A stretch of DNA of 64,000 bases from Candidatus Latescibacterota bacterium (GCA_965206595.1 OZ242214.1:1472001-1536000); one strand, 5' to 3'. Positions 1 to 64,000 are shown, counted from the stretch's first letter. Program-made: numbers and translations. The notes: a model not told the origin generated them from the letters alone.

Positions 1-1013
1 GGGGGGATCCGCATGTTTGGGGAACCGCCTTCGTAGTCGCTGCCATTACTTGGACCATGGTGCAGAGCTACGCACTGCTCGAGCGCGTCCAAACCCTGAT
101 CGTGGGCCTGCTCCTGATCTTTATACTGATCGCGGTCTTCGTCACCGATCCCGACTGGCTGGCCGTAGCATACGGGACAATCGTGCCGAGCATTCCTGCG
201 TATCAGCCATGGCTCCTTGAGAAGTACCCCGAAGTGGAGTCGCGGTCCCCCTGGATCGAGCTCGGTACCTATCTCGGGGCCATCGGCGGCGGCACCCAGG
301 ATTATTTCGGTTATATCGGCATGCTGCGTGAGAAGGGCTGGGGACTGCTGGGCAAGCGCGTGATAGGCGATTCCTCCGGAGTTTCGTTGAACAAACAACC
401 GGACAACCTGGCCAGGGGGCGGATCTGGCTGCGCGCACCTCTCATCGATTCCGTCGGATCTTTCGCCTGTATCGTCCTGTTCACGATGGCGTTCATGATC
501 CTCGGAGCCGTCATCCTCCATCCGCAGCAGATCGTTCCCTCCGGCCTGCAGCTGCTATCGGTGCAGGCGGAATTTCTGACCCGGCTTGATCCCCGCCTTC
601 TTTATCTCTACCAAGTCGGCGTCTTCATCGCCTTCATGGGGACGATTATGGGAGCCTACGAGCTGTACGTGCGCACGACTCATGAGTGTCTGAGGCTAAT
701 GGTTGCAAAGGTCAGGGACATGCCCTTGTCGCAATTGCGGATCTGGGTGGTCGCCTATTGCGGCATTTTTGGAGTCGCCATCATGTGGCTGGGGGGCAAT
801 CCCGTGCAGATCGTAACCCCGGCGGCCATTTTCGGCGGCGTTCTGACGTGCGGACTCTGGTGCCTTCTGATGGTCTGGACAGACCGCCGCTTCCTGCCGC
901 CAGAATTGCAGATGAAGCTGCCCCTTCTCGTTCTCAATATCGCCAGCGGCCTGTTCCTTCTCGGGTGGGGTGTTCGGGGCGTTTTCGATTTTGTCCTGTC
1001 GCTGGCAGAGTGA
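1..1013 (+). CDS. Nramp-like divalent metal / APC-type membrane transporter, 5' partial
   Basis: Frame is open from the window start (GDPHVWGTAFVVAAITWTM...). Multiple hydrophobic TM segments; GAIGGG and GAVILHP motifs typical of Nramp-like transporters. Confidence 0.6.
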   Translation, partial: GDPHVWGTAFVVAAITWTMVQSYALLERVQTLIVGLLLIFILIAVFVTDPDWLAVAYGTIVPSIPAYQPWLLEKYPEVESRSPWIELGTYLGAIGGGTQDYFGYIGMLREKGWGLLGKRVIGDSSGVSLNKQPDNLARGRIWLRAPLIDSVGSFACIVLFTMAFMILGAVILHPQQIVPSGLQLLSVQAEFLTRLDPRLLYLYQVGVFIAFMGTIMGAYELYVRTTHECLRLMVAKVRDMPLSQLRIWVVAYCGIFGVAIMWLGGNPVQIVTPAAIFGGVLTCGLWCLLMVWTDRRFLPPELQMKLPLLVLNIASGLFLLGWGVRGVFDFVLSLAE

Positions 1014-1042
1014 GACTGCCGTCGCGCCGAGGCGACTGATCA

Positions 1043-2272
1043 TTGAGCACTCCTCCCCAGATCTGGGATGCCGTCGAGGGCATCATCGGCTCCGCCACCA
1101 GGATCGGCCTGGCGGTCACCGGCGGGGGGAGCGTCGCGATCCCGTGGCTGGTGAATCACCCGGGGGCCTCGCGCGCGGTCGTCGAGGTACAGGTCCCCTA
1201 TCACCCCGGCGCCCTCCAAGGCTTCTTGAGTCGGTCGCGACCGCTTCCGGTCAATGAGGAGACAGCGCGGCTGATGGCTCACCGCGCCTATTGCCGCACT
1301 GCGGAACTCGTCAGTGGTGGTCCGACGAAGGGCCCAGCTTCCGGCTGCATCGGCGCAGGCTGCACAGCCGCTCTCGCTACGACCCGCAGGCGGCGGGGCG
1401 AGGACAGAGCCCGGATCGCGGTACGCTCCCGCGATTCCTACGAGACCTTGTCGATTGCCTTCGACAAGGGAAAAGCCGGCCGCTTCGATCAGGAGGATGT
1501 GCTGAGCAGGGAGTTGGTTTTCGCGCTTGCCCGGGCCTGCGGGGTTGCGGTTCCTGCATCCCCCTTCTCTCCGTCCTGGTGGAAGCTCCGCCGCCGCCGT
1601 TTCCCCGTAGTGGCGGAAATCGAAGATGTCATGTGTGGAGAGCGGGAGGTCGCCGTCTGGAATCCGCCCTCAACCGGTGCCAGCGGGGAACCCGAAAAGC
1701 CGTCCCGATCGGATGAGCGTCTGTTTCTGTCAGGCTCCTTCAATCCTCAGCACGAAGGCCATCTGGGGCTGGCGCGGGCAGCGGGGGAGTTGAGCGGACT
1801 CTCCCCCATGCTGGAGCTCTCGATCGCCAACGTCGACAAACCTGAATTGACCTATACAGAAGTCCTCGCCAGGCTGAACACGACCTCCCTGCCGGTCTTC
1901 GTAACCAGAGCAGCCACCTTTGTTGAAAAAGCGCGCCTCTTTCCCGGCTGTCATTTCGCCATCGGCTACGACACCGCGGTGCGGCTGCTCGATCCTGCCT
2001 ATTACGGGGGCCGGGAAGGGGCGGTGTCCGAAGCTCTGGCGGAGTTGGATCAGGCTTCGTGCCGGTTCTACGTCGCCGGCCGCCTGCAACATAATCGGTT
2101 CGCGACCATGAACGACCTCGAGCTTCCTCGGCGCTTCGCGCATCTCTTCGTCGACCTGCCGGAAAGCCTGTTCCGCAGCGATTGGAGTTCGACCTCGATC
2201 AGGGAGTCCGAAACAACAGAGACCACCAGCGGGTCGGCACCATCCTCGAAGGAGTCGGTTGAACCGGAATGA
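1043..2272 (+). CDS. CinA-like N-terminal domain fused to a HIGH-motif nucleotidyltransferase (NMN/NaMN adenylyltransferase-like)
   Basis: N-terminal AVTGGGS..PGAS segment; C-terminal GSFNPQHEGH (HxGH), ELSIANVDKP and IGYDTAVRL motifs. Confidence 0.7.
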   Translation: MSTPPQIWDAVEGIIGSATRIGLAVTGGGSVAIPWLVNHPGASRAVVEVQVPYHPGALQGFLSRSRPLPVNEETARLMAHRAYCRTAELVSGGPTKGPASGCIGAGCTAALATTRRRRGEDRARIAVRSRDSYETLSIAFDKGKAGRFDQEDVLSRELVFALARACGVAVPASPFSPSWWKLRRRRFPVVAEIEDVMCGEREVAVWNPPSTGASGEPEKPSRSDERLFLSGSFNPQHEGHLGLARAAGELSGLSPMLELSIANVDKPELTYTEVLARLNTTSLPVFVTRAATFVEKARLFPGCHFAIGYDTAVRLLDPAYYGGREGAVSEALAELDQASCRFYVAGRLQHNRFATMNDLELPRRFAHLFVDLPESLFRSDWSSTSIRESETTETTSGSAPSSKESVEPE

Positions 2273-3504
2273 CCCTGGCAGCCCTCGAACAGGTGGATCG
2301 TTCCGGCAGCCATATTGCCTCCCGGCTGCGCAGGCTGGTAGCCATCCCCACCGTCAATCCTCCCGGGGAACGCTACGGGGAGATGGTGGACTGTCTGGAG
2401 AAATCCTGTGCCGGCCTCGGCATGGAGACGCGCGTTCACCAGGTGCCTGCGAAAACCGCCGAAGCGGCGGGAATCGCTCCGGGCTATCCCCGTTACAATC
2501 TGATTGCGCGGTGGGACGTGGGTGCGGCGCGCACCGTCCACTTCAACGCTCATTACGATGTCGTCCCGGCAGCGGGAAAATGGAAGTTCCCCCCCTTTCA
2601 GCCACAGGTGGAGAACGGCTGGATATACGGGCGCGGTTCCGGAGACATGAAGGGATCGATCGTCGCCCTGCTGACTGCCATCGATTGCCTTCGCCGTAGC
2701 GGCGCGCAGCCGGCGTTCAACATCGAATGCTCATTTACCGCCGACGAGGAGACGGGCGGAGAGCTGGGAGCCGGGTACATCGTTCGCCAGGGACTGGTGA
2801 ATGCCGAGAGTGCAGTCGTGTGCGAAGGAGCTTCCGGCACGCGGGTAGGCCTTGGTCACAACGGCGTACTGTGGCTGTACGTCCATCTTCAGGGAAAACC
2901 GGCGCACGCCTCGAACCCCGACCTAGGTCGCAACGCGTTTGAAGCGATGCTCGCTGTTGGCGGTCACCTGCAGCGACACAAGAAGGAACTGACTACCTCC
3001 GCGAGAAGATATCGTGATTTCAACGGCAAAGACCGCTATCCGACACTGAATATCGGGGGGGTCTTCGGAGGAACCGGCCAGAAGGTCAATACGGTTCCGG
3101 GCGATGCCTTCTTTAGCATCGACCGGCGGGTTCCCCCCAACGAGCGCATCGGGCAGGCGGAACGGGAGCTGCGTTCGAGCATTGCCGTGGGGGCGGCGAC
3201 GCAGCCGCAGGTTCGCTGCCGGGTCGAAACGGCACTGAGGATCGACCCCTGCGTGATGGATGCCGCTCACGATCTGCCGCAGCTGTTTTCCCGCTCCGTC
3301 AAGGCGGTGCGTCGCCGCAGTGCGGGATTTCGCGTCACCAGCGGATTTACCGACCTCCATTTCTTCATCGAGGAAGCCGGCATTCCGGCCATCGGCTACG
3401 GGGTCGACGGCAGGCGCGCCCACGGTGCGGACGAGCGCGTCCGCCTGCGGGATGTCGCCAGCACGGCGAAGACCTACGCCCACTTCATGCTTACGGGGGT
3501 GTGA
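2269..3504 (+). CDS. M20 family metallopeptidase/deacylase (ArgE/DapE-like)
   Basis: FNAHYDVVP, GRGSGDMKG, DEETGG and AHGADE metal-binding motifs. Confidence 0.88.
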   Translation: MTLAALEQVDRSGSHIASRLRRLVAIPTVNPPGERYGEMVDCLEKSCAGLGMETRVHQVPAKTAEAAGIAPGYPRYNLIARWDVGAARTVHFNAHYDVVPAAGKWKFPPFQPQVENGWIYGRGSGDMKGSIVALLTAIDCLRRSGAQPAFNIECSFTADEETGGELGAGYIVRQGLVNAESAVVCEGASGTRVGLGHNGVLWLYVHLQGKPAHASNPDLGRNAFEAMLAVGGHLQRHKKELTTSARRYRDFNGKDRYPTLNIGGVFGGTGQKVNTVPGDAFFSIDRRVPPNERIGQAERELRSSIAVGAATQPQVRCRVETALRIDPCVMDAAHDLPQLFSRSVKAVRRRSAGFRVTSGFTDLHFFIEEAGIPAIGYGVDGRRAHGADERVRLRDVASTAKTYAHFMLTGV

Positions 3505-3510
3505 GCGCGG

Positions 3511-4233
3511 GTGGATGTTTTCAAGGAATTCCTGCGCGTCTCGTACGATCACTTCGGTGGCCTGATCTGCATTAACATCCTGTGGTCGCTGTTCTCAATA
3601 CCTTGGCTCGCCGTCGCCGCGGCCGCGGTTCTGTACGGGGCGGCCCTGCAGGGGGATTGGGCACCTCATGCCCAAGTGCTTGCCCTCGTTCTCGCCACCG
3701 AGTTCGTCTGGTTTGCTCCCCCGACGGTCCTTCTGTTCCTCGCCGCCCAGCAGTGGCTCGATGGTCGCGGGGCTTCATTCAGGTCCTTGGCGGGGCAACT
3801 GCCCGGACACGCCCTGCGCGCCCAGAGTGCGGGACTGGCAATAATGGCGACGACTTGCCTGCTGGCGGTCAACCTCATCTTCTATCACCACCTCGGCGGC
3901 TGGCTGGGAGCGATTCTTTCCGGGCTCATGGGCTGGCTGTTGTTGGGGTTGTTCCTGGTCTCGCTATACGTCATACCGATGCTGCTCGCCGGCGAGACCG
4001 GCCTCCGGGGCGCCAGCCTCGGCAGTCTGCTCTTCGTCGTTTCCAACCCGGGCAGGTCGCTGGTTCTGCTCGCCCTCGTCGCAAGTCTGCTTATCCTCGG
4101 ACTGGCCTCGGGAATCGGACTGCTGTGCGGTATCTCCGCGGCCATTGCGCTGCTGGAGAGCGCCTGGGTGCAACGCCTTGCCCCGGAAGCGGAGGGGTGC
4201 AGTTCCACCTTGAGGAACGGCAATGAGAGTTGA
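3511..4233 (+). CDS. Integral membrane protein, DUF624/YesL-like
   Basis: Several TM helices; NILWSLFSIP and PPT motifs. Confidence 0.55.
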   Translation: MDVFKEFLRVSYDHFGGLICINILWSLFSIPWLAVAAAAVLYGAALQGDWAPHAQVLALVLATEFVWFAPPTVLLFLAAQQWLDGRGASFRSLAGQLPGHALRAQSAGLAIMATTCLLAVNLIFYHHLGGWLGAILSGLMGWLLLGLFLVSLYVIPMLLAGETGLRGASLGSLLFVVSNPGRSLVLLALVASLLILGLASGIGLLCGISAAIALLESAWVQRLAPEAEGCSSTLRNGNES

Positions 4234-5833
4234 GTGCACCAAACTGGTTACCGGCAGGCAGATGGCCGCCATCGACAGGGCCGCCATCGATGGGCACGGC
4301 ATCCCCGGGATCGAGTTGATGGAACGCGCCGCGTCCCGGGTAGTGGAGACCATCCGCTCACAGTGGAACGGTCTGGAAGGGCTTGAGATCGCGGTGGTTT
4401 GCGGCAAGGGAAACAACGGTGGGGACGGTTTCGCAATAGCACGCCTGCTGCACCAGGCGGGAGTTCCCGTTCACGCCTTTACCACCTGCGAACCGGCAGC
4501 GTTTTCGCCCGATGCCGCCCACCACTTCGCCCTGCTCGTCGCCACAGGGGCATCGGTACGGAAATTTCCGGGGGGCGGTGCTGCGGACATGCTCGCCGAG
4601 TGCGATCTCGTGATCGATTGCCTGCTGGGTACCGGACTGCGGGGAGCTGCCCGGGACAATGCCGCCGGGATTATCGAATCGATCAACGACAGTGGGCGAC
4701 CCGTCGTCTCCGTCGACATACCCTCGGGAGTCGAAGCTGATTCGGGAAGGATCCGGGGTGCGAGCATAAAGGCCGCGGTCACCGTCACCTTCGGCCTCCC
4801 GAAGATCGGTCAGTTGTTTCACCCCGGTCGCAGCCGTTGCGGCAGGCTTCACCTTGTAGACATCGGTTTTCCGGAAGAGGTGGTTAAATCCACTCCCGCG
4901 GCAGGGTACCTGATTTCGGAAGCTGCCGCGGCCGAGCTGATCCCGCGTCGGCGGGAAAACGCTCACAAGGGGGACTGCGGATCGGTGGTTGTGGTAGCCG
5001 GTTCCGCGGGTATGACCGGGGCCGCGGCACTGACCGCCATGACGGCGCTCAAAACCGGGGCGGGACGGGTTACCGCGGCCATCCCCGAGAGCCTCAACGA
5101 CATTCTGGAGATGAAGCTGACCGAACCCATGACCTGCCCGATGCCGGAGGTCCGGCGTCATCGTTGCCTGTCCCTGAGGGCACTCGGGGCCATTCGCGGC
5201 ATCGCCGTCCGTGCCAACGTGCTGGCGATCGGCCCCGGTCTCGGAACCCATCCGGAAACCACCGAACTGGTGCGCCGGGTACTGACCTGCGAGGAATTGC
5301 CGGTGGTGGTCGACGCCGACGGGCTGAATTCCCTGGTTGGTCATTCCGATGTATACAGGGCATCCGCATGGAGACCGGATTCGGGCCCGAACAGAGTGTT
5401 GACTCCCCATCTGGAGGAATTCTGCCGACTCACCGGTTTGTCGAAGGAGGAAGTCGCCGAGGACCCGATTGCGAGCCTGGTCCGGTTCGCCCAGGACTGT
5501 GGAGCCGTCGTCCTCCTCAAGGGCGCCCCTACCTGTGTCGGTTTGCCGGATGGAAAAGCCTACGTCTGCCCCTCGGGAAATGCCGGCATGGCGACCGCGG
5601 GCTCCGGGGATGTGCTGACGGGGCTGATAGCCGGGCTCATCGCCCAAGGGCTGCCCGCCGACGAAGCCGCGTGCTGTGGCGCCTTTCTGCACGGCCGCGC
5701 CGGGGATATCGCCCGCGACCGCATCGGTGAGTGGGGGTTGGTGGCAGGCGATATTCAGGATGCGGTTCCCGAGGCGATTATGGACGTATTCGGGCAAAAA
5801 TGCGGGGGTATGGAGCAGCCTTGCCACGCTTGA
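4223..5833 (+). CDS. nnr: Bifunctional NAD(P)H-hydrate epimerase/dehydratase
   Basis: GKGNNGGDG, DCLLGTG and SVDIPSG (YjeF_N); HKGDCG, IGPGLG, DADGL and GSGDVLTG (carbohydrate kinase domain). Confidence 0.95.
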   Translation: MRVECTKLVTGRQMAAIDRAAIDGHGIPGIELMERAASRVVETIRSQWNGLEGLEIAVVCGKGNNGGDGFAIARLLHQAGVPVHAFTTCEPAAFSPDAAHHFALLVATGASVRKFPGGGAADMLAECDLVIDCLLGTGLRGAARDNAAGIIESINDSGRPVVSVDIPSGVEADSGRIRGASIKAAVTVTFGLPKIGQLFHPGRSRCGRLHLVDIGFPEEVVKSTPAAGYLISEAAAAELIPRRRENAHKGDCGSVVVVAGSAGMTGAAALTAMTALKTGAGRVTAAIPESLNDILEMKLTEPMTCPMPEVRRHRCLSLRALGAIRGIAVRANVLAIGPGLGTHPETTELVRRVLTCEELPVVVDADGLNSLVGHSDVYRASAWRPDSGPNRVLTPHLEEFCRLTGLSKEEVAEDPIASLVRFAQDCGAVVLLKGAPTCVGLPDGKAYVCPSGNAGMATAGSGDVLTGLIAGLIAQGLPADEAACCGAFLHGRAGDIARDRIGEWGLVAGDIQDAVPEAIMDVFGQKCGGMEQPCHA

Positions 5834-5993
5834 CTTGGCAAGGGGGATCGAGTACCCTATTGCCGGCTTCGAGTGGGGGGAAATCCCCTCATTTTTCCTT
5901 TCGGTAGCGTCGCAAACTCCCCGGAAAAGCTTCCCCGATACTTGGCGGTTTTGCCGTAGGCGGCAATTTCTCCAGACCTGACTCGAACTGGAA

Positions 5994-6533
5994 ATGACAA
6001 AAGTCCGAGAAGCGATAGAAGAGATAATCGAGGAGTCCTATCTCCTGGGGCGTTCCGAACGGGAAATCCGCCAGGATTTCAAGCGCTTCATCGATACCTG
6101 TTACGCCGTCATAAACGAAAACATCAAGGATCGCGACGTTGTTTCCAGTCTCGCGGAGAATCTCGAGCGCGAGCAGGCGGTCCTGATCGTCGACCGTGGC
6201 GACGGCTCTGCCGAGACTGAGCCGGATGGGGCAACCGCAGCTTCAGACGAGGTCCGGCCTCCTGAAGATTTTTGTGAGGAAGTCGCGCGTCGCAAGCGCC
6301 AGATCCTTCGCGCCATCGCCAAGTACGATCCGGAGCTGGTGCGCCTGATAAACGAGCACCGCTTTCAGTGCGAAATTGACGAACCCTTCAGACCCCGGTT
6401 CAGACGGTCGCTTCCAACCGGCCGGCAAATCGATTGGGCGACCCTGAAATTGCAGCTGCTCAAAATCGGCTACGCGACAACGATCGGCCTGATCGTTCTG
6501 CTGATCTGGCTCGGCTTCGTACAGAAGACTTAG
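5994..6533 (+). CDS. Hypothetical protein with C-terminal TM anchor
   Basis: 179-aa ORF filling the gap, with a hydrophobic C-terminus. A possible TTGACT-17-TACCCT promoter lies at 5830-5858. Confidence 0.55.
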   Translation: MTKVREAIEEIIEESYLLGRSEREIRQDFKRFIDTCYAVINENIKDRDVVSSLAENLEREQAVLIVDRGDGSAETEPDGATAASDEVRPPEDFCEEVARRKRQILRAIAKYDPELVRLINEHRFQCEIDEPFRPRFRRSLPTGRQIDWATLKLQLLKIGYATTIGLIVLLIWLGFVQKT

Positions 6534-6739
6534 GCGTTCGGCGACCCGCCTTCCGGATGTGACAGCAACAGGGAGAGTTTTCCGAGGACGCCTGGCTCGG
6601 CACCGGCAAACACTCCCCGTCTTCCGCCGAATCACCCCGATAACTGACTCTACTTCCCTCCGCAGAGACCGGACTGGTGCTCTGCGTTCTTCATTTCGAG
6701 GGCAGGGCGCGGCTACCACCCCTTCCCAGCTGACAAGGT

Positions 6740-9963
<3,224 letters not shown>

Positions 9964-9967
<4 letters not shown>

Positions 9968-12900
9968 TTGCACCCTTGCGAATTTTTCCCGCGACACCGG
10001 CTGCGCTGCTCTTCTTCTGCGCATCCGTGCTGGGTGGCTGCGTCTATTTCAATACCTATTTCAATGCCCAGAGGTATTTCCGGCAGGCGGAAAAGGCGAG
10101 GAAGGAAATCGAACAGCAGCAGCCGGAGAGGACAGACCGGGAGGACCGTCGATCCCGGCCTTATCGTAGCCAACAGCGTAGTCGAGGCGGGGAGGCCCCG
10201 AACGACCTGTACGAACAGGCGGCTCGCAAGGCCTCCAAGGTTCTTGAGAAGCATCGCGACAGCGATCTCGTAGACGACGCCATGTTCCTCCTGGGCAGGG
10301 CGTTCTACTGGCAGGGCGACTACCGCGATGCCGCGAGGTCGTTCAGGGACCTGGAGACCAACTTTCCCGAAAGCGAGTACTTCACCCGTTCCCAGTACTG
10401 GCGCGGGCTATGCATGGAGGGCCAGGGTGCCTATGCGGAAGCGCGAAGCATCTATCGCACCCTTTTCAGCGCTGCTGCGGACGCCGACATAGCCGCCCTC
10501 GCCGGCATGCGTCTCGGCGAGATAGCATTCAAGCAGGAGGAGTATGCCTCCGCGATTCAGGAGTACAGATCGACCTTGGAGAGCTTTCCGAAAGCCGGGA
10601 ACCGCGCAGAGCTGTGGCTCCGGATAGGTGAAGCCGCAGTAGCGCTGGAGGACTCCTCGCTGTTCGGTACGGCCGCCGACGCGTTTGCTGAGGTGTTGCG
10701 CGAATCTCCTGATAACGGGATCGAGTACAGAGCGCGCCTGGAGCAGGGCCGCCTGTTGTACCAGATGGGAGATGTCGAGGAGGCAAGGCATACGTACCTG
10801 CAACTGCTCAAGGACGGGAGCTTTCGAACCTTCGAAGGGCAGACCCGCCTGCTGATCGGTCAGTACTACGAGGACCAGGGTTTACCGGAAGAAGCCCTCG
10901 GTGAATTCACCCGGGTCCGCGATGATTTTCCCCAGACCGACGCCTCGGCGATGGCGATTTACCGCACCTCTCTCATCTATCTGAGCCGCAACGCCGACCG
11001 CGTCCTGGCGCGGGATTACCTCGAGACCGTGTCCGCGGAGAAGAGGAATTCCGAGGCGGCGCAACTCGCGAAGGAAACCCTGTCCGACCTGAATGAGGCG
11101 GAAAAGCTGCTGCGCAAGATCCATGTGGCGGATTCCCTGGATGTCGCAGAGGCAGCAGCTGCCGATTCCGCGGCCCTGGCGCTGGCCGCCGCGCCCGACA
11201 GTGCGGCAATGTCCGGGAATGCACCCGGGCTAGCGGACACCGCTATCTCCGACAAGGAGGTCGACCAGATCTTACCGGGTATCGAGATGCCAGCGGTGCC
11301 CCCGGCGGACAGCTCGGAACTTGCCGATGTCGCCACCGCCCAGGCCGACACGGCTATCTCCGGCAGGGAGGTCGACCTAGCCTTCCCTGGTATCGAGATG
11401 TCAGGGGTGATCCCGGAGGACAGCGCTGCCGTGGCTGCCGACGTCACCGCTCCGGCGGACACGGCCCACTCCGGCAGGGAGGTCGACGAGGTTCTGGCCG
11501 GTATCGGGATTCCGGAGGTGCCCGCGGCGTCCGGCGTCCGGAACGGGGAGGACGAGGAGGTAGGATCGCGGACCTCTTTCGCAGGCGGACGGAAGAAATG
11601 GGAGGATCCCAGGAAGAAACTGGACGAGACCATCCTGGCCGTCGCCGAGATCTATCGGGACCGTTTCGCAATGCCGGACTCGGCCATCCACTTCTATCTC
11701 GAATTCACGCGGCGTTTCCCGGAATCGCACCAGGTTCCCAGGGCCCTCTACAGCATCGCCTGGATCCATACCGAAATGAAAGGGGACGAGGAGTCTGCGG
11801 CCCCCTGGCTGCAGCGACTTGTCCAGGATTTCCCGCTGACGGAACACGCCAATGCGGCGAAAGAACTACTCGGCAACGAAAGGGACGTCACCGCAGAACA
11901 GCGCGCCCTGGAGGAGTACGAACGCATCGAGAAGATCCGTCTGGAGGACATCGACTCCCTGGATCGCTACATGCCGGAGTTCGACCGGCTGATCGCGGAG
12001 TTTCCGGCAACCGAGTCCGGGGCGAGAGCGCTGTGGCTGACGGCCTGGACCTATGAGAACGTCGCCGGGGACTCCACAGCGGCTGAGGGCAGGTACGCGC
12101 GGATAGCAGAGGAGTTCCCAGGCACCCTCCTGGCCACGCACGCGCTCGAGCGCCAAGAGGCGCGTGCCGAGGGGCTGCTGGACAAGCTGGAGCGGGAATT
12201 CATTACGCTTCGTGGGGGGGAAAAACCAGGTGAGAAGGTAACGACGATCGCCGTCGAGCCGGACACGGCCGATTCAGTGTTGCTTGCGCGCAAGTATCTC
12301 GGCTTTGCGCTGCGCGCTCATCGCCGCGGAGTCCTGGAAACGGCGCGGGAGTATTACGAACTCTGTCTCGAGGAGAAGCAGCGCAGTCCGGAAGCCCTGT
12401 TCGGGCTGGGGGAAATAGCGTGGGAAGGTGCCTACTTCGACGACGCCCTCGACTATTATCACGACTCCTTGAGGATGCGCGGGAACCTGGTAGGGGTTTA
12501 TTACCGCCTGTTCGCCGTTCACACCCGGGAAGGCCGCGCCGATTCCTCCAACCACTATCTGCGCGAGATCCTCCGCAAGGACCGGGACAATCCTGCCGTC
12601 ATCTCCTTGAGGGACGAGTTCCCCACCTTGTTGGAATCCGAAGATCTCGACATGTCGACCCTGGAAGAGATCGACCTGCCCCTTCCCCCGCCTGAAGATC
12701 TTTACGCTCCGCCCAGGTCGCTGCTGCCCCTGCGCGAGGAGGCGGTGGTCCGCAAAAGTAGTCTGCCGGTGCTGCCGGCTGGTGCCGGAATGGATTCGGC
12801 TGAGGTCATCGTCGATATCCTCGTCACAGTCGAGGGGAAGCCAGCCGTTGTCGAGGCCTTTGTCGGGGAGGAGTCGCTGGTTCCCGAAGCCCTCGAGGCA

Positions 12901-13155
12901 GCTCGCCAGTACGTTTTTTTCCCCGCGATAGACTTGGACGGGGAAAAGGTGGAAGTGTGGGTGGAGATTGCGATTCCGTTCTACCCCAGCCGCGGGACCG
13001 ATCCTCAGTTAACCTCGGAGTCCGATTCGGGCGGGGCCGACTCGGTACTCCCCGAAACGGTGGCGTCGAAGGACGGGGTGCCTGTCGGGACCGTACTTCC
13101 TCCGGTCCAGCGGCAGGCGACGGACTCCGGGAGCGGACAAGAGGAGGCCGAATGA
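9964..13155 (+). CDS. Large TPR-repeat lipoprotein with acidic repeat linker and C-terminal TonB_C-like domain
   Basis: Lipobox LGG-C; many TPR helices ([12 protein letters not shown]...); C-terminal [11 protein letters not shown]...[27 protein letters not shown]. Confidence 0.75.
11233..11530 (+). repeat. Three imperfect in-frame 111-bp (37-aa) tandem repeats
   Basis: GC(G/C)GACAC..CTCCG.CA.GGAGGTCGAC...GGTATCG units start at 11233, 11344 and 11455 (ADTAISxxEVDxxxxGI). Confidence 0.85.
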
Positions 13156-13976
13156 GCGATTACACGTCTCCCTCCGATTCCGAGGTTATGGTGGAGTCGA
13201 ACGAAGAGGTGGCCGCCGATTTCTACCGCCTCCGCCTTTTCCATCCTGCGGTGGCGAAGAGAGTTGTCCCCGGCCAGTTTGTCCAGCTGCAGGTGGGCAG
13301 CTGGGGGATGGCGCCGTTGTTGAGGGTGCCCCTCAGTGTCAGCGCCGCGGATTTGCGGAAAGGAACGATCGAGGTTCTGTTCGAAGACATGGGCCCGAAA
13401 ACCTCCCTGCTGAGTTGCGCCCGCGAGGGGGAGCATTTACGCTGCATTGGACCGCTGGGGATTGGTTTCCCGGATCCACCAGCGACCGCGGTTATGGTAG
13501 GGGGAGGTATCGGGGTTCCTCCATTGCTGTTCCTGGGTGAACGCCTGCGTGCCCGGCACCATCATGTGCGCCTTCTAGTGGGCGCTCGGGAGGCGGCGAA
13601 ACTGCTGCCGGAAGAGCTCCTGTCCGCAGCCGCTTCCGAACACCGGATCGCGACTGACGACGGCAGTACCGGGCAGAGGGGATTTGCAACCGATCTGCTG
13701 GTCGAGGAGCTCAGCACCCTATCCGCGGTTACGGTCTACACCTGTGGACCATCGGCGATGATGGCCGCGGTGGCGGGGATCTGCCGGGCTCGGGGCATTG
13801 CCTGTTTCGCGTCGCTCGAGGGATACATGGCCTGCGGGTTCGGAGTCTGCGTCGGCTGCGTCGTTCCCCGGGTTGCATCCGACTCCCCTTACCATCGCTA
13901 CAGCCGCATCTGCGCCGACGGGCCGGTGTACGATGCCCGCGAGATCGCCTGGGAAGATGTGCACTCGCTTCCGTAG
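13152..13976 (+). CDS. pyrK: Dihydroorotate dehydrogenase electron transfer subunit
   Basis: PGQFVQL, RVPLS, GGGIGVPP, CGP and MACGFGVCVGC motifs. ATG at 13152 overlaps the upstream stop (ATGA). Confidence 0.93.
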   Translation: MSDYTSPSDSEVMVESNEEVAADFYRLRLFHPAVAKRVVPGQFVQLQVGSWGMAPLLRVPLSVSAADLRKGTIEVLFEDMGPKTSLLSCAREGEHLRCIGPLGIGFPDPPATAVMVGGGIGVPPLLFLGERLRARHHHVRLLVGAREAAKLLPEELLSAAASEHRIATDDGSTGQRGFATDLLVEELSTLSAVTVYTCGPSAMMAAVAGICRARGIACFASLEGYMACGFGVCVGCVVPRVASDSPYHRYSRICADGPVYDAREIAWEDVHSLP

Positions 13977-14047
13977 TGCCGCTGTCTTCTCCGGGAACAG
14001 GAATCGCGCCCGCAGGGATCGGTGCGACAGGAAATGCCCGGGTGGCA

Positions 14048-14959
14048 ATGGTTGAGCTGGCTACGAGGTTCGCCGGGATCGAACTGCGAAACCCGGTGCT
14101 CCTGGCGTCCGGGACGTGCGGGTATGGCGAAGAGCTCGAACCATTCGTCGATCTGGGGCGGGTAGGGGGCTTGGTGACCAAGACGATCACCCCCGAGCCA
14201 CGATCCGGAAATCCCCCTCCCAGAATCGTGGAAACCCCCGCGGGGATGCTAAACTCGATCGGGTTGCAGAATCCGGGCCTTCAGGGTTTCATCGCCGACA
14301 AGTGGCCCTACCTGCGGGAGCTGGACACCGAGGTCGTCGTCAACATCGCCGCCCCTACCGCAGAGCTGCATGGCGAGATGGCCGCGGCGCTGGATGCTCT
14401 CGACGGTATTGCGGCTCTGGAAGTGAACATTTCCTCCCCCAATATGCGCGACGGGGGAATGCTGTTCGGCTGCCGGCCGGAGGCGTCGGCAGAGGTCATC
14501 GCTGCAGTCAAGGGGGCTACGAAGCTGCCGGTAATCGCCAAACTCACGCCCAACGTCACGGACATCGGCGAGATCGCCAAGGCGGTGGAAGGGGCCGGAG
14601 CGGACGCCATTTCGCTGATAAACACCCTGGTGGGTATGGCAGTCGATGTCCGGGAGAGGCGACCGTTGCTGGCCAATGTCACCGGCGGCCTCTCGGGTCC
14701 TGCGATCAAGCCGGTGGCGCTGGCAATGACATGGAAGGTGCGGAACGCTGTCGCCGTGCCGCTGATCGGAACAGGGGGAATATCAACGGCGACGGACGCA
14801 ATCGAGTTCATGATCGCAGGGGCCACCTGTGTGCAGGTGGGCACCGCGACGTTCGTTATCCCTGATGCCGCTCTTGCTGTCGTCGACGGCATGCGCGCGC
14901 ATTGTGAAGAGAACGGCATCGACGACATCAACACGATCGTTGGCACTCTGAAGACCTAG
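14048..14959 (+). CDS. pyrD: Dihydroorotate dehydrogenase (class 1B) catalytic subunit
   Basis: NPVLLASGT, GMLNSIGLQNPG, NISSPN, KLTPN and GGLSGPAIKP motifs. Confidence 0.95.
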   Translation: MVELATRFAGIELRNPVLLASGTCGYGEELEPFVDLGRVGGLVTKTITPEPRSGNPPPRIVETPAGMLNSIGLQNPGLQGFIADKWPYLRELDTEVVVNIAAPTAELHGEMAAALDALDGIAALEVNISSPNMRDGGMLFGCRPEASAEVIAAVKGATKLPVIAKLTPNVTDIGEIAKAVEGAGADAISLINTLVGMAVDVRERRPLLANVTGGLSGPAIKPVALAMTWKVRNAVAVPLIGTGGISTATDAIEFMIAGATCVQVGTATFVIPDAALAVVDGMRAHCEENGIDDINTIVGTLKT

Positions 14960-14981
14960 CTCTCGACGGGAGGTAGCCACG

Positions 14982-15506
14982 GTGGCCAGCGCGCGGTCGA
15001 CGGGATCCCGCAGCACCCTGTTCTCCCTGCTGCTGTTGTGGACCCAAACGTGGGTGTTCCACACTGCCTGCACTCCCCAACCCATATACAGGAATACCCC
15101 CTCGGAAATCGCGGCATCCTCCGCTTCCGCCGGGCGCGGGGGGCGAATCGCGAAGCCGCGAAAGACCGCCCACCCGGTCGACGTTTCCAAGATCTCCAAG
15201 GAGAACGCATACCAGATCGGAGTGGCTTCCTATTACGGCGAGAAGTTCCACGGCCGCAAGACGGCGAACGGCGAGATCTTCAACATGTACAAAATGACCG
15301 CCGCTCATCGCGTGCTGCCGCTGGGAACGATGATCCGGGTCACCCATCTGACCAACGGCAGGAGGGTGGTCGTGAAAGTGAACGACCGCGGGCCGTTCAT
15401 CGAGGGAAGGGTGCTCGACCTTTCCTTCGCCGCCGCACTGGAACTGGAGATGGTGGCCGCCGGGACCGCGGAGGTTATGATCGAAATCGTCCGCGAGGTC
15501 AACTGA
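14982..15506 (+). CDS. rlpA: Septal ring lytic transglycosylase RlpA family
   Basis: GVASYYGEKFHGRKTANGE, TAAHRVLP and VNDRGPF..GRVLDLS motifs. Confidence 0.92.
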   Translation: MASARSTGSRSTLFSLLLLWTQTWVFHTACTPQPIYRNTPSEIAASSASAGRGGRIAKPRKTAHPVDVSKISKENAYQIGVASYYGEKFHGRKTANGEIFNMYKMTAAHRVLPLGTMIRVTHLTNGRRVVVKVNDRGPFIEGRVLDLSFAAALELEMVAAGTAEVMIEIVREVN

Positions 15507-15525
15507 CGCGGCGGTTCGGGCGGGT

Positions 15526-16215
15526 TCATCCTTCCTGCATCGGGACGAAGCGCACGGGCATGAGCGTTTTTTGCTCGAGCCGTTCGCCCGCATTCCGCCG
15601 CACCAGGACGAGCTCCTGTTTCACCGATCCGAGGGGCAGGATCATGCGGCCCTCCGGCATTAATTGCTCGCAGAGCCTGGGCGGAATCTCCCTGGGGGCG
15701 GCCGAAGCGACAATGGCATCGAATTTCGGCCCTGCACAATGGGGCCATCCCCGCGCTCCGTCCCCCACGAAATAGGAAATGTTCGTGTAGGCCAGCTGCC
15801 CCAAGGTTTTCCGGGCGCGCTCGGACAACTCAGGATAGAGCTCCACTGTGCAAACCCCGGCCGACAACTGGGCGAGCAAGGCGGTCTGATAGCCACAGCC
15901 CGTGCCGATCTCCAGAACGCGTTCCGTCCCTCGCAATTCGAGAGCCTGAAGCATGTAGGCGACCACATAGGGTTGCGAGATGGTCTGATCGAAACCGATC
16001 GGAAGGGGGTGATCTTCGCAGGCCCGGGTGCGGTATTCCGGGGCGACGAACAGATGTCGCGGAACCTGTCGGAAAGCAGCGAGCACATCGAGGTCGGCAA
16101 TGCCTCTGGCAACCAGTTGCGACTGCACCATGCGCTCACGGTCCGCGGTGAAATCGACTTCGTAAACCCCCGAGTGCAGGTTCGTTCGGTCTTTTCGGAA
16201 CCAGCCAGGCATCAC
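15526..16215 (-). CDS. pcm: Protein-L-isoaspartate O-methyltransferase
   Basis: VPRHLFV, QTISQPY, VLEIGTGCGY and VRFVPM motifs. Confidence 0.93.
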   Translation of the reverse strand: MMPGWFRKDRTNLHSGVYEVDFTADRERMVQSQLVARGIADLDVLAAFRQVPRHLFVAPEYRTRACEDHPLPIGFDQTISQPYVVAYMLQALELRGTERVLEIGTGCGYQTALLAQLSAGVCTVELYPELSERARKTLGQLAYTNISYFVGDGARGWPHCAGPKFDAIVASAAPREIPPRLCEQLMPEGRMILPLGSVKQELVLVRRNAGERLEQKTLMPVRFVPMQEG

Positions 16216-17168
16216 ATTTCCTCCAGGGCACTCAGGACGGTGCGAACGACGACGGCGACCGGAATCGAGTCGATATCCCCGTTTTCCGAGGCGATCACCG
16301 CGGCCTTTGGCCCCAGCGGTCTCCAGACCACCGGGTTCGTCGGCCCGAACAGGGATACCGTAGGGGTTCCCACCGCGGCGGCTACGTGCCCCGGTCCGGA
16401 ATCGTTGCCGACGAACAGGTCGATGCGCTCGAGAACTGCGGCCAGTTGCGCGACGGTCCTCGGCGAAATGCGGAAGACACTAGGAAAAACCAACTGCCCG
16501 ATGTCCATTTCGGCCTCCAATTCTACCGGACCGAGGAGGAGGATGACTCGGACTCCTGCGCCAAGCAACTCATCAACCATCGCCGCGAAATTCTGTTTCG
16601 GCCAGCACTTGTGCACTCCTCCGCCGCCCGGGTGAACGGCGACCAACCGGTTACCTTCCCGGCGGCGGAGGATCGAAATCAGGTCCCCGCCCAGATCCCG
16701 CTCCAAGTGTTTTCGTTGTTCAGGTCGCAAGGTGATGCGAGGCTCCCACTCGTTCACCGGTACCCCCAACTCCCTCAGGGGTTGGCTCAGATGACGGGTG
16801 ATGTGCTGGGCAAAGCCTGCCGGGGGCCGCGGGTCCCAAACGGCGACATCTCCCCCGACGAGCTGCTGAAGGCGGTTCCGAAGCTCGTGGACACGCGAGG
16901 AATAGGCGAGCAGAAAGCGACTGCCGGAGAGCGCGGCACGTTCGGTGGGCGGGATGTCCGAAGCGGAATCGTAAAAAGAGGCGACAGCAGCCCCGCCGAC
17001 GTCTGTAAAGAAATCGGAGCCGGCGACGTCTGCCATCATTCGAGGAAAGACGAGATGGATCGGCAAATCGCCGAACTTTCGGCGGAGAGCCACCGTTGCC
17101 GGCAGTGTTAGGACGGCATCACCCAGTGCTCCGGAGCGCATGACCGTCAAGTGCTGTTGGGTGGTCAT
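16212..17168 (-). CDS. Glycosyltransferase family 9 (heptosyltransferase-like)
   Basis: GALGDAVLT, HPGGGGVHKCW, GNDSGPGHVAAA and LFGPT motifs. Start placed at MTTQQ (17168). Confidence 0.85.
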   Translation of the reverse strand: MTTQQHLTVMRSGALGDAVLTLPATVALRRKFGDLPIHLVFPRMMADVAGSDFFTDVGGAAVASFYDSASDIPPTERAALSGSRFLLAYSSRVHELRNRLQQLVGGDVAVWDPRPPAGFAQHITRHLSQPLRELGVPVNEWEPRITLRPEQRKHLERDLGGDLISILRRREGNRLVAVHPGGGGVHKCWPKQNFAAMVDELLGAGVRVILLLGPVELEAEMDIGQLVFPSVFRISPRTVAQLAAVLERIDLFVGNDSGPGHVAAAVGTPTVSLFGPTNPVVWRPLGPKAAVIASENGDIDSIPVAVVVRTVLSALEEM

Positions 17169-17169
17169 C

Positions 17170-17198
17170 TTGCCAAAGACAGAGCTGCCCTGTATCTT
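17170..17198 (+). promoter_or_regulatory. Sigma70-like promoter for rplC
   Basis: TTGCCA (17170-75), 17 nt, TATCTT (17193-98). Confidence 0.55.
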
Positions 17199-17314
17199 CG
17201 AAAATTCGTTTCCCGCAAGTAACTTAAGATGCATCTCACGGGGTGGCGCGAGGCGACCGCAAGCCGACGAACCACGCTGGGCGGGCGCAAAAACCGCAAG
17301 TGATACTCACGAGC

Positions 17315-17935
17315 ATGGTTGGACTGATCGGAAAAAAACTGGGGATGACCCAGGTCTACAACGACAAGGAGGAGCTCGTTCCCGTCACCGTCGTGGCGGC
17401 AGGTCCCTGCCCCGTCGTCGATGTCCGCACGACCGAGCGCAACGGCTACACCGCGGTTCAGCTCGGCTTCGAAGAAATCGACCCGCGCAAAGTGAACAAA
17501 CCCGAGGCAGGTCATTTTGCCCGGGCAAACGTCTCCCCTCAGCGCATCCTGCGCGAATTCAGGTCCGCGGGTGCTATCGACATCGAGATCGGACAGGTGC
17601 TCAGTGTCAGCCAGTTCGAGGTAGGGGACAGGGTGAAGGTCAGTGGCACCTCCAAAGGCAAGGGGTTTGCAGGCGTCGTCAAGAGATATGGATTCGCCGG
17701 AAAAAAAAGCTCCCACGGTACTCCTGACCGGGTTCGCCATCCCGGGTCGATCGGTCAGGGAACAACCCCTGGTAAGGTGTGGAAGGGCAAGAAAATGCCT
17801 GGGCACATGGGTGCCCGCGCAGTTACGACCCGGGGGCTTATCGTGGTAGGGGTCGATCGGGACCGAAACCTGCTGTTCGTCAAGGGGGCCGTTCCCGGCG
17901 CTTCCGAGGGGTACGTGACGATCCGTAAACAGTGA
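17315..17935 (+). CDS. rplC: 50S ribosomal protein uL3
   Basis: MVGLIGKKLGMTQ, GYTAVQLG, SKGKGFAGVVKR, PGSIGQGTTPG and VKGAVPG motifs. Confidence 0.97.
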   Translation: MVGLIGKKLGMTQVYNDKEELVPVTVVAAGPCPVVDVRTTERNGYTAVQLGFEEIDPRKVNKPEAGHFARANVSPQRILREFRSAGAIDIEIGQVLSVSQFEVGDRVKVSGTSKGKGFAGVVKRYGFAGKKSSHGTPDRVRHPGSIGQGTTPGKVWKGKKMPGHMGARAVTTRGLIVVGVDRDRNLLFVKGAVPGASEGYVTIRKQ

Positions 17936-17995
17936 GATCCCGAGGGGCGTTCGCGCTTCCGGTTCGAGCGACAACAACCAAGACAAAGGGAAGTG

Positions 17996-18019
17996 GCGGC
18001 TTGCAAGGCCGCTTTTTTT
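17996..18019 (+). terminator. Intrinsic terminator after rplC
   Basis: GCGGCT-TGCAA-GGCCGC hairpin followed by T7. Confidence 0.75.
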
Positions 18020-18362
18020 ATCCAGGGGGCCACTCCAACCGGCGTCCGCCCAGCACGTGGACATGTAGGTGGTCCACTGTCTGCCCTCCGTCCGCTCCCG
18101 CGTTGATGACGCATCGAAATCCACGTTCGGAAAGGCCTTCTGAAGCCGCCACTTCCCTGGCGACGACCAGCAGATGGCCCAGCAGGGACTCGTCCTTCTC
18201 CCCGGCATTCTGAATTCCGGCCAGCGGTTCTTTCGGAATGACCAGAATGTGGACCGGTGCCTGGGGGTTGACGTCGCGAAACGCCATGCTGCGATCATCT
18301 TCGTGGACGATATCGGCGGATATTTCCCCTTTGATGATCTTTGAGAAGATGGTTTCAGTCAC
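18018..18362 (-). CDS. Histidine triad nucleotide-binding protein (HinT)
   Basis: TIFSKII, FRDVNPQAPVHILVIP and QTVDHLHVHVLGG motifs. Confidence 0.95.
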   Translation of the reverse strand: MTETIFSKIIKGEISADIVHEDDRSMAFRDVNPQAPVHILVIPKEPLAGIQNAGEKDESLLGHLLVVAREVAASEGLSERGFRCVINAGADGGQTVDHLHVHVLGGRRLEWPPG

Positions 18363-18408
18363 GACAGGCTCCTCGAGTGAAATGGCGAAGGAATACCACG
18401 CCTGCCCC

Positions 18409-19455
18409 TTATCCGAGGGTTGCGGTCACTCCGCACTTACGGGCGAGATCGTGCAGCAGGGATAGGGTCGAAGCCGCAAGCGGAATACCCCTCTCGCAAC
18501 GGTCAAGGCGGCGCTTCTCCTCCAGCTCGCCGGGCACGAAGATTTCATCCACTCCCGGCATGCGCGGGGAGCGTTTGATGGCAGCCACCATCTCTGCTAC
18601 CTGCATTTTGAACTGGGGCGACCGCATGAAGCGAGCCGGGTCTATGCAGATGAATGAATGACCGACTCCTTTTTCACCTACGTGCCTGGGCACCGCAGCG
18701 CGGTCCACGCCGAAATAGGGGGCGCCGCCGAGAAGGCCGGCGAGAAGCTCGATCAACAAGGTGAGTGCGTATCCCTTGTGCTCGCCGATGGGAACGATGG
18801 TTCCACTGAGTGCTGTTTGGGGGTTGGTTGTTGGCTCCCCGTTCAAATCCCGGGCTACACCCTCGGGCAACGTTTCTCCAGCGGACGCGGCGAGTTCGAG
18901 GTTTCCCGCGGCGATGGAACTCATGGCGAGGTCAATGACCAGCGGAAAATTCTGATCGCCCGGAACTCCCATGGCGATCGGGTTGGTTCCGAACATCGGC
19001 CGTGTACCCCCAGTCGGGGCGAGACGGGGACTGGAAACGGTCATCGAGATGGCGATCATGTCCCGTTCCAACGCCAAAAGGCAGTACGTCCCCGCAGCTC
19101 CGAAATGCCGGGACCGGCAAGCGGTCACCGTGGCCGATCCACTTGCCCGCGCCTTGTCGATGCAGACCGACAGGGCGTGCCGTCCAACCAGTTGTCCGAG
19201 TGCGCCGTCGCCGTCCACGCGCGCCCAGGCGGGCCCCTCTGCGGCGGTGCGTATCGCTGGCGAGGGATTGGTGAGTCCCGACTCAAGCTCGCGGGCGTAG
19301 CGGCCCAGTCTCATGCTTCCGTGACTGTGGATGCCGCGCAGATCCGACTGAACGAGGGTGCCGGCGACGAATTCGGCGTCCTCCCAAGGCACGCGGTAAT
19401 GTGCTAGGACTTGCGCGCAGAGCTCTGTCAATCGGAGATGATGGACTCGCTGCAT
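18409..19455 (-). CDS. Ldh_2 family oxidoreductase (malate/L-sulfolactate/ureidoglycolate dehydrogenase-like)
   Basis: DLRGIHSHG, SRHFGAAG, GTNPIA and HKGYAL motifs. Start placed at MQRVH. Confidence 0.88.
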   Translation of the reverse strand: MQRVHHLRLTELCAQVLAHYRVPWEDAEFVAGTLVQSDLRGIHSHGSMRLGRYARELESGLTNPSPAIRTAAEGPAWARVDGDGALGQLVGRHALSVCIDKARASGSATVTACRSRHFGAAGTYCLLALERDMIAISMTVSSPRLAPTGGTRPMFGTNPIAMGVPGDQNFPLVIDLAMSSIAAGNLELAASAGETLPEGVARDLNGEPTTNPQTALSGTIVPIGEHKGYALTLLIELLAGLLGGAPYFGVDRAAVPRHVGEKGVGHSFICIDPARFMRSPQFKMQVAEMVAAIKRSPRMPGVDEIFVPGELEEKRRLDRCERGIPLAASTLSLLHDLARKCGVTATLG

Positions 19456-19592
19456 CGAGGCTCGATAGGCGTGAGGATGGGGTGGCAATCGGCCGCAATA
19501 TACCAGGGCCAGCGGGAGCTGTGCAACCGCCAACGGCAGCCATCGAAACACTTTGACCCTGAACAAGCCGAACCCTACATTGCGCGAATTAC

Positions 19593-20312
19593 ATGGATCT
19601 CTCCATCGTCGTTCCCGCGTACAACGAATCCCGAAAAATCACCGAAACCCTCGACGCGATTACCTCCTTTCTCGATGATCGCCCATGGCGGTGTGAGATC
19701 ATCGTCGTAGACGACGGCAGCGACGACTTCACCGCAGAGATCGTCGATGAAGCGTCAAGAGGCGACCAGCGCATCCACTGCCTGCGCAACGAGAGGAACT
19801 GCGGCAAGGGGTACTCCATCCGCAAAGGGGTATTGCATTCCCGGGGCGCCGCTGTCGGCTTCATCGACGCCGACAACAAGACGGAAATCAGCGCTCTCGA
19901 TCAGGTAATGGAACAACTCGGCAATCTCGGAGTCGACGGGGTTCTGGGGGACCGCACGCTGCCCGGCACGGACATCAAGCAAGCTCGAAGGGCGTACCGT
20001 CAATGGGGCTCGGAATTGTTTCGGTACATGCTCCGGACCTGCGTGGGGCTCCCCGGATTTCCCGACACACAGTGTGGCTTCAAGTTCTTCAGACAGCCGG
20101 TCGCCAAGGACCTGTTCCAGCGACAATCCGTAGACGGCTACATGTTCGACGTCGAGGTCCTCTTGCTGGCGGTTCGGTCCGGGTACAACCTCGTGCGGAT
20201 TCCGATAGTATGGCGGGACGATCCCGACAGCCGCTTCAAACCGATTACCGGCATGCTGAGAAATCTCGGCGACCTGCATCGAATACGGTGGAGCGCAGGT
20301 CGCTCCAAATAA
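19593..20312 (+). CDS. Glycosyltransferase family 2 (polyprenyl-phosphate glucosyltransferase-like)
   Basis: SIVVPAYNE, VVDDGS, DAD, DTQCGFK and FDVEVL motifs. Confidence 0.9.
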   Translation: MDLSIVVPAYNESRKITETLDAITSFLDDRPWRCEIIVVDDGSDDFTAEIVDEASRGDQRIHCLRNERNCGKGYSIRKGVLHSRGAAVGFIDADNKTEISALDQVMEQLGNLGVDGVLGDRTLPGTDIKQARRAYRQWGSELFRYMLRTCVGLPGFPDTQCGFKFFRQPVAKDLFQRQSVDGYMFDVEVLLLAVRSGYNLVRIPIVWRDDPDSRFKPITGMLRNLGDLHRIRWSAGRSK

Positions 20313-20319
20313 ATGGGGG

Positions 20320-21108
20320 ATGCCTGAATTCCTGTTTCTCGTGGCCTTGGGTGCGGTTGTCGGCACCGTGGGGAGCCTCGTCGGCGCCGGGGGTGGGGTC
20401 ATTCTGGTTCCCGTTCTCATTCTCCTCTATGAGGGGGAGGTGGCGAGCGAGATTACCTCGCTGTCCCTGGTAGTGATTTTCTTCACCGCCTTTTCCGGCT
20501 CTGTCACCTACGGTTGGATGCGCCGTATCGATTACGTTTCCGGGATTGCCTTCGCCCTGGCGGGAATCCCCACCGCAATGGCGGGAGCCTACCTGTCGCA
20601 ACACGTGCCGAGACTCTACTTCGATCCGCTGATGGCGGCGATCCTGGTCCTGCTCGGCGGTTACACTTTTGTCAACCCGCGTTCGCGCAAAGCGAACACC
20701 GAGAATTCTACGGACATCGAGGCAAACACCAAGCGACAATTGCGGCTCGGGTGCATTCTCAGCGCCTACATAGGGGCCGTTTCGGGTATCCTCGGAATCG
20801 GAGGAGGAATTATCCGCGTGCCGGTCATGGTGAAGGTCCTTCGCTTCACCCCTCACGTCGCTACCGCCACATCGCTTTTCGCCCTCACAATCGTCTCCTT
20901 TGCCGGTACCCTCGTGCACGCCTCGGGGGGGCGCTTCGAGGGCCAAAGCGACAAGGCGTTGTTTTTGGCGATAGGTGTGATGGTCGGAGCCCAGATCGGC
21001 GCCAAACTTTCCACCTTGGTGCAGGGCCCCCTGCTGCTGCGGCTGCTCTCGGCGCTTCTTGTGGGCCTCGGTGCCCAGCTTTTTTACACATTGGCACAGC
21101 GCTGGTAA
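20320..21108 (+). CDS. Sulfite exporter TauE/SafE family protein
   Basis: GAGGGVILVP and GIGGGIIRVP repeats, ATATS motif, about 8 TM segments. Confidence 0.88.
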   Translation: MPEFLFLVALGAVVGTVGSLVGAGGGVILVPVLILLYEGEVASEITSLSLVVIFFTAFSGSVTYGWMRRIDYVSGIAFALAGIPTAMAGAYLSQHVPRLYFDPLMAAILVLLGGYTFVNPRSRKANTENSTDIEANTKRQLRLGCILSAYIGAVSGILGIGGGIIRVPVMVKVLRFTPHVATATSLFALTIVSFAGTLVHASGGRFEGQSDKALFLAIGVMVGAQIGAKLSTLVQGPLLLRLLSALLVGLGAQLFYTLAQRW

Positions 21109-21140
21109 CCGTCGCCGGCTAATCGTTACGAGGAGAGAAG

Positions 21141-21951
21141 ATGATGTCATTCAACATGGCCTACAGCACGCTCAGGTGGCAGCTACCGGACCTCGAGCCT
21201 GCCCTGGTCGCCCTGAGGGAAGCCGGGTGGGATAAGCTGGGAAGGGCGCCTGCCGCTCGACTGGCTCGGAACCCCTAGCCGCCTCATGCAGGTGTGCGCA
21301 AACGCCGGCATGCCGATGACGATCTTCACCGCGGTCGGGTCGCCTGACGGCAGGGATTTTGCACATGTGGAGAGGAATCGCCGACGCATGGAGTTCGCCG
21401 CCGAGGTGGGGGTCCAATGCTTCATGTTCATGAGTGGGCCAAAACCGGAGGGAAGGGAGGCCGACGACGACGAGATCCGCCGTGCAGCAGAGGGTGCAGA
21501 CGAGTGGGCGGAGTACGCCGCTGCGCGGGGACTAGAGATAAGCTATCACATTCACACCAACACGCTGGTCGACTCCATCGCCCAGTGGCAGCTGTACATG
21601 AGCTGTCTGAAAAACGCCAAGCTCTGCATCGATGTCTCCCACGCCCGGCTTTGGGGTTACGACCCAGTCGCATCCCTTCGGGATTTCTGGAGCCAGCTCA
21701 ACTACGTCCACCTCCAGGACTTCAGCTCCTGCACGCGTGGTGAGAACGGTCTCTACCATCCGGTCTGGTGTGACGTCGGCGCCGCGGAAAACGTCGACTT
21801 CCCCGCAGTTCTCAAGGCACTGGAGGGCTTGGGCTACGAGGGCGTTATCACCAGCTGCCCGGGAGAGCCCGTGCCAGGAGCGGACGATCCGATCAGCGAG
21901 GCTCGGCGCAGCGCTGCGACCCGTGCTTACCTGCGGGGGTTGGGTTACTGA
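21141..21951 (+). pseudogene. Sugar phosphate isomerase/epimerase (TIM barrel) with an apparent +1 frameshift near 21234
   Basis: SD AGGAG then ATG at 21141 gives MMSFNMAYSTLRW...EAGWD. The protein continues in the +1 frame as WEGRLPLDWLG...YHIH..DVSH..YVHLQD. Confidence 0.7.
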
Positions 21952-21963
21952 CCCCTTGGACCT

Positions 21964-22920
21964 TCAGAAGCCCATGCGTTTGTCGACTACATTCAGAACC
22001 GGCTCTCCTTTGAGGTAGCGTTCGAGCTGTGCCGAGAAGAACTCGTAGACCTTGCGGGGTCGGTGCTGAGAGGCGCCGGCGCGATGAGGAGTAATTACCA
22101 AGTTGGGAGCGTTCCAGAGCGGATCGCCGGCGGGCAAGGGCTCGGCTTCGGTGACGTCGAGCCCGGCACCGGCGATGGAGCCGGATTCGAGGGCTTCCAG
22201 CAAGGCCGCTTCGTCGATTATTCCGCCGCGGCTGGTGCAGACGAGGTAGGCGGTTTCCTTCATACACGCCAACTCTTGGCGGCCTATCATGTGATAGGTC
22301 TCCTTAGTTCTCGGGCAGGCGACCACCACTGCATCTGAACGGGCGAGCATGGTATGCAGGTTCTCTTTCGTAGGGGGGGAGACCTCGGCGACTCCTTCCG
22401 GGGGTTCGGTGCGAACCGGGTCGAGAGCCAGCACCTTCATGTCGTATCCCGCGGCTCGTTTTACGGTTTCCAGCCCGAACCCGCCGAGACCGACGATACC
22501 TAGCACCCCGCCTGTCAGCTCCACCGCGGCGCCTCCTTTCCACTCCCGGCGTATCTGGCTCTGCACGGCAGGAAGGATCCCGCGTGCCAGGGCCAGGAGC
22601 AGGGCCCAGGCGTGTTCACCCCCTTGTGGCGCGTACAGCCCCGCCATGTTGGTGATGGCAACTTCGTCCCGCTCCACGATAACCGGGTCCAGGAGCTTGT
22701 CCATACCGGCGCTGAACGACTGAATCCACCGGAGGCGTTTGCCGGCGGTAGTCACGGGCGCGGGGAAATGACCCATCAGTACCTCGGCGTCGGCGATGTC
22801 GGCCAGGGCCTCTCCGTCCGTGCTGGCGTGCACCAGTTCGTGGTCTCCAAGGCGCGAGACCATCTCCTTCATGTCGTGCAGTTCTTCCTCCGTAAATCCG
22901 TAATAAACGATGACCTTCAC
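21964..22920 (-). CDS. D-2-hydroxyacid dehydrogenase
   Basis: GIVGLGGFG, SRGGIIDE, AGLDV and ITPHRAG motifs; SD GGAGGA before GTG. Confidence 0.92.
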   Translation of the reverse strand: MKVIVYYGFTEEELHDMKEMVSRLGDHELVHASTDGEALADIADAEVLMGHFPAPVTTAGKRLRWIQSFSAGMDKLLDPVIVERDEVAITNMAGLYAPQGGEHAWALLLALARGILPAVQSQIRREWKGGAAVELTGGVLGIVGLGGFGLETVKRAAGYDMKVLALDPVRTEPPEGVAEVSPPTKENLHTMLARSDAVVVACPRTKETYHMIGRQELACMKETAYLVCTSRGGIIDEAALLEALESGSIAGAGLDVTEAEPLPAGDPLWNAPNLVITPHRAGASQHRPRKVYEFFSAQLERYLKGEPVLNVVDKRMGF

Positions 22921-22938
22921 TATAGTCTTCCTCCATGA

Positions 22939-23940
22939 TCAAGTCGGCGTAGTGCCTGCCAGAATGGTGCCGGTCTCCTTCTCCAACGTCCGCTCCAGGC
23001 GTGGCCCCAGTTTGGAAACCACCTCTGCGCCGACAAAACAGCCGAGACGGGCGGCCTCGGCGATCCCGAAATCGCGGCAGATGCCGAAAAGGAAGCCGCC
23101 TGCAAAGCTGTCACCGGCCCCGGTTGTATCGACGGCATGTACGGGTACTGCGTCGACCTGGACCTGGGTTGTGCCAGCGCTGACGACCACACCGTCAGCC
23201 CCCCGCGTTACTACGACCATCGGAACTCGGTGCGCCAGCTCGGAAACAGCTTGATCGAGCTTCGCCGCGCCGGTAAAGACGAGAGCCTCTTCTTCGTTGC
23301 TGAACAGCAAGTCGACTCCGCTATCGACCAGCTGATTAAAGCGCTCCCCGAATGCCTGCACGATCGCCGGGTCGGAAAGCGTCAGCGACACTCCGACCCC
23401 CGCGCTACGCGCCCAGCGCCGGGCGAGACCGCAGGCTTTCATCCCCGGCTCCGAGGTCAGCAGGTATCCCTCCAGGTAGACAAAGCGGCTGCGGCGGATT
23501 ACCTCACGTTCGACCTGGCGGGGGCCGACTCCAGCGCTCGCCCCGAGGAATGTGTTCATGGTGCGGTCGGCGTCGGGAGTAACGAATACCATGCACTGGC
23601 CGGTTTTTCCGCGGCCTCGAGCCGTGGCTCCGCTTTCTACACCCGCCTCACTCAGGTCGCGGCAGTAAAACCCCCCCCACTGGTCATCTCCAACACGAAA
23701 GGCGTAATGGGCACGTCCGCCGCAGCGGGCAAGGGCGATCATCGTGTTGGCTGCAGACCCACCCGAAGCGGAATTCGCCGGGGCCGCGGCCAGAGCCGCC
23801 TGCAGTTCCACCTGGCGATCTTCATCAACGAGGGTCATCACTCCCTTGGCAATACCGTGATCCCGTAGGAAGGATGGGTCGACGGGATATTGCAGATCGA
23901 CGAGGGCGTGACCTATGCCATATAGATCGTTGTGGTCCAT
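22939..23940 (-). CDS. PfkB family kinase (adenosine kinase-like)
   Basis: GIGHALVD, GGSAANT, RTMNTFLGA and VDTTGAGDSFAGGF motifs. Confidence 0.92.
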   Translation of the reverse strand: MDHNDLYGIGHALVDLQYPVDPSFLRDHGIAKGVMTLVDEDRQVELQAALAAAPANSASGGSAANTMIALARCGGRAHYAFRVGDDQWGGFYCRDLSEAGVESGATARGRGKTGQCMVFVTPDADRTMNTFLGASAGVGPRQVEREVIRRSRFVYLEGYLLTSEPGMKACGLARRWARSAGVGVSLTLSDPAIVQAFGERFNQLVDSGVDLLFSNEEEALVFTGAAKLDQAVSELAHRVPMVVVTRGADGVVVSAGTTQVQVDAVPVHAVDTTGAGDSFAGGFLFGICRDFGIAEAARLGCFVGAEVVSKLGPRLERTLEKETGTILAGTTPT

Positions 23941-24177
23941 ACCTATTCGCGGGCCTCAGAATTGCAATTGGATGAATTTCCATGGAGCGAAACGAAAACA
24001 TAAAAAACCGCAACGGAGAGCCCGGCAAAATGTCGCAGTAGGAGAAAAACAGCCTGGAAGCCTTTTCAGCGAAAGAGCTGGCGGTTATATTCGGTTATAA
24101 TAACCACTAAAATCGCATCTGAATGCGAGTCGACGTGATCTGCCAAACGTCAAACCCCGAACCACAGGAGGTATCAT

Positions 24178-24699
24178 ATCGCAAAACAGCAACAGTCGTT
24201 TACGAGGATCAACGACGCCATTCGCGTCCCGGAGATTCGACTGATCAATTCCGACGGGACTCAGGTTGGCGTCGTGGGAAAATCGGAGGCGATGGCGATG
24301 GCGGAGGAAGAAGATCTCGATCTCGTAGAGGTCGCGCCGGAAGCCAGGCCGCCCGTTTGCCGTATCATGGACTACGGAAAATACCGCTTCGACAAAGAGA
24401 AAAAAGCCAAGGAGGCGCGCAAAAAAGGGCAGGCTGTGCAGATGAAGACGGTGCGAATCAAGACCGCCAACATCAGCGAGCACGACATGGAGTACCGCCT
24501 TGGTCACATTCGGGAGTTTATCGGCAAGGGAAATCTCGTGAAAATCAGCATGCGCTTCATGGGCCGCCAGGTGGCCTACCGCGACCGCGGCCGGCAGGTC
24601 ATGCAGGAGGTCGCGGAGAAACTCCTTGACGTTGCCGTAACCCACCAGCATCCGCAAATGGAAGGCCGCGAGATGTCCATGATCTTGCGGCCTTTGTAA
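24178..24699 (+). CDS. infC: Translation initiation factor IF-3 (non-canonical ATC start)
   Basis: AGGAGG at 24166-71, then in-frame ATC at 24178; RINDAIRVPEIRLI and DLVEVAPEARPPVCRIMDYGKY motifs. Confidence 0.93.
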   Translation: MAKQQQSFTRINDAIRVPEIRLINSDGTQVGVVGKSEAMAMAEEEDLDLVEVAPEARPPVCRIMDYGKYRFDKEKKAKEARKKGQAVQMKTVRIKTANISEHDMEYRLGHIREFIGKGNLVKISMRFMGRQVAYRDRGRQVMQEVAEKLLDVAVTHQHPQMEGREMSMILRPL

Positions 24700-25142
24700 C
24701 ACCGAAGTGAGTTCGCCGGATCGGCGGGCGGCGACATCCCCCTGTTGATCCTGAGAAAAGACTTCCGGTATCCAACCCCTCTCTGATTGCCCCCTGCTTA
24801 GGAGGATCGACCTCCGATTCCACATCCAAACACGGGCGAGATTGCCTTTGGTCGTTGCGCTTGGGATACGCAGCTTCGTCATGTAACGAATCCCTGTCTC
24901 CGATTGTGAATCGGTGACAACCCTCGTTAGGATTCCGCGTTTTCCGGCTTCAAAATCCGCTTCGTACCACCCGCTCCTGCCCAGGCATGCATGGCTTTCT
25001 GCCTGAAAGAAAATCCAGATAGACATTCGACCAGTGGCCCATACCGAATGACAGGACAGGATTGTCGTATCCGCAGGAAGCACCCCTTGCTCGCGTGCTT
25101 GGATTCGGTCTCGGTTACCTGTCACTACCAAGCGATTTCACT

Positions 25143-27130
25143 TTAGCTCTTGAGCAGATGCGACAAGGGTGTGCTCTTGGCATCCGTCCATTCCAGCGAC
25201 GACTGGAAAGGAGCGCTCAGCTGGTCCTTTTGGGGGCAATAGCTGACATGGGGCGAAAAGTAGGAGTATAGTGCCGAATTGCGAGGGTTCGGGGAACTGT
25301 TCGGTCCCGAACTATGCACTAGTGTCTCGTCCCATGAATTAGCTTAAAAAGTCTGGTCATCTTTGCGAGAATCGATTCGGCCGTCGCCGTCCACACAAAC
25401 GGGTGTGATTGGGCGTTATAGCGGTCGGTGAATTCCTGAATGTTGGCGATCAGGTCCTTCACCTTCTTGAAGGTCCCACGGCGGATGGCTTTCTGCGTGA
25501 GGATGCCGAACCAGATCTCCACCTGGTTGAGCCAAGAGGCGTAGGTCGGTGTATAGTGAACGTGGTATCGCGGACGCGCTGCGATCCACCGTTTGACCTT
25601 TTCGTGCGTGTGCGTGGCGTAGTTATCTACGACGAGATGGATGTCAAGGTCTTTGGGGACGTTTTGATCTATGTATTTGAGGAACTGCAGGAATTCCTGG
25701 TGCCGATGCCGGGGTTTGCATTGGGTCAGGACCTTGCCCGATGCGATCTCGAGCGCCGCGAACAAGGTCGTGGTGCCGTGCCGGATATAGCTGTGCGTAA
25801 CGCTTTCCACATAGCCCAGGCCCAAAGGCAGAATCGGCTGCGTCCGTTCCAGGGCTTGGATCTGGCTCTTCTCGTCGACGCATAACACCATGGCCTTGTC
25901 CGGAGGGTTCAGGTAGAGGCCTACGATGTCTCTGACTTTGTCCACAAAAAAAAGGGTCGTTGGACAGCGTGAAGTGCTTCTGCCGATGCGGCTGCAGACC
26001 AAACGCTTTCCATACCCGTTGAACAGTGGACTTGGAGAGGTTGATCTCGGCGGCGAGGGAACGGCACGTCCAGTGCGTGGCCCCCTTCGGTGGGTGCTCG
26101 AGAGTCGTATGAATCAAAGCGGCGACCTTCTCATCGCTTATCGACCGCGGAGACCCCCGGGGCGCAGTTCATCGTAGAGCCCCATCAGGCCTTGCTCGCA
26201 GAAACGACGGCGCCACTTGCCAACCGAAGCGCCCGACAGCCCAAGATGCTGACCGATCTGTTGATTGGTGAGCCCCTCATCGCTCATCAAGACGATCTTG
26301 GCTCGCCGCACATGCGCATGAGGCAGGCTACGGGAACGGGCCATGGATTCGAGTTGGGCACGAACTTCCTCACTGAGGTCGAGCGGCTCCAGGGGACGTC
26401 CCATTGCCATAGGTTCCTCCTTGCGGTATCGCTACATAGGAACCTACTGAGGAAATCATATTTATTCAATATATTCCTGGGACGGGACACTAGGAGACTA
26501 TGAAAGAAGAGCGCCGAACCGGCAGCCAGAGGAACGTCGATCTGGGTGTCGAGATCGATATCTTGGCGCTCGGTGAGAGACTCGTTCTGCCTCACGAGGA
26601 TTCTCCCCCAATCCTGTAGGCCCCATGCGTGACTGCGCGGGATGATCTTGAAGCAGCCGTTACCCGCCGTTGCCTCGGTCAGGGCAATGCTCACGGTAAC
26701 GAGAGCAGGAGGATCGATGGGCCAGTACGCGGAATCCTGATGCAGCGCGTGGGCCGAACCGTGAAACGCAGGCTTGAGCATCAGGGTACTTCGGAATAGC
26801 AAAAGATCGAGGGAATTGAGCAGCCTCTGGGCGATTTTTATCACCCTGGAGTGAACTGACAAGACGTTTGAACAGGTCCGAGTGGGTCCCCGTGTCTTCG
26901 ATTTTTCGAAGCACCGGAATTCCCCGATCGCCGTCAAAAGCGCTCTGACCATGAGGTTCGGGTTGAAAACTGCTCCCCGCCAAACCCCCGAGCGTCCTGA
27001 GTTCCGCAGCGACCTGATGTAGTCTGTCCACCTCCGCGTAACAGTCCTCGACTTCGGCAGGCGACAGCAGATCACGGATGACCAAGTACCCCTCGATGGA
27101 GAAGAAGTCGATCTGTTCTGCTGTTATCAA
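25143..27130 (-). pseudogene. Phytanoyl-CoA dioxygenase (PhyH-like, Fe/2OG) gene, frameshifted near 26855 and split by IS630
   Basis: 5' part MITAEQIDFFSIEGYLV...HQDSAYW...GSALFFHSLL resumes beyond the IS as VHSSGPNSSPNPRNSALYSY, with a stop at 25143. Confidence 0.82.
25319..26493 (-). mobile_element. IS630-family insertion sequence (transposase broken into three ORFs)
   Basis: Ends CTAGTGTCTCGTCCCA and TGGGACGGGACACTAG form an inverted repeat with 1 mismatch; CTAG at both ends; DEKSQIQAL, VDNYATH and SWLNQVE DDE motifs. Confidence 0.93.
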
Positions 27131-27283
27131 AATTCGAGCCCCACGAGCAAGACGAGAATCTGATCGAGTTCCCGATCAGGAAGCGGAGACCGGAAGGAAC
27201 ATTGGCCATGGGCTGTGAAGGCAGACGAAATCGGATAGATACTACCCCGCCAAATTCCGGGAAGGATCCTGCACAGCCAGATA

Positions 27284-27649
27284 TTAGAAACGCGGTCTTG
27301 ATTCGCCTGAAGGATTGTCCTGGATGATCGGGTCGGATTCGGGCCTGGATTCTTCCGTCGATCCGCTTTGACTCTCCAGACGCTCCGTAAATGTGTTTAG
27401 GCGTTCATCCGCCTCGTTGAGCATGCGCGCCGTCTTGGCGCGCTCCTCCAGCACCTCTTCAGCTATCTCCATGGCGGCAAGAATCGCTATTTCAAAGGGC
27501 GATCTTTTCCCCGCTTCCTCGGCAGCCCGGCGCATTTTTTCATCGAGATATACTGCGGCTTTCTCGATGTACTCGGGGTCTCTGGAATTACTTCCAAGGC
27601 GGAAGTGGTAATCGTAGATGTGGACTAGGACACCATCTTTTTTGGACAT
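27284..27649 (-). CDS. zapA: Cell division protein ZapA
   Basis: VHIYDYHFRL..EYIEKAAVYLDEKMR..IAILAAMEIAEE pattern followed by a coiled coil. Confidence 0.85.
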   Translation of the reverse strand: MSKKDGVLVHIYDYHFRLGSNSRDPEYIEKAAVYLDEKMRRAAEEAGKRSPFEIAILAAMEIAEEVLEERAKTARMLNEADERLNTFTERLESQSGSTEESRPESDPIIQDNPSGESRPRF

Positions 27650-27701
27650 GGTGTTTTTGGCGGGAATGGGGTCACGAAAGGGAATGGACAGAGGTTTTTA
27701 C

Positions 27702-27777
27702 AAAAAAAAAGGGGGGACTTCCGCGATCTCCCCTTACTCCCGGAAGCCCCCTCTGTTGCGCGCACTACCACGTGGTG
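27702..27777 (-). ncRNA. Candidate small RNA or attenuated leader upstream of zapA
   Basis: Lies between a near-consensus promoter and the GGGGGCTTCCG...CGGAAGTCCCCCC hairpin followed by a T-tract. Confidence 0.45.
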
Positions 27778-27783
27778 AGTCAC

Positions 27784-27812
27784 AGTATATAGTGTGTCTG
27801 AAAATATGTCAA
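27784..27812 (-). promoter_or_regulatory. Near-consensus sigma70 promoter
   Basis: TTGACA (27812-27807), 17 nt, TATACT (27789-27784) on the minus strand. Confidence 0.75.
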
Positions 27813-28181
27813 CCATATATTGCGTAATTTTGCTTCTTTTTGGTTTTTTCAGCATTTTTTCCGCAAGGTCCTACGGCACACCAGATTTGCCCCGAAAACC
27901 AATACGGGGACGTTTAGCAAATTGTCGTAAGCCATTCTGTCCCCTTCAATTAGAACTTGACTGGCGGGGCGGCCCTATGGTGAAGGAGGCAGGGGGCTTG
28001 CGCCGAAGGGGTCATCGCCGGACGAGTTGCGCAATTATCTGATTTTTAACATCGTACACCCGTTTTTACATTGGTCCGGTTTGAAACCCACCAGAGCACC
28101 ATCTCCTCACCTCGTCGCTCGACGGGCGCGAAACTCGTCCGTTAGCGATCCGGTTGACCATATTACTGAATCAAGGCATGT

Positions 28182-29390
28182 TTGAACAAGGTTTCCCTTT
28201 CCATAAATAGCCACATACTCATTGTCGGCGGGGGGATCGTCGGTCTCGCCATTGCTTACCGGATGCTCGTTCGTTTTCCTGGCATTCGGATTACCGTTCT
28301 GGAGAAGGAGAAGGAGCTCGCCTTCCACCAGACCGGGCGCAACAGCGGGGTGCTTCACGCGGCTCCCTATTACAAACCGAACTCTTCCAAAGCCCTCCTC
28401 TGCCGCGCGGGATTGAGGGCGCTGACGGAGCTTGCCCGGGAACAGGGGATTCCCTACGAAATCTGCGGCAAGGTCATCGTGGCCAAGGAAGCGTCGGAGG
28501 AGGAGAGGCTACGCAGGCTGTTTTTGACCGCCCGGCAGAACGGAGTGAACTGCGAGCTGTTAGGACGTGAGGCTCTGCTGGACCGCGAGCCCCACGTACG
28601 GGGTACGCAGGCGATCCTCGTTCCCGACACGGGCATCATAGACTATCGGGCAGTTGCCAATCGGCTGGCGGAGTTGATAGCCGCTGCGGATGGGGAAGTT
28701 CGCCTCGGCACCAAGGTCACTGGGTTTCGCCGGGACGGTGAGCGGCAAATCGTGTCAACGGATACAGGGGATTTTCGCGGCGATCTAGTCGTCAATGCTG
28801 CGGGTTTGCACAGCGATCGCCTCTGCGAGAAAGCAGGAGGCCGGCCCGCAGCAAAGATTCTGCCCTTCAGGGGTGAGTATTTCGCCTTGAAACCGGAAGC
28901 CCATTTTCTGTGCAACCATCTCATCTACCCTGTCCCCGACCCCAACCTGCCTTTTCTCGGTGTCCACTTCACACGCATGATAGAGGGAGGTCGCGAGTGC
29001 GGGCCGAATGCCGTGCTCGCCTTTGCGCGGGAGGGCTACGAGTTCTGGGACTTCGATGCTCGCGATTTCTTCGAAACGGTGACCTACCGGGGGTTTTTGA
29101 GAATGGCCTGGCACTGGCGGAAGGTCGGAATGGCCGAGATGTACCGTTCGCTGAGCAAGGCGGCGTTCGTCCGCGAACTGCAGGAGTTCATCCCCGCCGT
29201 GGCGGCGGAAATGCTAGTGCCTGCTCCCGCGGGAATCCGGGCGCAGGCGGTGTTCCCCGACGGGGAGCTCGCCAAAGACTTCGAGATTCTCATCGAGGGT
29301 CCTTTCGTGCACATTCTCAACGCACCCTCTCCGGCAGCGACCAGTTCGCTGGCGATCGCGGATCGCGTGATCGACGGGATAGAGTTCTGA
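28182..29390 (+). CDS. lhgO: L-2-hydroxyglutarate oxidase-like FAD oxidoreductase
   Basis: IVGGGIVG, HQTGRNSGVLH, PFRGEY, LIYPVPDPNLPFLGVHFT and NAPSPAATSSLAI motifs. Confidence 0.9.
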   Translation: MNKVSLSINSHILIVGGGIVGLAIAYRMLVRFPGIRITVLEKEKELAFHQTGRNSGVLHAAPYYKPNSSKALLCRAGLRALTELAREQGIPYEICGKVIVAKEASEEERLRRLFLTARQNGVNCELLGREALLDREPHVRGTQAILVPDTGIIDYRAVANRLAELIAAADGEVRLGTKVTGFRRDGERQIVSTDTGDFRGDLVVNAAGLHSDRLCEKAGGRPAAKILPFRGEYFALKPEAHFLCNHLIYPVPDPNLPFLGVHFTRMIEGGRECGPNAVLAFAREGYEFWDFDARDFFETVTYRGFLRMAWHWRKVGMAEMYRSLSKAAFVRELQEFIPAVAAEMLVPAPAGIRAQAVFPDGELAKDFEILIEGPFVHILNAPSPAATSSLAIADRVIDGIEF

Positions 29391-29395
29391 ACCCG

Positions 29396-29929
29396 ATGGC
29401 ATTTCGAGTAAAATGACGAGGCAAGCTTACCTACTATTACAGTGGCGAGAAACCGGTTCTTTCGGCTCTGGTCACCGAAGATCTGGGGAATGGCGATCTC
29501 AGAATTCATTTTGCGGGCCTGACCGGTGGTCACTCCGCGACTGGGATTCTGGGACTCGACGGGGTCCATACCATGAATCCGGCAATGGAGGTGGGACTGG
29601 TGTTCAGGTGCTGGGAGAAATGGCTCCGCGATGCAGGGATATGCGATTCGATTTCCAAGATCGACTTCATCGAGGTGCATGCTTTCGCCGCGCAGCCGAA
29701 GGCGCCCAACCCGGTGCTGGCTCCGCAGCGGTTCGCCGACGAACAGCAGCGCCTATACAATGAATATGCGGAGGCGTACAGCAGCTTTTTCCACGAACAG
29801 ATGCCGGAGTGTGGCGTGCCATCGCGCTTCACCGTCCACGTCGTCGACTTTCCCGACAAGGCCGCCTCGTACGAGTTCTACAGCGTCGGCCTCTACCAGA
29901 AGAGCCTCCACGCGGAGGATGAGGGATGA
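29396..29929 (+). CDS. Divergent RidA/YjgF-fold protein with an in-frame TGA at codon 7 (readthrough, Sec, or pseudogene)
   Basis: ATG 5 nt after the lhgO stop: MAFRVK*RGKLTYYYSGEKPVLSALV...IHFAGLTG...YSSFF..PSRFTVHVVDFP..SYEFYSVG, resembling Rid YS.AV....SGQ and PARSTV.V..LP....VEIEA. Confidence 0.55.
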
Positions 29930-31194
29930 GCCGAAGCTTCGACCTCCCATTTGGACAGCGGGTTTTAAAGCTTTCTCTGCCTGAAGCCGCGGAGGTCGAT
30001 TTGCTGATGCCAGCGGCGCTTGCAGCCGAATCCGACGGAGCATCGATTGTCAGCCGGGCGCTGAGAGAGCCGATCGGCAGTCCGCCCCTGGACGAGGTGG
30101 TCACTTCGGGGCAGACAGTAGCGGTGGTAACGAGCGACAACACCAGGCCCTGCCCATCCCGTCGGCTGCTACCTCCGATTCTCCGCGAACTGCAAGCGGG
30201 TGGAATATCCGCAGACGCCACCACGGTCGTTGTGGCGCTCGGACTGCATCGACCGCTGTCGAACCAGGAACTGCGCGAACTCGTGGGACCCGAGGTGCAC
30301 GATTCAGTGGAGGTTGTCAACCACGATCCGGCCAATGTGGTTCGGATAGGATGGACCAGCGCAGGCACACCGGTGGACCTGTTTCGACCTGTCGTTGGCG
30401 CCGATGTCCGGGTAGGGTTGGGAAATATCGAGTTCCACTATTTCGCCGGGTATTCCGGCGGAGCGAAATCGATTCTCCCTGGGTGCGCCGGAGAAGAGAC
30501 CGTGAGTGCCAACCACGCTCTGATGGTCGAGCTGGGAGCCCGGGCGGGTGTTCTCGAAAGCAACCCGGTCCGGGTCGACCTCGAGGAGGGGGTGGCGATG
30601 ATCGGCCTCGATTTCATCCTCAATGCCATCGTCGACAGCGACCACCGGCTGGTTGACGCGGTGGCTGGTAACGCCACCAATGCCCATCGCCTCGGATGCA
30701 GCATTATGGCCCGGCGAGACGCCGTGGGGGTAGACGGCAAGGCGGATATGGTGGTCGTGAGTGCAGGCGGCAAGCCGTCGGACCTGAACCTGTATCAGGC
30801 CCAAAAGGCGCTTGAAAACGCCGGCGCGGTCGTCAGGGACGGCGGTGTCATTATCTGGGTGGCCGAGTGCCTGGAGGGTTACGGTAATTCGACCTTCGAA
30901 CAGTGGATGCGACAGGCGAACACACCTGAGCAGGTGCTGGAGCGCATCGCCCGGAGGTTCATTCTGGGAGGACACAAGGCCGCGGCCATCGCGTCGGTCC
31001 TGCTCCGAGCGGAAGTCTACCTCGTGTCGGCGATGGGGGTAAAGCTGGATGCCTGCGGAATAATCGGCTTCGAAAGTATCGACTCAGCCGTCCGAGCCGC
31101 TCTGGAGAGGGTCGGCCCCGACCCGGCCGTCGCCGTCATCCCCCACGGGGGTTCGACCTTTCCGATACCGGTCGGAACAACAGAAGCTGCGTGA
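29926..31194 (+). CDS. larA: LarA-family nickel-pincer-dependent 2-hydroxy acid racemase/epimerase
   Basis: SDNTRP, ALGLHR, EFHYFAGYSGGAKSILPG, ANH and NLYQAQK catalytic motifs. Confidence 0.9.
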   Translation: MSRSFDLPFGQRVLKLSLPEAAEVDLLMPAALAAESDGASIVSRALREPIGSPPLDEVVTSGQTVAVVTSDNTRPCPSRRLLPPILRELQAGGISADATTVVVALGLHRPLSNQELRELVGPEVHDSVEVVNHDPANVVRIGWTSAGTPVDLFRPVVGADVRVGLGNIEFHYFAGYSGGAKSILPGCAGEETVSANHALMVELGARAGVLESNPVRVDLEEGVAMIGLDFILNAIVDSDHRLVDAVAGNATNAHRLGCSIMARRDAVGVDGKADMVVVSAGGKPSDLNLYQAQKALENAGAVVRDGGVIIWVAECLEGYGNSTFEQWMRQANTPEQVLERIARRFILGGHKAAAIASVLLRAEVYLVSAMGVKLDACGIIGFESIDSAVRAALERVGPDPAVAVIPHGGSTFPIPVGTTEAA

Positions 31195-31524
31195 AGGTAG
31201 TTGGAGAGCGCCTCTCCCTGAGCGCGAGGTCGGAATAGTGGCTGGATGTGAACCCTCTCGGCACAGGCGACAGCCTCTGCAATTCCTTGCTGATCTGGTG
31301 GGTAGCAGTACTCGAACCTCCCGGAAACAGGCCGAATTACCGGACACCCGGTTGCCGCGTCCATCTCGGGTCTTCCTGTCCGGGATAGCAGCCTCAAGGC
31401 ACGTATAGTAGGTGGCCTTCATTTGGTCTACGGCGAACATCCCCTGACACAGGTATTCGGCGAGGGCACAATGTGCATTAGCTATCTGCCCGATATGACC
31501 CCCACATCTCCAAGTGGAGTTTCT

Positions 31525-32640
31525 CTATTTCAGTGCGCCCTGAGCCGGAATCTCGAACAGGTCCAGCTGTGAGCTTGCTGGCTTGGTGACGGTGAAACTG
31601 GAAACACCCACACCAAGTAGCCGGACACCGCGATGGAGGGCTTGAGAACGCTGTAACAACTCCACTGCGAGGTCCGCAACCACCTTGCCGTCGCACAGAC
31701 CTGTTGCGTGTGTCCGTGACCGGGTAACGGTTTCGAAATCCGGGTAGCGAACCTTCACGGTGATTATGCGTCCCAGTAGTCCGCGGCGCTGAAGGCGAGC
31801 GCTCACCTCCTCGCTCAGGCGTTGCAGAGTTGCTCGCATTTCCTCGACACTGAAAACATCCTCCGGAAAGGTCGTTTCGCTGCTGAGCTGCTTTGGCTCA
31901 CGCCTGGGGCTGACCGGGTCATCGTCTCGGCCCAGGGAACGGTGGTGGAAGTAGAGACCCCGTTTGCCAAAATTGTCAATAAGTTTCTTCAGGCCTACTT
32001 GCGCGAGCTGACCGATCGTTCCGACCCCCATCTCCATGAATTTCTCTTCCGTGACTTTCCCGACTCCGGGGATCTTTCCAACCGGAAGTTCTCTGAGAAA
32101 CTCATCAACTTGCCTTGGCATGACGACGACCAATCCGTCTGGTTTTCGCAGGTCGGAGGCCACCTTGGCAAGGTATTTATTGGGCGCCAGTCCCGCCGAG
32201 GCAGTGAGTCGGATCCGTCGCCGGATATCGGATTTGAGCATCTTCGCGACCCTGTGCCCAAGGGGAACGCCGAGTTTGTTGTTGGTGACGTCGAGATAGG
32301 CTTCGTCAAGAGCGACCGGTTCGATGAGATCCGTGTATTCGCTGAAGATTTCGTGAAGAGCTTGCGAAATCTCACGGTATTTACCGAAATCCCCGGATAC
32401 GCGAATGACGTGAGGACAGCGAGCCAGGGCCGTTTTCATCGGCATGGCGGAATGGATCCCGAATACGCGGGCTTCGTAGGAGGCAGCGGCAACCACCCCG
32501 CGGCCGCTTGGGTCGCCCCCGACTACTACTGGTTTTCCGGCGAGAGAGAGGTCGTCCCGCTGCTCGACCGAGGCGTAGAACGCATCCATGTCGACATGGA
32601 TTACCTTGCGGTGTCCGGTAGTCGGGAGCGAAGGGTTCAT
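31525..32640 (-). CDS. dinB: DNA polymerase IV
   Basis: IHVDMDAFYASVEQRD, SYEARVFG, ALDEAYLD and LAKVASD..KPDG motifs. Confidence 0.96.
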   Translation of the reverse strand: MNPSLPTTGHRKVIHVDMDAFYASVEQRDDLSLAGKPVVVGGDPSGRGVVAAASYEARVFGIHSAMPMKTALARCPHVIRVSGDFGKYREISQALHEIFSEYTDLIEPVALDEAYLDVTNNKLGVPLGHRVAKMLKSDIRRRIRLTASAGLAPNKYLAKVASDLRKPDGLVVVMPRQVDEFLRELPVGKIPGVGKVTEEKFMEMGVGTIGQLAQVGLKKLIDNFGKRGLYFHHRSLGRDDDPVSPRREPKQLSSETTFPEDVFSVEEMRATLQRLSEEVSARLQRRGLLGRIITVKVRYPDFETVTRSRTHATGLCDGKVVADLAVELLQRSQALHRGVRLLGVGVSSFTVTKPASSQLDLFEIPAQGALK

Positions 32641-32670
32641 CCCACCAAGGCCGCTGAAAACCGAAAGCGG

Positions 32671-33675
32671 CTAAACCGGGAATGGCAATTCGCTGACGGT
32701 TACCGGAGAAGGGGTGCCCTCCACTCCCTCAAAGGTCAGTTCGGTACCGGGAACACAGAACTGATCGCGAACGTAGGCGAGGGCAATCTGGGAACCCAGG
32801 GTGGGGGAATAGGCCGAGGAAGTGATTTCACCCGCTAGGCGTCCATCGCTCGAGACCAGCCTGGAGGATCCGTCGATTCGACCGGCAGCTGGCATCCGCA
32901 GTCCGACCAGCCGCTGCTTCACCTTGTCGTACGTGTCCAGCCTGGCGATGACTTCCTGGCCCAGATAACACCCCTTGTCGAGGTGGATTGCTTGATCCAG
33001 CCCGGCTTCCCAGGGGTTGTGATCCTCCGTCAACTCCCGCTCCAGTGCCGGACAACCTTCTTCGACCCGGATGGTTTCAAAGCCGCCATCACTCAGTTGA
33101 ACTGCTCCCGCGCCATGCATACGCGAACCTAAGGTTCTGAGGTCAGAAAAATCCCCGATCATCCGGACGCCTGGAAGGCGGCCATAGTGCAGCCCGAGGA
33201 ACCTCTGCTTCTGGCCGTCGGTTGAGATCAGGCAATGGGGTGGGATCGTTCCGCCACCTTCCACCGCCGGGGCAATTTCGGAAAGGATGGCGCGTGACTC
33301 GGGACCGATTACGTCCATCGCGGTCGTTTCGGTAGTCAGGTCTCGAATCGAGATTTCTTCGGTGAAAATGTAGCGGTCGAGCCACTCGACCAGCCGCCCC
33401 CCGTTGGAGGAGGGGATTACAAGGAGGGTGTGATCACCATCGAGCCGCGTGAAGCTTCCGCAGGAAACGATGCGGCCACGGTTGTCGGGGAACACCGCCG
33501 CGAGTCCCTCGCCCGGTGGAAGGTCGAGGAAATGGTTGGTTGTCAGGCGGTGCAGGACGTCGAGGTGATCCGGGCCGGAAAACAGGAGACGCGTGTAGTG
33601 CGAGATATCCCTGAAAGCCGCTCGAGTTCTCGCGGCTGCAGTTTCCACCGATAGTTCCGCGCTGCAGTGATTCAA
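32671..33675 (-). CDS. YgfZ/GcvT-like folate-binding aminomethyltransferase
   Basis: KGCYLGQE signature; GEITSSAYSP..IALAYVR motif. Confidence 0.9.
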   Translation of the reverse strand: MNHCSAELSVETAAARTRAAFRDISHYTRLLFSGPDHLDVLHRLTTNHFLDLPPGEGLAAVFPDNRGRIVSCGSFTRLDGDHTLLVIPSSNGGRLVEWLDRYIFTEEISIRDLTTETTAMDVIGPESRAILSEIAPAVEGGGTIPPHCLISTDGQKQRFLGLHYGRLPGVRMIGDFSDLRTLGSRMHGAGAVQLSDGGFETIRVEEGCPALERELTEDHNPWEAGLDQAIHLDKGCYLGQEVIARLDTYDKVKQRLVGLRMPAAGRIDGSSRLVSSDGRLAGEITSSAYSPTLGSQIALAYVRDQFCVPGTELTFEGVEGTPSPVTVSELPFPV

Positions 33676-33917
33676 GAGGCTCGGTGCCCCGTAGGTTGGG
33701 CAATTTCAGCCATGATTCCGGTTCGAAATCATGAACCGGTTGAACCTTGCCCTGTTGTCCAGACCAAAATTCCTGTCGAAACGCTCCAAAATTCAATGAG
33801 GTGTTCTCATGCGCCAAATGTGGAGCGTTTCCTCAAATGGGTATGCGATGGAGTCAAGATACGGTTCATGGGTGCCGCGGCAAATCGAAATCTGCCGAAG
33901 AATTTGAGGGTTCAACC

Positions 33918-35244
33918 CACTACTGTCCGGTTGAGCGCTTTGAAGAATCGTGTAAGTAATGCATCTACAATGAGTTGTGCGAATAAATGACCGTTGTCGA
34001 TTTGAAATCGATCGTAGATTTGGGCCCTTCAGCACTGCATTAACCCGTGAGGGAATGGCCGATGCATACGGGACGAATGGTATTCTCACAGCTCATGGAT
34101 TTCCTACCCAGGCACGAGTTCAACAGATGCGTACATCGGTACCATGGCAATTACAGGACCCGGCACTTCAAGTGTCGCGATCAGTTTCTGAGCATGGCCT
34201 TTGCGCAGCTCACCGGTCGGGAAAGCCTACGGGACATCGAGACCTGTTTACGCGCGATGCAGCCCAAGCTGTATCATGCCGGCATTCGATACCCGGTTTC
34301 CAGGAGCACCCTGGCCGATGCCAACGAGAACCGGGACTGGCGCCTCTATGCCGACTTCGCTCAGGTGCTCATTGGCCACGCCCGCAAGCTATACAGCCAA
34401 GACGACTTCGGAGTACAACTCGAAGAGACGGCGTATGTCTTCGATTCCAGCACCATCGATCTGTGTCTTTCGCTGTTTCCGTGGGCCCGATTCCGTCAGC
34501 GCAAAGCCGCCATCAAGCTCCACACGTTGATGGATCTACGCGGCAATATCCCCTGTTTTATTCGCATTACAGAGGGGAAGACGCACGATGTCGGCCTGCT
34601 CGACGAATTGATTCTGGAACCGGGCGCCTTCTACATCATGGACCGCGGGTACATCGACTTTGCGCGGCCGTATACCTTCACGCAGCAGGCCGCGTTCTTT
34701 GTCATCCGCGCCAAACGCAATCTGGATTATACTCGGCGTAGGTCGCGCCCAGTCGACAAAAGCACCGGCTTGCGCAGCGACCAGACCATCGTACTGCACG
34801 GACCCGGGACCTCACAAGACTACCCCGATGTCCTGCGCCGCATCAGCTACGTCGACCTCGAGACGGCGAAGCGGTTCGTTTTTCTCACCAACCATTTCGT
34901 CCTTCCCGCCTTGACCATCCCGCAGTTGTACAAATGCCGCTGGCAGGGGGAGTTGTTCTTCAAGTGGATCAAACAACATCTGCAAATCAAAGCGTTCTTC
35001 GGCACCTCCGAGAACGCGGTCAAGACCCAGATCTGGATCGCTATCAGCACGTACGTGCTCGTGGCCATCGTCAAGAAGCAGCTACACGTCGACCGCCGTC
35101 TGGCCGAAATCCTGCAAATCTTCACCGTTTCGCTGTTCGAGAAAGTCGATATTTTACAATTGCTTACGGAAATCAGCTCCCAAAACCAATCAGAGCATCT
35201 TTGTAACCAGTTGAATTTGTTCGACTTATAACCGGACAGTAGTG
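33918..35244 (+). mobile_element. IS4-family insertion sequence, apparently intact
   Basis: Perfect 15-bp TIR CACTACTGTCCGGTT / AACCGGACAGTAGTG; 9-bp direct repeat GGTTCAACC at 33909-17 and 35245-53. Confidence 0.95.
34062..35231 (+). CDS. IS4-family transposase (DUF4372 + DDE)
   Basis: FAQLTGRESLRDIE, DSSTIDL, MDRGY and YKCRWQGELFFKWIKQ (YREK motif). Confidence 0.93.
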   Translation: MHTGRMVFSQLMDFLPRHEFNRCVHRYHGNYRTRHFKCRDQFLSMAFAQLTGRESLRDIETCLRAMQPKLYHAGIRYPVSRSTLADANENRDWRLYADFAQVLIGHARKLYSQDDFGVQLEETAYVFDSSTIDLCLSLFPWARFRQRKAAIKLHTLMDLRGNIPCFIRITEGKTHDVGLLDELILEPGAFYIMDRGYIDFARPYTFTQQAAFFVIRAKRNLDYTRRRSRPVDKSTGLRSDQTIVLHGPGTSQDYPDVLRRISYVDLETAKRFVFLTNHFVLPALTIPQLYKCRWQGELFFKWIKQHLQIKAFFGTSENAVKTQIWIAISTYVLVAIVKKQLHVDRRLAEILQIFTVSLFEKVDILQLLTEISSQNQSEHLCNQLNLFDL

Positions 35245-35253
35245 GGTTCAACC

Positions 35254-36290
35254 TATACTTGAGAGAACGCCAGAGACGCTCGATAAAGACGTTGTCCTTC
35301 CGTCTGCCCTTGCCGTCCATCGAGATCTCTACCCCGGCTTACTCGAGAACCTCGGTGAACTCCCGACTAGTGAACTGGCTGGCCCTGATCGGTGTTGAGG
35401 ATTTCCGGTTTCCGTAGCGGGCCAGCGCCTCCTGCAGGGCCTCCCGGCAGAACGTACTGTCCTGGGTGTTCGACAGCCGCCACGGAAGCACCGTGCGTGT
35501 CGCCCAGTCCATGATCACCACCAGACAGTGAAAACCTCGTTGCATCGGGATATAGGTCACGCCGGCACACCACACCTAGTTCGGCCGCTCGATCCTCAGA
35601 TGGCCGAGCCGATACGGATAGACCCGATGGGACCCATCCGGCGACGCGACGTCTGCGGCTTGCGATAAAGGGCCGTCAGTCCCATCTGTCGCATCAATCG
35701 ACCGCACGCGCTTGCGCGCCCGACCCCATGGCCTTGGCGCCGGGTGACGGGTCATCTGCCGGGACCCATACCATGGCGTGGCCAGAAACTGCTCGTCGAT
35801 GCGGCGCATCACCTGCCGGTTGAAGAAACTCTCCCCTCGACCCGCGTAGTAGTAGGAGGAGCGCGAAAGGGAGACCAAGTTGCACTGGCGCACGATTGGG
35901 AGCTGGGGATGATCCGGATCGATCATCGCTTCCCTTCGGTCGCGGCTCAACGACCGAAGGCGCGTGACAAAAAATCGTTCTCCACGGTCAGCTGCCGAAC
36001 TTGGCGTGCAGCGCTTCCACCTCCGTTTCATGCTCGGCGGCGCTGGAAGATGTCTTGCGGGCGAACACCTCCGGAAGGCTCTCCCGGGCTTGCCGTTTCC
36101 ATTGCGCAATCACGTTGGGGTGCAGGTTGTGCTTGGCAGCGGGCTCGGCCATCGTCTGGTCGCCGACCAGGGCCTACAAAGGCGACTTTGGCCTTGAATT
36201 GGGCGGAGAAGCTACGTCGTTTTCCCATGTCTCCAGTCCTTCCGCAGAGAGTCGGATCCACCTATCGAAACTGTCCGAATTCCGGGTCCA
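35254..36290 (-). mobile_element. Degenerate IS3-family element (multiple frameshifts, 3' truncated)
   Basis: OrfA MGKRRSFSAQFKAKVA; OrfB fragments PWYGSRQM, IMDWATR, PEILNTDQG and MDGKGR..DNVFIERLWRSLKY lie in different frames. Confidence 0.88.
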
Positions 36291-36375
36291 CCTCTGGGAT
36301 CTGAAATGTTGACGGTCGGTTGCGTGAGCAGAACCATTTTCCTATATTGGCTACATTACATACGGAACGACCCTG

Positions 36376-36414
36376 AGCGGAAGCGGTGGATCACTCCAAA
36401 CGCTTCCGCTTTTT
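36376..36414 (+). terminator. Terminator-like hairpin in the greA leader
   Basis: AGCGGAAGCG / CGCTTCCGCT 10-bp stem followed by TTTT. Confidence 0.65.
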
Positions 36415-36529
36415 ATATGCACCTCTCGCAAGGCACCGGTGGGGAAGTTTCTGTATGGGTTTTCGCAGGTGGTGGACAAAGGGAGAGTCCACCCGTTGCA
36501 GCTTGCTCGAGGCCAGGAGTGTCATCCCA

Positions 36530-37000
36530 ATGAGCGAAGTGTACCTGTCGAGAGAAGGCTACCAGAAGCTCCAGGAGGAACTGCGTGAACTGAAGGGAAC
36601 CGAACGTCCGACGGTTCGAGCGGCCCTACAGCACGCGCGAGAGTTCGGGGACTTGTCCGAGAACGCAGAATACTCCGCGGCAAAGGAGCGTCTGATGTTT
36701 CTCGAGCAGCGGATCAACAAGCTCCAAGAGATCCTCAGCAGGGCTCGTCTCATCGAGAACGAGAACATCCCGGACGACAAGGTGTATATCGGGGCTACGG
36801 TCGAGCTGCTCGATCTCAAAAAAAACAGAGAATTTACATACACCTTGGTGTCTCCCGAAGAGGCCGACTTTGAGCAGGGAAAAATTTCCACGGTGTCACC
36901 GATCGGGAAAGGCCTTCTCGGCCACCAGGAGGGGGAGGAGGTCGAAATTCAGGTTCCTGCAGGACGCCTTCACTACAAGATTGTCAGCATTTCCCGCTGA
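36530..37000 (+). CDS. greA: Transcription elongation factor GreA
   Basis: AREFGDLSENAEYSAAKE and ISTVSPIGKGLLG motifs; SD AGGAG. Confidence 0.96.
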   Translation: MSEVYLSREGYQKLQEELRELKGTERPTVRAALQHAREFGDLSENAEYSAAKERLMFLEQRINKLQEILSRARLIENENIPDDKVYIGATVELLDLKKNREFTYTLVSPEEADFEQGKISTVSPIGKGLLGHQEGEEVEIQVPAGRLHYKIVSISR

Positions 37001-37096
37001 AGTGCCCCAGCGACAACCGATCTAGGCGCAACTCCCGCTCCTACAAGCTGTTGGGTAGTTTCGTTTCAGACTGAGACACTACCAGCTGTTGGACAA

Positions 37097-37125
37097 TTGA
37101 CATACCAATACAAGTTACTTACCTT
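37097..37125 (+). promoter_or_regulatory. Sigma70 promoter of the tRNA-rpmG-secE-nusG cluster
   Basis: TTGACA, 17 nt, TACCTT. Confidence 0.7.
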
Positions 37126-37194
37126 GAGTAGTCTGTAACTTTTTGGTGAATGCGGCTTGGTTCCGATGCCCTCTGGGACCGGGTTGCGAACGCT

Positions 37195-37271
37195 GCGGGA
37201 GTAGCTCAGTTGGCTAGAGCGCGAGCCTTCCAAGCTCGATGTCGCGGGTTCGAGTCCCGTTTCCCGCTCCA
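37195..37271 (+). tRNA. tRNA-Gly(TCC)
   Basis: Cloverleaf; anticodon loop CTTCCAA; GGTTCGAGTCC T-arm; encoded CCA. Confidence 0.96.
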
Positions 37272-37286
37272 TTTTCGAGTTACGAG

Positions 37287-37362
<76 letters not shown>

Positions 37363-37470
37363 GATACTCTCGTTGTTACAATTCTGTAGGAAACAGGTTA
37401 GGCCATGATACTGTCTTGGTTTTCGGGCCGTTTCGTTGCCTAGCGTCAGCTGAATCGAGACAGGCCCGGC

Positions 37471-37623
37471 ATGCCACGCGACCAGATTCACCTTGCATGC
37501 GACAGTTGCAGCAGGCAGAACTACACGACAACCAAGAACAGGCGCACACATCCCAGCCGCGTGGAGTACAGGAAATATTGCCGGTTCTGCCGCAAACACA
37601 CGTCTCATCGAGAGACCCGCTGA
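37471..37623 (+). CDS. rpmG: 50S ribosomal protein bL33 (Zn-binding type)
   Basis: [50 protein letters not shown] (below the ORF-track length cutoff). Confidence 0.95.
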
Positions 37624-37658
37624 ATTTCTGCGCGGGTCGACTGACACACGAGTCTGTT

Positions 37659-37731
37659 AGGTCTGTAGCTCAATTGGTAGAGCACTGGTCTCCAAAACCA
37701 GCGGTTGCAGGTTCGAGTCCTGCCAGGCCTG
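37659..37731 (+). tRNA. tRNA-Trp(CCA)
   Basis: Cloverleaf; anticodon loop CTCCAAA; 3' CCA not encoded. Confidence 0.95.
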
Positions 37732-37772
37732 GTTTTTTCCAGAGCGGGTAGTGGGAATCCGGGCTACTGGGG

Positions 37773-37961
37773 ATGTGGGAAAAAGTAACCACTTTTTTGG
37801 CTGAAGTTCGCACTGAGTTTACGAGGGTCATATGGCCAACGCGAACCGAACTGGTCAATTCGACCACCATTGTGATCGTTTTTTCCATAGCCTTCGCCAT
37901 CTTCATCGGGCTATTCGACCTGATTTTGTCCTACGTACGCTCCATCCTTCTTGCCTATTGA
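37773..37961 (+). CDS. secE: Preprotein translocase subunit SecE
   Basis: FLAEVRTEFTRVIWPTR followed by a TM helix; conserved position. Confidence 0.95.
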   Translation: MWEKVTTFLAEVRTEFTRVIWPTRTELVNSTTIVIVFSIAFAIFIGLFDLILSYVRSILLAY

Positions 37962-37976
37962 GGCCTCGTCGATAAC

Positions 37977-38573
37977 GTGACTTCCGCCCCTCCGCATTCC
38001 CATCCTACAGCAGCCGAATCGGCTCTCAAACAGTGGTATGCCCTGCACACCTACTCGGGACACGAAAACAAGGTAAAAACTTATCTGGAATCGCTGATCC
38101 AAGCAGGTGATGCGGGAGGAACCATCCACCAGGCAGTGGTCCCGACCGAAGAGGTTGTGGAGATGAAGGGTGGCAAGAAGACCGTTACCAAGAAGCGCTT
38201 TTTACCAAGCTACGTCCTCGTCGAAATGGAGATGAACAAGGACGCTTGGCACGTGGTCTCCAACATTCCCGGAGTGACGAATTTCGTTGGGCCTGCTCGC
38301 AAGCCGCAGGCGCTCACTCAGGAAGAGGTTGCCCACATTCTCGGCCACATAGATCGCCGCAAGTCGCAGGAGGTCGAGGAAATCCCGTTTCTGGTTGGGG
38401 ATCAGGTAAAGGTCAACGACGGGGCCTTCAAGGATTTTGTCGGAACGGTACAGGAGGTGATTCCCGAGAAACGCAGACTGAAGATAATGGTCAGCATTTT
38501 CGGGCGCGGGACCCCCGTCGAACTCGATGTCCTGCAGGTAGAGCCGGCGGAAGAGCGTCCAGCAAACCGTTGA
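37977..38573 (+). CDS. nusG: Transcription termination/antitermination factor NusG
   Basis: WYALHTYSGHENKVK and VSIFGRGTPVEL motifs. Confidence 0.97.
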   Translation: MTSAPPHSHPTAAESALKQWYALHTYSGHENKVKTYLESLIQAGDAGGTIHQAVVPTEEVVEMKGGKKTVTKKRFLPSYVLVEMEMNKDAWHVVSNIPGVTNFVGPARKPQALTQEEVAHILGHIDRRKSQEVEEIPFLVGDQVKVNDGAFKDFVGTVQEVIPEKRRLKIMVSIFGRGTPVELDVLQVEPAEERPANR

Positions 38574-38618
38574 GGGGAAGGGCCAAACAGGCGATCAGGT
38601 GAGGCGAACAAATATCTA

Positions 38619-39083
38619 ATGGCAAAAAAGGAACTCGCAGTGATTAAGCTGCAGATACCCGCCGGGAGTGCGAGTCCAACTCCTCCCGTGGGGCCGGCGC
38701 TCGGCCAACACGGTGTCAACATCATGGAGTTTTGCAAGGCGTTCAACGCAAGAACTCAGGACCGCCAGGGGTTGATCGTACCAGTTGTAATAACCGTATA
38801 CGCCGACCGCAGCTTTACCTTCATTACCAAGACTCCACCGGCCTCGGTGTTGCTCAAAAAGGCGGCCGGTATCGAGAAGGGATCGGGAGTTCCAAACCGC
38901 GACAAGGTCGGTACCGTGACCCGCGACCAATTGGTCGAGATTGCCGAGGCCAAGATGGAAGACCTCAACGCCGACTCCATCGCCGCTGCCGTGGAAATGA
39001 TTGCCGGAACTGCACGCAGCATGGGTCTGATCGTCGCCTTCCCGGGGCAGAATCTGCAACAAGCCCAGGCATCGCAGGCCTAG
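38619..39083 (+). CDS. rplK: 50S ribosomal protein uL11
   Basis: [22 protein letters not shown] motif. Confidence 0.98.
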
Positions 39084-39122
39084 GCGGGAAATCTTGGTCC
39101 CTAAGCGAGAGGAGAGAAGGAC

Positions 39123-39824
39123 GTGCCCAAGCGGAGCAAGAGCTATAAACAGGCTGTCGCCGTCTACGACCCACGCGAGACCGTGACGCTAGAAGCGGCT
39201 GTCAGGATGGTTCAGTCTTTTCCCAAGCGCGAATTCGACGAGTCCGTAGAGTTGGCGTTCAATCTCGGAATCGATGGTCGGCAGGCTGACCAATCGATTC
39301 GTGGTACGGTCATTTTGCCCCACGGAACGGGCAAGGAAGTCAGAGTTGTGGTCATCACTCAAGGGGAGCTTGTAAAGGAGGCAGCCGAGGCCGGGGCGGA
39401 CTTTGTAGGTGGTTCGGATATCGTCGAAAAGATTCAAAACGGATGGCTTGATTTCGATCTCGTAATCGCATCCCCCGACATGATGGGGCAAGTCGGGAAA
39501 CTCGGGAGGATCCTCGGTCCGAGAGGGATGATGCCGAACCCGAAGACAGGGACTGTAACCCGCGCCATTGCTCAGGCAGTCAGGGAATCCAAGGCAGGTC
39601 GCATTGAGTATCGCGCCGACAGCAAATCGGGCAATAATGCTCAGGCTCCGATCGGCAAACTTTCTTTTTCAGAGTCGGACCTGCTCGCCAATGCCAAGGT
39701 TTTTTCAGAGGCCATCCTGCGCAACCGACCGGCTTCGGCCAAGGGGCAGTTCATAAAAAAAGCGGTTCTGTCCTCGACGATGGGACCCGGAATTCGAATC
39801 GATCCCTCCTCCGTTTCCCTTTAG
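39123..39824 (+). CDS. rplA: 50S ribosomal protein uL1
   Basis: [15 protein letters not shown] and SSTMGPG motifs. Confidence 0.98.
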
Positions 39825-39866
39825 CAGAGATTATGGAGCGTTCAAAAGGATTCAGCTAGGGAACCG

Positions 39867-40406
39867 ATGCCCACAGACGAAAAAAGAGAGTCGGTAGTCA
39901 ACCTGTCGCGGAAGATGTCTGAAGCCAAGTCCATCTTCCTTGCCGATTTCACCGGTGTCGACGTCGAATCGGTGACGCGATTGCGGCGTTCGCTGCGCGG
40001 CGCTTCGGTCGAATACGAAGTCGTCAAGAACAGGCTAGCCAAACTCGCCGTCGAGGATGCGGGACTGGAGGGGTTGACCTCCTATTTGAGAGGTCCGACG
40101 GCCATGGCCTTCGCCCTCGACGATCCTGTAGCGCCGGCAAAAATCCTGCAGCAATTTATCGACGACGGCGGCAAGCTCGCCATAAAAAGTGGTTACATGG
40201 ATGGGCAGGTGCTGACTGCCGACCGGGTTGTGGAGCTATCCAGGCTTCCCTCGCCCGAGGAATTGCTAGGCAGGGTCGTAAACTTGGTGCAGAGTCCGAT
40301 TTTCGACTTGGCCTCTACGCTGGCCTGTCTGCTTCGGAATGTAGTAGGCGTGTTGTCGGCCATCGAAGAACAGAAGCACAACGATCAATCGACAGACAAC
40401 CCATGA
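39867..40406 (+). CDS. rplJ: 50S ribosomal protein uL10
   Basis: [17 protein letters not shown] and LSRLPS motifs. Confidence 0.95.
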
Positions 40407-40422
40407 TGGAGGTTCATCGACA

Positions 40423-40824
40423 ATGAGCGAAGAGGTAAATCGGAGCCCGAAGATTGAAGAAATTATCGAGACCGTTGGCAGCCTCACGGTGTTGGAGCTC
40501 GCTGAACTGGTAAAGGCGCTCGAGGAAAAGTTCGGCGTATCTGCGGCTGCGCCTGTGATGTTGGCTGGTGTTCCCGCCGATGGAGGTGATTCGGCGGCGG
40601 TCGCAGAAGAGAAGGACTCATTCGATGTTGTGCTGACCAGCGCCGGAGACAAAAAAATCCAGGTGATTAAGGTGGTCCGGGAGATCACCAGTCTTGGCCT
40701 GAAGGAAGCCAAGGCCCTCGTCGACGAAGCCCCCAAGGCGGTGAAGGAGGGTGTCACCAAGCAGGAGGCGGAGGAGATCCAGTCCAAACTCTCCGAAGTG
40801 GGCGGTACAGTAGAGATCAAGTAG
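40423..40824 (+). CDS. rplL: 50S ribosomal protein bL12
   Basis: [12 protein letters not shown] and [20 protein letters not shown] motifs. Confidence 0.98.
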
Positions 40825-41058
40825 GCCAGTGCCAGAGCGGCTTTGCCCTAAAAAGCGATCTTCACCACGGTCTCCGGGGTTGCACGCCCATCCCATCCTG
40901 AGACACTGCAGCGTCCAAGCGAATATTTCCGAGCACCGTATCCCTCTCCTGCGCCGGATGCCGGCGGCTCCTTGTGTAGCGGGCAGTAAAGGTCTGTGCC
41001 CCGCCCCAATGTTGAGCAGACGGTACGCCACCATCCACCTCAAAGAGGAGGCCCACCC

Positions 41059-44850
<3,792 letters not shown>

Positions 44851-44938
44851 TTGAAAAGCTGACTCGGCGGGCCCAGCGAACCCGACATCGTGAGAATCTG
44901 CCGGTCGCACTCGACCTTACTGAATAAGGGAGCGCAAC

Positions 44939-47900
44939 GTGATAAAGATAACTAACTCTCGCAAGCCGACGGACTTCGACTCGATCCGCATCCAGCTCGC
45001 GTCGCCGGACACTATCAGGTCCTGGTCCCACGGGGAGGTTACGAAACCGGAAACGATCAACTACAGGTCCTTCAAGCCGGAGCGCGACGGCCTCTTCTGC
45101 GAGCGCATTTTTGGACCTGTCAAGGACTGGACCTGCCATTGCGGCAAATACAAGGGAATTCGCTATCGCGGCGTTGTATGTGATCGCTGCGGCGTCGAAG
45201 TGACCCAGGCCAAGGTTCGCCGCGAGCGACTCGGCCACATCGAGCTAGCCGTTCCCGTTTCCCATATATGGTATTTCAAGTCCCTGCCGTCGCGAATCGG
45301 AGCGTTGCTCGACGTGTCGATGCGCAACCTCGAGCGCATCCTCTATTACGAGTCCTACGTGGTGATCGATCCCGGTGATTCCGATCTAGAGAAGATGGCA
45401 CTTCTGACCGAAGAGGAGTTGATGGAGGTGCAGGAGCAGGGCTATGACCCCGTAGTCGGCATGGGAGCCCCGGTCGTGCAGGATCTGCTCGCCGACATCG
45501 ATATCGAGGAGCTCTCAGCGGAGTTGCGCGCCCGGGTGCGCATGGAAACATCGGTTCAGCGCAAGCAGGAGGCATTGAAACGCTTGAAGGTGGTCGAGGC
45601 CTTTCGTCAGTCCGAGAACAGGCCGCAGTGGATGATCCTCGACGTGATTCCGGTGATTCCCCCCGACCTTCGGCCCCTGGTCCCCTTGGAAGGGGGCCGC
45701 TTTGCGACGTCCGACCTCAACGATCTCTACCGTCGGGTGATCAATCGCAACAATCGTCTCAAGAAGCTCATTGGCATAAAAGCACCCGAGGTTATTCTGC
45801 GCAACGAGAAGCGCATGCTTCAGGAAGCGGTTGACGCCTTGTTCGACAACGGCCGCCGCTCCCGCGCGGTGCGTGGCGACGGCAACCGCTCGCTCAAGTC
45901 GTTGAGCGATCTGCTCAAAGGTAAACAGGGGCGTTTTCGCCAGAATCTTCTGGGAAAACGCGTCGATTATTCAGGCCGTTCGGTGATCGTCGTCGGGCCA
46001 GAGCTCAAGCTGCACCAGTGCGGCCTTCCTAAAGGAATGGCCTTGGAGCTTTTCAAGCCGTTCGTGATCCGCAAGCTCGAGGAGAAGGGCTTGGTCCAGA
46101 CGGTCAAGAGCGCCAAGAAGCTGGTCGAGAGAGAACGGCCCGAGGTCTGGGACATTCTTGAGGAGATAATCCAGGATCATTGCGTCCTTCTCAACCGCGC
46201 CCCGACGCTTCACCGTCTCGGCATCCAAGCATTCCAACCGATTCTCGTCGAGGGCAAAGCGGTCCAGTTGCACCCATTGGTATGTGCCGCGTTCAACGCC
46301 GATTTCGACGGCGATCAGATGGCCGTACACGTGCCCCTCTCGTTCGAATCCCAGATCGAGGCGCGGCTTTTGATGTTGTCTTCGCAGAATCTGCTCAAGC
46401 CGGCAGACGGCGAGCCGGTGATAATGATGGATCCGAAGGACATCGTTCTCGGCAGCTACTACCTGACCAAAGTTCGATTCAGCGCCGCGGACAAAGTTGA
46501 ACGTCGCTTCTCTAGCCCTACCGAGGCGATTGCCGCATTCGATAGCGAGCGAATCGGCATGCACCAGCCGATCAAGGTCCGCGTCAAAGGGAATCTCGTC
46601 GACACCACCGTTGGAAGATTGCTCTTCAACGAAGCGATGCCCCCCGAGATGGAATTCGTCAATCAGAACATCGAAAAGGGGGACATCAAGAAGATCACCG
46701 GGGAGGTTTACCGCGTGATGGGCAATCGTCGTACGGCGGAGTTTGTCGACGATTTGAAACATCTTGGGTACAATCACGCGACGCTCGCAGGAATAACGGT
46801 TTCCGTGGATGATGTCGTCGTACCGGCTGAAAAGGACGAAATCATCAACGGGGCGTTGAGCGAAGTCGAGAAGGTACGAGAGCAGTACGCCAACGGCATC
46901 ATTACCGACGGCGAGCGCTACAACAAGATCATCGACATCTGGACGCACGCCACCTCGTCGGTATCGCGCGCTGTCCAGTCGGCGCTTGAAAATGCCGAAG
47001 AGGGTTTCAACTCGGTCTTTATTATGAAGGATTCCGGCGCCCGGGGAAGCGAGGACCAGATCAAGCAACTAGGCGGCATGCGCGGCTTGATGAACAAACC
47101 TCAGAAGAAACTCACCGGTGCGGTTGGCGAGATAATCGAGACGCCTATCATTGCCTCGCTCAAAGAGGGCCTGTCCGTTCTCGAGTACTTCATTTCGACG
47201 CACGGTGCCCGCAAGGGGCTGGCGGACACCGCACTGAAGACGGCCGAAGCCGGATATCTGACGCGCCGCATGGTCGATGTCGCCCAAGACGTCGTGGTAA
47301 GCGAAGAGGACTGCGGAACCGGACAAGGGCTGTGGGTTGGCGCCCTGAAGGACGGCGAGGAGATCGTCGAACCTCTGGCGGATCGCATCCTCGGCCGTGT
47401 GCTTCTGGAGGACGTTGTCGACACCGAAGACAATGCAGTGGTGAAGGCGGGCACCCTGCTGGAGGAGGGGGATGCGGATGGAACCGCCCAGACCGGGATT
47501 GATCGGGTGCGCATTCGTTCGGTTCTCACCTGTGAGTCGGAGCGTGGCGTTTGCGCAAAATGTTACGGTCGTAACTTGGCTACCGGAAAGATCGTGAACG
47601 TAGGGGAAGCCGTCGGGGTAATTGCAGCGCAGAGTATTGGGGAGCCTGGTACGCAGCTGACCTTGCGAACCTTCCACATCGGAGGCACCGCCAGCCGCAT
47701 TGCCGAACAATCCCAGATCAACGCTCGCCGCAACGGTACCGTGCAATTCACCAATATCGTCACCGTCGACCATCCCGATCTCGGGTCGGTGGTGGTCGGC
47801 CGCAACGGAGTGATTGTACTGCGGGATCAGCAAAATCGGGGCCGCGGCACAGTGAGCGTTCCCTACGGGGCAAATCTGAAAGTGGTTGACGGCGAGTTCG

Positions 47901-49042
47901 TCGACGCCTCACAGGTTCTGTACGAATGGGACCCTTACAACCACGGCATCGTCGCCGACCGTGCCGGGCAAGTTCGGTTCACCGACATCGTCGAAGATGT
48001 CACCTTGCGGGAGGAATTCGACGAAACCACCGGCATGACCGCCCGCGTCATCGTCGAACAGCGTGACCGCTCGTTGAGTCCCCAGCTGGAGGTGGTGTCG
48101 CCCAGGGAGGGAACGAGATCATTTATAATCCCGGTCGGTGCTCGCCTGCTGGTCAGCGACGGTGAGGAGGTTCCCGCCGGAACGGTCTTGGTCAAGATTC
48201 CCCGCGAGCGCACCAAGACGCGGGATATTACCGGCGGCCTTCCCCGGGTGGCGGAACTTTTCGAAGCCAGGCGTCCCAAGGAGCCGGCGGTGATTTCCGA
48301 GATCGACGGTGAGGTTTTGTTCGGCGGCATGGTGCGCGGAAATCGTGAGGTGCTCGTGACTTCTCCGGAGGGAGAAGAGCGCAAGTACCTGGTGCCGTAC
48401 GGCAAGCACCTGCGAGTGCAGGAGGGAGATCAGATCGAGGCCGGAGAACGGCTGTCTGAGGGTGCGGTCAATCCTCACGACATTCTGCAGGTCCAGGGTG
48501 TTCACATGGTTCAGGAGTACCTTGTGAACGAAATCCAGGATGTGTATCGCCTGCAGGCCGTCGAGATCAACGACAAGCATATCGAGGTCATCGTCCGCCA
48601 GATGCTGCAAAAGGTCCGTGTGCTCGATCCGGGGGATACCAACTTTCTCGAGGGCGAGGAAGTCGACAAGATCAGGTTCAACAGAGAGAACGGAAAAGTC
48701 ATTACCGACGGCGGCGACCCCGCAACCTGTCAGTCCATACTTCTCGGAATCACGCGTGCTTCGTTGCGCACCGACAGCTTCATTTCCGCGGCTTCGTTCC
48801 AGGAAACGACGCGAGTACTGACCGAGGCGGCGGTTCAGGGCAAGGTCGACCACCTCAGGGGACTGAAGGAAAACGTGATTATCGGACGGCTGATCCCGGC
48901 AGGAACAGGAACCTCGATGTATCGAACGGTATCCTACACCGATCTCGAACCAGAGCTCGATGAGATTCTCGAAAATGCCGGTAACGGTGAGGCACCGGAC
49001 AGCGACTTTAGGGCGGAAGGAGCGACCGTTTTCAGCGAATGA
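44939..49042 (+). CDS. rpoC: RNA polymerase beta' subunit
   Basis: NADFDGDQM catalytic motif; KPETINYR. Confidence 0.99.
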
Positions 49043-49079
49043 TAGGGAAGTACATTTCGGTTAATGGACGTTGAGGCAG

Positions 49080-49108
49080 TTGACGCATATAAAGTTTATG
49101 GTTAGATT
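49080..49108 (+). promoter_or_regulatory. Sigma70 promoter of the str operon
   Basis: TTGACG, 17 nt, TAGATT. Confidence 0.6.
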
Positions 49109-49279
49109 ATGAGCTTATCCCAAACCCGAAGCTTCTGAACGATAGAAGGCCGCCTGTGCTCTCCCAGGGCAGCCAACGAGGGGCGAGGGGGGATACAGAT
49201 GGCTTTGGTTTTGACTTTTAAGATGAATGGAATCAGTTGCTGCGGGAACACTCTAAGACTCGAACTAATCCGGTAGAAA

Positions 49280-49651
49280 TTGCCGACCATAAACCAACTG
49301 GTCCGTAAGGGCCGCAAGAAACTGTCGAAGCGTCGAGATGCCCCGGCCCTGCAGGGGTGTCCACAGCGGCGTGGCGTTTGCACGCGCGTTTACACGACGA
49401 CTCCGAAGAAGCCGAACTCGGCACTGAGAAAAATGGCACGCGTTCGGCTTACTACGGGACAGGAAGTGGCCGCCTACATCCCGGGTGAGGGAAATAATCT
49501 CCAGGAGCACTCGATCGTTCTGGTTCGTGGGGGCAGGGTCAAGGATGTTCCGGGTGTCCGCTACCACATAATTCGCGGAGTTCTCGACACGAGTGGGGTG
49601 TCGGAGCGCAAGCAGGGTCGCTCGAAATACGGAGCGAGGAAGGAATCCTGA
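49280..49651 (+). CDS. rpsL: 30S ribosomal protein uS12
   Basis: [11 protein letters not shown] and [10 protein letters not shown] motifs; TTG start. Confidence 0.98.
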
Positions 49652-50121
49652 TGTCGCGCAGGCGCAGGGCCGTCAAACGCCAAAAACTTCCGGATCCCAA
49701 ATACAACAGTGTGTTGACGACCCGGTTCATCAACTGTCTCATGACGAGGGGCAAGAAGAGCGTGGCGGAGCGCATCTTCTATCATGCCGTGGAGATGGTG
49801 ACCCGGAGATCGGATCAGCAGGGGATCGACGTGTTCATGAAGGCAGTGGAAAACTGCAAGCCAATGGTCATCACCAAATCCCGGCGTGTGGGATCGCAGA
49901 CCTACCAGGTGCCCCTTGAGGTCCGTCCTGAGGAACGCACCACGCGCGCGATTAAGTGGCTCATACGGTACGCCCGCGAGCGCTCCGAACGGACAATGGC
50001 CGACCGGCTTGCCAACGAGCTTCTCGCCGCTTCCAAAGGGGAAGGGGGGGCGGTGCGTGCCCGTGATGACGTTCACCGAATGGCCGAAGCCAACAAGGCT
50101 TTCGCTCACTACCGATTCTAA
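49651..50121 (+). CDS. rpsG: 30S ribosomal protein uS7
   Basis: SRRVGSQTYQVP and HRMAEANKAFAHY motifs. Confidence 0.98.
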   Translation: MSRRRRAVKRQKLPDPKYNSVLTTRFINCLMTRGKKSVAERIFYHAVEMVTRRSDQQGIDVFMKAVENCKPMVITKSRRVGSQTYQVPLEVRPEERTTRAIKWLIRYARERSERTMADRLANELLAASKGEGGAVRARDDVHRMAEANKAFAHYRF

Positions 50122-50142
50122 GACGTTTCACTAGGCGATTTC

Positions 50143-52221
50143 ATGGCACGCAATTTTACCATAGAAGCTACCCGGAACATTGGCATCGCCGCCCATATCG
50201 ATGCGGGCAAGACGACTACGACCGAACGGATCTTGTATTACGCCGGGCGCCTGCATCGCATGGGGGAAGTCCATGACGGCACCACGGCCATGGACTGGAT
50301 GGATCAAGAGCGCGAACGCGGCATAACGATCACCTCGGCTGCTACGGCCTGCGAGTGGAAGGGTCATCAGATAAACATCATTGACACCCCCGGACACGTC
50401 GATTTCACCGCCGAAGTCGAACGTTCTCTTCGGGTGCTCGATGGTTCAATCGGAGTCTTTTGCGCCGTCGGTGGAGTCGAACCGCAGTCCGAGACGGTCT
50501 GGCGACAGGCCGACCGCTACCGAGTGCCCCGTATTGCATTTGTCAATAAAATGGATCGAAATGGGGCGGATTTTTTGCGCGTCCTCGAAATGCTACACGA
50601 CCGGCTCGGCAGCAATTTCGTCCCGATTCAGCTCCCGATCGGTTCCGGCGAAACTTATACCGGATTGATCGACCTGATCGATATGAAGGCGACGACCTAC
50701 GAAGAGATGTCGCTGGGTGCGAAATTTCACGAAGGGGAGATCCCTGACGATCTGCTGCCTCAGGCGCTCGAGTATCGCGAGAAAATGCTCGAGTCAGTGG
50801 CCGAGTTCGACGATCACCTGCTCGAGAAGTTTCTCGAAGGGCAGGAGATCGCGCGTAGCGAACTCGTCTCGGCGCTGAGAAAGGCGACGATTTCGCTGAA
50901 GGCGGTGCCGGTGGTTTGTGGAAGTGCCTTCCGCTACAAGGGAGTGCAGAAACTGATCGATGCGGTGGTGGATCTGCTGCCGTCCCCGGTTGACGTGCCG
51001 CCGGTTTCCGGTGCAGTGCCGCACGGGGAAGAGGTCGTGCAGCGCGTCGCCGCCGATTGTGAGCCTTTCGCCGGCTTGGCATTCAAAATAATGACTGATC
51101 CCTTTGTCGGCAGATTGTCCTTCGTCCGGGTTTATTCCGGGACCTTGGAGGCTGGGTCGTACATATACAATCCTGGGACTGGCAAACGCGAGCGCGTCTC
51201 ACGCCTTCTCGAGATGCACGCCAACGACCGCACCGAGCGCAAGGCTGTGCACGCCGGCGACATAGTCGCCGTTGTAGGTTTGAAGGACACCACCACCGGC
51301 GATACGCTTTGCGATGAAAGTCACCCCCTGCTGCTCGAGAAGATCGAATTCGCGAAGCCGGTCTTGCACGTAGCGGTTGAACCGAAAACCCGCGCCGATC
51401 AGGAGCAGTTGTTCGCTGCCCTTACTAAGCTCAGCGACGAAGACCCGACCTTCGTCGTACGCATCGATGAAGAGACCGGGCAGACCGTCATTTCAGGGAT
51501 GGGGGAATTGCACCTCGAGGTTCTGCTCGATCGCCTTTCGAGGGAGTTCAGAGTAACGGCGAAAGTTGGCAAGCCGCAGGTTGCGTATAAAGAAGGTTTG
51601 GGGCGGGGGGTGCGGGCTACCGGCCGATTCGTGCGCCAAACGGGTGGTCGCGGCCAGTATGGTCACGTTGAAATCGAAATAGAACCGGGGGACCCGGGAA
51701 GCGGCATGGTTTTCGAATCGAAGATTACAGGCGGCGCCATTCCGCGCGAATACATCTCCTCGGTTCAGCAGGGAATTCAGGAGGCCATGACGAGCGGTCC
51801 GATTGCGGGTTATCCCGTTGAAGACGCTAAGGTCATCTTGCTCGACGGCTCCTACCACGAGGTCGACTCTTCCGAAATGGCCTTCAAGGTGGCCGGTTCG
51901 ATGGCCTTCAGGGACGGGACGAAGAGGGCGAAGCCATTTTTGATGGAACCTGTCATGGACCTTGAGGTCGTCGCCCCGGAGCAGTATCTCGGCGAAGTGA
52001 TTGGCGACCTGACTTCCCATCGTGGCGAAATCCAGGGTGTCAACACGCGGTCCGATGCCCAGGTTGTCGTTTCGCGAATCCCCCTGTCGGAGACTTTCGG
52101 TTACGCGACGCGCCTGAGATCGCTTACGCAGGGGCGAGCGGTTTTCAGCATGCAGTTCGCAAAATATGAGCGGGTTCCGGCCCAGATCAGCGAGGAAATC
52201 GTAGAATCTTCGGGTCGATGA
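50143..52221 (+). CDS. fusA: Elongation factor G
   Basis: [14 protein letters not shown] and DTPGHVDF motifs. Confidence 0.99.
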
Positions 52222-52278
52222 TTGGGCTCCGCTTCTACACTGATTCGCAATAGACAGACAAGGAGATCTAAGGACGAC

Positions 52279-53472
52279 ATGGCGAAGGAACAATTCGAAC
52301 GAACGAAACCCCACTTGAACATCGGCACTATCGGGCATGTCGATCACGGAAAAACCACCCTGACCGCGGCGATCACCCTGAATTTGGCCGCCAAGGGCTT
52401 CGCCGAGGCAAGGTCGGTTGACGACATCGACAACGCTCCAGAAGAGAAGGCGCGAGGCGTTACGATCAACGTTTCCCATCAGGAGTATGAAACGGAATCC
52501 CGACATTACGCCCACGTAGACTGTCCCGGACACGCCGACTATATCAAGAACATGATCACCGGCGCCGCCCAAATGGATGGCGCGATTCTCGTTGTCAGCG
52601 CCGCCGATGGACCTATGATTCAGACCCGGGAGCACATCCTGCTTGCCCGCCAAGTCAATGTTCCGCGGATCGTCGTCTACATGAACAAGGTGGACATGGT
52701 GGACGATCCCGAGCTTCTGGATCTCGTAGAACTGGAGACGCGCGAACTGCTGTCCGAATACGATTTTCCAGGTGATGACCTTCCCATCGTTCGTGGATCT
52801 GCCCTGAAAGCGGTAGAAGGGGAGAACAGCGAGATGGGCATGGGGTCAATCGAGGAATTGATGCAACACGTCGACGAGTACATCCCGATGCCGGAAAGGC
52901 CCGTCGACCAGCCTTTCCTGATGCCGGTCGAAGATGTATTCAGCATCACCGGGCGTGGGACTGTCGGGACCGGCCGCATCGAGCGCGGTCGGGTCAAGAC
53001 TGGAGAGGATGTCGAAATCGTCGGCATCAAGGAGACCCGTAAGACGGTGTGTACCGGCGTCGAGATGTTCCGAAAAATCCTCAATGAAGGAGAAGCGGGC
53101 GACAACGTCGGGTTGCTTCTGCGCGGCGTCCAAAAGGAAGAACTGTTCCGCGGAATGGTGCTCTGCCAGCCCGGTAGCATAACTCCGCACACCAAGTTCA
53201 AGGCCGAGGTGTACGTGCTGACGACGAAGGAAGGCGGTCGGGACAAGCCCTTCTTCACGGGGTACCGGCCGCAGTTTTATTTCCGCACGACCGATGTTAC
53301 GGGGGCGATCATCCTACCGGAAGGAACGGAGATGGTCATGCCCGGCGACAACGTCACGATGGATGTCGACTTGACGCCCGTTCCGATCGCGATCGAAGAG
53401 CAGTTGCGCTTTGCGATCCGTGAGGGAGGCCGCACAATCGGGTCCGGCGTCGTGGTCAGCATTGCGGAATAG
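52279..53472 (+). CDS. tuf: Elongation factor Tu
   Basis: [21 protein letters not shown] and DCPGHADY motifs. Confidence 0.99.
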
Positions 53473-53499
53473 AGAAGCTGGGATAAGCGAGGGTCCACC

Positions 53500-53808
53500 G
53501 TGGCTGTAGATCGAATACGCATACGATTGAAGGCATACGACCATGCCGCCTTGGACAGGTCTGTCGACGAAATCGTTCAGACCGTCCGGCGAAGCGGGGC
53601 GCGAATCGCTGGCCCGGTACCGTTGCCTACCGATAGGACTGTTTACACCGTGCTGCGCGGGCCGCACGTCGACAAGAAATCGCGCGAGCAGTTCGAGACC
53701 CGTATTCACAAACGCCTCATAGACATCTACGATTCCACGCCGCAAACCGTCGATTCTCTGATGAAGCTCGATCTTCCTGCCGGAATCGGCATCGATATCA
53801 AGGTCTGA
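53500..53808 (+). CDS. rpsJ: 30S ribosomal protein uS10
   Basis: [10 protein letters not shown] and GPVPLPT motifs. Confidence 0.98.
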
Positions 53809-53821
53809 GGGCAGGTTCGCC

Positions 53822-54457
53822 GTGGGCACAAGTGCTGAAATTGTGAATATCGAGGGAGAAACAGTCGGTGCCGTCCAACTTCCTGAATACCTTTTTGGTG
53901 CCGAGGTCAATGAGTACGCAGTCTACAGCGCGGTCGTCGCCTACGAAACCCACCAACGGCAAGGCACTGCCTCCACGAAAACCCGTTCGGAAGTCAAGTG
54001 CACCGGCCGCAAGCACCACCGCCAAAAAGGCACCGGTCAGGCTCGGCGCGGGACGGCCGCCACCAATTTGCTCCGGGGCGGGGGTGTTGCGTTCGGTCCT
54101 AGGCCCCGAGCCTACTCGTCGAAACTCACCAAACAGCTGAAGAAGAAAGCGCTTTTTTCCGCCTTGTCGCTGAAAGGCCGGCGTGGGCGGGTTAAAGTCG
54201 TTCAGGATTTCGAGTTTCCCGAGCCGAGCACCAAGTCTTTTGCCGGCGTGCTTGGAGCGATCGGTCTCAAGGGAGAGAAGGTGCTTTTTGTGACACCTCA
54301 CAGCCAGACGACAATGGTCAAATCCTGCCGCAATATTCCAGGTGTGGAAATAAGGCCTGTAAACAGTGTCTCGACCTACGACGTGGTTTCGGCCGATACA
54401 GTGTTGCTGACAGAAGGGGCGGTAGACGCACTTGCCGGGATTCACTCAGGTAAATGA
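53822..54457 (+). CDS. rplD: 50S ribosomal protein uL4
   Basis: RQGTASTKTRSEV, RQKGTG and GGGVAFGPRPR motifs. Confidence 0.97.
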   Translation: MGTSAEIVNIEGETVGAVQLPEYLFGAEVNEYAVYSAVVAYETHQRQGTASTKTRSEVKCTGRKHHRQKGTGQARRGTAATNLLRGGGVAFGPRPRAYSSKLTKQLKKKALFSALSLKGRRGRVKVVQDFEFPEPSTKSFAGVLGAIGLKGEKVLFVTPHSQTTMVKSCRNIPGVEIRPVNSVSTYDVVSADTVLLTEGAVDALAGIHSGK

Positions 54458-54741
54458 AAAATCCACGCACCGTATTGCACGCCCCCGTCGTCACCGAAAA
54501 GGCGACAAATCTACGCGATCGAAACACCTACACTTTCAAGGTGGATCGACGGGCCAACAAGATCCAGATCCGGCACGCGGTCCAATCGATCTTCGATGTC
54601 AGGGTCCAATCGGTCAGGGTCCTGAACGTGCGTCGAAAACCGAAACGGCAAGGGATGTTCGCAGGTTCCACGAGTGCGTGGAAAAAAGCCTACATCACCT
54701 TGCACGCCGGTGACGCCATCGAAATTCTTGAGGCCGTATAG
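54454..54741 (+). CDS. rplW: 50S ribosomal protein uL23
   Basis: PVVTEKA and WKKAYITL motifs. Confidence 0.97.
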
Positions 54742-55571
54742 TGGCTGTTAAGAGATTCAGGCCGATCACACCGACGCAGCGCTTCAAAACGGTCAATTCC
54801 TTTGATGAAGTAACGGCTTCATCTCCCGAAAAGAGCCTGACTGCCGCACTGTCAAAATGCGGTGGGCGCAACAACCGAGGCCGCATCACAATGCGCCGCC
54901 GCGGAGGCGGTCACAAACGCCGCTACCGGATTGTCGATTTCAAGCGCGACAAAGACCGGGTGGAAGGGAAGGTGGCGACCATTGAATACGATCCGAACCG
55001 TTCGGCATTCATTGCATTGATCTTCTACCGGGACGGGGAAAAGCGTTACATCCTCGCCCCTCGGGAACTGAAGGTAGGCAGCATCGTGAGTTCAGGACCG
55101 GAGGCTTCGATCGCCGTTGGGAACGCATTGCCTTTGTCGAGGATCCCCGTTGGATCGACGGTTCACAATATTGAGCTGAACCCCGGGCAGGGCGCTCGTC
55201 TGGCTCGCAGTGCCGGGGTCGGAGTTCAGCTCATGACAAGGGACGAACGCCGGGCGCAGTTGAGAATGCCTTCCGGGGAGATTCGGGAAGTTCCGGTGGA
55301 GTGCCGTGCTACGTTGGGTCAAATAGGCAATGCGGATCACCGCAACGTGGTTCTCGGCAAGGCAGGCAGGTCGCGCTGGCTCGGCAGGCGACCGAAGGTC
55401 CGAGGGGTGGTGATGAATCCGGTTGATCATCCGCATGGTGGGGGCGAGGGAAGGTCATCGGGAGGGAGGCATCCCGTGACCCCATGGGGTAAGCCTACCA
55501 AGGGACGCAAGACTCGCCGCAGGGGCAAGAAGTCGGACGCCTGGATAGTCCGGCGGCGACGAGTCAAGTAG
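54741..55571 (+). CDS. rplB: 50S ribosomal protein uL2
   Basis: [17 protein letters not shown] motif. Confidence 0.99.
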
Positions 55572-55592
55572 GCAACCGGGTAGAGAACGCAT

Positions 55593-55880
55593 ATGGGTAG
55601 ATCTGTGAAAAAGGGTCCGTTTGTCGACGACAAGCTGGCTTCCAGGATCGAAAACCTGAACAGAACGGGGGAGAAAAAGGTGCTGCAGACTTGGTCCAGG
55701 CGATCTACCATAACGCCTGATTTTCTCGGGCATACGCTCGCCGTTCACAATGGCAACAAGTTCATCCCCGTCTACATCACCGAGAATATGGTCGGCCACA
55801 AGCTCGGGGAGTTCGCGCCGACCCGAACCTTTCGCGGCCACGGTGGCCGGGCAACCGAGCGCACCACGGGAGTCCGCTGA
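55593..55880 (+). CDS. rpsS: 30S ribosomal protein uS19
   Basis: [10 protein letters not shown] and [11 protein letters not shown] motifs. Confidence 0.98.
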
Positions 55881-55887
55881 AATTCCA

Positions 55888-56277
55888 ATGCGAGCGAGAG
55901 CAGTTGCCAGACAGGTCGGTGTTCCGGCCACCAAGGTGCGTCAGGTTATCGATCTGATCCGCAGCAGGCCTGTGGAAGAAGCGCTTACCATCCTTCGGTT
56001 TTCGAATAGAGCGGTGGCGAAAACCGTCGAAAAGACTCTGCGCTCGGCCATTGCCAATGCCATCAATCAGGACGAAGAGAACCCGGTCGACGCCGACGAC
56101 TTGGTCGTCGGATCGATTTTCGCCGACGAAGGGCGAGATTTGAAGCGGATCAGACCGCGCGCCCGCGGCGCCGCCCATCGGATCCGCAAACGCCACAGCC
56201 ATATCACCGTCATCGTAACCGACGAGACTGGTCCGGCGGCCAATCATGCGAACGTGAAAAAACAAGGGCAGGAGTAG
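55888..56277 (+). CDS. rplV: 50S ribosomal protein uL22
   Basis: LRSAIANA and [19 protein letters not shown] motifs; ATG at 55888. Confidence 0.96.
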
Positions 56278-56948
56278 TGGGTCAGAAAACACATCCATAC
56301 GGATTCAGGCTGGGCATCATTAAGGGATGGCGCTCCAACTGGTTTACCGACAAGGAATACCCGGAACTCCTCAAGGAGGATTTGATGCTGCGTCGGTACA
56401 TCCAACAGCGCCTGCAAAGGGCCGGTGTCTCCCGTATCAACATCGAACGCCGTCCCAAGAGAGTGACAATCGAAGTATTCACCGCGCGTCCGGGGATCGC
56501 CATCGGCCGACGGGGTGCCGAAGTCGACAAGCTGAGGGACGAGTTGAAGCAGCTGACCGCCAAGGACGTGTCGCTGAATATTCAGGAAGTGAAGAAACCG
56601 GAACTGGACGCCCAACTGGTCGCGGACAACCTCGCACGTCAGCTGGAGCAGAGAGTCGCCTTTCGTCGCGCAATCAAGAAGTCGGTTGCATCGTCGATGC
56701 GCATGGGTGCCGAAGGAATCCGCATTGTCTGCTCAGGTCGCATCGGCGGGGCCGAGATGTCTAGGCGCGAGCGTTCCGAGCCCGCGGGGAGGGTTCCTCT
56801 GCACACGCTCCGCGCCGACATCGACTACGCCACCGCGACTGCTTTCACGATATCGGGGACGGTAGGGGTGAAGGTCTGGATTTGCCATGGAGAGGTCGTC
56901 GAGGAGGACGGAATGACGACTGACGGCATCGGACAAAGACAGGGATAA
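56277..56948 (+). CDS. rpsC: 30S ribosomal protein uS3
   Basis: [12 protein letters not shown] and [14 protein letters not shown] motifs. Confidence 0.98.
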
Positions 56949-56959
56949 GTGTACAACCC

Positions 56960-57376
56960 ATGTTGATGCCGAAAAAAACCGAATGGCGAAAGCAGAGTCG
57001 TGGCCGCATGAGAGGGCAGAGCAAGGGGGGCGCCATGGTCTCCTTCGGCGAGTTTGGACTCAAGGCGCTGGAGCCGGGATGGATCAGCAACCGGCAGATC
57101 GAGGCGGCTCGGATCGCGATCAGCCGGGCAATGAGTCGAACCGGAAAGATGTGGATTCGCGTTTTCCCCGATAAACCGATTTCCAAGAAACCGGCTGAAA
57201 CGAGAATGGGAAAGGGAAAGGGGGCTCCCGAGGGTTGGGTGGCGGTTGTAAAACCTGGACGCATCATGTTTGAACTGTCAGGTGTTCCCCTGGAGATGGC
57301 CAAGGAAGCCTTGCGGAAAGCGGGCAACAAGCTGCCCATCAGGACAAAATTCGTCGAGCGGACGGGCGGCGTTTGA
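56960..57376 (+). CDS. rplP: 50S ribosomal protein uL16
   Basis: [13 protein letters not shown] motif. Confidence 0.98.
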
Positions 57377-57606
57377 AAGCGATCGAACTGAGAGAGCAGA
57401 GTGTCGGAGAATTGACCCGGCGCTTGGATGAGCTGACCGAGGAGCGATTCAACCTGAGGTTTCAGCACGCCCTTGGTCAGTTGAGCAGTCCGATCAGGCT
57501 GCGGGAGGTGCGGCGTGAACTCGCAATGGTGCGCACCGTACTGCGCGAGCATCACCTCGGCATCCGCGTGCTACCCTCGGGTTCGGACGAAAATGCGGGT
57601 AGTTAA
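57373..57606 (+). CDS. rpmC: 50S ribosomal protein uL29
   Basis: [27 protein letters not shown] motif. Confidence 0.95.
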
Positions 57607-57651
57607 TAGATCATTGCAACGTAGCGGCGGTAGCCGCTCTGTGAGAGACGA

Positions 57652-57924
57652 ATGAGAGAAGCAGCTGACAGAGGCGGTCGAATCTTTGAAGGCACCATCG
57701 TGCGGGCTCGGAATGGCAAGACGCGCATCGTTGAGATCGATCAACGTTTGGCAAACAGACTGTATGGACGTCGAATAAAGCGGATTGCCAAATTCGTTGC
57801 CCACGACGAAACAAACCAATCCGAAGTCGGCGACGTGGTGCGCATTCGTGAAACCCGACCTTTGAGTCGCACGAAGCGATGGAGGCTGATCGGGATTGTA
57901 AAAAAAGCACAGGCCGGGAAATGA
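57652..57924 (+). CDS. rpsQ: 30S ribosomal protein uS17 (divergent)
   Basis: [24 protein letters not shown] motif; conserved position. Confidence 0.93.
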
Positions 57925-57949
57925 GAGGACTGAAGCGGTCGACCGTCTA

Positions 57950-58318
57950 ATGGTGAGAGAATACTCTGTCCTCAGGATGGCCGACAACGCCGGGGCGCGA
58001 CGGGGCATGTGCATCCGCGTCCTCGGCGGTTCGAGGAAGCGTTACGCTGGTGTTGGTGACATGGTTGTCGTGGCAGTGCACGACGTGACTCCGAACGGTC
58101 CTCTCAAGGAAGGGGAGGTCTGTCGGGCCGTAATCGTGCGCACGAAGAAGGAGTTTCGTCGGCCAGACGGCTCCTACATCCGCTTCGATGACAATGCCGC
58201 TGTCCTTCTCGACACAAACAACGAACCGCGTGGAACTCGCATTTTTGGTCCAGTGGCCCGCGAGCTGAGAAACCGCCAATTCATGCGCATCGTCTCCCTG
58301 GCTCCTGAAGTGGTGTAG
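57950..58318 (+). CDS. rplN: 50S ribosomal protein uL14
   Basis: [16 protein letters not shown] and [12 protein letters not shown] motifs. Confidence 0.98.
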
Positions 58319-58474
58319 ATAGTCCTATGCCGGTTATCGGAAATTACCAGCGAATCGCGGCCGATTACTGCGCATCTCGGCAGTACCCTCTTCCGCCGTG
58401 CCCTGTCCGGACATTGCGTTCCGAACGGATGCCGCCGGATATCTCCGCGACCTGAAACTAGCGAGGGCGCTGAC

Positions 58475-58792
58475 ATGTACTTCCGACAGGGAGATACGGT
58501 AGAAGTCATCAGTGGCAACGAGAAGGGAAAGAGAGGCAGGGTGCTTAGGATCTTCCGCCAGACAGATCGTCTGATCGTCGAAGGCATACGCATGATGAAG
58601 AAACACACCAAACCGACGCAGCGGGACCCGCAAGGGGGAATCGTGGAGCGCGAAGCGTCAATCCATGCTTCGAGTCTCATGATTGTCTGTCCTCAGACGA
58701 ACCGGCCGACGCGCATAAGGAAGCGGCGTCTGGAAGACGGTCGCAGCATGCGGGTATCGGTGCGTAGCGGCGAAATGATCGACTCGGAATGA
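58475..58792 (+). CDS. rplX: 50S ribosomal protein uL24
   Basis: [16 protein letters not shown] (KOW) and [13 protein letters not shown] motifs. Confidence 0.96.
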
Positions 58793-59337
58793 CGCGGATG
58801 TCCAGGCTGAAAGAGGATTACCGAAAGCGCATTGTCCCGGCCATGCGCGAAAAGTTCGAATACAACAATGTCAACCAAGTACCGAAGCTGGAAAAAATCG
58901 TGGTTAACGCCGGCGTCGGCGAGGCTGCCCAGGAATCGAAGCTACTCGACAATGTGGTTGCAGAGCTCACGGCCATCACTGGCCAGCGGGCGACGATTCG
59001 CAGGGCGAGGAAAGCTATCTCCAACTTCAAACTGCGGAAGGGAATGCCCGTAGGGGCGATGGTCACCTTGCGTCGCGAAATCATGTACGAATTTCTCGAT
59101 CGACTGGTCAATTTCGCGCTGCCTCAGGTCAGGGACTTTCGCGGTCTGTCGAACCGCAGCTTCGACGGTCGCGGAAACTACACGCTCGGGATCAGAGAGC
59201 AGATCATTTTTCCCGAGATCGATTATGACGCGATCGATCGCATTCGCGGCATGGATATAACTATCGTCACCTCGGCCGCGACCGACGAAGAAGCCCTGGA
59301 GCTGTTGCGGCAGTTCGGGACACCGTTCACCAACTGA
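58789..59337 (+). CDS. rplE: 50S ribosomal protein uL5
   Basis: [20 protein letters not shown] motif. Confidence 0.98.
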
Positions 59338-59363
59338 CCAGAACGCGAAGAAACGGATAGCGA

Positions 59364-59549
59364 ATGCCGAAGAAATGTCTCCTGATCAAGGCCGCCCGCG
59401 AACCGAAGTTCAAGGTGAGAAAGTACACTCGCTGCCAGCGCTGTGGCCGACCGCGGGCCGTTTATCGCAAGTTCGGATTGTGCCGGATCTGTTTCCGCGA
59501 GCTCGCCTTGCAGGGCGAGATCCCCGGTGTGACCAAGGCGAGCTGGTAG
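59364..59549 (+). CDS. rpsN: 30S ribosomal protein uS14 (Zn-binding type)
   Basis: [19 protein letters not shown] motif. Confidence 0.97.
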
Positions 59550-59558
59550 GTTATTGCG

Positions 59559-59957
59559 ATGAGTATGAGCGATCCGATTGCCGATCTCCTGACGCGTATT
59601 CGAAACGCATGCCACGCAAAACACCCGCGTGTCGACATCCCCGCCTCGAAGTTCAAGAGGGAAATTGCCCGCGTTCTGGCGGAAGAGAGGTTTATCGACA
59701 ACTTCGCTTTCTACGAAGACGGGAAACAGGGCCAGCTGCGCCTTTACCTGCGCTACGGCGAAGACTCGGTCAGCATAATTCAGGGGTTGCGGAGAGTCAG
59801 CAAGCCGGGACTGAGACAGTACGCGACGAAAGGCAAAATCCCACGTGTGCGCAGGGGTTTGGGCATTTCGATTCTCTCGACGTCGCGCGGTGTAATGACC
59901 GACAGGGATGCGCGCAAAGCCGGGGTCGGCGGTGAGATTCTCTGCAGTGTCTGGTAG
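59559..59957 (+). CDS. rpsH: 30S ribosomal protein uS8
   Basis: DPIADLLTRIRNA and SKPGLRQY motifs. Confidence 0.98.
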   Translation: MSMSDPIADLLTRIRNACHAKHPRVDIPASKFKREIARVLAEERFIDNFAFYEDGKQGQLRLYLRYGEDSVSIIQGLRRVSKPGLRQYATKGKIPRVRRGLGISILSTSRGVMTDRDARKAGVGGEILCSVW

Positions 59958-59999
59958 CGCCGGGAAGGCAGGCCAAGTCGAAATCTGGAGAGCAGGAAG

Positions 60000-60557
60000 A
60001 TGTCTCGTGTAGGCAAACAACCAATCGAACTCCCACAGGGAGTCGAAGTCGCCGTGACGCCGCCGGAGGTCATAGTAAAAGGTCCAAAGGGGGAGCTCAA
60101 GGTCGGCTACAGAGCCGAGAGAATTACCGTCGAGGCCGGCGAGTCCGAAATCACTGTAACCAGGGACTCCGACGAGAAGGTGTCGAAGGCATTGCACGGA
60201 CTTACGCGTTCGCTGATCGCCAACGCCGTTGTCGGTGTGACCACCGGGTACCAGAAATTTCTCGACGTGCACGGCGTCGGTTTTCGCGCCGAGCAGCAGG
60301 GTAGGAAGCTGACTCTGCATATCGGTTACTCCCACACCGTGGAATACGAGGCCCCGGAAGGCGTCGAGGTCACTCCTGTCGATCCGGTTGGCGGCTCCCA
60401 AGCGAGAATCGCCGTCTCGGGAATAGACAAACAGAAGGTCGGCCAGGTGGCGTCCGAGATTCGCCAAAAGCGCAAGCCCGACCCCTACAAGGGCAAAGGC
60501 ATTCGCTACGAAGGGGAAGTCATCCACTGGAAGGCCGGCAAAGCCGGGGTCGTATAG
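60000..60557 (+). CDS. rplF: 50S ribosomal protein uL6
   Basis: MSRVGKQPI and PDPYKGKGIRY motifs. Confidence 0.98.
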   Translation: MSRVGKQPIELPQGVEVAVTPPEVIVKGPKGELKVGYRAERITVEAGESEITVTRDSDEKVSKALHGLTRSLIANAVVGVTTGYQKFLDVHGVGFRAEQQGRKLTLHIGYSHTVEYEAPEGVEVTPVDPVGGSQARIAVSGIDKQKVGQVASEIRQKRKPDPYKGKGIRYEGEVIHWKAGKAGVV

Positions 60558-60575
60558 GTCGGAGAATTTCCGAAG

Positions 60576-60944
60576 ATGAATGCGGGAAAGATTGCCAAGA
60601 AGAGAGCCGCACGAGCGCGTCGGCGCAGCCGGGGTCGCAAGACGGTCGTCGGAAGTCTGGAGCGCCCCCGCTTGGTGGTGCACCGGAGCCTGCGCAACAT
60701 TGAGGCCCAGATCATCGACGATCACACGGGACATTCCCTCGTAGGAGTATCGACGCTTTCTCGAGAATTCGAAAAAAATGGTGCCAAGCGGGTGGAGCAG
60801 GGTCGTGAACTTGGCAAGATTATCGCCCAAAAGGCAAAAGAGAAGGGCATCAACCGCGTGGTTTTCGACCGCGCAGGGTTTCTGTATCACGGCATTGTCA
60901 AGGCCGTCGCCGATGGTGCCCGCGAAGGCGGGTTGAGTTTCTGA
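60576..60944 (+). CDS. rplR: 50S ribosomal protein uL18
   Basis: RPRLVVHRS and VVFDRAGFLYHG motifs. Confidence 0.97.
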   Translation: MNAGKIAKKRAARARRRSRGRKTVVGSLERPRLVVHRSLRNIEAQIIDDHTGHSLVGVSTLSREFEKNGAKRVEQGRELGKIIAQKAKEKGINRVVFDRAGFLYHGIVKAVADGAREGGLSF

Positions 60945-61493
60945 GTGACCGCAAGCCGAAAAAAGAAAGCGACTGGGGGGCCGGAGTTGGCGAAGCGAAT
61001 CGACGCAGGCAATCTGGAGTTGGCAGAAGTGGTCGTACAGAATAGCGTCAGGCGCGTATCACACGTGAGGAAGGGCGGGCGCAATTTCAGCTTTTCCGCC
61101 ATGGTTGTGGTCGGTGACCGCAACGGACGTGTCGGTGTGGGCTCGGGGAAGGCTGGCGAGGTCGCCGAGGCGATACGCAAGGGGACCGAAAACGCCAAGA
61201 AGAACGTCGTCGAGGTACCCGTAGTCGACGGAACAATTCCCCACGAGATCGTCGGCAAGTTCAGCGCCGCCAAAGTGCTTCTGAAACCGGCCTCTCCGGG
61301 AACCGGAGTAATCGCCAGTGGCGGCATCCGTATCGTGCTCGACCTCGCTGGAGTTCATGACATCCTTACCAAGTCCCTCGGCTCATCGAATTCGCAGAAT
61401 ATGATCAAGGCTACCTTGGAAGGTCTTCGCGAGCTCCGAGGTGTCGAGGCGGTGGCGAGAATTCGCGGCGTTGCGGTCAAGGGTCTGCGATGA
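60945..61493 (+). CDS. rpsE: 30S ribosomal protein uS5
   Basis: [16 protein letters not shown] and [10 protein letters not shown] motifs; exact start uncertain. Confidence 0.96.
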
Positions 61494-61675
61494 AACTCGC
61501 GATCAGGCAAAGGAAGAGCGCCATCGGGAGGGCGAGGAAGCAGCAGCGGACACTGCAGGCCCTCGGCATCCGACGGATGCATCAGGAGGTGCTCCACGAG
61601 GACACTCCCCAGATCAGGGGTATGATCAGGTCGATCTCCCATCTCTTGGAAGTCAAGGAGATCGTCAACGGGTAA
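61490..61675 (+). CDS. rpmD: 50S ribosomal protein uL30
   Basis: [20 protein letters not shown] motif. Confidence 0.95.
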
Positions 61676-61709
61676 TAGATCGAAGGAAAACAGCACGGTT
61701 TCTCACATT

Positions 61710-62174
61710 ATGGATTTGGGTAATCTCAAGCTGCCTAAAGGGGCTCGTCGAGCGGCCAAGCGTCGCGGCAAGGGTGTCGGCAGCGGCACCGGCAAGACCG
61801 CCGGCCGCGGTCACAAAGGACAGAGGTCCCGTTCGGGAGCACGGCGCGGAAGCCGCGTGGGGTTCGAGGGCGGACAGATGCCGCTGCACCGCAGGCTTCC
61901 CAAGATCGGGTTTTCCAACAAGCGGTTTCAACGTGTATACCAGATTGTCAACCTCGCCGAGATAGAGTCCCGCGGTCTCGAAGGGGAGGTGGGTCCTCCT
62001 GAAATGAAAGCCGCGGGGCTCATTCGCAAGGCGACTCTGCCCGTCAAGGTTTTGGGAGAAGGCACGTTGAGTCGTCCCTTGAAGGTCTTGGCCCATGCGT
62101 TTTCCATCTCGGCCAGGGAGAAAATCGGCGCAGCCGGGGGCAGCGCCGAAACGCTTGAAAATAGGTCCATCTAA
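61710..62174 (+). CDS. rplO: 50S ribosomal protein uL15
   Basis: GKTAGRGHKGQRSR and FEGGQMPL motifs. Confidence 0.98.
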   Translation: MDLGNLKLPKGARRAAKRRGKGVGSGTGKTAGRGHKGQRSRSGARRGSRVGFEGGQMPLHRRLPKIGFSNKRFQRVYQIVNLAEIESRGLEGEVGPPEMKAAGLIRKATLPVKVLGEGTLSRPLKVLAHAFSISAREKIGAAGGSAETLENRSI

Positions 62175-62183
62175 CGCAGCAAC

Positions 62184-63533
62184 ATGCCGGTTCTTCTCGA
62201 AAGCTTTCAAAACTGCTTCAAGATTCCCGATCTGAGACGGAAGATTCTGTTTACATGCGGTATCCTCATCATATACAGAATTGGAGGCCAGATTACGGTG
62301 CCGGGAGTAAACTCCGCGGTGCTGCAGGAGTTCTTCTCGGGTGGGGGAAACACCCTGTTCGGACTTTACGACATGTTCGTCGGCGGTGCCTTCACCAGAG
62401 CGACGGTTTTCGCCCTCGGTATTATGCCCTATATCAGCGCCTCAATCATTCTGCAGTTGATGGGCGCGGTGGTTCCCTTCTTCCAGAAACTGCAACGGGA
62501 AGGGGAAGAGGGACGCCGCAAGATCAATCAGTACACCCGCTACGGCACCGTGGTTCTCGCCGCGGCCCAGTCTTTGGGGGTCAGTTACTTCCTTGAGAGC
62601 ATTCGCGGCCCGGGTTCGGGCCTCGATGCCGTTATCGATCCGGGTATTGGTTTCCGGCTGATGACGATGCTGACGATAACGGCAGGAACGATTTTCATCA
62701 TGTGGCTCGGCGAACAGATAACCGAGCGAGGCATCGGCAACGGAATTTCCCTGATCATTTTCGTCGGTATCGTGGCAGAATTGCCCTTCGCGGTGAAGAG
62801 CGAGTGGCAGAACTACCTGCTCAACCGCGGCTTCAGTAAAAGCCTAATCGAGGAGATATTCCTCGTCGCTCTGATGGTCGTCATCGTCGCCTTCGTTGTG
62901 TTACTGACACAGGGACAGCGCAAGATACCGGTTCAGTACGCCAAGCGCGTTGTCGGACGGCGGGTTTACGGCGGACAGACGACTCACATTCCGCTGCGCA
63001 TCAATTCCGCCGGTGTTATCCCGATCATCTTCGCGCAGTCGATCATGTTTCTGCCCGGAACGGTGACCCAGTTCTTTCCGGAAAACGAAATGATGCAGTG
63101 GCTCGGGGCTTTTTTCACCATGGACTCCCTGTTCTACTGGGGGGTCTACGCCACCATGATCGTGTTCTTCTGCTATTTCTACACCGCGATCGTGATGGAT
63201 CCGAATCAACTCGCAGACAACATGAAACGGCATGGAGGCTTCATTCCGGGAGTGCGTCCTGGTAAACGCACGGCGATGTACATCGATCGCATCATGACCC
63301 GCATCACGCTTCCAGGCGCCATCGCCCTCGCAGCGGTGGCGATTTTCCCCTTTTTCGTGACGCGCCAGTTTCAGGTGACCCAGTCCTTCTCCCAGTTTTT
63401 CGGCGGCACGGGACTGCTCATCATCGTAGGGGTCGCTCTCGATACGCTGCAGCAGTTGGAATCGCAACTGATGACCCGCCACTACGAGGGGTTCATGAAG
63501 GGCGGCGGCAAGATTCGCGGCCGGCGCCAGTGA
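62184..63533 (+). CDS. secY: Preprotein translocase subunit SecY
   Basis: ALGIMPYISASII, GIGNGISL and FIPGVRPG motifs. Confidence 0.99.
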   Translation: MPVLLESFQNCFKIPDLRRKILFTCGILIIYRIGGQITVPGVNSAVLQEFFSGGGNTLFGLYDMFVGGAFTRATVFALGIMPYISASIILQLMGAVVPFFQKLQREGEEGRRKINQYTRYGTVVLAAAQSLGVSYFLESIRGPGSGLDAVIDPGIGFRLMTMLTITAGTIFIMWLGEQITERGIGNGISLIIFVGIVAELPFAVKSEWQNYLLNRGFSKSLIEEIFLVALMVVIVAFVVLLTQGQRKIPVQYAKRVVGRRVYGGQTTHIPLRINSAGVIPIIFAQSIMFLPGTVTQFFPENEMMQWLGAFFTMDSLFYWGVYATMIVFFCYFYTAIVMDPNQLADNMKRHGGFIPGVRPGKRTAMYIDRIMTRITLPGAIALAAVAIFPFFVTRQFQVTQSFSQFFGGTGLLIIVGVALDTLQQLESQLMTRHYEGFMKGGGKIRGRRQ

Positions 63534-63557
63534 GGCGGAATTGCCGGAGGTAGGGGA

Positions 63558-63674
63558 ATGAAAGTCAGGGCATCAGTAGGTAAACGTTGCTCCGAATGCA
63601 AAATCATCCGTCGCAACGGTACCGTCAGAGTGATATGCAAGCGCAACCCGCGGCACAAGCAACGTCAGGGTTGA
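63558..63674 (+). CDS. rpmJ: 50S ribosomal protein bL36
   Basis: [38 protein letters not shown] (below the ORF-track length cutoff). Confidence 0.97.
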
Positions 63675-63700
63675 CAGCAGACCTTGCAAGGAGAGATACC

Positions 63701-64000
63701 ATGGCACGCATAGCCGGCGTCGACCTGCCTCGAGACAAACGCGTACAGGTGGGATTGACCTACATCTACGGGATCGGGGGCACCTCGTCCGACAAGATTC
63801 TGGCCGAGTCTAACGTCGATCCCAACACCCGGATCAACGCGCTCACCGACGAAGAGCTGACGCGGCTGAGGAACATTATCGAGAGTAAGTACAAGGTCGA
63901 GGGGAGTCTGCGCGGGGAGGTCAACATGAATATCAAGCGCCTGATGGACATCGGGTGCTACCGCGGGCTACGACACCGGCGGGGATTGCCTGCAAACGGC
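63701..64000 (+). CDS. rpsM: 30S ribosomal protein uS13, 3' partial
   Basis: [26 protein letters not shown]...[12 protein letters not shown]; runs off the window end. Confidence 0.98.

Follow-up and report, generated by a model that had tools for sequence, protein, structure and literature searches.

We describe here a three-gene locus of a Candidatus Latescibacterota bacterium (positions 28182-31194 of the window, i.e. the whole 64,000-nucleotide stretch of DNA that was analysed), in which an lhgO-type gene holds, beside a retained LarA-type racemase gene, the slot that in most related loci is filled by a D-type FAD/Fe-S dehydrogenase. We give an even chance to the reading that the locus encodes a module that racemises and oxidises a 2-hydroxy-dicarboxylate (2-hydroxyglutarate being the probable one), within which an L-specific oxidase displaced a D-specific dehydrogenase. 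Under this model, a single operon would oxidise both enantiomers of a 2-hydroxy-dicarboxylic acid (most likely 2-hydroxyglutarate, alternatively malate or a close C4 relative): the LarA homolog (NPN-dependent) would interconvert the D and L forms, and the LhgO-type flavoenzyme would turn the L form into the 2-oxo acid. Given the presence of the racemase, one stereospecific dehydrogenase would be enough for both enantiomers, and a swap from a D-type to an L-type dehydrogenase would be tolerable. No paper describing a cluster of lhgO, a Rid-like gene and larA was found in the literature searched.

All three genes lie on the + strand and terminate with TGA. The first (28182-29390, TTG start, 402 aa) encodes a predicted lhgO-type FAD-dependent L-2-hydroxy-acid (L-2-hydroxyglutarate) oxidase/dehydrogenase; the middle one (hereafter Mid, 29396-29929) corresponds to a 177-aa-type protein with a predicted Rid/YjgF fold and has a stop as its seventh codon; the third (larA, 29926-31194, 422 aa) encodes a putative NPN-dependent 2-hydroxy-acid racemase of the LarA superfamily, from a Mar2/LarAH6-like clade. 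The tight spacing reported in an earlier sequence-only reading is borne out by the coordinates: the lhgO stop (29388-29390) is followed 5 nt further on by the Mid ATG at 29396, and the larA ATG (29926-29928) and the Mid TGA (29927-29929) share a 4-nt overlap (ATGA, 29926-29929). This packing, together with terminator-like sites that are not in excess at the locus (3 found vs 4.1 expected), argues for co-transcription of the three genes as one operon. Upstream of lhgO the scan returned no promoter-like site on the + strand, its promoter and terminator counts being at chance level. Among 24 runs, none was listed as an RNA run carrying the locus.

To place the cassette in a wider context, we surveyed 67 related loci that could be read on either side (labelled Latescibacterota and Gemmatimonadota), which split into FAD/Fe-S-Mid-LarA (27), FAD/Fe-S-Mid (22), LhgO-Mid-LarA (2) and other contexts (16). 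A YdiJ-like FAD/Fe-S enzyme fills the LhgO slot in 49 of the 67 loci, and wherever LarA adjoins Mid (29 loci) a dehydrogenase gene lies upstream (29/29: 27 YdiJ-like FAD/Fe-S, 2 LhgO). In relatives that lack Mid, the FAD/Fe-S gene abuts or overlaps the one for LarA (G010, G012 and G016), or LarA stands alone (G004 and G020). The slot-filling enzyme, a putative D-type 2-hydroxy-acid dehydrogenase (~958 aa), combines GlcD with Fe-S/CCG domains, and each of its top NCBIfam matches is a hydroxy-acid or a glycerol-3-phosphate dehydrogenase; the best of these models is the D-2-hydroxyglutarate dehydrogenase YdiJ, and the score of 624 bits lies so far under the cut-off of 1350 that the enzyme is not a YdiJ equivalog.

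The genome analysed here has no ortholog of this FAD/Fe-S enzyme (best match 32% identity over one domain), and no leftover of the displaced gene was found in the window (best tblastn match E 0.038, located elsewhere). The frame around the cassette is conserved between the window and the relatives (ZapA on the - strand before it, DinB and GcvT, both on the - strand, after it), and the GC3 of lhgO (0.72 vs 0.70-0.71 in its neighbours) gives no sign of recent transfer. LhgO was detected in 7 of 41 searched relatives, all within genera g1, g3 and g9, and among the relatives searched that have a LarA ortholog without the FAD/Fe-S enzyme (G000-G002, G004 and G020) it is present in five out of five. 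The linkage of lhgO to the cassette was found in this genus only (3 genomes) and is absent from 80 metagenomic loci encoding LhgO relatives. Across the related loci that were compared, the cassette is both widespread and ancestral, and the comparison shows that in this genus LhgO displaced the FAD/Fe-S dehydrogenase. As the linkage is confined to one genus, whose members are kin and not independent, the swap counts as one evolutionary event. The co-occurrence named as a check in the sequence-only reading holds across related genomes for the racemase and a flavin dehydrogenase, and for lhgO was found in this genus only; likewise, its proposal that a racemase feeds a stereospecific oxidase stands as far as the tie between racemase and dehydrogenase goes (29/29 loci, and abutting genes where Mid is missing), while a substrate shared with LhgO is something that we infer.

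The same survey speaks to a different interpretation, namely that the locus is a metabolite-repair island whose co-expressed proteins each deal with a separate metabolite, damaged or unusual and TCA-related, with no hand-over between them: LhgO would remove L-2-hydroxyglutarate, the Mar2-like racemase would convert D-malate to L-malate, and the Rid-like protein would clear a reactive imine or enamine. All pairings of the three genes are seen at this slot, as is LarA alone, a distribution that also fits independent functions and counts against the module. Moreover, the nearest characterised relatives differ in substrate (L-2-hydroxyglutarate for LhgO and the Drosophila enzyme dmL2HGDH, malate for Mar2), FAHD/OAT1 repair genes cluster in diverse bacteria with predicted L2HGDH and/or D2HGDH genes (PMC10825186), and Rid proteins are a known damage-pre-emption family (PMC4433059). 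On the other hand, independent repair functions do not readily account for a dehydrogenase in all 29 loci in which LarA adjoins Mid, nor for the abutting or overlapping FAD/Fe-S and LarA genes where Mid is missing. Furthermore, where the racemase stays the same and a D-type dehydrogenase gives way to an L-type one, a shared substrate is the simplest explanation, and, with LhgO found in 7 of 41 relatives, most of these genomes could not remove L-2-hydroxyglutarate without a racemase route. We consider the repair island possible, though rather doubtful.

The first gene is a strong member of the LhgO family by sequence criteria. It matches Pfam DAO (E 2.8e-58) and the NCBIfam model for L-2-hydroxyglutarate oxidase (NF008726) at 493.3 bits, above the equivalog cut-off of 299; the genome search agrees, and exactly one LhgO above the cut-off is present in this genome. 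The closest solved structure is Drosophila L2HGDH (8w75, E 4.6e-78), whose 2-oxoglutarate-binding residues are S88, H92, Y289, L299, H302 and R393 (PMC10726252). All six are identical in a phmmer alignment to 8w75 (within NSGVLH, IYPVP, FLGVH and GIRAQA), including the arginine for the C5 carboxylate, and the activity predicted for a family member is oxidation of L-2-hydroxyglutarate, with L-malate, L-lactate and D-2-hydroxyglutarate left untouched. It is this score and these residues, together with YdiJ as the best model of the FAD/Fe-S enzyme, that we count in favour of 2-hydroxyglutarate as the substrate. The sequence-only reading had also entertained an amino route, in which the substrate of the DAO-family oxidase would be an amino acid or amine, and the imine so formed would be hydrolysed by the Rid-like protein. 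Its appeal lies in the predicted Rid fold and essential arginine of Mid, in the clustering of Rid genes with FAD-dependent amine oxidases and the hydrolysis of oxidase-made imines by RidA and Rid2 (PMC4433059), and in the DgaE-like PLP ammonia-lyase that adjoins the Mid family in other phyla. The equivalog score of LhgO, its six conserved 2-oxoglutarate-binding residues and the GlcD-type, hydroxy-acid class of the usual FAD/Fe-S partner elsewhere all point away from an amino substrate, as does the fact that the LarA-superfamily reactions in the literature examined all act on 2-hydroxy acids, and we hold the amino route to be highly improbable.

The third gene carries both LarA domains (Pfam Lar_N, E 7.8e-63; LarA_C, E 1.8e-21) and is closest in solved structure to Mar2 (6d6z, E 1.2e-96, residues 6-414). 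In LarA numbering the catalytic residues are D72, H108, H174 and K298 and the NPN-binding ones R75, K184 and H200 (PMC7583248). The corresponding motifs align with those of Mar2, and SDNTRP, GLHR, EFHYF, GGAK, ANH, YQAQK and GGHK are kept in 31/31 aligned orthologs, in agreement with the intact catalytic motifs noted from the sequence. Against the malate racemase model (NF052593, LarAH6, equivalog cut-off 500) the protein scores 487 bits, while orthologs from related loci score 522.4 (pass) and 496.6 (fail), so that by model score the clade is on the border of the LarAH6 equivalog. The Mar2 substrate residues Y172, Q293 and K351 (GHK motif) are kept, and Mar2 K173 is replaced by Phe in 31/31 orthologs. 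A GHK signature marks malate racemases and an NQT signature 2-hydroxyglutarate racemases (PMC7583248); the protein lacks the NQT of the latter (LarAH7a/11/32), its helix-14 region reading GGHK, with the NQT logo positions being those in the text of PMC7583248 and not in its figure. All 31 orthologs have one specificity signature in common, whichever dehydrogenase adjoins. The placement of the gene 3 protein within the LarAH families is Mar2/LarAH6-like and of GHK type, and not of a known 2-hydroxyglutarate-racemase type.

As LarA is of malate-racemase type, nearest to Mar2 with its GHK, and as dmL2HGDH is inactive on L-malate (PMC10726252), LarA and LhgO may not share a substrate at all, and their common substrate in our preferred model is an inferred one. 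These residues bring forward a malate (C4) module, in which D- and L-malate are brought into equilibrium by the racemase, a flavoenzyme (of the FAD/Fe-S type, or at this locus of the LhgO type) oxidises malate with release of enol-oxaloacetate, and the Rid-fold protein turns the enol into keto-oxaloacetate, thereby doing the work of FAHD/OAT1. Besides the Mar-type signature (Y, Q and K at the positions of Mar2 Y172, Q293 and K351), such a route would have precedents in the documented conversion of malate to enol-oxaloacetate by a flavoenzyme and in a dedicated tautomerase clustered with 2-hydroxyglutarate dehydrogenase genes (PMC10825186), in several D2HGDHs that also oxidise D-malate (PMC9504171), and in the binding of 2-oxo-acid carboxylates by the Rid arginine (PMC4433059). 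It sits poorly with the C5-carboxylate arginine kept by LhgO, with the inactivity of its solved relative on L-malate, and with the K173 to Phe change throughout the LarA orthologs, and we regard it as distinctly improbable. Also counting against it, we know of no Rid protein that acts as a keto-enol tautomerase.

As reported from the sequence, the NPN cofactor biosynthesis genes larB, larC and larE are missing from the window, and the recommended search of the rest of the genome recovered all three on the same 7.05-Mb contig. They are scattered, at about 0.19, 1.10 and 6.73 Mb (the window spanning 1.472-1.536 Mb), and match NF033503 (289.9 bits), PF01969 (437.4) and TIGR00268 (324.8), respectively, all above cut-off.

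The reading frame of the middle gene is interrupted. The sequence-only reading placed its start at ATG 29396 and overlooked an in-frame TGA at codon 7 (29414-29416, + strand, next base C): the frame translates as MAFRVK*RGKL and remains open past this codon for 170 codons (29417-29926), the longest conventional ORF in it beginning at ATG 29573 (118 aa). Orthologs read MAFRVKRRGKL at the same place and carry Arg, Lys, Gln or Glu at codon 7 (CGG in a same-genus genome). Contigs of runs X1, X4, X5 and X9 (four studies) show no difference at the site, which argues for a real TGA and against an assembly slip. Downstream of it, lineage-unique amino-acid changes are not in excess (3 vs 6 in the sister genome), and the dN/dS of Mid (0.128) is close to that of lhgO (0.132). 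With a real UGA at codon 7, Mid would in this species be either freshly inactivated or the product of low-level read-through. Selenocysteine or an altered genetic code was considered and rejected, since homologs carry R/K/Q/E and not Cys, and all three genes stop at TGA. A search for Rfam elements (E<=1) that could recode the TGA returned none save one chance match on the opposite strand.

The Rid fold proposed for the middle protein is backed by structure prediction and by no family HMM: Mid matches neither Pfam (E<=0.1) nor NCBIfam models, and a genome-wide search with PF01042 (Ribonuc_L-PSP) returned three other loci of this genome and not Mid. Its AF2 model (pLDDT 80) has Rid proteins as the best Foldseek matches (E about 3e-4); with VIA-align the best 16 of 48,161 chains are all Rid/YjgF (Z 10.1-7.5), and on 9bk1 all 116 of the 116 residues of that chain are aligned at 2.4 A. 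An hhalign comparison with canonical Rid (probability 66%, E 5.4e-5) sets PAR-F-TV over the Rid PARxTV motif, and R137 (PARFTV), kept in at least 90% of 55 Mid family members, aligns with the essential Rid arginine (Arg105 equivalent), as does a following glutamate with its counterpart. RidA and Rid1-3 cannot hydrolyse imines without this arginine, and TdcF uses it (Arg105) to bind 2-oxobutanoate and amino acids by their carboxylate (PMC4433059). Rid proteins are homotrimers whose active sites lie where subunits meet. A three-copy model scores 0.86 (vs 0.00 for the best of 3 controls; contact agreement at least 93%, pLDDT at least 82), a prediction that may owe its good score to resemblance to Rid trimers of known structure; its interface includes residues 83, 85-86, 88, 131-146 and 153, with conserved residues at the interfaces. 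The predicted fold is the chorismate-mutase-like one of Rid/YjgF, and the predicted assembly homotrimeric.

Mid has 1630 homologs at E<=0.001, among the matches listed all unnamed or 'hypothetical'. The ESM Atlas placed it only in an unnamed 'hypothetical protein' cluster (0.77), and a sequence search of the family against PDB chains gave only noise (best E 0.0094, a T-cell receptor chain). Fusions (P0124, P0152, P0189, P0192, P0218, P0236 and P0246) offered no telling partner (histidine phosphatase, Ig-like repeats, MerR; four without any match). Relatives 67-70% identical sit in quite other contexts (amidohydrolase, DgaE-like PLP lyase, amidase and sugar-acid genes), which argues that the role of Mid is not pathway-specific. 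A paralog (44-51% identity) occurs in six relatives, beside Ldh_2 and GFO/IDH/MocA oxidoreductases or beside NTP-transferase and GHMP kinase, contexts that are inconsistent across the six and give no functional lead. Mid may act as an optional Rid-superfamily accessory of the dehydrogenase step, with a 2-oxo, 2-imino or enol carboxylate as its probable ligand or substrate. A bolder version, which we find unlikely, holds both that the Mid family (~173 aa) is a new, unannotated Rid branch that takes up a 2-oxo-dicarboxylate in its nascent non-keto state, enol or imine, as flavin 2-hydroxy-acid dehydrogenases and PLP lyases release it, and processes it further (a fold-unrelated analogue of FAHD/OAT1), and that the LarA clade is a third, independent lineage of 2-hydroxyglutarate racemases arisen from within the malate-racemase clade.

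Each component resembles a known system and departs from it. The known bacterial setting of lhgO is csiD-lhgO-gabDTP, a glutarate and lysine catabolism cluster, whereas here it lies beside a racemase and a Rid-like gene. The gene 1 product resembles the E. coli LhgO/YgaF family and Drosophila L2HGDH (8W75) in its NF008726 score and 6/6 residues, and gene 3 resembles Mar2 (LarAH6, Thermoanaerobacterium thermosaccharolyticum, 6D6Z) in catalytic, NPN-binding and Y172/Q293/K351 residues, but has Phe for K173 and a LarAH6 score of 487 vs 500. The enzyme replaced by LhgO shares its GlcD and Fe-S/CCG architecture with YdiJ, which is strict for D-2-hydroxyglutarate (PMC9504171), and is absent from this genome. 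Mid would share fold, arginine and trimer with Rid/YjgF/UK114 proteins (RidA, Rid1-3; PA5083, TdcF, RutC), but is about 45 residues longer, with a long inserted helix, has 8-17% identity to the solved ones, and is partnered by hydroxy-acid dehydrogenases instead of PLP dehydratases or amine oxidases. The Acetobacterium woodii lct operon exemplifies LarA beside D-lactate dehydrogenase/ETF genes. This pairing of lactate racemase with an FAD-dependent D-lactate dehydrogenase/ETF (LarAH group 1) follows the same logic, in which an NPN racemase accompanies a stereospecific flavin 2-hydroxy-acid dehydrogenase, with a COG0277 FAD/FMN dehydrogenase accompanying 35% of group-1 LarA genes (PMC7583248 Table S1); the present cassette differs in racemase clade, dehydrogenase families, dicarboxylate-type signature and the added Rid-like gene, and its partners (2-hydroxyglutarate-type dehydrogenases and Rid-like proteins) are absent from the entries for groups 1-22 of the LarA context table (PMC7583248). 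FAHD/OAT1 clusters likewise set a small product- or damage-handling enzyme beside L- and/or D-2-hydroxyglutarate dehydrogenase genes; that enzyme has the FAH fold and not the Rid fold predicted for Mid, and the passages of PMC10825186 that deal with these clusters mention no racemase.

Pairs of racemase and dehydrogenase are already known for lactate, and the cassette extends their logic to a dicarboxylate-type LarA clade. The exchange of a dehydrogenase for one of opposite stereospecificity, with the racemase kept, amounts to a natural experiment and would be unusually direct genomic evidence of a shared substrate; for a large uncharacterised LarA clade it also yields a testable prediction (2-hydroxyglutarate vs malate). 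Moreover, the highly conserved Mid family (over 1,600 members, with identities of about 70% between phyla and without Pfam or NCBIfam model), with its predicted Rid fold and catalytic arginine and its hydroxy-acid dehydrogenase partners, offers a lead on a non-canonical Rid function. For the uncultured carriers, the cassette bears on the clearance or use of D-/L-2-hydroxy acids.

In the window, the lhgO-type gene (28182..29390, forward strand, 402 aa, TTG start, TGA stop at 29388-29390) is followed by the Rid-like middle gene, here Mid (ATG at 29396, forward strand, 5 nt past that stop), and by the gene for a LarA-superfamily 2-hydroxy-acid racemase (29926..31194, forward strand, 422 aa), whose ATG at 29926 overlaps the Mid TGA at 29927-29929 in an ATGA junction; the two outer reading frames, the gap and the overlap reported by the sequence-only reading are all borne out by the sequence of the window. 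The first product matches Pfam DAO, scores 493.3 bits against the NCBIfam L-2-hydroxyglutarate oxidase equivalog (cut-off 299) and has Drosophila L2HGDH (8w75, E 4.6e-78) as its best solved relative. That enzyme binds 2-oxoglutarate through Ser88, His92, Tyr289, Leu299, His302 and Arg393 and is inactive on L-malate, L-lactate and D-2-hydroxyglutarate (PMC10726252); the window's LhgO, the only one in its genome, has the identical amino acid at each of the six aligned positions. The racemase (Lar_N and LarA_C domains) keeps the catalytic residues and those that bind NPN, the nickel cofactor of LarA. Among NCBIfam models it scores best against the LarAH6 malate racemase (487 bits, under the cut-off of 500), ahead of LarAH5, LarA and LarAH10; among solved structures, Mar2, a LarAH6 malate racemase (6d6z, E 1.2e-96), ranks first, followed by 2yjg (E 4.7e-66). 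Among the four substrate residues proposed for Mar2 (Y172, K173, Q293 and K351; PMC7583248) only K173 is changed, to Phe. Furthermore, the protein carries GGHK, a motif tied to malate racemases (NQT being that of the 2-hydroxyglutarate (2-HG) racemase groups; PMC7583248), and the signature H-Y-F, Q-K, G-H-K is common to all 31 aligned LarA orthologs, whatever the partner dehydrogenase; by this signature, malate or a close relative is a candidate substrate. A check of the rest of the genome for the NPN synthesis genes, which the sequence-only reading had not seen in the window, recovered larB, larC and larE, all above cut-off and scattered over the 7.05-Mb chromosome, and the genome encodes three further Lar_N proteins (one lactate-racemase-like, one divergent, one group-22 isomerase).

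The cassette region is bracketed by two transposase genes, a DDE_3 family ORF (25319-26002, reverse strand, 227 aa) and a DUF4372 + DDE_Tnp_1 ORF (34047-35231, forward strand, 394 aa). Adjoining the former is a PhyH-family (Fe/2-OG dioxygenase) ORF (26287-27075, reverse strand), a recurrent neighbour of the cassette, which matches profile positions 70-199 of 213 and may be truncated (its orthologs at related loci match positions 1-212). Three candidate ORFs on the reverse strand (20245-21150, 301 aa; 24085-25131, 348 aa; 35576-36109, 177 aa) are without a Pfam match at E<=0.001.

A scan for Mid relatives, with one genome per species, returned 193 loci, of which the best 80 were analysed; tblastn, queried with the window's proteins and with examples of the most frequent neighbours, served to score their surroundings. 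Arrangements were counted at 67 of these loci, each having 3 kb or more of upstream and 1.5 kb or more of downstream sequence (all related genomes are MAGs under their depositors' labels, and close kin do not count as independent): a YdiJ-like D-type dehydrogenase (FAD/Fe-S) precedes Mid and LarA at 27 and Mid without LarA at 22, a PRK09237-type amidohydrolase gene follows Mid at 8, a DgaE-like PLP ammonia-lyase gene precedes it at 3, LhgO-Mid-LarA occurs at 2 (in the two other genomes of the window's genus), and 5 are arranged otherwise. A dehydrogenase is present at 29/29 Mid-LarA loci. The FAD/Fe-S protein (about 958 aa; FAD_binding_4, FAD-oxidase_C, 4Fe-4S and CCG domains) has the D-2-HG dehydrogenase YdiJ as its best NCBIfam model, at 624 bits, far under the cut-off of 1350. 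As its loci and the window have the same flanks (ZapA upstream on the opposite strand; DinB, a GcvT-like gene and SbcC downstream on the opposite strand), the window's lhgO lies exactly in the place of the FAD/Fe-S gene, of which neither an ortholog in the window's genome (best match 32% over one domain) nor a remnant within the window was found. At another locus (L048), no more than a short 117-bit fragment resembling FAD/Fe-S lies about 46 nt upstream of Mid, between Mid and ZapA, and is possibly a deletion remnant. LhgO was detected above cut-off in 7/41 related genomes, all from three genera; those of the other two genera (g3 and g9) are just 42-45% identical to the window's and lie away from Mid, LarA and the FAD/Fe-S gene, and none of these three genes lies beside LhgO relatives at 80 metagenomic loci (identity up to 55%), which places the lhgO linkage at the level of the genus. 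Relatives without Mid can likewise have a LarA ortholog (51-56% identity): in the same syntenic slot, the FAD/Fe-S gene abuts or overlaps LarA in three genomes (G010, G012 and G016), and LarA stands alone in two (G004 and G020) that have no FAD/Fe-S enzyme anywhere and carry LhgO elsewhere. Where Mid and a LarA ortholog are both present they are adjacent (G000, G001, G002, G009, G014 and G015), as judged on resolvable contigs with the exclusion of the too fragmented G018.

Mid has no match in Pfam or NCBIfam at E<=0.1. Its 1630 homologs at E<=0.001 (typical length 173 aa) are, among the matches listed, all unnamed or 'hypothetical'; clustered at 50%, the family is compact (130 representatives at E<=0.001, mostly fragments), and 67-70% identity to Mid persists in MAGs labelled Gemmatimonadota, Chloroflexota, Verrucomicrobiota and Alphaproteobacteria. 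An AlphaFold2 model (alignment of 55 sequences, pLDDT 80, pTM 0.77) placed Rid/YjgF entries at the top of a Foldseek search of the PDB (E about 3e-4, TM to target up to 0.74) and, in a Foldseek-independent scan of 48,161 chains, in all of the top 16 positions (Z 10.1 to 7.5), the next match being a chorismatase; all 116 residues of 9bk1 were aligned at 2.4 A. Profile-profile alignment to 17 canonical Rid proteins, drawn from the window's and related genomes (probability 66%, E 5.4e-5), matched PAR-F-TV of Mid to PARxTV of Rid and the subsequent Glu to the Rid Glu. A three-copy model reached 0.86, as compared to 0.00 for the best of three controls (contact agreement at least 93%, pLDDT at least 82), a pass that may owe something to solved Rid trimers, and its predicted interfaces hold the conserved residues 83-88, 131-146 and 153. 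The structure scans, profile match, aligned arginine and predicted trimer support the Rid fold first suggested from the sequence, and we take Mid to be a remote member of the Rid superfamily, invisible to family HMMs, as judged from these models. Three ordinary Rid genes lie elsewhere in the genome.

Imine hydrolysis requires the arginine of PARxTV, which also distinguishes RidA and Rid1-3 from Rid4-7 and is the residue through which TdcF binds the 2-oxobutanoate carboxylate (PMC4433059). The earlier suggestion of an amino substrate, whose imine product Mid would clear, appears very improbable to us, and a malate module in which Mid would tautomerise enol-oxaloacetate only slightly less so. 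Mid is not needed by the racemase-dehydrogenase pair, and it recurs nearly unchanged in unrelated surroundings (amidohydrolase, DgaE-like lyase, amidase, M81 peptidase, ABC permeases, sugar-acid genes), which is why we think that it probably handles a 2-oxo, 2-imino or enol carboxylate in a general way and is not tied to one pathway. In MAGs labelled Devosia/Rhizobiales (L108, L110 and L111), Mid follows a gene for a DgaE-family (SelA-related) PLP ammonia-lyase; upstream of it at L110, in divergent orientation, are genes for a serA-type D-3-phosphoglycerate dehydrogenase and a class-V aminotransferase, SerA being a known source of D-2-HG (PMC9504171). A MAG labelled Gemmatimonadetes (L075) carries two Mid copies in tandem after the FAD/Fe-S gene (3156-3650 and 3728-4219; 72% and 62% identity to the window's Mid). 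Many relatives have a second Mid paralog, 44-51% identical (L246-L251, in G021, G008, G014, G024, G011 and G018), in contexts that differ widely, among them an Ldh_2 family dehydrogenase with GFO/IDH/MocA oxidoreductases and an M20 peptidase, or an uncharacterised 350-385-aa protein with an NTP-transferase and a GHMP kinase.

In the window, the Mid frame is closed six codons after its ATG by an in-frame TGA at codon 7 (29414-29416, forward strand; conceptual translation MAFRVK, stop, RGKLTYYYSGEK...), beyond which 170 open codons run to 29926, the first ATG, GTG or TTG among them coming at 29573. The ATG at 29396 is the family's start, as orthologs open with MAFRVKRRGKL; at codon 7 the family usually encodes Arg, Lys, Gln or Glu, and a same-genus genome has CGG at this position. 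The TGA is genuine: in four public runs, belonging to four studies, contigs span it without difference. One of these runs (X1) may be the assembly's source sample; two show a SNP of their own at position 29243, and another has five other nearby differences. Lineage-unique amino-acid changes (3 in the window's copy vs 6 in a sister genome) and dN/dS against that genome (Mid 0.128, lhgO 0.132) gave no sign of decay downstream of the TGA. The base after it is C, and in E. coli no termination context is weaker than UGA-C. Mid has thus either been inactivated very recently or is expressed at a low level by read-through.

On the basis of homology, gene order and predicted structure, which underlie all functional statements made here, the best-supported proposal is that racemase and dehydrogenase would act on one substrate, since FAD/Fe-S and LarA are predicted to be translationally coupled without Mid, a dehydrogenase accompanies every Mid-LarA pair, and the dehydrogenase has been swapped to the opposite stereospecificity beside an unchanged racemase. 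Such a swap would be neutral only if the racemase equilibrates both enantiomers. This is, in a generalised racemase/dehydrogenase form, the earlier proposal that the racemase feeds the oxidase. Outside the genus, the lhgO homologs found are unlinked, which counts against that proposal as regards lhgO but not as regards the module. Lactate systems already show this design, with an NPN racemase next to a stereospecific flavin dehydrogenase, one example being the lct operon of Acetobacterium woodii. COG0277 accompanies 35% of group-1 LarA genes (PMC7583248, Table S1). Our literature search found no published account of the Rid-like Mid family, of a D-to-L dehydrogenase swap beside a racemase, or (including the contexts of groups 1-22 in PMC7583248) of this LarA clade with 2-HG-type dehydrogenases, although the datasets of that study or the supplements of PMC11770544 could already place the clade. 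FAHD/OAT1 genes cluster with L2HGDH and D2HGDH genes (PMC10825186), a parallel for a repair island of independently acting enzymes, which we regard as rather unlikely here. The LhgO residues and the likeness to YdiJ point to 2-HG as the putative substrate; several D2HGDHs oxidise D-malate besides D-2-HG, YdiJ being strict (PMC9504171). Our preferred reading, to which we give roughly an even chance, is that these bacteria may possess a coupled racemise-and-oxidise module, with 2-HG as the likelier substrate.
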